NCBI GenBank assembly: GCA_965285935.1 | Contig: OZ260661.1 | Span: 48,484,001 to 48,548,000, forward strand | Source of the DNA: Ophelia neglecta | Lineage: Eukaryota | DNA length: 64,000 bases | Direction of reading: 5' to 3' | Shown here: positions 1 to 64,000 of the stretch, one piece after another | How the letters are laid out: each line of letters starts with the position of its first letter | Numbering within the stretch: position 1 is the first letter of the stretch | Made by a program: the position numbers and the translations under genes | The notes under the pieces: generated by a model | What the model saw: the letters and a program-made list of their open reading frames with translations, nothing else | Database searches by the model: none | What the model was told of the DNA's origin: nothing

Positions 1-121
1 ATCTGGTGAGGAATTAAATACCGCGCCGCATGCTGGGAAACTTTGTTAGGCAAGAAAATCAGGCTTGCATAATCTCATGCAGCCACACTATTCTATCTCG
101 GTCTTCTCCTCGAAATAGCCC

Positions 122-433
122 ATGAAAATGAGAGGGCATGCCTGCCCTGTCCCGAGATGTGACAGCAAAACGTATCGCAGACATGTTGTGGCATATTACT
201 GCATTCCCAAGGACCCGGTTGAGCCTCTCTGTCCTAAGTATGAAGGGTATGTCCAGGGAGGTGTGGGCAACAATATAAACACAACGTATCAGAATATTGC
301 CCACCACCGGACAGGTTGCTGGTCTAAGACCAGTGCGTACGAATATTCATCATTAATGGAGAAAAATGTTCCTTTTAATAATGCTACAATTTCAAAGCAA
401 AATACCGCACCCTCTGCTGTTGTCAGCTGGTGA
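122..433 (+). pseudogene. Degenerate THAP-type zinc-finger ORF, probably a DNA-transposon remnant
   Basis: ORF begins MKMRGHACPVPRCDSKTYRRHVVAYYCIPKDP, matching the THAP N-terminal pattern C-x4-C...(F/Y)x(F/I)PKDP. The conserved W is replaced (LCPKY) and the distal C-x2-H is recoverable only with a frameshift (agaatattgcccaccac, ~291-307). Confidence 0.4.
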
Positions 434-845
434 GCAAAGGACGGACGACGGCGAGGAGTTTTTCTTTATCTAATGTCCAGTTTAAAAGAACAGAGGACAT
501 GAATATTAAGTGAACTTTCATGTTTATCCTGTGTAATTAGTACATATCTAAACAGAAAAATCAAGCATAAAAGACATTCAGTGTCACTATCCGCACTGTG
601 TAGGCCTCCAAGTGGTGGCTTGTACCACTGCCGGTGTCACACGGACTCAGGCTGTGGCAGTGAAGCCATTGACTTAATGGTCACGCATGCGTAGTGAGAG
701 AAAAACGTTTCATGCATATCTCCTAACATACAGGAAGAAATGTGATAGTCTCAAAATATTGCGACTCATTCACCCGCTCTGCATGACACTGACACAAATA
801 GTAATCACCTCAATGAGGTTCATACTACAGGGTCTGTATAAACAA

Positions 846-883
846 ATATGGGTGTACACAGATATGGGTGTACACAAATATGG
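846..883. repeat. 16-bp tandem repeat, about 2.4 copies
   Basis: atatgggtgtacacag / atatgggtgtacacaa / atatgg. Confidence 0.85.
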
Positions 884-3800
884 AACCCTCTCGGACTAAA
901 TTATCAGCCACTGCTGCATGTTAGTGCCTTTATTCTTCAGCCTGGGCCCTGGGGCGAGTCTGCTGTGTCCATTACTTGTGCAGTGAGCGGACCTACGTTC
1001 ACATGCCTTGCTTCCTTGTGATAAAAATCACATCGTCGAATGTAAAAGGAAACGTGGAAAGTTAATCACCCGGCGTAAGCAATTGCCTCTCCCGCCGGCC
1101 TCCGGCGAGTCGGAAGTTGTTGTTTGCGATAAGAGCTGGCATATGTGGCAAATGGTCTATTTAATTACCCTCGTTTTGACGAAGAACCGGAGGCCGAGGA
1201 ACGCATTTCTTTATCATTTGTTTCATGCCCACATAATTTCATGACCTTTGTCTTCTTATAGTAATGGTATCCAAGGTTTGCAGCGGTGAAATTGAATGTG
1301 ACCTGAAGCTTTGCCCTCAAAATATTTATCGGAGGTTTGAATATGTAACTCCTGAACCCAATGAATAAAATATAATGTACTGCTGTTTAGCTCATACTGT
1401 AATGGGCATCCTTATCTTCTTGAAACACGTAGAAATGACTAGTTGATTCACGTGTCCATGTATACAAGACAACTCTGCTGTTAGATGGATATTGGCTTAT
1501 AGTGACCGTGCTTAAGCTAAGCTCACCCAGACAGCCATTCGAGAATATTGAGTGCACGAAATAAAGAGCAGCATGAAAACTGCTTTAGCCATATTCCTGG
1601 CAGTCAATATTCTGGTCTACCCTCGTTCAATTGCCAGAACAAATTGAATCCCTGGCGGCGGGAATATGGGCGTTATAAGGGCCATATTGGACACAGCTGG
1701 ACTGGTATAATACGGAGAACTCCATAAATATCCAAAACCGACAGCATAGAGATTTGACTGATGGCAGTAGGCTCACAGGGCGTGGATTATTTTGTGAATA
1801 CCATTATTAAAACGCATTTTTCTTCTTTTTTCCAGTCTCAAATGTTGGTATTAGTTATTGGTTTATAGGGATCAATTGGTTGAAACATAATATATTTATG
1901 ATATTACATTATCTATCTATTTGGATATTTTGAGATTCCGGGTTATTCGGAACAGTTGATTTTACGCTCACTTTCGTGGGAAGCAATTTACTATATAATC
2001 GTAATGTCATATTCATTCCTTGGTATAGTCATGCGAAACATAGGAAAGAGTCTTGACATTTATTGATTCTTGGACCGACAGATCTATAGAGGCCAATGGC
2101 GGGCGCCATGAGGTCGGATGTTGTCCTGTCGGCCGGTGTCCTGATCACGAAAAGGCATCCATTTTATAAACCTAGTCGGGTGATGAAACTGACAGGACTA
2201 TTGTCCTGTATAAGTGCATATTGTGATACAAACATCCAACAACTGAGCTGCTGACCTACTTTGTAAGGGTCTGACAACATTCTATTCAGAAGGGGGGGGG
2301 GGGGGGCAGTTCCTGTGGTCGCTCTACTTTTGCCTTCTGTGCCCCTTGCTCAAAACCGACAAAGCTTAATAAACTGGCGGTAGTTTGAAACTTAATTTAT
2401 ATAAAAGTGAATCATAAAAGCCACGATTTTCTTTATGTGACCCCCATGAGGAAAGTAAACTTACACTGGATGCTCATGTTAATACTCAGATGGGCATCTG
2501 GAAGAGGATGCAATTGAATTTGGACAATAATGGGCATTCCGGATTTAATTTTGCCTTGACATCGCTGAGCTGGCGTCCTTCTTTGGCATTTATGCGATGC
2601 AGTCAATTGCTAAGTGTACCTTCCAGGCCTCTTACGAAAAGAGAACGCTGTCCAAGGCGTCATTGTGGGTCAGATGCCCCTCGATAATCCATGAGCAGAT
2701 TGAGCGGCATCAGGGCCGAGATTTTCAATTGTTCAAACCAAAATAGTTCAGTCGGCAGAGCTGGTATTTGGTAATCAGACATAGAAATTCTTGAACAATC
2801 TATCACAGTGACACAGCTGATAGCCAACCATACCCATTGAAGATTCATTGAATGCATGTCATGCGCCAGGTTGGTCTAACCGATCAATATAGGGATCTTT
2901 TCACCGCATAAGCTGCTAAATATTCCCCTATGGTGCATTTTGGGGCGCTATAGCAACATTATTCGAATAAGCAGAGCCTTAAGACCAAACCGTTGGTTTG
3001 GTTTTATTTTTTTTTTTTGAGGAAGGGTGCCGGAAGACCGGAAGAGACAGCAATGCTTTTGGCATTTAGTCATTGGCAGTATGTTTTTCCATGATTATGA
3101 TGGCGTCGCCCGCAATTCTGCAAGTGCTTACTTTCTGTGCTGTATTTGTAGGCTGTTCACTTTGCTTGCCAGATTAACGACATGGCTGGAGGTTTGGTAG
3201 AGGATGAATGTTGATCTTGCCATTTGTCCCTAGAAAGTTTAGATTTTTGATGCGAAAAAAGTGGAGCTCCAAGTGCCTATGAATTATTTAGCCTCGGAAA
3301 TTGGCACACAGGCTCCGTGATAGGTAATCGTCCAACTCCCTAGTCCCCTGCTATTTATTTTATGTCCGTTTTGCGAGCCCCCTATAAGCAGGATAAGTGT
3401 CCTTTGCCGCAGTCTCAAAGCATGCTTCCCCTGAGAGAACAACGCCAATTCAATGTTTGTTCTTATAATATATAAATCCCTCTTGGGAGTATGCTAACCT
3501 AAGCAATAAATCCATACTGGCTGCGGATGAAGAACCGTCTCCCAACTGCAAATCAGACTTTTGATTATATCGCCTTTTATAGCAACTTTCCCCGGAATTC
3601 GCTAGGAGACCGCCACACTCTTCGGTGGCTCCTCGACCCAAAGCCTCAATAGAAGGAAAACCAATCTTCAGATTGCAAACAGGAAATCGATAGTTGCTGC
3701 CTCTTGCGTGTTGCCCACGCCCTCGCTGACTTTATGTGATTAGCTACGGAACAAAAAGCAGCCCCGACCTTCACCTCATCGATTCTAACCGCTAGCCACA

Positions 3801-4720
3801 ATGCAGTCCCACAAGACTTTATGTTCAGGCGATCGAATTTCCCCCCTTCTAGTTTACATTTGCAAAGCCCTTTTTCCATCGGGCGAAACTAGATTTTTAA
3901 GAGCAAAAATGTGTACCTGTTATCTGGTACTGCTTGTATAGATTGCAATTGGACGCGGTGTTATAAACGGTAGTTTGGCGCGGTGCTTTCTTTTTTCATA
4001 CGCTATTCCCGCAAGCTAGTTGTAGTTTAAATCAATTTCAACTGATGCCAATTTCTCCTCGTTTTATGCTGATCATTTAACCCTATCACTGATCGATGAT
4101 TGGGCCAGTACATTTCAGTGAATATTTTTAACTCGAGGGTAATCTATTGTAACACTTCACACCTTTCAAGATTGAGTTAAATCTTTAATGAATTATCGGA
4201 TTGGAAAAAAAGTCATTAATAGTGGTTGCGATCTAAAACTACCTGGCCAGGACTTCTATTTACATAGATACTTCCGAATCGATTTGAATCTATAAGGAAG
4301 CAAAGCCATTTTACCAGATTTCATTGACACAATAATCAAAGTCTGAGCAAATGACATAAATAGCGTTTAATTAGTCGAGTATGCCTAATGACCACAATGA
4401 CAGTTATTGTTAATGTATTACATTACTAAGATGTTAATTATTGATAATTATAGGTGTACTGCGGTGGTGCTTTGTTTACTCTAGTAATCGACGCTTGACC
4501 TTTTCGTGACCCCAATACAGGCCTAACACCAATTTGCTAATCAAAGGCCTCAGAAAAGCAGGTAGCAGTCCTTTGATGTTAAAGGCCACCCTTTATGAGT
4601 ACGTAGTGAAACCTAGGACTGAAAACGTATCAAATCTGGGTACACGTATGTACAAGCAAAAAATTATACTGCTCAGTCCCTAGGAATCCAAATGGCACAA
4701 GTTAGTTAGGTATTCATGTG

Positions 4721-4917
4721 CAGTAGCGGATTAAGGGGGGCCCCAGAGGGGCCGCCCCCCCCCCTTTTTCCAAAAAGTGGGCCCGGACCAGGGCCTATTT
4801 CTGGACCAATGCAAGGTTGTTTCAGGGGGTTGGTACCGGGGACAATCCAATCATTGGCCTTGTCAATCTTGGAAAATTTGCCCCACCCCCCTTCCTGAAA
4901 TCCTGGATCCCCCACTG
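4721..4917. mobile_element. hAT-like MITE, 197 bp
   Basis: Imperfect TIRs CAGTAGCGGATT...GGATCCCCCACTG, of the CAGTGGCGGATCC type common in invertebrate MITEs; subterminal G/C runs; GC-rich island in an AT-rich background; flanks ATGTG / ACGTG. Confidence 0.7.
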
Positions 4918-5989
4918 ACGTGGTCTAAGTTACTTGTCCATTAAGACTTTTGTGCACTAAAATGTTACGTGGACCTGTATTGATCGATAAAGTTTTAAAG
5001 TGACAGAGATTGGTGCGGCGTCGTTATGACAGACATAACTCTATTTCGACCTTAATGTCACTCCGGCCATTTTGTCTGCAGTCTGAAGATATGTTACAAA
5101 TGGGAGGGTGATGGGCATTGATGGCTTTGTCTTGTCAGCTGCTGTCTAGTCGCACATCTCTTATTATGTCTTCAGTGATAAGGTTAAGCCACAATTACCA
5201 GTACGGGAATGTCCCTCGGCGGCGTCCGAAAGCTGACAAAAACTACAGATATAATCAGACGCTTTTACTGGGAATAGCACCTTCGTCTGGAAACGAGATG
5301 CCAATATTTTGCCCTTATTACATCACCGCTGAATGCCACAAGGTTGCTAACGTGGTTGGCGATGAGAAACGTAGCAGCTGTTAATGGCGTTGCAGGTTGA
5401 CTTATGCTCGTTAAATGTATATAGAATCTGACGATTTGATTTACCTTGTATGTACTTGGAAGACAAGGGAGGGCACTCAATTATATTCGTGTACGGGTAT
5501 GTGCCGTCTTCTAAGGGTATCTTTTTTTCCATTTGCTGCCATGCCTAGGGCGTCCATTTCAGACATTTTGTATTAAATGATGAAGCTTTCCTTTCAAATC
5601 GGGATGTTGAGAAGAGCTGCTACGTGGGTTTTATCTCTTATTTTTCTCAGATTTTCATTGTTGAGGAGGCAAAAATATTTATGTGAAACTGGGCAAAATG
5701 GAGCGATTTTTGTAATCACTTCCCCTGGGCTTGGAGGCCTAGTAGCGGGGTAAGGTAGGAATGTACCTCTAGCAACTGCAATCTGTTATAACTAGGCCTA
5801 TATTTAAAAAGGTGCAGTAAATCTTTTTCTAGGATCCATCTTTGTAAAGCAAATGCCAAACCATATTTTACTAGCTCACTCACGTTATTTCAATTATGTG
5901 CACGAGGCACAACTGAAAACAATGCAAATGTATTCATTATGTACTTTTTTGTTTCAGCTCGAAAGAGACAAAAAGGCGACGAAGAACAT

Positions 5990-6740
5990 GAAGCTGGGTT
6001 TCGCTCTCGACGTTTTGCAGTAATTACGTAACTCGATCCACCTCCGCGTCCTGCACGCACAGGAAACCATAAGAACTGATCACGTGACAGCTCAGACCGG
6101 GAATCACTTCCTGTTGTCATGGATACGAGCTTTAAATAGCGGTAATCAGCGCCCTTCGTGAGGGGAAACCCTACAGGACCGCTGCGGCCCCATCAACAAA
6201 GTCGATGCCTTTCGCTGTTGGTTTTAGACAAACAAAGCTGGCTCGGCAACTAGACAGAGTTACTAGACAGAGTGCAACGATGTGCAGTGGGGTCTCGGCC
6301 AAGTCCGAAGGCAGTTTGACCGTGCTTCTGGTTGGTAATTGTTGTGATAGAGAATCATTTACCGACGAGTTCTACCCCACGAGAGACATTAGGAGCGCTA
6401 GCGGCGAGGTCTTATTCCTACAACTCACGCCAGGAGAGAGGCGGGCTGGTACGGCATGCCAACTGGCGTGCTCCCAAACAGTAGTCGGCTCAGATACTGG
6501 ATATACTGACCGATTTTCCTGCTCCTCTTTCTTCACCCCAGGATTTACAGCAATTGATCCTCAAATCAGTCTTACTGTCTCTTTGTGATGAATCTGAATA
6601 GAGTCTCCAGCAATCTTAACTACTCTGTCTGAGAACCGGATTACTGGACAGGCCTCGGATGCCTCAGACGTGGTTCAATGGCGAAAAAAACACTCTTCGT
6701 GCTGCGCGCGAAGGAAGATGGCGCCAATCGGGATTTTTCT
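5990..6740. promoter_or_regulatory. CpG-rich candidate promoter region
   Basis: E-box TCACGTGAC 6080-6088, ETS CACTTCCTGT 6105-6114, RFX X-box GTTGTCATGGATAC 6113-6126, TATA-like TTTAAATA ~6131, GCGCGCG ~6704, YY1-like AAGATGGCGCC 6715-6725 overlapping CCAAT. No linked gene is visible. Confidence 0.35.
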
Positions 6741-9700
6741 CTAAATACGTTATGTACACAATTGTTCATGTATAAAAACGCTTGTATTAACTTTGTCTCC
6801 ATACAAAACTTCATTCGGAAGAAAAAGGAAAGCCTCTAAGATCCTCCCATTCTCTTAAACCACATGTGTTCCTACACAGACTGTCACACTAATCTACCTT
6901 CCCTTTGGACATAAAGAGAACTCACACGGGGATGTGTTTTCGGATCGATTCCACCTTAAATAATTGCTTAGAGCTATTTACAGGTGTGCTAGCTACCTGT
7001 CAGGCCCCATTCACTGACGGTTTAGGATCGCGCTTGGAGTCAGCGGTCGAAACACAGGCTATTGATTTCCGAGAGCTATACAATAAGCTTCCTTTTGTTC
7101 CATATATACATGTTAAGATAATGATGTGAAACTTCCCATCACATCATTAAACAAATAAAAAAGCTTCTGTAAATTCAAGGTAGGCACTTAATTCCTAAGC
7201 TGTAGCGCTATCTATACATTATATTCTAAGGATAAATGGTTTACCTAGAAGAACTGGGCAGCTTTGGGTATAATTTCATTGAAATATAGTACAGTTGCAG
7301 CATATTATCCTGTATCAGCAGCAAATGGAGGAAAGGAAATGTGATAGTCGAGTGTTTTTGCGCAAATACCATCAGCAGGGTAATTGTTCTACATGTTTGT
7401 TTGCAGTAAATAAGCCCAGTGCCATTACGAACTGATTATAATCTACGAGTACTTTACATCGCATCCCCCTGTATTTCAATCAGTGCTTAGCACTACTGAT
7501 AAGTGACAACACCAATCTGCCCATGTTTAACTTGATAAGGCAGTGTCAGTTTCCTCTCACAGATTGACAACGCAAGTGCAAAGTAAACAGTGGAGTTATT
7601 TTCTTTGGTGTTTCATTGATTTTTGGCTGCTGCTTCTTACCACAGTCTCGTCTGCCTCTATCGGTCTCGTCTGCCACTATCGGTTAAGTCTCGCTGCATA
7701 ACTTTGATACAGATCCTACCAATCATCGGGTATATAGGGGATTTGCTTTCATATTTCCTACCCAGAAGATCAAGAGAAGCAAATTGGCACGATAACAGAG
7801 TTCTAGGCGATACCACAGAGATGGCTACGCTTTGTAGTTCCACCCTATAAAAAGTTCGAGTGAGATAAAAACTGTTTGATCACATAATTCATCCAGTACA
7901 TCACGCTAATAAGCTCTGGTTCTGCTCCCCTGTTTGGTCGACCTTTTTTCCAACAGGGGCCATCTTATACCTGACACTCTAGTAGCTTGTTCATAGCAAT
8001 ATTGGCTTAGTGAGGAAAAACGAGGCGTTTAATCTTATTAAGAAGCTCAGGTGTCTCGCGACTCAGCAGCCTCGTGAACAACAGACAAAACCCGTTAAAA
8101 TCCATCATTGTATTTCATTCGCATCAATTCTCTATTCAGTCATCTGCTATTATAACTAAGCACCCGACCAAAGAATCTGCATTGATACATAAAGTTCATT
8201 TGATTGCCTTAATTCCAGGATAACATGAATTCAGATATGTCATTGTGAGTCCCTTCTATCGCGCCTAAGTGTTATATATTACCAATTTCGCTTTTACCAT
8301 AGAGAATTATCGGCTACAAATAAGGAAGTCGAACCGCGTTACGTCCAACTATCAGTGGGCATAAAAAGAGTTCATCAACTGGCTGTAACGAGACGATAAA
8401 GAATATCAATAGCATTTTGTCCTGTTATTAATAGTCTAATGGGAAAATGGGCTGTACGCTGCATATGGGTACAATCAATTATTTTATAGATTGCTACAAT
8501 GAACATTTGATCAATATTGATGGCGTCTAGAATACGCCTCTTTTGTCTACAAGAGCAACATTTGAGCTGTCTCATTTCTCCTGCTGCCGCTAATGGGGGC
8601 TGGTGCAATTATTGATATTAAGGTAGAGTATTATATGCTCATTTGGCTTTGTATGGAAGCCAATATGCATGTTATATGATCTAAGCTACAAGAGCCTTGG
8701 TCTAGTGGAACCCTACACTTGTATGTCTCTGTAAACAAGGTAATGGACTAACCGCCGGTCAAATCAACAGGGATGCATTATTTACCATGACAGTGATGTT
8801 ACACTGAAGCCATAAAACACGGCACAGTTTATGGAAGTTGAACCCACGCTATGCGGCCATAACACGGTCTTATTACTTCATGACATGCTACCATCTTAGC
8901 AATATAGATAATAACAGTGCCAAGAACATCGGAGATCACAGCGCTTTGCCCCGAGGCCATCGCTTATTATGCAATGTGGCTCTTGGGGAGATTGGCTTTT
9001 TGACTGCTTCCTTTGGCAGAATTACTAAGCCATTATACTAAAAGATTTCACCAATAATCGACAGTCATTTCCAATGAAAAACAAAGAAAAATAGCTAAAA
9101 TATTATGAATATTAATATTTTATGACTGATTTTAAAATATTGTTTATATGCCGTTGGAAGAGCATGGTAATTGGCGACATATGCATTTGATAAATTTGTT
9201 ATGATAGAATAAAACCGGATGTATTATCTAAAGAGAAAGTTCTAGTAATTAATAACTAACAGCATAACCTGTAAATAAAGCAGCTCAGAGAGTGCTCTCT
9301 ATATCTCTGTATATTATCTCGAGTATAAACGAGACCGTATGCTCATGCAGCAAAGCCTGACTGAAGCCCTTTCGGGTGAGACGCTCATGGCGATATACGA
9401 GTAATTCCTCTCCGCCGCCTCTCCTAAGCCTCTATTGCAAGGAACACAGTGTGCTATCGTCATCGTTGAAAGGAAAACGTGACAGTTGTGACAACCAGGG
9501 ACTTCCCTGCCTTTGTTTCGCCATATTATTTCCTGCTTACGATGACACCAAATTATCACCATTGTCCAACATTATAGACACGACGAGGTTTGCATTCGCC
9601 CGATATAAACTATACAATCTGAACAATACGATCTTTTTAGAGTGGATTTTATCAACATCTAATCGAATTAGCCTACATTAAACAGTGCTGGAATATAGAT

Positions 9701-9879
9701 ATCGGTACCTTAAACGAAGAGTTAAAAAACTACGGACAATGTGTTATGTATGTCGCTTTGTTGTCCCTACAATGGCCCGTGAGTACATTCAAGCAATGTG
9801 TATCTTTTCTGTTGCTACAAGCAGTTATTGCACACGAGACCTTTTTGTATAACTAAATGCAGTTAAATTCTAGTCTTTT

Positions 9880-11040
9880 TGGGTAATAACATGTTTCCAT
9901 TTTTATACCATTTGACCTGTTTCTGCCGATAAAAAAAACTCGTGCTGCGTACTATATAATGCTTCTCAGTGAATATTGTATGTAGTTAATACAAATGCCA
10001 AAAGAAATGGCTGTGTAATTCCCTCTGTTCATATTGTCGTAAACTATTTAACCTTATCAATCAGTTTTTACAATCCCATGTGAGAACACTTCTGTGTTTG
10101 AAGGTGCTAAATTGAACAAAAGCATGGTTAGCCCGACTTGTAATCTAACCACTTTCAATACGTATGTCTCCAGCTTTATCGTGCTATCTGAATGGAGTGA
10201 TTTATGCATTCATAGATGTGCCAGACCACTAAATATTTCAGCAAATTATTCCCAAGCGAGAGCTTAAAAGCCGTCTGCTGTAGTTTGTACGTGGCCCACA
10301 GTTACATCTGGAATGGGATTTTAATTTTATATGAGTATTTACCCATGTCTCTCCTCGGTAAGGTCAACCTATTCTTCGCCAAGTAGGTCACTGTCTATAA
10401 TCGCCGTAATTCCCATCTTATGCATTTGTATATTTTTGTAAGGCAATTATTCTATATCTGCTCTTCAACAAGCAATAAAATTTATACCATTTCTTGTAAA
10501 ATGCATTGGTAAACTTAATGTATAATCCCGCGTCTTTAAATGAAATGTCCCTGATGCAATATATACCATTATGTACAAAGTTTCTGCCTTCTAGTCCAAA
10601 GTGTTAGAATTGTGAAAAGTGCAAGCATGGATTTGAATTTGTTGCATGTTACATTAGCTCGCATAATGTGCAATGGTTTGAAAGATGAACTGTATAATTG
10701 GCTTTATGACTGGATATTAAAGAAACAATGCGTACATTAAGCCGTGTGCGTGTTGTCATCCCACAAAAGATTTTCATTATTAGTGTTTTGTTCCATACCC
10801 AATGGTATACTTATTGATTTTGGAGTTGCGTGTAACCTTTTGATGGCTGCTCCATCATGGAATTTCGCATCAAAAGCTGTTCTACAGACTGTTGTAGCTA
10901 TTAAGGTTGATTGCGTGAAAGGCCCGAAATATTAGATATCATGGTTCAAATTTAGCTCATTCCCCAGTGCATTGCCTTCATCAAACTCAAATATAAAGGG
11001 CACAATAGCCAAACAGTGGGTGGACCCATGCAAGCTTCGA
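9880..11040 (-). mobile_element. Highly decayed L1/Tx1-clade LINE ORF2 C-terminal remnant
   Basis: Minus-strand peptide scraps across frameshifts occur in the order expected for L1/Tx1 ORF2: LHATPKS..ISIP, VWNKTLIMKIF, FVHNGIYCIRDI, KWYKFYCLLKS, DLTEE/ETWVN, PCFCS...H..WDCK (CCHC knuckle), AISFGI, II*YAARVFFIGRNR. Confidence 0.45.
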
Positions 11041-14000
11041 CAAGGCATCGATGGTTCTCTATACCAACAAAAGTTACCAGGAAAGCCTGACAAAAAACAC
11101 AACACTCGTATTATTAGCTCTATAGCATGAAGCCGCTCTTATAAATGTAAATAAAAGCCTTGACGGTCAAAAGATAGGTCCGCCGTGCAATTTTTACTAA
11201 AACCTCAATGATTTTAACCATTTCAGAGAAAAGTTAAACCTTTAATAGGTGTCTGGATTCCCAGATTAATATATAAATATATAATAAAATAAGAGAATTG
11301 AAGTAATGATTATGATTAATAATGCTCTTTGGGATTGCTTTCGCTACATTGACACGTTGAATGTCATCTGTGTCGGGTGTTCGTTGCTGAAATATCAAAC
11401 GCCTGGACATTGTAGTTGGTATCTTTAAACCAGGTAATTAGATGAAGATGACAACCAGTTACTCCGTAAGGCTGACAATGGGCTGTTTTTATTTGAAGCC
11501 ATTAACTCTCTGTATGTGGCGTCATTTCACCAGCACCAGATTGCAGCTATTGTTATCCGCCACAAACCAAGCGATATTAGGAGCACTTGGCGCGTCTGCC
11601 ATCTTGTTGTCACCATTCAACCAAAATCTCGTTAATTCTCTTAAGTGTTCCATTGTCTCGCGGCAGCATAGTTGATATACTGATTCAGGTTCATCTGCTT
11701 TTGAATCCCGGCCAGGAACGAGCATTGCGAACTTTTAGGTTTTAATGCTCTGTTAACTTCGCGACGGGTAACGCACTTCTCGCTAGTTGGATACGCTCTT
11801 TGGGTTCCTAAAATTGCTCCTCGACCCTCCTTAACACAATCACACCACCCATCGTATCAATAGAAGCCATTTCCCTCTTTTCAAGCCATTTGTTTTCTTT
11901 GTTGGCTTTTTAGAATACGATTTAGTTTAATGAGCGGGTACTAAATAAAATCGAACTTGTTTTCCCACAAAATCGTTCCGCCTTTTATACCTTTACGAGT
12001 CTGGGCTGTTTCAACAACCAACGGGGACGCGACCTGTGGTCGTTATCATTAAATGTGGAAAAAGAAGAACGTTCCAACATCATATATCTTGTTTTTACTA
12101 GTATAGAGCCACTTTAAATCATTGCCTTATCGTCTGCATTCAGATTCTGGCCATAAAATACAAGTTTTAGCATTCAGAAAAATGAATCAGTGGGACAAAT
12201 TCAAGTTGATTCAGATCCCGGTTGCCTTTACATGTACCATGTTGACTGAAGTATAGTGTTTACACCAATATGTTACATGAGCTGAATTGCCAAATCTAGT
12301 ATACACTGGGAATTTGACAACAGTTTTTTCTTACCGATTAGTTGAAAAGTTTTGGAAAATTCTGAAGCATAAACTATTAAGGCCTAAGTAATGTAAACCC
12401 AAAAACGTATATCTCCGAGAACTAGACTACTGATCCACTCTCGTAACACGAGAGGTGTAACATGCAAACCAAGACAGAAAAAATATTAATTCTTATGTTA
12501 TCCAATACGATGAACCAGTTTGAAAATGACACCAGCTCTGAACATGGTAATGTCAATATGCATTTGTCCGGCTTTCCACGAAAGGCATTTTCATTAATTA
12601 TGGAGCAACCGTTTGGTAGGGATCATTTACAAAGTATCCATTATGCGTTCTAATCCACACAAAATGAATATAAATGAATATTAATAGCCTATTTGATAAT
12701 TCAATAAGTCATATTTAAAATATTGCTTCCAAATAGCATGCCCTACTAACTACTGTTTGAGGCAATGACGTCATCCATCCGGCAGCTTGACGTACCCAGA
12801 CTGGGAGGATGTAGGCCTTCACATATCACTCATATATCATAGCCACTCCACCATCTGCTCCAAAACAGCTCAAAGCATGAAAAATAAGAAGCGGCCATTG
12901 CATTGATTTCAATCCACTGAAGTTAGCTTGTCCGGTATCAATGACAAAGAAAAGAATTTTATTTCCATCTCGACTTACAATTAACCTTGCTTATCAACTA
13001 AGCAATGTAAAGCTAGTTTTAGTCGAAAAAAAGCCAGATGGAAATAGTTTTATGCTTTATATACCCAGAGAATATTCTGGGAGAATTGTTACTAATCCTC
13101 AAATTCAATCTTACTTTAAGGTGACGTTTCACTGAGGTTCACCGCGGTAAATAATTCAAAGCCGCCATGGCCAGTGGTCCGTTTTGCTCCGAGCAAAAAT
13201 ATAGGTCAGTGAACTGTGTGCCCGAAAAGTAGTGAAAGCCAAATTGCACGCCGCCAGGTATAAAATAATAACTACCAGACTTACTGTGACTCATCTTCCC
13301 GAATGCCAGCAATTGATTGGATTTTCAGCCAACTAAAATATAGTGTTGCCGATGCGGCTGTCCTTCCTTCCGGATGGATCCTAGATGCTATCCTAGGTTT
13401 TGTTGTCCTTCTGGTCCAGAGGATCTCAGGTTTGTTTTCAGACCTGCAAACAGTTTCAGGCGACCTTTATTAAATATCCTGACAGCGGTAATACCAGGCC
13501 TTCATGTGTGGGCCGGGTTAATGCAACAACCGAGTATAAATATATATATAACAAATGAGCAAGTATGGCAAGATTGATAAGGGAGATTTGTTTAATTCTC
13601 AAATGTGCCTTTTATATACATGTAGTATGGAATCGTGCATCCTATAGTCAGAATGCAATATGAATTGGAGATGGTGTTTGTCTGGAGGCATTTGTCATCT
13701 GAGCTTTAAAACTTATATCACTTACTGTAGCAAACGTCTACTGTGAGAAGGAAAACAATTCAATTTATAACGCATTTGAATATTAATACACGACCAATTT
13801 GTATTGCGGCATATTCATTAAAAAAAAAGCCTAGGTGTAAATGTTGACGAAGTGATTGACTGGGGACAGAACACAAATTGCACTAGGCCGATAGCATGGG
13901 CGTGAAGACCAATAGTATTTTTGTTAAGTTTAGGTATCTATGTTATACATAGGTAGATGGGTTGGTCAGGTTTTTTATTTCGAATTAGAATAGAACACTT

Positions 14001-17000
14001 TGAACTTTCCACGAGTCAAATTCATTCCGCTAGACCTATACGACTGGACGTTAAATTACGCGTGCCCAGAGATCTTGTCTGGCATACCAGGACGGTGGCC
14101 ATTGCATTCTTGGAAGCAAATAATGCCCCAAGCCCACACCTGATACAAGGGGGTCGGAAAGGAAAAGACATGCATCCACAGCTGCATCCGAACACTCGCT
14201 GCAGGTTAAATTCCTCAAATTTGCTTGTGTTGCCCTATATGTTACATCCGGGCCTCGTAAAATACGACGTCAACTGCATGCATATTGATAGATGACCGAT
14301 GATCCTGGTTTGATGACAACTGTATAAATGATGTACGAACCGCAGGTGCACAACGGTACGAAACGCTGTTTATGTCTTTGCTGCTGTGCGGCAACTTATA
14401 AACGTCTCTTCTAGGGTAACGTTACATTTAAATGATTCTTGACTGAATATCACAGAAGTTTGGGTTCTCAGATCAGGGTCAAAATCAAGTTTCCTGAGCA
14501 GTGGTGGTTTGATTTGATTGTGTCGCCTTTAAGTCATAGCTGTTGTCAATTCTAGATTTACTGGTGCAGTAGGCCTATTATAAAAGTTTTATTGATTCGT
14601 ATTAAATGGACAAGTTTTTTGCCCATATCACGTCTTACTGTTTTCCATATTAAAGAAAGTTTACCTTTTAGATATGTAGAGTGGTATATAAAGGACAGTA
14701 ATACAGTACACTGCGCTTTGACGACCTGGTGCCCTGGAGATAAACCTCACATGCAGCAAAAATATTAGCAAATATTCCTCTAACATACTACCTTCTTCAA
14801 AAGATTGCCTTGTGCTCATGTGGGCATCGTGTCAAATCCAGTTATTAAACATAGGACCGGAAGTATCAGGCACAATGGAATGAAAAGGACGTTGTTTGTA
14901 TTCAAACGTGATAGCAATCCCCGAATATACGTGTTGTATTATGAGGCGAAGACCAGACCAGTCAGACAAACGAACTATGATCAGTCGGAAAGCACATGTA
15001 TATAAATAGGGTTAGGTGGGATTTGAAACCGAAGGAAATGTAATGCATATGTAATTCTCAAATAGTGGGAATCTTACTGACCTCCTGGATGTCATTGCTT
15101 AGATGTACAATGAATTGTAAACAAAAACAGGCACTGGAGGACGACTGGTGATGAGAAAAATGCAGCGAAATAAATGTATTCACTTTTGGTTGAAGAGCAT
15201 GCAGTACAGAATGAAATGTGAATAGAATCCCCGATGATTGGCAACTTCCAACGTTATGCTTATTTTTATAGTTTGCATAATGATCAGATCTTAGCTTACA
15301 CTGCCAGCATTTCCATTCGAATAAAATAAGCTACATTCGTCCATGAGTCACAACACGAGATAACATAATCATTAATGGATCGAGAAAAAGTCAATACAAT
15401 ACACCTGCTGTCGTGTGTTTTATAAATAAGTATACTTGGTGCAACACGTGCACTAAAGGGTTTTTTAATTAGATACACCCAAGGCTCGAAATGATCTTTC
15501 AGGCACGTCAAATATTGCCAATTGAAATATATTTTTGTTTCTTTATCGTCTTTAGGCTGCTGTATTCTTACAGCAATATTACATTAAGATCCTTATTTAT
15601 TGCAGATATATTGACTTATTTGATCAATTCTCGCAAACGCATTTATTAACATTGCCAATATTATCTTTACACAATTCCTCACTATTGGGCTAAGAAGCGC
15701 TAAGTTTTGAAACAAGATAAAAACACCGCATTTTGTGTGTTAGCCTTTCGGCTTAGTTTCCAAGCGACACTCTTTTTAAACTGACAAATAAGATTAGATG
15801 ATAGCTTTACCGTCTGACTTGGCGAAAAAAGAGGAATACATTAATGGATACCTGGCAGACAAAATAGAATCAGTTATCAAAATATGATTTGTTAAATCTC
15901 TCGGGAGTGGATAAACGGAAGGCAATGCAAATCATATATCAGGAATAGGTCCGACCTCTCCGGTATCAACAATCGGTCCTAACCCATCAAAAACCGACAA
16001 CTTCACCGAGTATTAATAGTTGCACAGTCGACGCTGCAACATTATATTACAAATGAATAACGCTACCATAACCCCCCTGCCATCCCGCTCCCTATGCACA
16101 CCAGCAGCAGCGCCACGTAAACAGCCCCATAGCGGCGTACGCTGACATATCTACCCGAGCCCAAAAAAACTGAAAGCACATTGTGTGTGTGGTCTAGTTT
16201 TTGTGGAAGTGTTCGCACACATTGACCATAGTCAGGGAATTGTCGGATGCGGTGCGCCTGGAACAACAACATGGCGGCATACCCTACAATTGTCATGCCG
16301 GCGTGGTCACCAGAAGACAATACTGTATCTCGAGCCATGCAGGAAACAATTTTGCTATTCTGAAGTCCATGATCAAAATAGCAGCTAGCCAAATATTGCT
16401 TAAAAGTCGGTCGCCACTAAAACGCGGTGATTGGCACAAAAACTGCATTGTTGACATCCTTGATGGCCACCGCCTCCGGACTTTGCCGCAGCAAAATAGT
16501 TAGATTCTCTATGCAGCCTTAACCGATGACAGACGGGCGATCAATGTGTAGCCTATATCTCCGAAAAAAAGTTGAGGATCGGGGGAAAATTCTTAGACCG
16601 CTCGGGAAACCGGAAACAAACTATTTGTTTACGCCTAATCTTTCGCAAGGATAATAGGCCTACCCATTATTACAGATTATAACATGGGCAGAACACCTCC
16701 AGAATAAATTTAAATGTGTTTTAGAATTTATATTGGAACTAGTGCGTTTTACAATATTAATAACTATCACGTTATAGAGAGAACAGCTTTGAAGAAAAGA
16801 AACCCTTTCATCGCCATCTTATATCACCATAAGTCGCTGTGAAACCTGCTAAGCCTATGTTGACTGTTATTGCTTTATTCTATGTGTTACAAGAACAATT
16901 TAGTTCAGCATGTCTCAAAGGCCACAGCCAGTCAGAAAAACTGAAAGTTCTCAGCACCATTGACGTCACAGGAACTGTCATAACGTGTCCAGGTGTTCTG

Positions 17001-19944
17001 CCATGTTTGACATACTCTTTGTATGTAGCGTGTATTTCATTCTGTTCGGCAATAATATACGTCATCACTGTAGCAGGTTGTAGCGACCAGCAAGTGCTTT
17101 AGAATGATAAACATGACCTTGAGTTCTTTCTAATGATAATGTATTTGAAAATGCAATTAGTAAGCTGTCAGGCACACCGGTGTTAATGTAGTTCGTCCTT
17201 AGCAATTTGGACTATATATTTCTAATACTAGGCATATTTAGGTATGTTTTAGTGAAGAAAACAGGTATTGTAATTGTCCGCATTTTTCTAATATAAAAAA
17301 ATGTAATACCCATCTCAGATTATTATAGATGTTAACCTCCATAATATGTAGAATAAATACAAGAGTGGATTAATGGAAATAGGTATGGCAGAAGCACTGA
17401 GATGTGGCTCATAAAGAAGCCTTAATTAGACGAGGGACTCTACATGTACTAATCATCATAAAACAATTTTTGCGGATATTATATACTGTGCTCACCGTAG
17501 GATTGCTTGTCATATACAGCATGACTTAGGAGCAGCGACGTCGACCATGACAAGACATGACAGGATGTTGCCTGGGGAAATGTGCATTTAAAAACGTAAA
17601 CATGACCGATGATAAAGTTTGCCACAATATGTTGCCGTTTACTAAATTTTCATACAAAGAGCCAGGACCCCTGCGAAAAAGAACCATAGCTGGGCTTATG
17701 GAGTTAATATTTAACGCTTGATACTTTAATCAGTTATGAAATAGAAATACATTTTTCTCCCAAAGCACAAGCACCCACGGAGGAAATGGCTTAATATAAA
17801 TTATGCTTTTTTTCCTCTCCATTTTAAATGTACTTTTTCAAGCTTTATTAGATTGTCACAAATGAAAGTTTAATGATTCCTTTATTAATGTATCTTTGAC
17901 AAACCATTCACTGTACTATTTAAAAACATATACTAACTATTTCCTAAGAAGCATCTTCTTTTCCGGTTGACTTAAACCGCTCTGTTTTGACTTCATAGAA
18001 GAACACTTGAAATCTGGTTGTTACTGTACGAGAACAGCCAGGAACGTGAACTTGATACATGGGTTTCATGATTAAAGTCGACAGACGACCATCTGTTTTT
18101 TTGTTAGACGCACATTCCGGAAACACCCTGACCACTTAGACCAAGTAGACTACCACTTCTCAGCTATGGCAGGTGAAGATTTACAGACGAAAGTTGCCGG
18201 GGTACTTTATCCGTTAATCACACAATTCATCCCTAAAATGCTGCCCATTTGACCTCTTGCCAGCTTGTCCACGTCATATATGATGTAAACAACAAGTCCT
18301 CACACATCTATCGACCATGCGAGGCCGAAATGCTGCTGGACAATCGTATGGGAAACTTTTATATCCAGACAGACATGGCGAACCTTCGAATTCCTTTCGG
18401 GAAGCAAGCTTAAGGGATGGATCGGATTGTTTTGATTTGGGGATATTTCTACTTTTCGGAAACTGGCAATTGATGTTTGTGTGCGCGCGCATGGATCTGG
18501 CAGTTCCGGATAATTTCGTTCCGATTAGTTTTCTTAAAGTTTTCTTAATTCATCGGTTGCTTAGTCTACCAGGTATTTTTCTTAGTGCTTTTCAACAATA
18601 TTACCATAGCCTCGACAATAGTTGCATTTGTTTATTCATTGTGCACCTAAAATGAACTCATGATTTATCTTGTTCTAAAGACGGCTGCTTCGAGACTTCT
18701 GAAATGAATTTAATTAACACGTCATCTTTTAATTACGAATTAGGCCTAATATATTGTGTTATAGAAATGTACAGAAAGCCCAAAGGAATGATGAAAAGAC
18801 AGAAATGGAAACCAATTTACATATAAAATGTAAATGTTTTAATATTCCAAAGTCTTGCAAATAAAATGAGCGTATAGCTCATATAGATTATATATTGATT
18901 ACGGAATCACCAGCTTTGGTATGTATGACCCCAGTTTACCACGATGTCAGCCAAACCACTAATAACTATATCCTGCGCAGGAGGAGAATGAGATTGTTCT
19001 CGTACAGTAATATAGAATAAGTAAATAGGGTACCTCTAACGTTTATACGGAACTAAGTCGTTATTAATCTTTTCTACTTTAATAAAAGGCATCATGCCCT
19101 GAATCGAAGCCCCAACGATGCCCATTATTATCATGTTTCGTCTCACAACGGAATTTGGTTTCGTCTGAATAGGCCTATTTGTGTGACAGGTCTACATTTC
19201 TTACAATTTAAACTTTTGAAACGTGTTTTTTTTTATTTCTACTGATATACCCAGAATATGATACATATTAGAAATTAAAAGCGTCGTTTATGCCAATCCT
19301 TCCCACCAAAAGACCAAATAAGGAAGCATTATTTTTTAACTCTATTTAGGTTGTTAAGGAATACTCGACTTACAACCTAAAGCCAGAAATCGTATAAACT
19401 ATACTGTGTAAATTGTATAGACTGCACGCCGATTAATAGGTTTAACCGAAGCGGCAATAAATGGCGGAAATATAATCTGGCGATAAATCAACCACAAGCT
19501 CAATACTGACAGACAGCATACAATATCTGAATGCAGCAAAAGTCAGAAAATGATATAAGATATTATAAGGAAAGCCACTACTCAGAGGTTCAAACGCAGC
19601 TAAAATAGTTAACACACAAAGTAAAGTTCTGACATTGGTGGAATTGTAATAATCTCAGTCAACACGTTTTTTTTATGAGTCATTGACGTAAGAAGGAAAT
19701 ACAACGAAATCAACGTTATCGTCATAGTCACACACTCTTTCGTGTCAACCAATTGATTTAAAACGCAGGGACGAAAGATATAGATAGGAAGCATACCCAT
19801 TAATTTTTAAACTTCATTGACACTTTGTGGCATGAACTTACCCATCAAATATACGAGGACAATTCTTTGTACAACGCAAAGAGGTTTATTTCTAATCAAT
19901 GAACTGTACGAGCTTTCTATTCTGTTACAGTTTCTGGATTAAAT

Positions 19945-20122
19945 AAGTAGCAAATGTGAATTGAGACCACTCAAGGGACTGGATAGTGGTGGTCTTATTT
20001 CAAAGTTGGTCTGTTTAGAAAGGTTATTTAATTTTGAAATTATACTGTATGTCCTTTATATAAGTGGTCTGAAATGACAGGTGGTCTGAATACAGAGATG
20101 TTCTTTAAAGAATGTTTCCCTG
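19945..20122 (+). mobile_element. Diverged copy of the TA-flanked Tc1/mariner-type MITE at 29703-29879
   Basis: Colinear similarity: gtgaattgagaccactcaagggactgg...ggtctgtttag...aggttattt...gtggtctgaa...caggtggtctgaatacagag; TIRs eroded. Confidence 0.75.
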
Positions 20123-23100
20123 CATGTCCCACAATTCACCTCAATACCACGATACTTAAGTTGGCAAATACAACAGGCCAGTGTAGGATTAATAACAGTT
20201 TATTCGCAATAGCAACATCATTATATACTATCCAGAATATTTATTTGTTGTCTGGCACAATGTTTTATTTAGCACTGGGAATAGCTCGCGGTACCTAATC
20301 AAATCATGCCTAAGAGAAGAGCAAACAACGCTTTCATTTTCAATTAATCGGTTTAACCTATTCATTACTGACATATTTCACGCCTACAATAAAATGCTTA
20401 ATGTAAATAAATGTAATTGGATTAACACTGGCACCACGCTCAATTTGGTGTAATAAGACGAAACACATATAAACCATTTATTGATCTCAAATTACCATAA
20501 AACCCCCAATAACCTCAGCCAAGCGGTTATATTTGCTTTAGCATTTAGATTAAATAATCTCTGACATGAATGTCTAAGTAATAAATTGCTTAACCACAAC
20601 ATTTATTACAAGCTGTTCAAAACGCCTGGCTTATTTCTTCAGCACGATGTTGAGCATATCCGAACACATAGCATCAATTCGTAGTACAATGGCCCATGTG
20701 TGAAAACGATTAAAAGTTCAAGCGCTGCTCTCATGAGCATAAAAATGAGATCTATTTCTCATATGGCAATATTATCCATGCTGAACCTGTATCTTGCACT
20801 ATCAGTTTTTGTTTAAAATATGGCCATATATACAGCCATTTGTTTATTCAAAAATGTAATAACTGCTGAATTTCAAGGTGCCCTTAGAGTGCCTTTATAT
20901 CCAAGATGCGTATCCAAATTCTAAATTCCCCCAAAAGCAAGATTGGCTGAGATTGTGGAGATACGTTTGCCCTTAAGTAAAATAAACAGACGAATGGAGT
21001 AATACCCTTTTTCCCGTGAAAAGATTCCAACAAAGTATGTGCTCGAACATCTACCCATCTGAATATGACAGAGCTAATCCTTTTTCGGGTAAGTAATTGT
21101 TTAGTGCATACACATTTATATATAAATATTACAACTCAGCCAAGGGGAACTTTATATCTACCCAAAAATGTATAATTATAATATGAACCTAGGCTTTAGT
21201 GTGCTAAATAAAAGCTGTTGTGGACATAATTCGGTACCGTTACAAGCCTCAATAGGACTACTTTTGGCATATAACCGCCCCGAGGTGAATGTTCAATGCA
21301 TTCCACAATTTATTACCTCTGGCGTAACTTCTAATGCACTTCCCATAATGTGTCTCTTGTTTTCTTATGACAGAAATAATAAACCAAAACCAAGCCACGG
21401 GTTTCCAAGAGTACATCATCCGTCTTCCTACAAATCACTTTATAAGCAAATGCAATCCATGGCCGCGAGGGACCTTACATGCCTGTATAAGTGTCATTTG
21501 TGCGTTGATAGAATAGGTAAATAAGGTCCTCTTGCGGTGGTCAAAATATATTCTGAAAAGGAATTGCCACGCCATTCTACGCACAAATTACAATCTTAGG
21601 TAAACATATGTATCTTTTCGAGGGGGCGGCAGGGAGGGTCTATTTGAAAAACAATGTTTGTGGCCCCTTTCAAGAAGAAAAAGAACCCCCCCCCCGCCCG
21701 TCCCTGTAAATCATGTTACATTCTTTTAAGCACCCTTTATTTCCAAATATGTGAAAGTGACATTTTTCTGTCTGTTCAGTTAGAGTCAGTAGAAACGGCA
21801 AACTACGAGCTGACAATAGTTAGATATAGGGTGGTTAATTAAGTTTACTGTATAGCGCGCTGTGTTGCTGGTTAAGGGAGGAAAATCTTGTTAAATATAA
21901 TCAGTCTGATATCGACTGTCGCTTTTTTTTTATTGAATGCCGGCCGGTACGGGAAAAGGTAGGGTTAGTAAGGCATATCCAAAGCATTTCACGCACCACC
22001 ACATCACAGCTGCTTTCCGCAGTTTATGACAAACATCTACAATAGGCAAAAACAGTTAATCCCATACGGATGATAATACTAACTTGAAACCATGCCCGAC
22101 GGTCACATCTCCCTGTAAAAGCAGATATGATTTAAATGTCCGTATTAAGAGTTAATACGCCTGGCTGCATTATTATGAGCGATAGGACCGGACTATACAG
22201 CACCTCTATGTAAAGTACATAGGGACCCCAATGTTATTTTTGGCCGCCGATCAATTTGTTGGATATTGCTGAAAAGAAGAAATCCTGGATTCCAATAGAA
22301 CAAATAATTCAGCACACCGAACAAATTTTCTTCTTTCTTTCAAATTTCTTACCTTGCCAATAAGGACTTTTTAGTTTGAAAACTGGTCATTTTTTACTAG
22401 AAAATTTTGAACAATTTCATTTCTAATTTCAAAATATGTACATTTATTTGATGTTTGCACACATTTCATCTGTACTTTCTGTAATTTTCATGGGAATTTC
22501 AAATCCCGCCTTGGATCGAACCGCGCAAAAATAAAGTGGGGTTATCAACCATGACTATTATTAACTCCTATATAAGGATATACTTTTTCTGTGTTCTACA
22601 TTCCATGGGATAAGGCTCTCTTTTGATCTTGAGTTCATGAAAAACGCGGCTATTAAACACTTGATTTTCATATGAATAGAGTGAATTTGCCCTTTTAACT
22701 ATGGCGACAGCGTTATTGGGTAGTCTGCTGTTGTGGTGATACACCAAATTATATACACGTACGTGCATTGTCAAAAGACAAATCTAATCAGACTTTAATG
22801 ATCCAGTGATTAGTACTTTGACCAATGGTTGTTTTTGTATTTCATATACATCAAACTAGCATGAAAGAAGCTATGTCCTTCCGGCTCTTTGTTGATTGAA
22901 GCTTTCTCTGGTCGACCACAGGAGTTGAAAATTGGGAGAGTATTGATGAGGACACAGACTTGCTTAGTGCATCAATAACAAACTACATTTCACACCCCTT
23001 TAATACATCGCAGTTTCATGATGTGTGTTGAAGTATTCCACGTGTTTGAGAATCGAGGACGTAGTCTTGTTCGTTTGGTAGCCAAACTTTTTTCTTTTTC

Positions 23101-26100
23101 TTTTAATGATATTTTGTACCGTGTCTATTATGTGTTTTTACGTTAACACTAATTCCTATATATACGGCAACACGAGACACTTACCTATAAAGTACCTATA
23201 TTACCCTCTGAACAGTCATAGAATCCCACTATGCAAAGTACTGGGCAAGTGTGTTTTTCTCAAGAGACCTTTGCCTCTAACGTGGCCAGCATTCCGTACA
23301 CAAGCTAAATGCAGTCTTGCTGTTGTCTTAAAGAGAATGAACTTTTCTTCACTTATATCCTTCCATTATCTTAATCTAAGTCAGTTCCAAACCAACTACC
23401 ACATAACACTGTCTTTCCAAAAATTCTTATATTGAAGTATAACAAACAGTGGATTGGATGGCTGGCAAGGATTCCTACTATGGAGACTACCTGTCGGCCG
23501 TAGTTTATAAATGTAAATGTAGGTACTCATTTGTCATCGTCCACAAAAACAATATTAGAAACATTAGTTTCTCATTAGGTAATTGATAATATTAAGTTTC
23601 TTTATAGTTTTATATATATGCATTGTATTTCATGTGGAATCCACGAGACACCTCGAAGTCTTTAATTAAAATATTTCATCAAATCTGAGCGAAATCGACC
23701 GCGGGCTTCAACATTAGCCTGAAAAACATCTCTAATAACGGATCTTTAATTACAAACCTTGCACACCTGATTTTTTATTTAAAATGATTATTTATGAGTT
23801 AAACATAAAATTGCCCGTAACACCCTCAGTTTGAGTGATCAGCATATATTGTATCTTAAATATAAATTGTATGGTGTCCATAACAATACGATATAGATAA
23901 TCTAATACAATTCGACACAATTATCTAATAAAATATAAGAGATGGAAATATAATTTCATTAATCAAAACAGAACTGTGGATAAATGACACATGTTTCGGT
24001 ATTGCATAACTGTTTAATTACACAATTATCTCCATTTCACAACAAAGAGTCAAGTTCTGCCTAATTACCATCACATGAGCCTGTTTCACCTTTCAATTTG
24101 AACGTCACGACTATGACTTGTAATTGTTCCAGCTAGTTGTCCCTTATAGGATTTTGTGTGGCTGTTTAAATTACTATGCTTTGATGTGTGTGAAATGTGA
24201 GCATATATTCATCGGATTAAATCAACACTATCTTAGTAATAGGACAACGAAGAACATGTGGATGTTAATGTTATGTTCACAAACCGCTGTTGTAACCTGC
24301 TAATACAAAAGTCCTGCCAATCCATGATATGAGGCATTTGAAACATATTGTTGGAAAGAACAAGGAGTAGTAAATTGCAATAGAATTAGCTTGCTATTGA
24401 ATTTCTTAAGAAGCTAGTTTACAATAGAACCCATTTGATAATCACCAATTCATTTCCACTTTCCGACACTCAAGATAAAGGTCTATTCAACTTCGGCGTG
24501 TTGCTTCCTGTGGTGGTCATGCTTTAGTCTGAATAACACAGCATTTAACTTGTAACAACTGAAACCTCATACCGTTAATAGAAATAGACTATTTAAATTG
24601 TTAGCGAACGCATTTGTATCAAAGACTTTTATCAGCTCAAATGATATGCATTAACTATTAAATCCCGTCAAAAATCTATTTCATCTTCAGCGGGTACATA
24701 AGTATATTGTTAAGTATATATGAATATACAGAATGCCATTTACATTGACTTTTATAATGTCCAACCATGGATCATCATTTATAAAGCAAGGTGTTTAACG
24801 TACTGCCTATTTAGCTTTGCTATAAATTCAACATTCAATATGAAGTGTTTTGGCATTATTACCGTGACTGAAGGGGCAAATGGTGAAAAATATTTATGCG
24901 CGCAACACAATGTGCTATTTTTGATACCTCACACATTGATGTTAGGTTCATGAAGGTCGCCAACTGGGGGGGAGTACTACAGAAAATCGCTTTTAAATTA
25001 TATAGAGGCTCGGCCCAGTGCCAGCAAAATTACAATTTCCACGTCAAACGACAATGGAAATAGAGTAGGGTATGAAGACATCATATTATTAGCTTATTAA
25101 ACTGACACTTTCCATGCATAATAAACGGTTGCAATGACTTGTTATTATAATAATGGAAATGACAGGACACCTGGCTTCATCTACGTGTTTTCTGACCAAT
25201 GAACTTTCTTCACAACAAATCAGACGCCTAGCAGTTTTAAGCAAAAGGGTAAACATTCCGGATTTTACCTGTGGCCTTTTCACATTTGTTGCAGAGCGTG
25301 TAAAAATAAGGCGTTATACCATACCATGTCAAATGTGATCTGTTATACAAAACAATTATATGAGTGGAGTGCCAATGGGTTCATAATTGAATTGTCATCA
25401 TCGCTTGTTTGCAGGGCATTATTCCAAAATAATATTCGTCAGTGGTACACTTCGGAACCTGGTTCTTTATTTATATTAAAATCTCTTGACAGGTTGTTAC
25501 ATTGGACCAATCCCGCAAAAATGTATCTGTTTTTCAGATATGCGGGATCTTTAGCTTCGCACTCATTAATCATACGTTTCGTTCTTCTATTTATTGTTAC
25601 AGACATAACATGCCCTTTTCATGGCCAAACCTATGACGCTGTTGTTTTGTGGTTTGACTCACATAATGTAAAATTCTTGACAACTTCAAAAGTGAGTGTC
25701 ATTTTCCATTAATTAATTAATTTAAATGTAAATTGATTACAAACCTGTTTGAGGTTCTATTACTTGAATTTGTATTTTACGAGGCTGCGGTTGACAAATT
25801 TGGATGATATATACGATAGTCTGCCTGAGTATCTACGCACAGATATTTTGTGGGCCCAAGTCTATCAGGTTTGTTGCTTAGAGGCAATAATTCTTCGTTT
25901 TGTTAAAATTGCATCTCGTCTGCTGAATACTTCGCTACACACTTGAAATTCTAGTGGTTAATATCATTCCGGCATTTAAAAGCGGGGCTACTATTGCCAA
26001 ATTATATGAATTCAGATTCATTGCATGGACAAATAACGCGCGTAATTCGTATGGCCTTCGACTATTCATTTCTTATCAAATAATGAAAGGGCAATGGATA

Positions 26101-29100
26101 CATCATACGTCAGACAAAACATGCATAGTAAACAATTAAAGAGATCCATTTTATCCAGAGATTATTCAAAGGGGATCGAATAAAATCGATCAATGTCGAT
26201 CAAACCCGCTTCATGTAACAGTTACGCCTATGGGTAAATTAGTAAAGACATCTTATGGGAGAGCCCTCTAAATTAATTCAGTACGTTTGCCTGCAGATAA
26301 AAGTGGTCTACCGGATTACGGGGGGGGGGGGGGGGAACTTATTATCCGTTATAGCAATCATAACTTTATATAACGACTCAGTGTCAGTACGCAAAGACCA
26401 CTGCCTGCAAAAATCCTACACTATCGTAATTGTATAAACATAAAACATCTGGAAGAATCCAACAAGGAGAAGCTTGCATCTGTTTATTACGAAAAAGTTT
26501 AAATTTTGCAACTGGATACCTGCAGTTCTTTCAATTAGAATTGGATGATTCTCCATGTTCAATGTGTGTTTGAGATACTGTTTGTTCGAGAAGTCCTCAA
26601 CATTTGATCAGTTCTGTCTGCCGGGTATCCTTTACAGTGTATGTACAATCCCGTAAACTGCTAACTACATCTAGCTATTTGTTAATACGATCGCATCACT
26701 TACTTTAATTTTAGATGCTTTGACTTTATCAAACTCGTACAAAAGTCATTTCAACAATCTCGGGTTTCGCCGTCAAGACACTGAACAACAATACAGTAAC
26801 TGTGAAAGTTGCAAAAACAAACTTACATAGTTTGAAATAATAACACCGAAACCCGTGTGGGGCAAAACGATTTTCGGCGCATCAAGCATTATATTCTAAG
26901 TTTTGTTTGATAAATGACCGATCGTGAAACATTGAAACAGCAATGTCGTATTGCCAATAGGATATGAAATGAACTGATTGTTATCAACACGGCGCCTGTC
27001 GTAGTGCATATAATGTCAGATGTGTGCGAAAATTAACCGTAAATACATTTATAATCTAATAACGTTAACATTCCCAGCGGTCATGCAGAACAAATTTGAT
27101 GTGTAGATTTGCCAATGGTCTAAGCAAATATTACAGTCAAACTAACCGAACGTTGCATATGAACTCTGGTGACTGTTTTAGATCAAATCTGGTTCAACTT
27201 GTCCGATTTCCTATATTTGACCTGATCTCGGGGGATTTTTTTTCGGCCATTTGGTCAACTAATAAAATAAAGACTGGAGACATTCCATAGATATGCTTCC
27301 CCCGATGGAGATAATATAAGGCAATATATGAATATGATTGATTGATTCTCAACGAGCAATTGTCAATGCAACAGTTAATATAAGGGACAGGTTATCAAGA
27401 CTAGTGTACAAATTCATGAAATCATATATCATTTATTAACCATGATTGTCATTTAAAATGCTCTCTTATGTTCCGTTTATAATGACCCCTACGACATTTC
27501 AAAATGCATATAGCCATCAATGTGTATAATCAATCCTAATAGAATATCAACTTTAGATTTAAAGAGCTGCAATTCTTGCAGATATACACTAACACATAAA
27601 TGAATATTCGATTCGTTTCTATGATTCATATATAACAAAAAATAAATAACATTAAGTTAATATAAGATAGTTGAGAAAGGAATTGGCATAGATTTACTTT
27701 TTTTGTCACAGAGAAGACAATTTGTGAGTTCAACACTAGCTTTTTTCCCTATCGTTGTCGTCATTAAAAAAAAAACCTTTGTTTTATTGAAACAATTTTG
27801 TTCCATGGCGATTTCATTCATATTTTGTTTGCGGGGCCTTTTGATGTCGATATTGTTCATCAGTCATTTTGACCACAAAGGTTCCCGTTCTCGGTTGACT
27901 TTATTGAAGGGACTAACTTGACAGTCACGCCCCTCGCCTTTGTGTAATGACTCCCTGACCCGTCGAAACACAAAGCTACACTCCACATTTCATTGAAATC
28001 ACCAAGCTTCATTCAATCCACATGTTCACTTTGGTATTCGACTGAAAGCCGATTTAGTGTTAATGACCGGGTACCTAATGAAATCAAAATCATCCTTTCA
28101 CTCAAACACACATTCTTATCTACTCATTATTTACCTTAGTGGATAGAACAAGAGCAAATCTCGTTACCATTGGCCTTTACCTTTGAAATATGAACAAAAT
28201 AAACCGCCTATAAATCAACATCATCTATAATTGCATTTACTAAGTTCCTTGTAGGTTGGCAAGGCCAATTTTTAAGCACTTGTCCATATTATTGGTTCAC
28301 GATACGAATTGAAATAGGCTAGGTGTAGTGTCGTTTATAAGCATGGTAAGGCCAAAATGCAGCAATAAAACGTAGTTAAACATAGACCGTAGACTGCTAT
28401 GATGGGAAAAGGCAATATTCAGTACAACTACGAACAAGAGGCGCTCTGATGCGTGAAATATTGACCAGCTGAAAAGTAAATAGGATTACAGTTAATAATA
28501 ACAGAAGAGGCGAAGACTTGACTATCGTTCACCCTCAGCACGTTTGATCTAATATCAATATCGAGTCGGATGCGTAGCTTATCCTCCTTCAAATTGCACT
28601 CCTACAATATGCTCATGTTGTGATATAGGTAAATGATCTCATGATGATAGACTTATATGTTATTCTTCTGAACTATATCTTTAAATGCTTTGCGTCCTTT
28701 CATGTTTGTTCTAAATTAATATTATTCTTTTACCACAAAGAATATTATAATATAGTATCATTATATTGTGACATAATTAACAGTTCTTTATTATTTTAAG
28801 TGAACTTGTATTTTTTCTTCGAAAAAAGTCTTAAGGAGGAAATGTGCTTTATCTTGCTTGAATACTCTCACAGTTCTGACTGTGACAATGTTTTCTGAAT
28901 TCACTTTTTATTATTGAAATCACTCAATTAAACGAGTGATGTTGTCTTTATCTCATGCATCTCTTAGCATGCGTACTACATGTGTCTGATAGTTTTGGAT
29001 GTATACACATTAGTGAGTGGTACCTAGCGACTAATCAAATTCTTTGTAAGAGCCTTTAGGGAAAACAATAAAAAAGCGGGAGTGGATACCTGGCAGACAA

Positions 29101-29478
29101 TTGAAAATCATTAATCAAGGAAAGTCCATCCGAAATCCTCAGCTTCACCAGCCACAGGCTTCAAAACACCAATCCCCAGCTACCAAAAAGTAATTAAAGA
29201 CAAGCAATCAAATTAATAATACACAATTAAACTTACAACATGAACTATTTTATTTAGTTCCTTTTTGAGGTTTTTTAGAAATCATTGCACGGTTCATGGT
29301 TCATGGCGGTTTGCCACTTGGGAACACATCCCAAACTATCATTAGGGAGCACTTTCGAAAGATCATTCTATTACCTCGCAATTCCCAAAAGACTACATTT
29401 GTTATCTTTCATGAACACTGAGGGTCACTGTGTTATTTACTGTAAAGCTTTTATCTTAAGAGTTCTGTAAATATAATA

Positions 29479-29575
29479 TACTCAAACCTGCATTAAAGAC
29501 CACCTCCCAATTTAGACTACCTTTCTGTTCAGACCACCAATATGACTAACATTATTTACATCTGATGTAAAATAA
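29479..29575 (-). mobile_element. Truncated inverted copy of the same MITE family
   Basis: TA|TACTCAAACCTGCATTAAAGACCACCTC is the reverse complement of the right end of 29703-29879; similarity continues through ttcagaccac...atgtaaaataa. Confidence 0.7.
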
Positions 29576-29702
29576 AAAGTACTCTGGTCGTAGTGTAGCC
29601 GTAGAAGTATAGTAATTGTCAAGATGCTTTTGGAACATCATTTATTCTTAGAGATTAGGAAAGGAGCAAGCGCTAATGACAATTAGTGTGACTTTCATAA
29701 TA

Positions 29703-29879
29703 CAGTAAAACCTGTGAATTAAGACCACCTAAGGGACTGGAAAATACGGGTCTGATGGAGGTGGTCTGTTTAGACAAGTTATTTTACACTGAAAGAGTAG
29801 ACTATGGTCTTCATATTAGTGGTCTGAATAGCCAGGTGGTCGTAATACAGAGGTGGTCTTTAAGGCGCAGGTTTCACTG
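29703..29879 (+). mobile_element. Tc1/mariner (pogo/Tigger-like) MITE, 177 bp, TA TSD
   Basis: TA|CAGTAAAACCTG...CAGGTTTCACTG|TA; TIR similarity extends inward (ttaagaccacct / aggtggtctttaa); internal GTGGTC repeats. Confidence 0.88.
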
Positions 29880-30068
29880 TAGTATCGGTTTAAGTACTGT
29901 ATGTACTTGGTATTGCCTCATATGTTAGAAATGTTACTGACACTATGAGGCTTTAAATGATTGCATGTATAATATTATGAATGATAATAACATGATAATG
30001 TTCGAGTGTTATGATCGCCTATGACCAGTTTTGATGGTGATTGCAGCATATTATCATATATGGATGTA

Positions 30069-30235
30069 CATTGACACCTGTCTTATAGACCACCTCTATA
30101 TTCAGACCAACTGGTAATTCAGACCACTACTGGAATGCCATATTTCATACTTTCAATGTAAAATAACCTGCCTAAACCGACCACCCAATTATATTTCCTA
30201 GTCCCTTGGATGGTCTCAATTCACAGGTTTCACTG
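30069..30235 (-). mobile_element. Full-length inverted copy of the same MITE, 167 bp, TA TSD
   Basis: TA|CATTGACACCTG...CAGGTTTCACTG|TA; reverse complement begins cagtgaaacctgtgaattgagaccatccaagggactag, matching the start of 29703-29879. Confidence 0.85.
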
Positions 30236-33200
30236 TAATTAGCGATACTAACTACCGTCTTGCCAATATATACATTACTAATAACCTATATATATATAAT
30301 ATTATAAACATCTCTAGCGATAACGGCAGGGAGCGAAGCTCAGACGCACATGCCGAAGCAATAACCGCTTCTGGCTCAAAGGCTGTTGATTGTTGCTCCG
30401 CGAACTCAAATGTTCCCCCAATAAAATGCCCAAAGCTCCCCTCCCTCTATTGCTGACGGATAGGTAAGATCCATGCAGCTGTTCTGGCTTGTGTCTTGAT
30501 CAAATATGCTGCAAAGTCGAGGTTATGCCTTGCAAATGTCTAACTAATGATGGGTGAACTCGATACCACCAGGTATAAAATAATAGCAACCAACTGACCT
30601 TTAGCTCACCTGACCTGAGGAATTATCGCTATCTCAGACGATAAATTCAAAAAGGCTGTCGGAGATGTGCGAAAGGCCAGCCAGGGTGACATTGTGGTTA
30701 GGTATTAAACTAACTGAGAGTCTTTAAGCCTAAAAAGGTCAAGGTATATTTTTCGTTGCTGTAAAAATCTTACGATATTCTCCGCGTACGCCAAGTCATA
30801 TTCAATATTGTTGTTAAATACAGCACAGTACCATCGCTGTGCGTTTTACGTTTTCTGTCGAAAATCAAAGACTTTAAAGGTACTACGAACATGGTTAAGA
30901 AATCCACCAACTCATTGATTTATTGTTGTATTGTGATAGAGCAGTTGGGGGAAACAATGCCGTATGAAAACCATTTCCTCATTCCCGTTAATAGCTGGAG
31001 ATTATTGTTGTCTTTTAAAGCGTGGTGGGAAATGCTTCTTTGCAGTGCAAAAAGGTCATGACATTTAATAATGTGGGCGATAATAGGACAGGCGATTGAG
31101 TCATTTTATTAATTTAAATATGTAAGTTATATAATGACCTCCTTTGCACTGCAGAAGGCATAAAAAGAAATTCGACTGTAGATTGTGGCGACTACATGTA
31201 TAAAATTATTCTTCTTGGTGGTGAATGAGGCATCAGGTCCGAAATAAATACTTTACTCGGCAATTGAATGAAATAGATTCCTCTTCAATAGTACTGGCCG
31301 GCAGCTGAGAGAACCAACGATTAAACTCCAGGCCTAGAGGTATCTTTATCAGATTTGCAACAAGAAAAAGGTCAGACCTGATATCAGTACCCTGTGGTAG
31401 TTGGCAACGATGAATATTATCAATGAACATCTCCCCTGGGTTAGGCCGAAGAGAACGGAAACATGCAGCTAATCAGTACCACACCGTGTTCGTCTATTGG
31501 ATAATACCACCTTCTTGGGAAGCTCAATTGAAAGTAAGTTGAGCCAGCATCAGCAATGAATTCATGCGTGCACGTACACAAGAAAAAACCCTAGCTAAAG
31601 TAATGATGCTTTTCGGGATTAGGAATAAAACTCAGAGCTTGGCTCAATGGAATTTCATACTCGATACCTGTAGCAAGGTTAATAGAAAAAAAAGAAGACT
31701 TATCTATTTGTAAGTGTTACCAGACGTGTGTTGGCAAAATAAGTGGGCATAGGCTTAAATTTTGAACCTTAAAAAGCCGCATTGCCGAACTTGCTACAGC
31801 GATGTTAGCATTGTCTCCAAGAAACGAGCGAAAATAGAGGTTATTTGAAGATTTACTTTCACATTTCGCATGCATGTATTCTTCTAACACACACTTTCCA
31901 GTCAACGGCATTAATTATACATTTAATTTCCGCCAAGAGACGGCTGGTAGACGTTTTAGGTTTAGCGAGGCAATCCCTTGCAGGGGAGGAGTTCAGGCCT
32001 GTGCCACACTGACAAAAAAAACAGACAAACAAACCGAGAGGTGAACCATTAATGAAAGCGGTTTGATCCGGCCGACATTTTGTGTCTATTTTCTTACTCA
32101 TCTTTAAGGAATTTTTCATACTACTTAATACATGGGATGGATTCTTTTAAACAAACGTTTAGCTAACAGCTCCTGGTTTTGGTTTATACCAAATTATACT
32201 AAGAGCTATACAATGTGAGTCTGACAACTTTGACGAGTGTATAAATGACACGCTATTCAGCGCCAGCCTCGGTTGGGCAATAGTCATTCATTGAGTCTTT
32301 TACCGGAAGTCTTTATATTTGAATGAAACCTGTAACCTGACATCCGGTAAGTACGCAGCTATTTTCAGAGGTCAAGTGATAATAATTCGATATTTTAGGC
32401 AGGGTAACGTCAGTACTCCGGAAAAAGGAGTTTGTATTGTTATATATTCTGCCAGTCAGAAAAAGAGTGATATATATAACGGGGAGTTCCGTGAGGATGG
32501 TTAGAGGAAATGTTGCATAGAATTTTTTAACGATGTATAGCACTTAAAAAGATGAGTAAAATGCGACCAGATATAGCCTAATAAAAATGATCATAGCGTA
32601 CAATGGGCCTAATACCCTTTAACCATTGTTAATTGTGATGCATGTCAACCGGGCACTTCATTGCTACAAAATTTACTTTAGAAGACATATATTCTCCGGT
32701 TCAACCAGAGATATACACTGTCCAGGGTTCCTGTTTATTTAAAGTTAGAGCCGGAGGTATCAACATGGAAGGAATGTGAGAGATGCACACGTGTATTCAC
32801 AGGTGCTATTAATCTGACGATATATCTACCAAGTGTATTCAGAGGTCACTATCGGAGCAGGTAAGGCTGATAGTAACAGAGTAATGCACTGTAGTTTGCC
32901 GCCTCAGATGTACTGTACATGGTGTGAAGATTATACTCATGCTTGGGTACAATTCAATAGTACAGAGATCTCTATTTCCTTAATGATCATGCAAGACAAA
33001 TGTATCAAAGTAAAGCCTGAGGTTAAAAGGGCTATCAAGGGTATTTGCTAGTTAAATTTTGCAGGTGTCTAATGCGATTTATGAAGGATAATGTTGACAC
33101 CGACAGACGTTTAAGGGAGTCTTTTTCGATGCGTTGTTACAGTGTGCTAGGCACGTTGCTCTGTTTATTGTGACACTAGAATCGCTTTTAGTTGAAACCA

Positions 33201-33254
33201 ATGGGAAAACAATTCAGCTACTTATCAATATACATCCTTTTATATATGAGAATT

Positions 33255-33495
33255 AGGTGAATCAAGGCAAAGGGATGGGGACCGGGTTGGGCGGAGGAGG
33301 AGGAGGGGGGGGGGCAAGGTCACGGTATTGCAGCGGGGTATCTGAAGGGGGGAGATAACGTAATTGGCACTGCTTCTTACCCGGGGGGGGGGGGGGTTAA
33401 AACTGTGCATCGAAACGGGAGCAACGAATGCGCCTAAACCCGAACCCCCCCCCCCCCACCCACCTCCCACCCTTCGTATTAAATGACTACCCCTT
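33255..33495. repeat. G-run/C-run island with a canonical G-quadruplex motif; probable MITE remnant
   Basis: GGGATGGGGACCGGGTTGGG at 33272-33291; long G runs on the left and C runs on the right; ends in AATGACTACCCCTT, which resembles a MITE terminus, but no matching left TIR was found. Confidence 0.45.
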
Positions 33496-36400
33496 TAGCT
33501 GTACTTAGTTTGACATTCACTGTGGCCAAGTCCAACGAACCACCTTGACTAATCCGAAATGTTTGTGTGCGTCTTCCCGACTTTAAGTATCCCAGGCTAT
33601 TTAATAAGAACTTAACTCAAGCTACCTCAACTACATACTCCTAATATATAAGTTCATTTGTCATTTCACAATGTATCAATGCTTTTTGTCCAAATAGATT
33701 TGCCTTTGGTTGATGCATTTGTCCGTCAGCCAAATTGACTTACAGAGTCGACATGTTTTGACTAGTGATTTGAATAAGTTGGCTTATTCCAATGAAACTG
33801 CCTTAATGTGAGCCAGAAAAATATGCTTCTCTATTGGAACCGACAACCAGCTGTCTGATAGTATGGGAGATGGTGGAGATATTGACCAGATGCTCTCACA
33901 CCACTTTGAACCACTTTGGTGCCTCTTGTATAGCAGCACTGCTCAGGTGTAGATGGTCTAAAGCTCTGGCTGAAATCTACCCGTATTATTAGATAAACCC
34001 GCAGGCACAAACTTGCCATACCAAAAGTACATAACCTATCTTCTAAGCAGCCTTTCAAATGAACAAATGACATGGTAAAGCGAAAGTTTACCCCACTGTA
34101 AACAGTCGATAAACAGTTTAGTTGTGTTTCCAACTCCTAGCTTACACGAGCCTCTACTCCGAGGTTATCTCCCTTTAGACAAACAGTAACATAGAAGAAA
34201 TGTTGCGGACAAAATAACTCCATTTATCGCCGCCATTGCTGATCTAATACGTTCAGTCCCCCCTCCCACCGACGTGGCTCTATATAGATACTAGATAGTT
34301 TTTTGCCTGTTACTGAGCGATAAAGGCACGCGATATGGTGATCCCCATCAGTACAATACTCACCAGGGATAACTTACCATCATTGAGAATGACGTTTCCA
34401 ATGAGAGCAGGTAATTGGATGGAGTTTGCTCTGTACCATTTACGATGTAAAGAATGGGGTTAACGGTGTAAAGGCTCAGAGGAACAGAGTAGAGGTCATA
34501 AAAATAAAATGATAATGGATTTGCCCCCACTCAATATTTCTCTATGCCAGGAAATGCAAATAATTAACCTTAAACTACATAATCATCGTCTGATACCAAT
34601 TTCATGCAATGTTTCTGTAAAGAGTTATCTTGGAAATTATGATAGACTTTGTAATTATAAATTCAATGATCAATTGTAATCAAATGAATTCCTGTCTTAT
34701 TGGGAAGCAGTGACATTTCATTGAACATTAATAATAATTCTGTATATTTTTCGTAACATTTTCAAATTTAAGTGATTTTTACAGTAAAACAATCATTAAA
34801 TTTCTTGATACGTTTCTGATGCTTAAATTCAAACACAAGTGTAGCCATTAAATAGACATATATCATTTCCATTAAAGGCACCCTAAGTTCATTTAAAAAC
34901 AACAACGAAGGAGTACTGTGAGTTTACGCGGAAGGAGAATATAGAATTCCCACAGCATCTTTTTCAGACTAAGTATTGGAAACAAAAGAGGGGAACACGC
35001 TCCATTATACATACATGTATTCGATATTCAAACTTTTATTCTCGATACTCCACTTTTGATTTTTGAAACTCGATTATTTGACCTAAAACCCGAGACTTGA
35101 TAGTTAATAACACTGATGGCTGGCACCTACGAAGAACAGCGTTTATTAGCAGATATGGCGATCCATGATAAAGATTTGAAATGAAAAAAAAGAAGACTCG
35201 AGATTCAATGCGTGGTAACACGCACCCTACGTAGTGCCTGCATGGTGAATAACCGTTTAAGAATGTCCGTTTGTACCATGCTGTTCACACCACAGTGCTT
35301 TGCCAATGATAATGTTCCCTACAGTACAAGTAGTGGGGTCTTGGATGTCTTCTACAGCCCAGAACGTGACAAGAATACCACTGTCTGACCTATCGGGTCA
35401 TCAATGTCCTCTTCAAATCTCAGAAGGCCCCCAGTGGACCAATACGCTCCGAGCCTCTGGTTCCTTGGGTGCCATGCGATAAAAAGGAAGACGAGGCTAG
35501 GTGTTATCCTAAGGGACTCTTGGCCGCCTTACCAACTGTCAGGGCAGAGCCAACACAGAGGGCCAGGATACCCACTCCCGGAAGAGGAAAAAACAGGAAA
35601 CCAAAATCAGTCCGCCCATTGACAATCATTATAGCACAATGATGCTAGGAAAAAAATAATTCCATTATTTTAGAAAAGTAATTTCTTGTAAAAAGAAAAA
35701 AGAAAAAAAAACGGAATGAAAAATGTTTACTTTTTTTATATTAGGAAATTGCCCCATTTATCTTTGCCAAGAATATTGTTTTACCACTGCTAAAGGTAAT
35801 AATGAGGCTGGAACTAGATTCTGAAGAGTGAAATTTAACAACTTAAGGTTTTTCCGGCGACTCTTGTTTCAAGAATGATTTGCTGTAGGAATGGTGATAT
35901 AACATTAATTTTGTTCGGGTGATTCGTCTTACAAGAATCATTTTCTATAACAGGAGTAATATTCCTGGAAAGAAAATTGAGTAATTGTGTTCTAATCAGA
36001 AATTATTTTTTAAATAAAAAATCTATTTGCACGTATTTGGCAGAGCGGCCCTCCTGGCAATGGTGTACACATAACATATGTGTGAAAATGTCAAGATTAG
36101 AGGAAAAATAAATAAAAGCTGAAATGCATCATAAATCCCTTCTTTCCTTCTTTCTTTCTAAAACTTACGAGCCAAAACAATGGTGGTTGCTAAATATTTG
36201 TTTCTGTGACCAATTCTAGGCCTGTTTCATCTGGGCCGAGCATAATTAGCAGATGATGGCTCAGGCATATTTTGTTGAGGACATCGACAGCGGAAGTAGG
36301 AACATCCGTGTAAGGTTTACTCACCTATCTAAAGGAATATTCTCGCCCGTCAATCCAAAGTCTGAAGAAATGAAGCCAGCTGGGAGCAATAACGAAAGGT

Positions 36401-36854
36401 TGTGCCTACAGCCATTATACACCCATCCGGTAGGGCTGAGTTTTATTTCATGTTTGAGCGATGCTATTTTGTCGCTGGGAACATAGATGTGTTCGGAGTG
36501 AGGGTTGTAGCATGTGAGTTCCGAATGTGTTAGGATGGTGGATCTGGGCTGATTGAATGATAATTAACATTTCCGCGTGTTACACATATACTATTCAAAG
36601 ATTTTAATATAAACATATAAAGGCCTACATGAAAATGCCCGGACGCAAACGATAGCCACCAGTTGTTGGACGCTTGCTCCCCACGAATCATATACTAATT
36701 AAAACGGGTCATCAAGTGGATGGCGTCGTGTTCATCAAGTTGACGGGATCACGGTCGAAGTGGGGATCTTAAAGTGACAATTGTACCCGCATCCCTGGGC
36801 TTCCCACCAACCCTATTCCCTGCCTCCTTTAGCACAGCCCACCTTCAAATCATT

Positions 36855-36901
36855 CCCTCCCGCCCCCTTCCCCCCCCCCCCTCCCCCTCCCCCCTCCCCC
36901 A
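36855..36901 (-). repeat. Poly-C low-complexity tract (G4-capable on the minus strand)
   Basis: ccctcccgcccccttc(c)n tccccctcccccctccccc. Confidence 0.75.
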
Positions 36902-39900
36902 CCATATCAACTCCATCATGTCTCACAGCGACGAGTGTCGCTTCATTCAAGCCAAGTCGTATCTTATGGTTTATCACTTCCTTCAGTCGCAAAAAAGCAC
37001 GATGAAAGTGTCCTTTATCCCGGCTGTGTGGGAAAAGTAATCAGAATAAGGATGTCAATGGATAAATACCCCATATATAGTGGGCTTATCTTCGGTACTA
37101 CTAAAGATGTGTGTATTCTCTGCACAAGAAAACATTAGCTTAACAAGAGATCCTGAAAGAAAGCAAAGCAGGCTTCGTGGAGCGAGGAGTCTTATATGAA
37201 CCGGAAGAGAAAAAAAAGGTGAGGAAACATGGTAAATATTTGATTGATAGCCAAGCGTTTTGTTCCTCTAGGAGAAGTTACAGCTGATTACTGTGGCCGC
37301 TGAGATCTATTGTCCTCGTAAATCTTCTCACTAGTCAAGACATTTGCCAGGGCAGCAAAGTAATTACACAACATGCACAGGCAATCTTAACTGAAGCATA
37401 TTTAAAGTATTACCAATAGTAGTAAGATACGAAACTGTGATGTACTATTTTGAACAGAAATTGGGAAACCAATCTATCAATCACAATGTCCATCCATATA
37501 CATGTACGTCTCTATACGCTGCTATGATGATCAACTGCCAAAACACCGTTACTCTTCTTCCTCACTAGTTCATGACCAGTCTCACCATTTTGAGGGACGC
37601 TTTCCACAGCAATTTTAAAGATAATGAACAACATGTTCACAATTCAACGAAAGGAAGGGCCTTTATCTACATAAGGATCAACGATTTTACTTCTCCTTAC
37701 ATCGATGTGTCTTCAATAAGACAACCTTGGTACCTCTTGCACGGTTTACTATAATAATTAACTCCAAAGTTGATTGTGCGTTCGAAAAACTACGCCACCC
37801 AAACCATATAATTTTCTTGAGAATCTCGGGCACAATTTATGTGATTTAGTAGATTGAAGTCGAGTTAACTATTTTAAAAATATTACTAGCATTTATGGAT
37901 GGCCAATGTAGGCCATCTTTAAGACAAGCTTCAGTTTAAAATGGCATCGAACTCAAACTAGGTTATAACCGTCAGAAATGTCAGATGAAAGACAAACGTC
38001 TTAGGACAAATGGCCCAATCTGAGGGGCTAATTAGTCAAATTAATGTACAATGACAGTGGTGGCATGTACCACGGAATCTAGTATTACATAACTTAGGCT
38101 TATAGGTGTGTATTGTCATGACACTGTTGTCTAGTAACACAACCATGTTAGCTGATTAGTTGAATAACTAAAATAAGGAAAACTAAGCTTACAATGCTCG
38201 AATAACTACTGAGAAAAGTTCAACTTATCCCTTTGATGAAAGTCAAAACAGAAAATAAATTGAGTAAGAAGGAATTTGCCACAATTAACGAGTACCGGGA
38301 GTTTTGGAAGTACAAAGAAGAGGTTTCAACTAAGGGGGTTAACCATTGATACACAAATTAACCTGTTTGTAAAATCCTCGCATATAAACCAACTATATTT
38401 GTTCTGAATTATGTAACCATGAGATAAAAGAACAATTGGCTCTCTTTACAATTTTCAAAATTATGATAAATAGTCCTTTTGGGACAAGAAACTTAAAGAA
38501 AGGTGCCAAACAGCATTCAGCAGGTCTGCTTGCTAGTTAGGAACATTATCAAATAAATGCTCCAGCCAAAGGGGGTGGGGATTCTATATCGATCTGACAT
38601 GATGACACGTTCTAAGCTGATAGACAAACAAATTCATTCTGAAATTGTCCTTCCTTTGTCATGAATCAGACGTTATACAAGCAAGAATAAAGGCATGGTA
38701 TAATGACAGAAACTCTGCAGGGATTGTTTGAATTGAAAAATTGCTCCAGTGAACATGTTTTCCGCCATATTACTCTCTAATTAAGTGATTAAGGATCACC
38801 CAGGCCGAATGAGGCCTATTTCTTATCATAACACGCGAAAATAACAGCAGTAGCATTGTTTCATCACAGGTCCTTCAGCACGCAATGTTCTATTCACATC
38901 GCAGATCACAGCATTACTTTAAGCCATAAAAGTACATCCACTTTCTGTAAAACAAGCCTCCGATATTCGTATATAAAAACCCTTCGAGGAAGCAACAACT
39001 CTAAATTAAACCCTCACTATATATCCAAAATGTCAGATTGATATATATAATCTTATTTGTCATACTATTTCTTCAAGGAGGCCATGTAGGCTTAATGATC
39101 ATTACAAACACTAATGTATTGATTACCATACAGTAAGAACGGTTAGGACTATCTTTCACACCACTTTAATTTAAATGAAAATAAATTTGCAACTGGCTCG
39201 AGAATACGAGGCCAGCGGCTTCAAGCAATCTTAGCGGAAGGCTATGGCGAAAGTCATGGCGAAAATTAGGATGATGAATAAGGATTGGGTTATATATTGA
39301 ATAATGGAATTGTTTACTATTTAACTATTCATTTTACAGTGCCTTCTGCTTTGGCCGATAACAAAAAGCCTCGGAGTATGGTTTATTACCTGACTAGAGG
39401 ATTGTGTACATGGTTTTCTTTCTTGATAACAACGGGTCAGTGTCAAAAGCCGATACTTTTCTTCGGAGACTGACCTGACAAGTAGCGTATCAGGCAGGCA
39501 ACCGACGACGACGGACATTAATTTGTCTTTCCCCTGCTCTAATCATCAAAAAAAATATCATATAAAAATTGGTAAACTTAGTGGCTTGCTTGACGTTCTC
39601 ACTTATTGTTTGTGCTAAGCCCATTCATTAATCTCCACAGTCCTGTCGGTTGGCAGTTATGCTTTAATACTTTCTTCGTTAAATGAGATCAATATAGGCG
39701 AGGTGTAGTACCGGCGCCTCACTTAACTCATTAGGGCTTCCAAAGGTCATGTCATTGTAATTTACATTTTTGGATGAAATTGGGTTGAAGCAAATTCCGA
39801 TGAAGCATTATTATATTCACAAAGTGACAGCAAAGCAATATTTCGAGTAATAAATCAAGCCCAGCGGCCAATAAACTGCCGGTATTGTTTTTTAAAATTA

Positions 39901-40193
39901 GCTCGTGAAGGTCTTAAATTGTTTTTATAATTTGGTCCAACGTAATTACGCTCTTAAATTGACACATCTTGCCAGAAACATCAAATCATAAAATAAGAAT
40001 TCGATATTCGATTTTTTCCACACATAATGTTTAAGGTCATTTTACTCCTGCCTTCACCTAAGATGAGAAGACCGTAACAATACCCAAATGATGACTTTTC
40101 AAAGTCAAATAGCGAGTGGCGAGTAATAAAAAGCAGATTGGCGAGTTAAAAGGCGAATTATATAAATAAGATACTGTACTGCTATGAAGTCAT

Positions 40194-40258
40194 GGAGGGG
40201 GAGGGGCGGAGGGGGGGGGGACTCAGGAGCAGGAGGGTAGTAGGGGGCATGGGGGGAG
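40194..40258 (+). repeat. G-rich purine tract (G4-capable)
   Basis: Six or more runs of at least 3 G within ~65 bp. Confidence 0.7.
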
Positions 40259-40319
40259 CTGGAGCGGAAGCATAATGAGAAGGCCCCAGGATAGCATGGC
40301 GCGGGAGAAATGGGGTCAC

Positions 40320-41313
40320 TGTGGCGATCTCTGGATCTTACAATTGGTTTCGATTTTTTCAAGGTACGACTAATCTCCAATGGTTGCTACGATCTCCAAT
40401 TGCAGTCGAATACCGCGATTGCCTTTACGGCTGGCTAGATGTAGGTCATGCTGCGATTGGTGGAACGTGTGGTAGTCCGATCACCAACGATTCAAGAAAA
40501 TCGGTCCAAAGATTCATCTCAGGTGATCGTGCGACTAGTGGTGACTATCGGCGACCATAGTACGATTAATCAAGGCGACTTCCGACCGATCGTACGATTA
40601 GTTGAGGCGGTCTGCGACTGAAATCGACTCCTTCTACAATTCCCGCACCCAGTTGGCATAGTTTTCCTAGGAGGACCGGCTCTGATGGCAGGGTTGCACT
40701 CTAAACTGTCGCTTTCTTCTCCCCTTACCCTGTTTTCTCCCTTGGAGCAGTACGGCTGCGCACTGACACAGTCCCCCGGCCGTTGTTGCTCAATCTGCCC
40801 CTGGCCAACATCCGATCGTCTTTTCGGCGGCACTGGTGGAAACGCCATAGCGATTCTCCCTTCGGGCTTCGTCGTGCAAAATTACTTCAACGCCATTTGC
40901 CGCTCAATATATACCGTCTCAGAGAGGTAACACCAATCGTAAGTTCGTGCGACCAGTTGCGACAGGTCATGACTTGTCGCACTACCGAACACTAGGCCGT
41001 ACGACAAGTTTTACCACCATACGGTAGGTGGCACGTCCAGTAGCACCACCAATCGTGCGATTGTTACAGCTGCGATCATGCACGACTAGTGGTGCGACTA
41101 TGTTCGCCTAGTGGTACGACTGTCTGCGATTTAGAATCGCAGGTCAGAAAATTTGAACGTGACCATCGAGCTTTCTGAGACTGGTTTTGCTCTGGCAATC
41201 ATCCACAACTTCTCCGACCAGTCGCACGCTCTGTCTACGATTTGATCACGATTTCTATATATTTTGGTCGTAACTAGGTCGTAACCTGGTCGTGAGACCG
41301 GTGTGACTTGGCT
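40320..41313 (-). mobile_element. Non-autonomous PIF/Harbinger-derived element, left end missing
   Basis: Right terminus ...CCGGTGTGACTTGGCT|TAA (AGCCAAGTCACAC end plus TAA target); dense subterminal (A/G)CGA(C/T) motifs; direct repeat CGACTAGTGGTG at 40532 and 41083; sharp CpG enrichment; internal transposase-like scrap. Confidence 0.65.
40620..40765 (-). pseudogene. Remnant of a Harbinger (HARBI1-like) transposase N-terminus
   Basis: Minus-strand frame not in the ORF track reads CAAVLLQGRKQGKGRRKRQFRVQPCHQSRSS*ENYANWVREL*KES, similar to the 'AAxLL..RRxRRxWVxPW...Y.NLxxEL..E' start of animal Harbinger transposases. Confidence 0.5.
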
Positions 41314-44300
41314 TAAGATCGCGATTGCCTGCGATATTTCGCCTCAACTCCACGAAGGAAGCTCTAAGATATATTTAGAAAACAGACAAAAATGGTTTGT
41401 TCGGTTTTGTAAGGATTTAGTCAGAACGAACAATTAAAAGCTTGTTATAGGTGTGCTTTGTCTTCAAAACAATGAGTCATTGTTTTGAATTACGTAAGTT
41501 ATGAGAGTTCCGTGCACAAATTCTCTCTTTTGATCAATAAAAACTATCGTATATTATAGATACACTTTTGTTCAGTCACAAAAAAAGCGGATGTGATTCA
41601 GCTTATCAAATTAACACGATCGCTATTAAATACATTGTTTGAAGAGAACTAAGCCTTGTTTTCCGATTCCACTTTTGAAGGAACTTTGACATGCCCCAAC
41701 GGTCGGGCGTATTGTTGGACTTTTCTATTTGTGTTTTATTCTCCTATTGTTCACTAGAGAGCATGATCCATGTAAGTTCTCGTAGGGCATAATTCGTTTT
41801 TTTCCCTTCATATGCCTCAACCACCAACTCTTTTACAGTTTGGTTTAACATTTCTGCTCCATTAAAAGTAAACTTTTGAATGAATTTGCTAGTATGTGGT
41901 ATTTTGTAGACTTGCAGTTGAAGCTTACTGATTATTTTAGACTAATAAACTGCGATTTATTTATGATCGCCGACCTGTTTTGTCAATCGTGTACCCATGC
42001 TCTATATTTCTCCAAAATTACGCTAATTACTTCTGATTTATTGCAAACTCGATAAACACAACGTATAGGATCAACACTTTAGTTGGGAAGAAAGTCGTTA
42101 AAGTGATACAGCTATGTGTTCGATGTGGCTAGACGTATCTTTTAAAATAAGTGAAGACTGGAAGGTAGGATAATTTATATTTTAAGACCCTTCAAAATTT
42201 GAAAAGCGGAATGTATAAATCTATTCATGTCTACTTGGGCGGGAAATAAGTCTACGAGTGAGATCATAAAGGCGATGTGGGCAGGCGTCATGTCTGTCTT
42301 GTTCAGTTGATAGATCGCCCACTATAGCGAGGGTTAGTTTCCACAGCGCTCATCACTCAGTGGAGGTATTTACATGGAATTTATATGAACAGACGATCAT
42401 TGAAATTTTTAACCTGAACGTTTCACGCGTTCTTACTTAATACTTATTTTGATATCCAGTTCTTTGAGTAGTCCGAGGAAAAAACAAAGGTCTAGGAGTC
42501 TGTCTTCGGAGATGTGTTCACCTAGCCCCGGGTATGGTAGAATCAAAGTGCGTTTAATCAACAGTGCCTACTATAAATTTAAACATCTACCCTGGCACCT
42601 GAACCCCAATGGGCTCTGAATTTGATAAGTAGATTTGTTAACAGTAGCCTAAGGGTGATTTTCCAAATAAATACGTTTAATGCATCTGAATACAGATTCA
42701 TACAGTGTCCTGCAAATCCCACTACAGTTGTCAGGACACGGTAAAACATTCTCAAGGAAATGAAGTATGACAACTTAATAAAAATAAAGAGATAAAGATA
42801 AGAGCACTTAGCCAATGGAGCAGATGATGCCCAGTTAACTGTGATAATTATACATGCAATTGCTAGAGTTATGAAATCGAATAAGGTTTCCATTTTTGGT
42901 CTACCTGATTAAGGAAACTACACGCTATTTAAATACACTGTTATAATAATCACTATCAAAATTATTATTATCATAAATTATAATTGATGTTGTTTATCAA
43001 ACCTATCGAATCAGTAAACTGAGCAACTCCTGAATCTAACACTGCTAGCTCTAACTTTTTATTGTATATAATATTTTTCGATTAGCCATTCATTTAATAC
43101 AAAATAAAACACTTGCCGCCAAGATATCGGATAGTGGTCAGAATTACCCAATTAGGACAAATCCGATAGCTATTATATTCTTCCACTTCCAATCATTAAA
43201 AAGGACAACCCATGCCGCCAAAATGGCGGCCAATTTGCAGAATAACAAAATAAGTAAAAATCAGACATGTATTATGCATCATACCCTTCCGTCGAGAGTG
43301 AGTGTTCTATTGAAGGCAATATCGCAGTCTACTGCTTAACTAAACAATAAGCACCGATCAGATTCTGCTTGTAGAGCCATTTTGTTGTCACTTATATCAA
43401 TTACCTTAGCCAAAAAAAGAACAACTATTATATTTGTGTATGAGTAATGGACATAAAACAGAGTCAATCGGACCTCTAGCTAACAGAAACATGCAGACGA
43501 TCACATAGACAGTTTTTAGGCACACTGCAATATAGGGAGGTCCTGCCAATTCCGAAAGAAATCATATTTTCATAGTGGAATATAATTTGGTATGAAATGA
43601 TTACAGGGACAACAAAACAAGAAAAACTGGGTAATTGCGTTCCAGAGGCATTACCCAATCAACGCCCCGTTCGCAGAGAGTATTGTTTATAGCTTTAATA
43701 ATGTATGCGTTATTGTTATATAGAAATAATCGATTATCATTTTTACCTAATTATTGTGTGTTCTCCTATGTCAAATATCCGCTTATAATTGTACTTCCAT
43801 CGGTCATTATCCTACCCTAACTTATTCAACTGAGTTATATGATACGGCAGTCACCTGTAATAAAATGAGTAAGAGCGACAAAAACATAAATATGGACGGC
43901 ACACTGACAGGAATGGGTAGGAATGTGTCTTTCAATGAAGGGGCGCCACTTGTATGTTTGATGGGCATCTAGCTCATGGTGGAGCCAACTTAAAATATTA
44001 AAAAAATAAGTGTCTTGGTTGGTGCGATGACCAAGGAGTGTGTGTGTTTGGGGGGGGGGGAGGGGGGGGGGCTTTCAGTCCATGGGGTCAAAGCCCAGTC
44101 CCTTTTTGAACAATTTTGGTTGGGTAAGTGAAGTTTGCTGCAAGCTTACACATGGACATTATTTTCAAGGCCAAATTCGAATAAATTTCACATCTTGAGC
44201 TCCTTGCAGCTTCGGAAGAAGTTACTGATAAACCTTAATTTAGAATAATTAAAAGATCGACTGATAATGCGTTTTACTTCATGATGGTTGTGGGTTGTAT

Positions 44301-46302
44301 TCATTTGGGAAAAAGTGATTTTGTTGTTTTTTTGCTCCCTTGGTTCGCCATGGTGAACCACTTGTATTTGGTGAATGTAAGTCATGCCTAGTTCGGTTGA
44401 AACAGCGAATTGGACGAAAGCGCAGGAATTGAATTGAATCCTCTTATAATCGACCGAGTAGTTATTTTACTCTTGCATCCCTTCACTCTTGCACAGGCCA
44501 ACTGAAAGCGTCTCGAGAACACCTTCAATAAATGTTTACCACATTACAGATAAATTTTGCGTTCATATTTACCCGGCGACGGCAATTTACGACAATACGA
44601 CAATAAACGTATACACGTATATGAAATCAGCCTCGAACTGCGATCAGCACCGATTGGACTGTTTAGATCTACACGTTTGCTATCGAAAGTTTGAGGTCTG
44701 AACTGCGTTTTACTATATTTATAAAGTACATATTAATTGAATTAATTCCTTTTAGCCAATAAGGAGCGATGTGAAAGTACTCTTTAACAAAAACCAATAT
44801 GTATATGCCATAATATGAATATTAGTTAAATGATAACCGTCTTATCCGTTTAACATTTTCCTAAAGTGACCTTGATTTGTTTACACTATGCACAGGATGT
44901 TTACTAAACGAATGCTTGGTCAACGTCATCGTTTGAAACAAAAGCATTTGGACAAGAAGCCTGCCTGTTGTAAACTGGCCCATGCATATATATCAAGACT
45001 GAGTACAGGGTTAAGTTATTGTCCTCGCCAATCGTGTGCATTGGGCTTTGGCGAATAATGGCCTTATGAAACAGTAACTTTGCTACATGTTCTTTGAAGA
45101 AACGTCACAGACCCGCTCATAATTCCTTGGAGAAGAATACCTGAAATCCATCATAGAGCACTTTATTTTAACGTTTCATTGCACAAGGCGCTGCAAGATC
45201 AATCGTTTTGATCGACAGATGCCAAGTGATTTATTATTAATTGTAGACAGAAGCTATTCTGGGAACAAATATAAAGCTTCCTCGGTGAAAGTAGGGGCAA
45301 AGACATTATAAGTGACACGAACATCCTGCCGACAGACAATTTATTTTTCGTAGAAGGGACGCTAGCTAGACTATATGGTGGTCTTTTTGTTTGCTCCTTC
45401 AGGGTTGGCAGGAAATATTCGATGCGGGGTGCAGTATGACAAGCTAATACATTTTCCGATAGATAGCTTATAAAAAATCATCAGAGCGTCTTGGGTATGA
45501 GATCGTAAGGTTCATATCCTGCCAGTGGATCTTAACGATCAATGTTTGCAATATACTGGACAGAAAATAAGTCAGCTCCATATTTGCATTGTCTTTGTGC
45601 TATCAGAGTAATGAACATCGCTAGCCACATGTCTCTGACTAACTTCTGCTTTATTGAAAGAACAAAATGGTCTACCTAGATTTCATGGACACACCGCCAA
45701 GGGTAAAGCTTCCTGAATAGATTGCAAGACACTCTTTACTCTACGCTTACCAGTTGCGTTCTTGCATTCAAATACAATTATTTCATGAGAACCAGAGTCG
45801 CATCGATTGTCTAATAAGAGCCTGTGCTCAATATCACAACCCTTTCATTTATGATAAGCGCAAATATTGTCCTTTTTATGGTAAGTCTTGTGTAATCCAA
45901 ATTGAGTATGAGGCTTTCCTCATCAGCCGTTGAGTGCAGACTTCTACACATACCAGAAAACCTTTATCAACAGCCAGCAAGTCTTATACGCCATTGATGG
46001 ATGCATTTGATGCAAGGTATTTGGATCTCTTCCCCCAAACATAACCAAGACAAAAATACCTAGTATGTTTGATTGGCAGTACAAGCTGTGGTGTAGATGG
46101 TAAGGAACATATAATATTGTGAACAATAAAATACATCATCATGTGTAAATACCAGTAAGAACTAGAGCCTTTGCTTATTAACTAGTAAAATGGACCAAAT
46201 TTTATGGAAAAATAACATTAAAATTTGTTATTCAGAAGCCGGCTTTATGTCCTTTTTATTTAATAGTCGAACCATGCAATTAAACACTCAGCTATTTACG
46301 CA

Positions 46303-46854
46303 CTGTATGTAGATGCATGGCTTATCAATGGCAGTAAAACAGTCTGCAGCATTGGCAACTCATTGCATATGTTATTATCACATTTTTCAATATTGAGCAC
46401 ATCGGATGGATATTATTAAAACTCCGCTGAGCGTGCCAAACGACCAGAATATAGGAATGCCAGAAATGCGCGACAAGAACTGATACTAGCATTGCCAAAG
46501 CTACCAGAGCCAGGCAAGTGGCCAAAGGCTTCCAGTATAGTAGATAAAGGTGGCAAATTCAATTTGTCGGAATAATGAAGCAATTTCTCTAATGGGGACC
46601 CTGGACAGAAAATGGCATCCTGTGATTTAAGCAGACCCGGGTCAAAGAGGAAAAGTTGCAAACTGGCACACGCGTCCCTGTGCGTCAGAATATACAGGCG
46701 AAAAGAGAAGGACCATAAATTAAACGGCACAGGTGTATAAAGACGACTTGTCGCAACCTGTTTCACGTGTAGCATCAGAGGCTGATAATCGCTGTGCCGT
46801 GTAACACCGGGGAAATACATTTGAATAATCTGGCAGCAACCACAAAACATTTAG
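46303..46854 (+). pseudogene. Possible decayed piggyBac-like transposase C-terminus
   Basis: One + frame with stops: ...STSDGYY*N...ARQELILAL...GSKRKSCKL...ATCFTCSI...SLCR...I*IIWQ, resembling the 'NAYxxY..FRxxLIxxL' helix and the C-terminal Cys-rich domain. The 144-aa minus ORF (46416-46850) is its antisense shadow. Confidence 0.35.
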
Positions 46855-48789
46855 AAGCAATAAAGCAAACGATGTATTTCTACCCCAAGACTATTTATTC
46901 GTACTAAATATAGGCTATGTTTTGGAAATACTGCTATAATATAATGTCTTATATAAGGTCATTTTCAGTCGACCCGGAGATTGCGATACATGTCGGTCCG
47001 TACCTCATAATTCTAGCAACATATCTTACTTTCTACCCTTTTCTTCAAATGCCAAGCCTACTCACTGTCTTGGAAACTATTTGTGAATTCTGTCATGATT
47101 CACCAAATGGAAAAAAATACCAGTTTAGTTTGCCGTAATTTTTATTACAAATTTGCTGACATTTTAATGTTTATACATTTTAGCATCTGCCTCCTTCAAT
47201 AACTCTCATACCTTTGTGTTAGATCGCCATTATTCAACACGTGCATATGATAACTTAAAACTAGTAGAGTATTTACCGCATCGTGAACTAGCTAGGCAGT
47301 CTAACATTTATTAAGATTCACATTTGTTGAACCGTGTGCCGTCGGAGTGGTGGGACATATCTCCCAAGTCTGTTTTAAAAAGCCTTTCGTATTTTTTATA
47401 ATATATCTCCATATATCGGATATTTAATGTTTGTGTAATATACCTTATTTCTGTCCGATTTTAAATCTTTATGTATATAAATATATGATTTGCTGTGCTA
47501 TAGTTTGTACATATTCATGCAATACTGGGCCCCTGGGACGGACAGCTGAGCCGATAGTCCAGGGTATAGATTCAAAACAGAGACAATCGTCAACCGATGA
47601 TAGATTCATCGCTTGCATACGAGTGGCATTCGATACAGCTAATGATATACGGTGCCGGTCCAAGAATTATATGGGAAATATCTATGATATGAGTTCACTC
47701 TACCTATTGTTCACTTATATCTGGCCACAAAAGATCCTTAGAGCGTCGGTTGTCAGTCGAGGCTGTCAGTCGAGGACTTAATGCGTAACTAATGGTATTT
47801 GGCGAGTCAGATTCGTTAAAACTTGAACTGTGTCTCGGTTTTGTTTCTCCATCTGGATCCCCAAAAATTATTTCGAGTTACCCTTTTCACAAAACCTGTG
47901 TATATGAATGTTCATATCTGGATAGCTTTAAAACAGAAATCTGTGTTGTTTCCTCCCGAGGCATCATATTAATGCTTCTTTATTAGAACGTATAATTAGG
48001 TGCCAGTAAGTTGTTTTTTTTCCAAATTCCCAAGGAGACCATTTATTGTCTCTGTAATATGGACTAAAATCCAAGAGGGTCATGAGCCAAATGAGCTGGT
48101 TGAAGAAGGTTCCAAACTTGTTAGGGATTTTTCCGTTCGGAGGCCTCTTCATTCCATCAGGGGTATTTATAACAGTGTACACCAGCGAAATAGACAGCAT
48201 TATTATCATTATTGTCCAAAAAGATTTAATTTATAATGATTCTTATAGAGTCTTATTATCTTTTCATTTGTAATATGCACAGAAACGGTAAAATGGGTCT
48301 AACTACTAAAGGCAGGTTATATGTTGCATATTGACCATAAATACCTAATACCAACACAATTAAGCACCATTGTATGATATTGTTTGCACAGGATTGGATT
48401 ATTTTAATCCTCAAGCAAATAAATATTGGGTGTTGATTTAAACTTATTCAATTGTGCTGTTTGATCCCGAGCCTGGTACATTAACACTGGATGACCAACG
48501 ATAATAAAACGAATACCAGCTACGAACATAAGGCGCTACAAGGCAACTGTGCTGCAAAGTGTCATCGAAAAGTATAACAAATGTAGATTAGGCAAAAATG
48601 CATGCCACATTGTAAATGATCGAACTATTTGTTACTTTAAACTAGGTGAGAGCGTATACAGGGATTTCAAATTTCCTTATCAGTAAACGGGAAAAAAGGG
48701 AACGGACACCAGGCATAATAACCAAAATCGGACATCAAGAATTATATTTTAGATCCGTCTGAATTCATTTGAGACCATCAGCTGCAGGC

Positions 48790-49105
48790 CTCATCCCTCC
48801 TTCCTACTCCTTCCAACCCTCGCCCATTCCTCCCTCCCCCGAACATAGCTCCTTACCAAAAACGTCCCTCACTACTCCTCCCTCTTTTTCCCTGCCTGCA
48901 ACACCCCCCTGTTTTTTTTTTTGCCTTTCAAAACGTTCGCCGCTTATTTCTTACTTCTATGCTCTGCTGTTCCACACTCCCCCAGTTCCCTCGGTCATCC
49001 CTGCTCGTCCCTTTCCCACTGCCTCCATCCCTCTCCCTTCAATGTCATTGTAGAACCCTCTCAGCCTCTCCTCCATTAAACACTGACCCTTCTGTCCCTC
49101 CTGTT
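48790..49105. repeat. Pyrimidine-rich (C/T) low-complexity tract
   Basis: ~300 bp strongly depleted of G on the + strand; accounts for the Pro/Ser-rich ORF 48769-49053. Confidence 0.7.
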
Positions 49106-52100
49106 TCAATGTTTCTTTGAATTAACGCATACAGGGAAATCTTATTGTGTATAATCGTATTGTGTACTTAACTGTAGGACTCTTTTTCAGTTTTAGCGGT
49201 ATGATTTTTGTCAAGTGTGCTGGAATTGTGTATGAAGATGACACTGGTGATAAATTATATAAAAGAACGCATAACCATTAATCGGAAATTAAAATGAAGG
49301 GAATTTCCTGCTCATTTTATTGCTTATCGGATTTCATAATCGGGCTAGAACCCAGAAGAATGATATTATTATTAAAGTGGAACCAGAAAATGAAATTATT
49401 CAACATTCTTGATCCTTAATTCGTAACATTGGTGATATTTCTACTAGCATGTAAGTGAATTAAAAGGGGAATAGCAGTGCGCCTTTGATCATGAAATGAT
49501 GCACGGTTAAGAGAGATTTGACGTATGTACCATAACAGACACATTATTTGCTTCTGTTCACATTCATTTGGATCTGTGACTGTCAGACGTATTACCATTA
49601 AGTCTCGAAGACTGCTGTAGTGAAGGTCATAGAATAGGAAAGAATAGTCAAATAGAAAATAAAGATTGCTATATTCAGGAATAAGGTGGACACATTGGAC
49701 ACATTTGCGTTATTTGGAAAAAAACACAATTATCATTAAATCGCCCTGGGTTAAAATGGACGCTCTACGTCAGTATTGATGATTATTCCGGCAGCGTAGT
49801 CAGATACTTAAGTTCACACATGAGCACTTGTGAAACCCTATAGATGTGCCTGACTGCACAACAGATTGTTGGTTAAGTACAGTGTAAGAGCATCACTAGG
49901 ACTCTCATTTTCTTGATACACACTGATGTTATACATAGAAGTAATAGGCATTTTAGTTCTCTTATTATAACTCTTATTTAATTAGAGCAATATACAAGCA
50001 TTATTTTACTGTTGAACAGTTTATTTTTGCAATTCTCAGAGTTCTTTTTTCAAAAGGACAAATCCCCTTGAAAAGAAAGTGGAACGCCTCCAATGAAACA
50101 CCTAAGGACAAATGACAAACTAAGTAACCAACATCTATCGTTTGATAACGTTTACTGTCGATTAAGGATTATCAATGCCTGTGTTGAAAAAACCATTTGA
50201 CCTTGGAAATATTTTTGACCTTTCTGTTATCTCTTTGGAGAATAACTACAATGACACTTAATCTGAAGATACAAGAATTGATTTGATATTTTAGTACGTG
50301 CATCGCCAATTTTACAGATGAGTGGTGCGGTGCCCTATAATTAAGTGTAAATAGCCTTAGGGTAATGATGGGTTACACTGTGTTAACCTTCTCCCTCTGA
50401 ATACATCACTTCATGTGACCATTGTTGAATTTGACTGCCGTGAGATTCGCTTAAGGCTTAGTTCATTGATAAAATAAAGATGAAATTAGATACCAGTCTA
50501 AAATCACAGGAAGAGCAGAGAGAAGGTGAAAACAAAGTAACAGCTAAAGGGATAGTTACTTTTAAATGAATATTTCTCCTCACAGTGTTGTGAACTTCAG
50601 AATGTTATATATTAATAATTTAGTACAACTAAATCCTCATTCGCTACAGATATTATGGTGAACATGTTAACCTCCTGTGCTCCCGAAGGAATAGTTTGAT
50701 ACCATGTATCATGTAAGATAGGCATGAATGCACAGATATAATGCAATAATATTCGTAGCGTGGACTCAAATGAAGATATAGTTTTACATTGAAAACTGAC
50801 ATAAATATATATAACTATCGCAAATACATATGTCAATCTTTAATGTACCTAGCATAAGTGTCGAATTTAACATGAAATCAAAGTTTTGAAAAGTCCTATC
50901 TAGAGCGAGTTGGTTGTGGCATGAAATCATATGACATTGGGGCAGCAGCACATGGCAGCTATATCAATTACAAAGACGTTTAACAAGCAAGAAAACGGTG
51001 TTATGAATATTCCCATGAAATCCTCTTGCTACAGCATATGTGAGTATGTTAGTATATGCTGAAATGCGAAATGCATCTTCGTGGTTGGAAAGCAAAACAA
51101 TATTGCTTGGGAAAAGATGTCTTTCATCTTTTTATCGTTTTAGTTTTTCCATCTAAAGACTCCACTATGTTTGACAAACTAGCGTTGCCAGAACCTCTGA
51201 CAGCGAGAGAGTCGTGTAGAATTAGACTGCCGTAATCTGCTTGTTACAATCAAGCCCGGAGGCGGGTTCCAAACAAATGCGTTCTTCTATTAGAACTGAC
51301 GGCCAGATGTCTGTTAGTTGTTACCCGAACTACTGGAAATAAGCAGTCCACTTACAACCACTTTGGTTTCACTTCCAAGCGATGGCAGGTGTAGATAGTC
51401 CTGTCGGAACCGTTCGAGGACCTCTTTAGTTAATGAGTAACCCATATACCGATAGATATTATATTATAACACAGCATATCCATACTGCACGCTCCTGAGG
51501 ACGCGAAACGAGTACATCCGACGGTTTAAATATCAATGACAAGTGACTGATGTTGCAATCGCTGACCAGGTGTTGATAATTAAAATCGAATATTTCACTG
51601 AAGCAAAGGAAGTCTTTATTTAAGGTGGGAAGATTAATTAGGTTAATTAAAGATAATTAAAAACAAGCATACATATCGACAACGTAAGAACCTCGTCAAT
51701 ATAGTATCCTCAAATTCCTAACGACCGTAAAAGGTAGGTCACAACTCATGTTGGCCTACGCATTAAACGAGCAAAATAATTTAGCCACTTTTAAGAGGGT
51801 CGAAGTAAATAATTTATTCTCCAAGCCATCTGTAGGTTGTTAGGTATCTGTTTTTAAATGTATCTCACTCTTATTAAGTCGGATGCTTAGTTTTTTTTTT
51901 GTTTTGGAGTAAAGACAACACTTACTTACAGCGTGTGTTGCTATGAAATTTGCTGGCTTAGAACAAAAGTGGCCCAATATTCCTCATAAAATTAAGTTGA
52001 TTATAGGGTGTGCAGAGGAGATGTTTCACTTTGCATATACAGTCGAGATGCAGGCAAAACTACTTCAATAGCTTACATGCGAAGCAGATATGACAAATCA

Positions 52101-53642
52101 AAACGAGTTCATTTATTTTTCTTTAAACTATTATTTCAATGTGCGGCTGCTCAAGGAAAAAAATTTCGAATATTTAATATTCTTCAGTCCCATTTAAAAG
52201 GAAACAATTCACTCGTACAATTGGCATATAACTCAATGCAACTCAATTTTTCATGAGGAATTAAGGTGTTGTGACACAGCTGATGGTTTCTAGCGTATAA
52301 GAGTAAATTAGATATATTTTTGGAACAAAAGACAATGTCCAGATTACTTGTTTTATGTAACCCTAAACAAGCAATCCTTCGAAAATAAAAAACAAAATTA
52401 ATAAAAAAAAGTTGAGTTGGGATGCTCTGTTAGGAACTTGGTATAATCCTTTTGATAACCAACAATGACAGTTGTTCTAAACTGATCAATTTAATTTAAT
52501 TGATCATTCATTCCTTCAGAATTTTAATCGTTTGATCCACAGTGTGAGTTCAATCTCAGAATAAGCTTAAGTTTAGTAGCAGTACAGTCGCATGCTTTTC
52601 TGAAATAACTAAGAAGAACTTACATAATCCCTGGGCCCTCATGATAGTCAATACAATAAGCTAACTTAACATATTTATCATTTTGAATTGTTCCAATTGA
52701 TATCCAATTTAACACCCGTCAGTTCTTATTGCCTAGACCGGTGGTTTTGTCGGTGTATTGAGGCCGTTTTCAAATTGAATTTATTTAAACATGCAATTGC
52801 TATGTTCATGAATAAAATTATTAGGAAAAAGGAATGACTAGAAGACTAGTTGGTCTTAAAGCAGTCCACAGTAACAGGATGTTTCCCATTAATATGTACC
52901 ATAACATGTGTTTTGAAATAGAATCCATAGACCCTGTGCTCAGGGATGACGGGGACTATAACAGTGCTCTTCAACCGTCATTTTTTTGATATGGGGGATA
53001 GAATCGCTGTGTTTGTGTCGCAACCAAATCAAGAAACACCTTTGAATTTTCCATACCAAAAAATTGAAAATCTGGATTTGGATTTCCGTTCCGAGTTAAA
53101 ATAGGCCTACATGGCCAGGTCTATTATAAAAATGTATCCTGTTTCGATAATAAATATATACTACCATGACCTCTGGCTGCAAAATAAAAACCGTACCCCA
53201 TGTGTTCAATGATGAGAATGACAATATCAGAACTGTCTTTTATAAGGGTTGGGTATGTAGTACAATGACCTGAGTCGCTGATTTCATTGCGCTATGTGGT
53301 GGTACCGGAAAGGATGTGGTTTGATTCCAAGCTAAGTTTACAAACACTTTTTAATATTAAAAACAAATGTTGATATAATAATATAATTATCACATGTTAA
53401 ATAGCCCTTACACGTGTGCCTTTGAAGAACTAAGGCACAGCCGGCTGGTCTTTAGGTAGGAGAAGGATCACCATCATTATGTTTTTGGCCATATCCTATT
53501 ACCACACATAATGATAAGTCTTAGCTTTACAAGAAAAGTCTAAAATCTGCCTCATTATTCATCCGTTTTTTGGACGTGTTATGCTCAGCAGCATTGCCTC
53601 CAGCAGCCAAGAAAGCGGTGCTACTCTAAAAATACTGCAGAA

Positions 53643-53750
53643 ATGCTGACCAGAAAGCCTGGCTCCATGTGTGGCAAACACTTCAGGATATATCATTCTA
53701 CTCCCAGCGTACAATGTGAGGATTGCTTCAAATGAGTAATTGCATGTATC
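53643..53750 (+). pseudogene. Possible PHD-finger remnant of the type carried by CR1/L2-group LINEs
   Basis: MLTRKPGSMCGKHFRIYHSTPSVQCEDCFK*VIAC versus PCxxCxK...xQCDxCxxWxHxxC; the TGA falls at the expected Trp. Confidence 0.3.
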
Positions 53751-56700
53751 GTAAAAAAGGAGTGAAGTCCCGGCAGACAAAGCGAGGTCATTGATTTAGA
53801 ATTGTAGTCCATTAAATCGGTCAGAAATCATCAGTAACCATCAGCCTGGTGTTGAGCTCTTATATCGCGATCTTGTGAATTTGACAAGCTGAAGGAAATC
53901 TGTTCGTACATTCTTTAGCACTATTGCAATGTGTAGGTCTAATGTTATTGCGAATTACAAGAGAAAATAATCAGATATTCAAAGGCGTCTCACTTTACAT
54001 TATGAGCGATGCCTTAAAAGCGTAAAGAGCAGGTTCGAATGGTCTTAAATAGTGACCCTAGAGGGATGATAATAATCTCGTCATATTTGTTTGCATCACA
54101 TTGTAGATGAAATTTTCATAGCTACGACTGTGCCAGTCATTGCTTTTTCATCAAAGAAAGCATGCACTTGATAACCCCTAACTAATAATGTAACCCTGAT
54201 GCACGACTCATACACAACACTCTCCCATCAGCATGTACCATTAAAAATCATGGTAAGTTAGTAAACTACGTGCTCGTAAGGAAGGCATCAATGATGCTTT
54301 GTCGTCAGCTTCTTTCAACAAATGTTATGTCGCAATTTCATACAAAATGTTGAACAAGTGCACTTTCTTTTGCATGCACATTGGCCCTTTTATTCATTTG
54401 ATGATTTATTGTGACAGCAAAAATGTCTGAAAGTTAAGATATAGCATTGAAAAACAAGGCTGTGTTGTGTCAGCGAATTTAAAATTTACCTCTTATTTGT
54501 CGGGTTTCCGAATAAAACGTACCAGATGACAGTATATTTTGTTGCTAAATAACATTGAGTCAGAGGTCTGCTTTATGCAGTGTTGGAATGTTTTTGTGAG
54601 ATTTATGGCTTTACAAAGCAAACGTGAGAGATGTACAAGAAGATTACTTTTTATTACTTCTGACTAAATGCTCTTCTTTCTTAAGAACATAGTAGATCTG
54701 TTGATAGTTTACAATAGCTAGTTTTCACATTAAGTTGGGATTGTAACTAGAAGTGCGTTTATCTCTCCTGTCCTCATTTGAGTGATTCATTATTTTAAGG
54801 ACACATCTTAAGTCAAGTACGACCTTACCTGATAACTAACCCAACGAGTTGGGCGGTCCATATATCGATGCATAGCCATTAATTTATTACCATTTCCACA
54901 ACACCAAAATGTGTGTTCAGTCTGTTTGTATCAGTCAACGGGAGGCAAAATTTAATTGTTATTTCAAACCCTAGCCCAAGTTTATTCGCAATATACTATG
55001 AAGTTAATTTATCTTCCAAACAAACTATACTGTTTGAGTTAAAAAAAAATTGATGAAACTGAAAATATAGTATAAATATACAATGTAATATCAGTTTTAT
55101 TTCTTGCATAATTTAACCAATTTTTGAGAATCTACAGATTCACACACAAGTGCATTTTATATTATTCGCTAGTATATTATTAATTAGGGATATAGAGGGG
55201 GAGGGAGAACTTTGTTGCACTCGCGTTAGAGGATAATTATGGTGGTGAGCTGATGGGCCTGAAATACTTGACTAATCAGTGTTTGACCCAATTCGTTTAC
55301 TTAACATACAAAATCATCACATGTATCAATACTTCTTCCTACGCCCGTCTTACATACAGAGTAACTTACAAAAGTTCATTTTTTCATTTAAAAATGCCCC
55401 GTCCACCCAACAACAAAAAATCCATTCGAAAAGCCCATTAATTACCATTCGGCTTAAATGTAAAGCCAAACATAAGTTCATTGCAACAAAAATTTCATAC
55501 CTCCAACAAATATAGAACACCAACACTACGCAGTAGCCAATACACATACAAAGTGTGGGACCAATTTCTGAGGGGCATAGCAATTGTGCATGTGCCTACG
55601 TGCTCAACTGGTCATTTACATTCACTTCCTCCAGATTTAAAAACCAAACAGGAAATACTTCTATTGGAGAGTGCTCTCAAAATATGTTATTATCTTTTGT
55701 GCAGATAACGATATTTTCGACAGTGCCACTTTCATCGCTGTACAATCCTTGGTTTGGTCCCACAGTAATGACGTATATTTATTTGACGATTGATCCTGTC
55801 CGGACATCTGCTGTAATTCAGCAGGACCAGGGTATATGTAAAAAGACGCTGGTCCCTATTGTATTTATTGATGTCATTTGTTTGTATTCTGTAGTTGACC
55901 ATTTGTATGTGTATGTTTTCTGTAATAAAGGGAAATCAATCAACCAGTTCATTGTCCAAAGTGAGTCACTAGCAATATTCCTAATGTACGAACGTTGAAT
56001 AAAACAAATTTGGAAAATAAGAAGACTCCACGAATACAATCAACCAGGAGTTCACTGATGTTCACTAAGTATTGTACGATAGAATATAAAAGTTCATTTA
56101 CGATCGCTATCACATGGCCGCCCCCATCACTGGCACAAAGCCATGAAGCAAATCTTTTTACAAAAAACATACTCCTGCACACGGCGGAAACGCAGAAGAT
56201 TTGTAAAACGGTTACTAGGCCCTTTATATATTTGTCCGTTGATTTCATTAGGTAGGAGTAGAAGGCAGGCCGACGATGGTAAAGAACTTCTCCTAAATTT
56301 AGGGCTATTGACAGCTGTTTTAGTCCTAGTTAGAACTATCATCAGCTGTAGAATTTGCACTAATAGCTTTTCCGCATGCCTCCTAATTGTCTACTCCGCG
56401 TGTTTCTCAATACTGTACATTATGTAATACGTTCCAAACACGTCCTATCCACCGCAAGGATTGCGGATATCCTGCTATAACCATGGTGTATATAACAGAC
56501 AATTATGTACAGCTAATTTTCAAATGCATTAGGTCACCTACAAAGTGACACCAGTGTGGTGGTCCACAATTGACACGGTCAATAAATTTGAAATCGAAAA
56601 AAAAAAAGTTTTTTGTCTATCATTTTTTTTAGACATTTAAATGAAAATGCCATAATAAAAATAATGGCAAAATTGTCCACTTGAAATACTTCTTTCAGAG

Positions 56701-57794
56701 TTCATGCCTATTCAAGTTTGAAAATACAGATCAAACCCGATTAGTTTAAAGACATTTTTGACAAGGCTGTTTATTGTACAGCTCGTAAACTTTTCTGTTA
56801 AGGCGTGCCGTTGTATAGGTTTTTATTGCAAGTAAATAAAAAGTAAGCATACTTTTAGAACTTGTTCAAAGTAGGCGCACTTGCCACTTTCATCAGCACA
56901 ACATTTCAGTTTTATTCAAATTCCAGCAGCCACCAGTAACGTCAGAATTTTGCAAATTCGTGCAACTGAGGGATGGAACGAGGCTAGTTTTAACATCTTG
57001 TTTAAGCAAAAGAAAGGATGTTTACTCCTTCACCGTAAGAATGTTGACAGAATGTTCTTTACACATTTTACATGACTGTGTATTGTGGCATTTGGAGTTA
57101 AGTTAAGTTGTACCGGAGCTCGTAGATGGTCAGTGACGGATAAGATATATCGGCGAACAGCCGATTGTTTTTACTCCAGATTGGAGGAGTTTCCTTGTTT
57201 ATCACAAGGGTGACTTGTTCCCTTCTTCAAGAATTTAATAACAGTCGAATGAATAAGAAAGTATATCTAGAAATAACAACCTGCCTAAGGCTACGAACTT
57301 AGGCTCTGTCGAGTTTCCTTGAATTCAGAAACATCAAGGTGCAAAGGCATTCTCAAAAACGATGATTATGGACATTTTCCATGGAAAATTATAGAGTTAG
57401 AAACAAGTCTAAAGCTTTTGGTTTGTAAGTTATCTCGAACTGCTGTAGTAAGATCAGCTAAGTTTCTATAATAAATGAAAATTGGTACCGCCCAGCATAT
57501 TTTTATCGTGTGCCTCAAAGGCAACATTCCATTTTGACCATATGAGACCTTTAAACTGCATCCCCCGAAATATGCCACAGGCAGAACTTGGCAACCCTGT
57601 ATTGCAAACCTACCCAAATAGGACGAATTCGATTCATTGAAGTAAATAAACATCAGACTCTGAGGCTCACATTGTACCTCTGGAGCCCATTCGCATATGG
57701 GTGTCACTTATTTATAATGACTTCATTGAAATCTTTATAAGATATGCTATCAGTCTGGGATTTCATATCTGGCAACGAAGAGGAAATACTCTCT

Positions 57795-58133
57795 TCAAAA
57801 AAAAAACTTCGGTCGGTCTTTTGCGGAGTATGCCACTCGTCTATGGAATGATTTGCCATTGTCCATTCGATGTGCCCCGCCAATAACTACTTTTAACACT
57901 GCTTTGAAAACCTACTTTTTTAGAGCTTCTTTTTATGTGTAATATGTGCTTAGTTCTAGTCAATTCAATACTTTGGTTTAAATTTTAATCTTATCTTTTA
58001 TTCTTTTCAGGTTTTATGTGTTTCCTTGTCTTAGCTGTAATCTAGTCATGTTTTAATTATTGTAAAGCGCTTTTGAGCATATACTTTATTGAAAATGCGC
58101 TATATCTAAAAGCCAATAAAAAAAAATAAAAAA
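57795..58133 (+). mobile_element. 5'-truncated L2/CR1-group LINE, 3' end (ORF2 C-terminus, 3'UTR and A-rich tail)
   Basis: 57811-57942 encodes GRSFAEYATRLWNDLPLSIRCAPPITTFNTALKTYFFRASFYV*, matching the L2 ORF2 end 'GxRAFSxxAPxLWNxLPxxIRxAxSLxxFKxxLKTxLF'; then a T-rich UTR, the L2-type motif TGTAAAGCGCTTTTGAG...AAAATGCGCTATAT (58061-58105) and an AATAAAAAAA tail. Confidence 0.88.
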
Positions 58134-58767
58134 TGGAAAAATGGGGCTGCAATTATTACTACTCAAAGCTCGTCATATTATTGCATTTAAAGAATGTACC
58201 TTTAGGTAAAAGTTGATATGAATATAAGTGAAGTTCAATGATAAAGTTTAATGGGCAACCGCTATCGTTTTTGTGACAAACACAACGTGGAGCAAAACAG
58301 ACGCCACTAGTTACTAATTGTGTTTGTAATATTATTTGCGAAAAGTATAAAAACGCCAAATGGCTGTCTATGATATAGGCTTCCTGTATAGTATTTGGCA
58401 CTGCTCGTGTAGAAGGCTCCTACACAGAGAAATGCCAATGTGTAAAGCTAAAATGTGTCCGATCGTAGAGTATCTAAGCATTATTAACCCGAATCGTTCA
58501 AAACGATTGTAAAATCGTGGGCGTACGCTGACCGGTTAGTGAGAACCACCGACTGCAAATTGGTCTGGCCTTACAGCGTAAATCTGATTGCCTAAGTCAG
58601 GCATGGAGCATGTTTTATTATGGCACGGTAATTTGTAAACACCGACCTCAAACGATAGCTTGCTGGACATGCGCTCCGTTCAATATATGCCATTTTTCCG
58701 TCCCCGCCCATAAACCCCATCTCGTATACTCATGCCCATGAACAGCCACTATGGGAGAAATCATAAC

Positions 58768-59384
58768 TACGGTAGCCCATCGTGCGAAATTTGTAAGGGT
58801 AAAGCTCCAACAATTACGCGCGCCTCGTGGACGGCAACATTTTCCTTACACCCCAAGGTGAGTGAATCTGTTTTATCTACCAATTTATTGCTTGACAGTC
58901 TTTGTGTAATGCATCAAACGAAAGTTAGGAAATTCGTTGTCAATCCTGTGTACTGGCTTGATTTATCGAGATCGCTATTTGTGAACAATTCTCGAGCAAC
59001 ATCAAGCGTGGGCGATAGTAGGAGAAATAACACCTTAATTTCCCGTTGCTGTCGGCTTGGTGCACTTTTCGAAGCTGAAACTTAGTAGACAGTAGCTACT
59101 GATAACTTTTAACATATCCATGGTATCTGCTCAGTTTAGAATGATGCGGTTTTTTTATCCTAGCCGTTCAAATAAGTTTCCGATGCGCGTGAATGTAAGG
59201 GCACGGCGCGCGTGTAAGAAAGGGCATTAGCCTAGTAAAGGGAAAGTAAAAGTAAGGCGACGCACTTTCCGTGACTGTTGCTGTTCAGTTCCAGGCTTAG
59301 AAAATGGTTCTTTTGCTATTTTTTACGTACAAATGTTCGACCTCTGGCACGAAGTCACTGATTTAAGGCCATGTTTTCCATAGA
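58768..59384 (+). repeat. Left TIR of the foldback element
   Basis: Reverse-complement match to 60463-61081; explains the near-identical peptides of ORFs 58732-59085(+) and 60764-60991(-). Confidence 0.95.
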
Positions 59385-60462
59385 TTCAATTTCGTGCAGA
59401 TCGTACTATTTTTATAATCACGGTTTAAATAGCGCAATTGTGTATTTGTGGACTGTATTTAAGTGTCATTACTAGGAACGAGAGTCATATATATTTATAG
59501 ATATATTCAAAGACGCATATATACATAAAATGTTACCCTAATTGTTATGGCTGCTGTGCACTAAAAAGCGTGCCTGCAAGGAATCGGAAACCAGAGGCCC
59601 TATGATGAAGTTTTAAGTTTACAACGGCAGAATTGTCTATATTGCAAGTTGCGTTTCTCGTTTATGTTGACTTTAAACTTTTTATTTCACAACTTCATCT
59701 GTATTTTATTGTTCGATAGCTACTCTAGTAGAAGTTTAAGCCTTATACTTTTGTCTTATTGGTGATTAGTCAAACCAAGGATGTCTGGTATACAGCATAC
59801 CACGTTCTTCGAGACATATATTTTTTAAAATGTATTATCAAATCACAGACCACCATCACTGACAGGTGCAGTGTACTTCCCTTCGTAAAAACGCATATTG
59901 TGTTCACATTATAGAAGTTGAATGCGCATATATGAAGAAGACAGGTCATTTCGAGAAAGCATTTTACTGGTACAATTGATTAACAAGACTTGTATATACT
60001 CGAGAGTATTAACATTAAAGTTTGTTCAGGAATCGATAATTCGAGCCATGTGCTTTTTTATGTTTTTTTGGTCAATGTTCGTTCAGCAAAATAACGTTTG
60101 TTTAGAACTTGTGTTATACAATAAAATGGGAAAATGTTCTACTTCTTCTCATATTACATGTTAACAAATATGTATGTGCTATCAAGACGGCGTATCTTCA
60201 CAGAGAAAATCATATCCACCGGGTTTTCACTTGGCCCCACTCACACTCTTTGGTGAGACATAAGTTTCGACTCATCGGTCTTATAATACTGCCCTGTTCA
60301 TGTCGGGCAAAGGATCCATACCTATAAAAATATAAGTTTATAGTCAGAGAATTAGCAATAGCTACAGGTAATTACATGTATATATATATATATAAAACGT
60401 AGTTTTTAAACTGAAATACAAGCAGTCATAAATTTATCAATGAAAATAAGTTTTATTGTGAT

Positions 60463-61081
60463 TCTATGGAAAACATGGCCTTAAATCAGTGACTTTTTGG
60501 CAAAGGTCGAACATTTGTACGTAAAAGATCGCAAAAGAACCACTTTCCAGGAGCCAGGAACTGAACAGCAACAATCACAGAAAGTGCGTTGCCTTACTTT
60601 TACGTTCCCTTTACTCGGCTAGTGCCCTTTCTTACACGCGCGCCGTGCCCTTACATACACGCGCATCGGAAACTTATTTGAACGGCTAGGATAAAAAAAC
60701 CGCATCATTCTAAATTGAGCAGATACCATGGATATGTTAACAGTTATCAGTAGCTACTGTCTACTAAGTTTCAGCTTCGAAAAGTGCACCAAGCCGACAG
60801 CAACGGGAAATTAAGGTGTTATTTCTCCTACTATCGCCCACGCTTGATGTTGCTCGAGAATTGTTCACAAATAGCGATCTCGATAAATCAAGCCAGTACA
60901 CAGGATTGACAACGAATTTCCTAACTTTCGTTTGATGTATTACACAAAGACTGTCAAGCAATAAATTGGTAGATAAAACAGATTCACTCACCTTGGGGTG
61001 TAAGGAAAATGATGCCGTCCACGAGGCGCGCGTAATTGTTGGAGCTTTACCCTTACAAATTTCGCACGATGGGCTACCGTA
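60463..61081 (-). repeat. Right TIR of the foldback element
   Basis: Reverse-complement match to 58768-59384. Confidence 0.95.
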
Positions 61082-62799
61082 ATAACACTCTTTCTACATT
61101 TCCCTTTCGGACTTACTGAGCGGTTAATTGACCCTTGTTCAATTGGTGTTATGTGTTTTTTGATATTGAAATCAAATATTTTGGTTAGTATATAGATTTA
61201 TGTAAGTATAGGGGATAACATTTACAAATTGTATAATCTGGTAAGCTGCGGTAACTATTGATGTTAGTTTTCGACCGGATGCACTGATTAAAAACACAAC
61301 AGTAAACAACACACTTATATAGGATGGACACATGCACGTTCAAAAGCCGCAAGTCACACGAATGTGTGACAAGGACATATTGTACATTACTCCGGAAGTG
61401 ATATGGCAATCAGGCTTAGGGTAAAAGTCCCTCTGACTTTCATCATGAAACCTGAGCCATTGCCAGCTGTCTCGGCTAAATTCTTATGGACTGCTGCATT
61501 CAAAAAAACACGACATGGTGGCTAAGACAGTCAGGATGTTGAAAAGTCAATAGACTATCATCGCAACAGTCACGGCAAAACTAGACTACAAACGATTCTA
61601 ATTCCTGATAAAATAAAGTATATACCATCGGAACACTCGTCTAAAGTTCTGGTCTAGTATCCACGTATCCATGATCATCCATTGAACAGTGTCGAACATG
61701 CTTGGGCCTAAAGACGCTAGCCTTGGTGTCCCGATACCACTGAGGAATATTTGCCTTGTCCGAATGTATTTTTTAAAAAAATGTCATAGAAGAAATAGGA
61801 CTCGAAATAGTGCGGCTTTTTTAACAAGAATTTATGTAGACTGTTTCATGACTCACTCTACTATATATTTAGAGCGGTTCTTTGTTCGTTTCGTTTCGAG
61901 TTATTGCATTTAAAATCCATATCAAAAGTCTATATGACAAGAATATTCTGGTGGTAATCAACTCCTCCCTCAGACGACTCTCGTTAGAATTAGCACCCCT
62001 TTTCGATAACAACCGGAACCCTAAGCATGTGATCACACATGGCATGGAAATCATTTCCTGCGTACCGAGTATTGCCAAACTTTTATCAGTTCTAATCCAG
62101 CATTGTATGTGTGATCCAAGGAGCACAACCGGACTGATCGCATGTTGACGTGGTGTCAGTATTACACTGCGAAAGAATTAAAGTGTAAACCGAAATTAAT
62201 GTAGTCAGCCTGAATAATTATGTCCGTTTATCATTATTATTTACTATCATACATTATATAAAGATGTGTCTGGATTTTGGCGATCATACTAAATTTTCAA
62301 CATGTTATTTTGCACAGACAATAATGACATTGTCGTTTTTGCTAGAATGGTTTGGGTGTCAAATAAATCATATATTTGGGTAAAATAATGTGCTCTATTG
62401 TATACACCTCTCTTGTTTTCATCACCGATGTCACCTGCCTATATATTTTAAATGTGAACTATGATAGCCAGCTTAGCCTGAGTTTTTTTTAGTCATATTT
62501 GCACTTTGAAGTTTGTTAGAATGTCTCTATACATTTGACAAGAGTCCCGCATTTTATTAATTGATTTCATGAAATAAAGTGATAGGCAGTCATATTTGTG
62601 CGACCAGTGAGGTTACATTAGATCTGCCGGACAAGACTGCAGCTGATATCACCAGGAAGAAAGCTCCGTTTATTGGGTTTTGTCAAAACTTGTAATTAAA
62701 TTGTCTGAGTCTTTGACTACATATAAAATACAAGGTAGAAAAGCTAAAACTGCAAATGCGGTAAATCCACCTTTTATAATAGCCCCAAGACAAACACAT

Positions 62800-62965
62800 T
62801 ATACAAAATGGCGCTTAGCAACGCAATTAAAGCATCTGACTCCAATAGGCTACATTAAACAGACGAAATCTTGATCACATAGGACTAGCACGAAACTCGC
62901 GAGATAAAATGGACATCAATCGTATCACCGCTAGCGGTGGATTACTTCCGACGTCATGTCTCGCA
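62800..62965. promoter_or_regulatory. Candidate housekeeping-type promoter motif cluster
   Basis: YY1-like CAAAATGGCG 62804-62813; BANP/Kaiso-like ACTCGCGAGA 62895-62904; perfect 14-bp palindrome CACCGCTAGCGGTG 62926-62939; ETS ACTTCCG 62944-62950; CRE-like GACGTCA 62950-62956. Confidence 0.35.
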
Positions 62966-64000
62966 TACAATAAAAACTCCCCAAAGGTTATCTTTCCTGC
63001 CACCCCTGCTTTGGGATCGCTTAAGCAGTCGAATTAATGACAACCCAGCAACTCTGACGAATTTCACACCAAAACAAATAAAGGCCTAGTAAAAGAAAGC
63101 CATTTCCTTTTATTTCAATCAATTCAGCAACTATTTTTCACTTAACTTTGTTAGATGCTTTAGTTATATTGTAATGACATTCACCAAGCAAGATTTTACT
63201 GTTTCTAATCTAAATTCTTACATATATCCTAGTTTTAAATTTTAAAATAGCGATACTGTAGATATATATATTCTTAAAGAGAGGCAATACTCTGGGATCT
63301 TGCTTAATTAGTTTGGTAGGAACAGAAATTTATGTTTATCCGGAAAACTTCTCTTTGTAAAACTATTGATTGGCAGGAACTTTATGGTGGACATTTGAGA
63401 ACAGCTATTGATACAAACAACTAGAAATAATAATAATAATTAACATATGTCACCTCCTTGAGCCTTTCTGCCACAGAATGTCTATCCTTGCGTTTGGAAG
63501 CGCACGTGCATGAAAAACGGGACTAGGTACCCGGCAGACAAAGCCAAAGCATTGATCAAGAATAGTCGAGGCCATGAAATCGGTCAGAAATCGTCAGAAA
63601 CAAGTAGCCATGGGGCCACACGCATCAATACCTCAATCTTATATTCCCAAACAGTAAACACACGTGCTATCCAAATGGAAAAATCGAAAAAGTAAACTTT
63701 CAAGTGAATGAAGAGAAGTCAACAGTATTCCATGATGCGAGTGAGAACACAAAACAAAAGAGTTGGTGTTCAATGAGGTTTTAGATAGGAACAACATAGT
63801 ACTCTGAAAGAAAGAACTCCATTAAACAATAGAATATATCCTGGAGCCCTGTTTTCTTCATAAATAATCCGTGTGGGCTTATATATAATTGACTAGAGGA
63901 TACGATTTGTTGTGATCTGTAATAGCCTACGAACGATCATAGTCATGGATATGTATAAATGAACAATATTACTTGATATAATACATACATATCAAACCTT

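Follow-up and report, generated by a model that had tools for sequence, protein, structure and literature searches.

A non-autonomous DNA transposon with long inverted arms in Ophelia neglecta and its coding relatives with a predicted P-type transposase core

The window analyzed here (the whole 64,000-nucleotide stretch, positions 48,484,001 to 48,548,000 of contig OZ260661.1 of Ophelia neglecta) contains a 2314-bp unit with long inverted arms, and the question raised by this locus is to which group of DNA transposons such a unit belongs and what moved it. A sequence-only reading had described it as a young foldback element, possibly of an unclassified family mobilized in trans by an autonomous partner. 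Our preferred answer, to which we assign a probability of about 0.8, is that the unit is a deletion derivative that was likely moved in trans by the transposase of its parental element, an enzyme with a predicted P-element fold and a lambda-type exonuclease within its core.

Structure, copies and target site of the window element

The element starts with TACGGTAGCCC and ends with GGGCTACCGTA, with ATAAC abutting on both sides (Table 1). The unit length, the inverted arms of ~620 bp, the exact ATAAC on both flanks and the TAC..GTA ends were all reproduced from the earlier description. The outer arm pair (58768-59297/60552-61081) is 98% identical over 530 nt and its inner continuation (59300-59388/60459-60547) 91%. 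As had been claimed, the element lacks coding capacity: from stop to stop, its longest frames measure 105 aa (within the TIR) and 80 aa, and the only traces of parental genes are short pieces of the first and last transposase exons. The label "foldback" suits the long arms but not the unit as a whole, which arose from a coding element by deletion.

Table 1. Features of the window element (positions in the window) and genomic locations of the parent copies.
Feature	Position	Strand	Remarks
Whole non-autonomous element	58768..61081	-	2314 bp; runs opposite to the transposase gene of the parent
Left TSD copy, ATAAC	58763..58767	.	5 bp; present once in the empty allele
TIR, parent's zinc-finger-gene side	58768..59388	+	~621 bp; begins TACGG; corresponds to parent positions 8381-7761
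Remnant of non-coding DNA upstream of the C2H2 gene in the parent	59389..59446	+	from mapping to the parent
820-bp deletion, parent's C2H2 gene lost	junction 59446/59447
Remnant of the spacer between the parent's two convergent genes	59449..60240	.	95% identical; parent 6890-6519 and 6399-5975
Further 124-bp deletion within the spacer remnant	near 59822
3' end (~50 bp) of the predicted last transposase exon, stop codon included	60241..60293	-	parent 5925-5974
First 29 bp of predicted transposase exon 1	60291..60319	-	ATG at 60319
5.1-kb deletion removing the transposase	60291-60293		3-bp microhomology at the junction
TIR, parent's transposase-start side	60459..61081	-	~623 bp; from self-alignment and parent mapping
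Right TSD copy, ATAAC	61082..61086	.	5 bp, exact
Parent copies L031-L034	C12:33493884, C7:27752554, C5:72622380, C2:66407092		genome G000

The TIR was used to search the genome of origin, which gave 40 scored matches (from 55 candidates) at 24 loci, hence the family (family A) is not single-copy. Both termini were present at 21 of the 24 loci, the three omitted being two without a second end within ~20 kb and one with an end missing 26 bp. Tabulation of the flanks, in which TSDs and termini were scored in the O. neglecta genome only, established a TSD length of 5 bp: an exact 5-bp TSD was found in 21/21 copies, with 20 different 5-mers, and none of the 21 matched at 6 bp. The search for an empty-site allele was likewise successful; the allele reads C-ATAAC-ACTC, with a single ATAAC and without TA. 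The filled junction of the window insertion was found in contigs from 3/3 runs.

TA stands at both termini, and it had been considered that the element duplicates TA and has CGGTAG ends, ATAAC being coincidental, or that it is a local inverted duplication or an assembly artefact. We regard the chance of this as close to nil, since the 5-bp TSDs lie outside the TA in 21/21 copies, the sister families described below begin with CAC or CAG, and the filled junction recurs across the runs. The TA-duplication reading in particular was rejected because the empty allele lacks TA.

Compared with its sister copy L035 the window element shows 15 mismatches in 2314 bp, and L035, which carries the same three deletions, lies elsewhere in the genome and has a different TSD, which shows that the element moved in its deleted form. 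The empty-site allele and the low number of mismatches support the earlier view of the window insertion as young. The arms, however, do not measure that age: most of the arm differences (~3%) are common to L035 and hence inherited, and arm divergence was rejected as a clock. A check for an empty site at the long copy L032 gave no loose end at the junction, the rows being dropped at a nearby repeat.

The coding parent and its predicted transposase

Longer copies with the same ends that encode a transposase, which had been proposed as something to look for, do exist: four autonomous parent copies (8.36-8.38 kb) were found, which are mutually 99.5-99.75% alike; exons 1-3 and the zinc-finger frame are free of stop codons in all of them. 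The window element aligns to the long element in four collinear segments that are 91-95% identical, which shows that it arose by internal deletion from a DNA transposon of 8.4 kb; it is 98.0% identical to an intermediate copy (L042). Because identity between the long copies now present and the non-autonomous ones reaches only ~94%, the direct progenitor is a sister subfamily not found in the genome. Of the idea of mobilization in trans within an unclassified family, the true 5-bp TSD and the presence of partner-type copies were thus borne out, and that the enzymes of the four long copies moved the window element is our assumption.

The transposase gene is modeled with five GT-AG exons (1557 aa), and a second gene convergent to it encodes a C2H2 zinc-finger protein. 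The predicted product is a DDE transposase in which a YqaJ/lambda-exonuclease domain (Pfam YqaJ, E 4.8e-7; lambda exonuclease profile, E 1.6e-5) and a coiled coil separate the first two catalytic aspartates, the YqaJ domain sharing one reading frame with D2, DxxH and E. The D1-D2 spacing in this lineage is accordingly 509-587 aa compared with 73 in the P transposase (D230, D303), and a second insert precedes DxxH. Residue conservation was scored in 63 homologues with a length of 1050 aa or more; the catalytic D-D-DxxH-E residues (D316, 54/54; D855, 60/63; D1249 and H1252, 60/60; E1419, 56/57) and the D-ExK residues of the nuclease (D610, 62/63; E626, 61/63; K628, 62/63) are kept, and all nine sites are intact in 41 of the 45 homologue rows that cover all nine. 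The pN/pS between subfamilies was 0.24-0.34 for transposase exons 1-2 and 0.33-0.60, from few, non-independent changes, for the zinc-finger gene.

The search for a THAP domain gave no match in exon 1, in 18 homologues (some of them maybe N-terminally incomplete) or in L126, a result that holds for the predicted exons, upstream of which an unannotated one may exist. A regular-expression scan detected an N-terminal CxxC..HxxxxH pattern in some transposases (families A and B, P0002, P0005) and did not detect it in families C-F.

Canonical P transposases are only marginally similar in sequence, and the link to P therefore rests mainly on predicted structure. The model of homologue P0053 (pLDDT 85.9) was aligned with P transposase 6p5a on both sides of the nuclease insert (Z 27.4, rmsd 3.3, 348 residues), while Z was 10.6 for HzTransib, 9.8 for RAG1 and 8.7 for Hermes. 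For the model of the family-A exon-3 product (pLDDT 82.0) the alignment with 6p5a gave Z 24.4 (rmsd 3.4, 290 residues) vs. at most 5.2 with intasomes; its exonuclease domain scored Z 15.5, after which the alignment picks up again at P residue 242. In the models the nuclease insert lies just after the first catalytic strand, adjoining the active site, and the GTP-binding-like insertion of P appears to be kept (alignment to 6p5a residues 242-569). The core is thus predicted to be of the P-element type. At the sequence level, an insert-free profile matched four in-genome P-like proteins with E-values of 0.005, 0.008, 0.17, and 2.1 (shuffled decoy: 0.068), Pfam PF21787 was above the cut-off in 1/18 homologues and for its second half only, and atlas features scored 0.92 against P clusters, with low recognition. 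A PDB sequence search with the post-nuclease part gave no match, a profile search retrieved exonucleases and coiled coils only and not the P transposase, and the cores of this lineage and of canonical P transposases are not reliably alignable by sequence.

The superfamilies that had been offered as candidates (Transib, hAT, Academ, MULE) are replaced by the P element as the nearest relative. A Transib/RAG-like element might be suspected, since Transib is defined by 5-bp TSDs and CAC heptamers (PMC1131882) and one sister family (B) starts with CACAGTG; CAC starts are shared by further sister families, although family A itself starts with TAC, and two convergent genes are shared with RAG-like elements (PMC7204232). 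Such an assignment is nevertheless very improbable, because both modeled proteins are much closer to P (P0053 as given above; the element's own protein 24.4 as against 8.7, 8.5, and 6.7) and the DxxH signature is invariant. The second gene is of the C2H2 type and not RAG2-like.

Sister families and comparison with known transposons

Five further families (B-F) in the same genome are 28-37% identical, and both active sites as well as a convergent C2H2 frame are common to all of them. Flanks were examined for 11 of the 24 matches outside family A and for 10 of the 20 matches of a further search; a 5-bp TSD was present in 8/8 two-ended copies, a count that omits 2/10 loci whose fetched 20 kb contained no pair of ends and treats one extra family-D copy, equal to another in length and TSD, as a duplicate. 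By comparison, in-genome P-like elements had a TSD of 7 bp in 2/2 scorable copies (10 loci fetched, 8 not scorable). Further homologues come from a bivalve, a gastropod, an annelid and amphioxus, with Mercenaria, Batillaria, Owenia and Branchiostoma among the sources, and are named there only as hypothetical, uncharacterized or YqaJ-domain proteins. None of 98 candidates in viral contigs encodes a relative, and none of 10 loci in metagenome contigs has both ends.

P elements follow the CA..TG terminus rule, and the ends of ISL2EU elements are of the GG type. Families B-E start with CAC and family F with CAG, so that five of the six families share the CA start of P while family A, with TAC, differs. 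Also shared with the P superfamily (P element, 1360/Hoppel, Galileo, THAP9) are the predicted core of HTH, split RNase H and helical insertion, the D-D-E with DxxH, internally deleted non-autonomous copies and, with Galileo, long arms. The element resembles P in this core and DDE signature and departs from it in TSD length, which is 7-9 bp in the P superfamily (PMC7776569, PMC3698922, PMC4168063) vs. 5 bp here, in the THAP domain, for which no match was obtained, and in its separate convergent C2H2 gene.

Lambda-type nucleases are known from other transposons. In KolobokE (PMC9587614) the transposase domain is followed by the nuclease, the TSD is TTAA and the ends are RR..YY, whereas here the nuclease lies inside the core between D1 and D2, the 5-bp TSD is variable and the ends are YA. 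ISL2EU (PMC4482050) is likewise a TIR transposon with a YqaJ exonuclease, but this is encoded in a second ORF, whose function is called unknown, beside a transposase of the PHIS type (THAP/HTH/DDE); in the present lineage the YqaJ domain forms part of the P-like enzyme itself, within its core. IS3EU/GingerRoot (PMC10045372) shares TA..TA termini, and neither its 6-bp TSD nor its integrase-like transposase was found here.

In view of the clear P fold and the prevailing CA start, these may be ordinary, if divergent, members of the P superfamily, already present in Repbase or Dfam under P or among unclassified DNA transposons, with nuclease and fingers as known accessories. The homologues from genomes with good annotation (e.g., Mercenaria and Branchiostoma), and the nucleases of KolobokE and ISL2EU, point the same way, and we treat this as a sizeable possibility even if we doubt it. 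Against it stand the P-superfamily TSDs of 7-9 bp, the 7 bp of the in-genome P-like copies, the uninformative names of the homologues, and the literature searched (Repbase and Dfam being outside that search), in which no description of a P-type transposase with a nuclease inside its core was found. We tentatively propose instead, at somewhat short of even odds, an undescribed superfamily-level animal lineage, sister to P and present in molluscs, annelids and cephalochordates, in which the in-core exonuclease would resect the ends that the enzyme cuts, a separate C2H2 protein would recognize the ends, and the 5-bp TSD and CAC ends would be convergent with Transib/RAG.

Proposed roles of the nuclease and the zinc-finger protein, and implications

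The roles that we infer for the nuclease and the zinc fingers are as follows. The DDE core would excise the element and join it to target sites 5 bp apart, and the inserted exonuclease would most likely resect the 5' strands at the cut ends, our preferred site being the donor break, where this would favor homology-templated gap repair. Donor copies would be restored in this way, and where the repair aborted, the nested deletion series and the homogenized arms would result. Microhomology deletions are ordinary in DNA transposons without a nuclease, and resection is therefore not singled out by them.

Alternatively, the nuclease might trim the non-transferred strand of the transposon's own ends, giving a long 3' overhang like the 17-nt stagger of P. 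The cited part of the P literature (PMC7776569) describes a GTP cofactor, an unusual 17-nt staggered donor cut and a need for long staggered ends; the modeled position of the insert next to the active site and the changed TSD length, which suggests a changed geometry, agree with trimming. The apparent retention of the GTP-binding-like insertion, which handles the P end, speaks against it, as the core may then cut as P does, and we consider trimming less likely than resection of the donor break.

The most likely role of the C2H2 protein is to bind the long arms, replacing the missing THAP domain. No motif recurs in the arm more often than expected from shuffled sequences (the observed count was reached in 140/300 shuffles), and C2H2 binding sites are not supported by this test. 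This lack of a motif array, together with the CxxC..HxxxxH pattern in some transposase N-termini, would fit a C2H2 protein that is the element's regulator, an anti-silencing factor or a modulator of host genes, with the transposase N-terminus binding the ends. We find that less likely, given that families C-F, in which the scan did not detect the N-terminal pattern, all retain the C2H2 gene, as expected if its product binds the ends.

At least two other groups of transposons (ISL2EU and KolobokE) carry lambda-type nucleases, and here one is predicted inside the transposase core, with the active sites of transposase and nuclease kept together across dozens of divergent homologues. The four near-identical open copies and the polymorphic insertion make the question of the nuclease testable with one protein. 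A predicted P-type core with a 5-bp TSD and no THAP match is informative for the evolution of end recognition and of target geometry. Repeats assigned to Transib or "unknown" on the basis of 5-bp TSDs and CAC ends may be members of this lineage, and many invertebrate "YqaJ domain-containing proteins" may be transposases.

Copies, insertion site and descent of the window unit

The 2314-bp unit that the sequence-only reading had described, with inverted arms of ~620 bp and ATAAC on both sides, is real, and the claimed lack of coding capacity was borne out by a scan of its frames, in which no long reading frame was found (table). The genome of O. neglecta (762 Mb) was searched with a 303-bp query from the start of the arm, and 40 scored matches from 55 candidates showed the family (family A) to be multi-copy, with at least 24 loci. 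Both termini were present at 21 of these 24, and the three loci without an intact second end were omitted from the duplication count. An exact 5-bp duplication was found at all 21 two-ended loci, with 20 different 5-mers and none of 6 bp or longer, as the reading of ATAAC as a true target site duplication (TSD) had proposed. The target sites were A/T-rich at the central three bases, with a weak C preceding and a weak G following. Rearranged copies with two same-side ends or with arms lengthened to ~1.1 kb (L043, L044, L124, L125) keep 5-bp TSDs, and either type of end by itself therefore seems sufficient for mobility.

The empty site was sought in contigs from three public runs of one sample, possibly the assembly's own source. 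The filled junction was present in the contigs of all three runs; a second branch departs from the window sequence past 58752, reads C-ATAAC-ACTCTTTC and joins the right flank. The empty allele thus recovered has ATAAC just once, is free of TA and is also missing 58753-58761; it settles the duplication length at 5 bp and removes the alternative of a TA-flanked element with a coincidental ATAAC. The insertion site is probably polymorphic; at this contig level of evidence the second branch may instead be an excision scar.

The longer transposase-encoding copies that had been anticipated were found as four copies of 8364-8381 bp, mutually 99.5-99.75% alike. The window unit aligns to these as four collinear pieces (91-95% identity). 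Its identity to a 3268-bp intermediate (L042) reaches 98.0%, with deletions of 820 bp and 124 bp in the window unit setting the two apart; the main 5.1-kb deletion carries 3-bp microhomology. Since a sister copy (L035) has the structure of the window unit, with 15 mismatches and a different TSD, the deleted form itself has transposed. The likeness between short and long copies (~94%) points to a different, sister subfamily as direct progenitor of the short copies; this progenitor was not found in the genome search. Left and right arms are closer within a subfamily (~97%) than arms across subfamilies (~94%), which suggests that arms become homogenised over time.

Coordinates of the window unit and of other features in the window and genome
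Feature	Location	Structure	Flanking duplication
Window unit	window 58768-61081	2314 bp, arms ~621 and ~623 bp, ends TACGG…CCGTA	ATAAC on each flank
Allelic replacement, seen in 3/3 runs	window 58248-58322		
Repeat fragment upstream of window unit	window 57826-58119	high depth	
Nested inverted repeats, MITE-like	window 29490-30237 and 19955-20125	by TA-rich tract	
Diverged, dispersed repeat family (D2-D5)	window 15845, 29083, 48703, 53769, 63524		
Family-B copy (L079+L080)	G000 C8:33511902-33520050	perfect 247-bp arms, start CACAGTG	5 bp
Several family-D copies (L087-L090, L119-L120)	G000 C7:110.05-110.21 Mb	close to contig end	
Canonical-looking P element	L111:1115-8048, G000 C5:114.24 Mb		7 bp
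Canonical-looking P element	L112:1531-8134, G000 C2:23.63 Mb		7 bp

Transposase and predicted fold

The predicted transposase gene of the long element (five exons, GT-AG, 1557 aa) converges on a C2H2 frame with seven fingers, and YqaJ was the only Pfam match in its product. Relatives were found in 294 clusters (E up to 1e-30), with named ones coming from Mercenaria, Batillaria, Owenia and Branchiostoma; of 20 clusters checked for their source, 4 carried a species name. Among the 63 relatives with a length of 1050 aa or more, near-invariance was seen at both active sites, DDE (D316, D855, D1249xxH1252, E1419) and nuclease (D610, E626, K628), and all nine test sites were kept in 41 of the 45 rows spanning them. 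The first two catalytic aspartates are separated by 509-587 aa in this lineage and by 73 aa (D230 to D303) in P transposase, according to the accessible text of PMC7776569.

For homologue P0053, the AlphaFold2 model (pLDDT 85.9) matched P-element transposase over a total of 348 residues spread over both sides of the insert (Z 27.4) and lambda-type exonucleases (Z 14-15); the scores for HzTransib, RAG1 and Hermes were 10.6, 9.8 and 8.7. In the model of family A's own exon-3 product an exonuclease domain (Z 15.5) is followed by a P core (Z 24.4) resuming from P residue 242, which places the predicted insert directly behind the first catalytic strand. The Pfam P RNase-H model matched with its second half only, past the insert, and was above cut-off in 1 of 18 proteins; plain sequence likeness to four canonical P-like proteins of the same genome was marginal, which counts against the P link.

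Sister families and canonical P elements

Searching the genome with the C-terminal core gave 28 matches, 24 of them outside family A. Sister families B-F are 7.0-14.6 kb long with arms of 66-472 bp and start with CACAGTG, CACGCTG, CACGGTG, CACGCC or CAGGG, the first being the RSS heptamer as given in the accessible text of PMC1131882. End pairs were found at 8 of the ten loci first fetched, all eight with 5-bp duplications; all nine key residues were present at 9 of the 10 loci, and a convergent C2H2 frame in all five families. Both termini were found in none of ten metagenome contigs, four of which had C2H2 frames downstream on the opposite strand, most others stopping too early. Two family-D copies on C7, each of 14.6 kb, have an identical TSD and are therefore probably segmental duplicates; one C7 copy holds a 1.7-kb inverted duplication. 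Relatives of the nested MITE-like repeats of the window adjoin a family-D copy on C1.

Canonical P-like control loci had a scorable duplication in 2/10 cases, both of 7 bp, and their transposase frames contained whole P domains and no YqaJ. The P elements at L111 and L112 are 6.6-6.9 kb long with short TIRs, and each has a second convergent frame of 340-365 aa that may serve marine P elements as an accessory gene. In L110 and L113 the corresponding frames gave no Pfam match.

Putative transposition cycle and placement of the lineage

The anatomy of the element argues for cut-and-paste transposition (probability about 0.9), in which the DDE core would excise and reinsert the element with a 5-bp target stagger. 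Because both active sites are co-conserved, the inserted nuclease is likely to be an active part of this cycle. Lambda exonuclease degrades DNA 5' to 3' starting at double-strand ends. The nuclease might resect the donor break and thereby promote templated repair, a tentative proposal that we prefer over another role or over trimming of the transposon ends, the latter being rather unlikely. The predicted C2H2 protein would bind the element ends; this is an even-odds guess made because the THAP domain is missing, and a scan of the arm found no motif array to back it.

The lineage resembles the P element in its putative working; it differs in TSD length (5 bp) and in the apparent absence of THAP, and was therefore not classed as a P member. 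As far as the accessible texts describe them, KolobokE (PMC9587614) and ISL2EU (PMC4482050) differ in nuclease position, ends and TSD, IS3EU (PMC10045372) in TSD and enzyme, and Transib (PMC1131882) in fold (structural Z 10.6 vs. 27.4 for P). No description was found in the accessible parts of the open literature (including PMC9587614, PMC10045372, PMC3698922, PMC4482050, PMC7776569, PMC5718144, PMC1131882 and PMC4168063), whose supplements could list such families, and there is an appreciable, if lesser, chance that the lineage is already catalogued in Repbase, Dfam or subscription journals, which lie beyond this search. These transposons possibly represent a lineage at the superfamily level.
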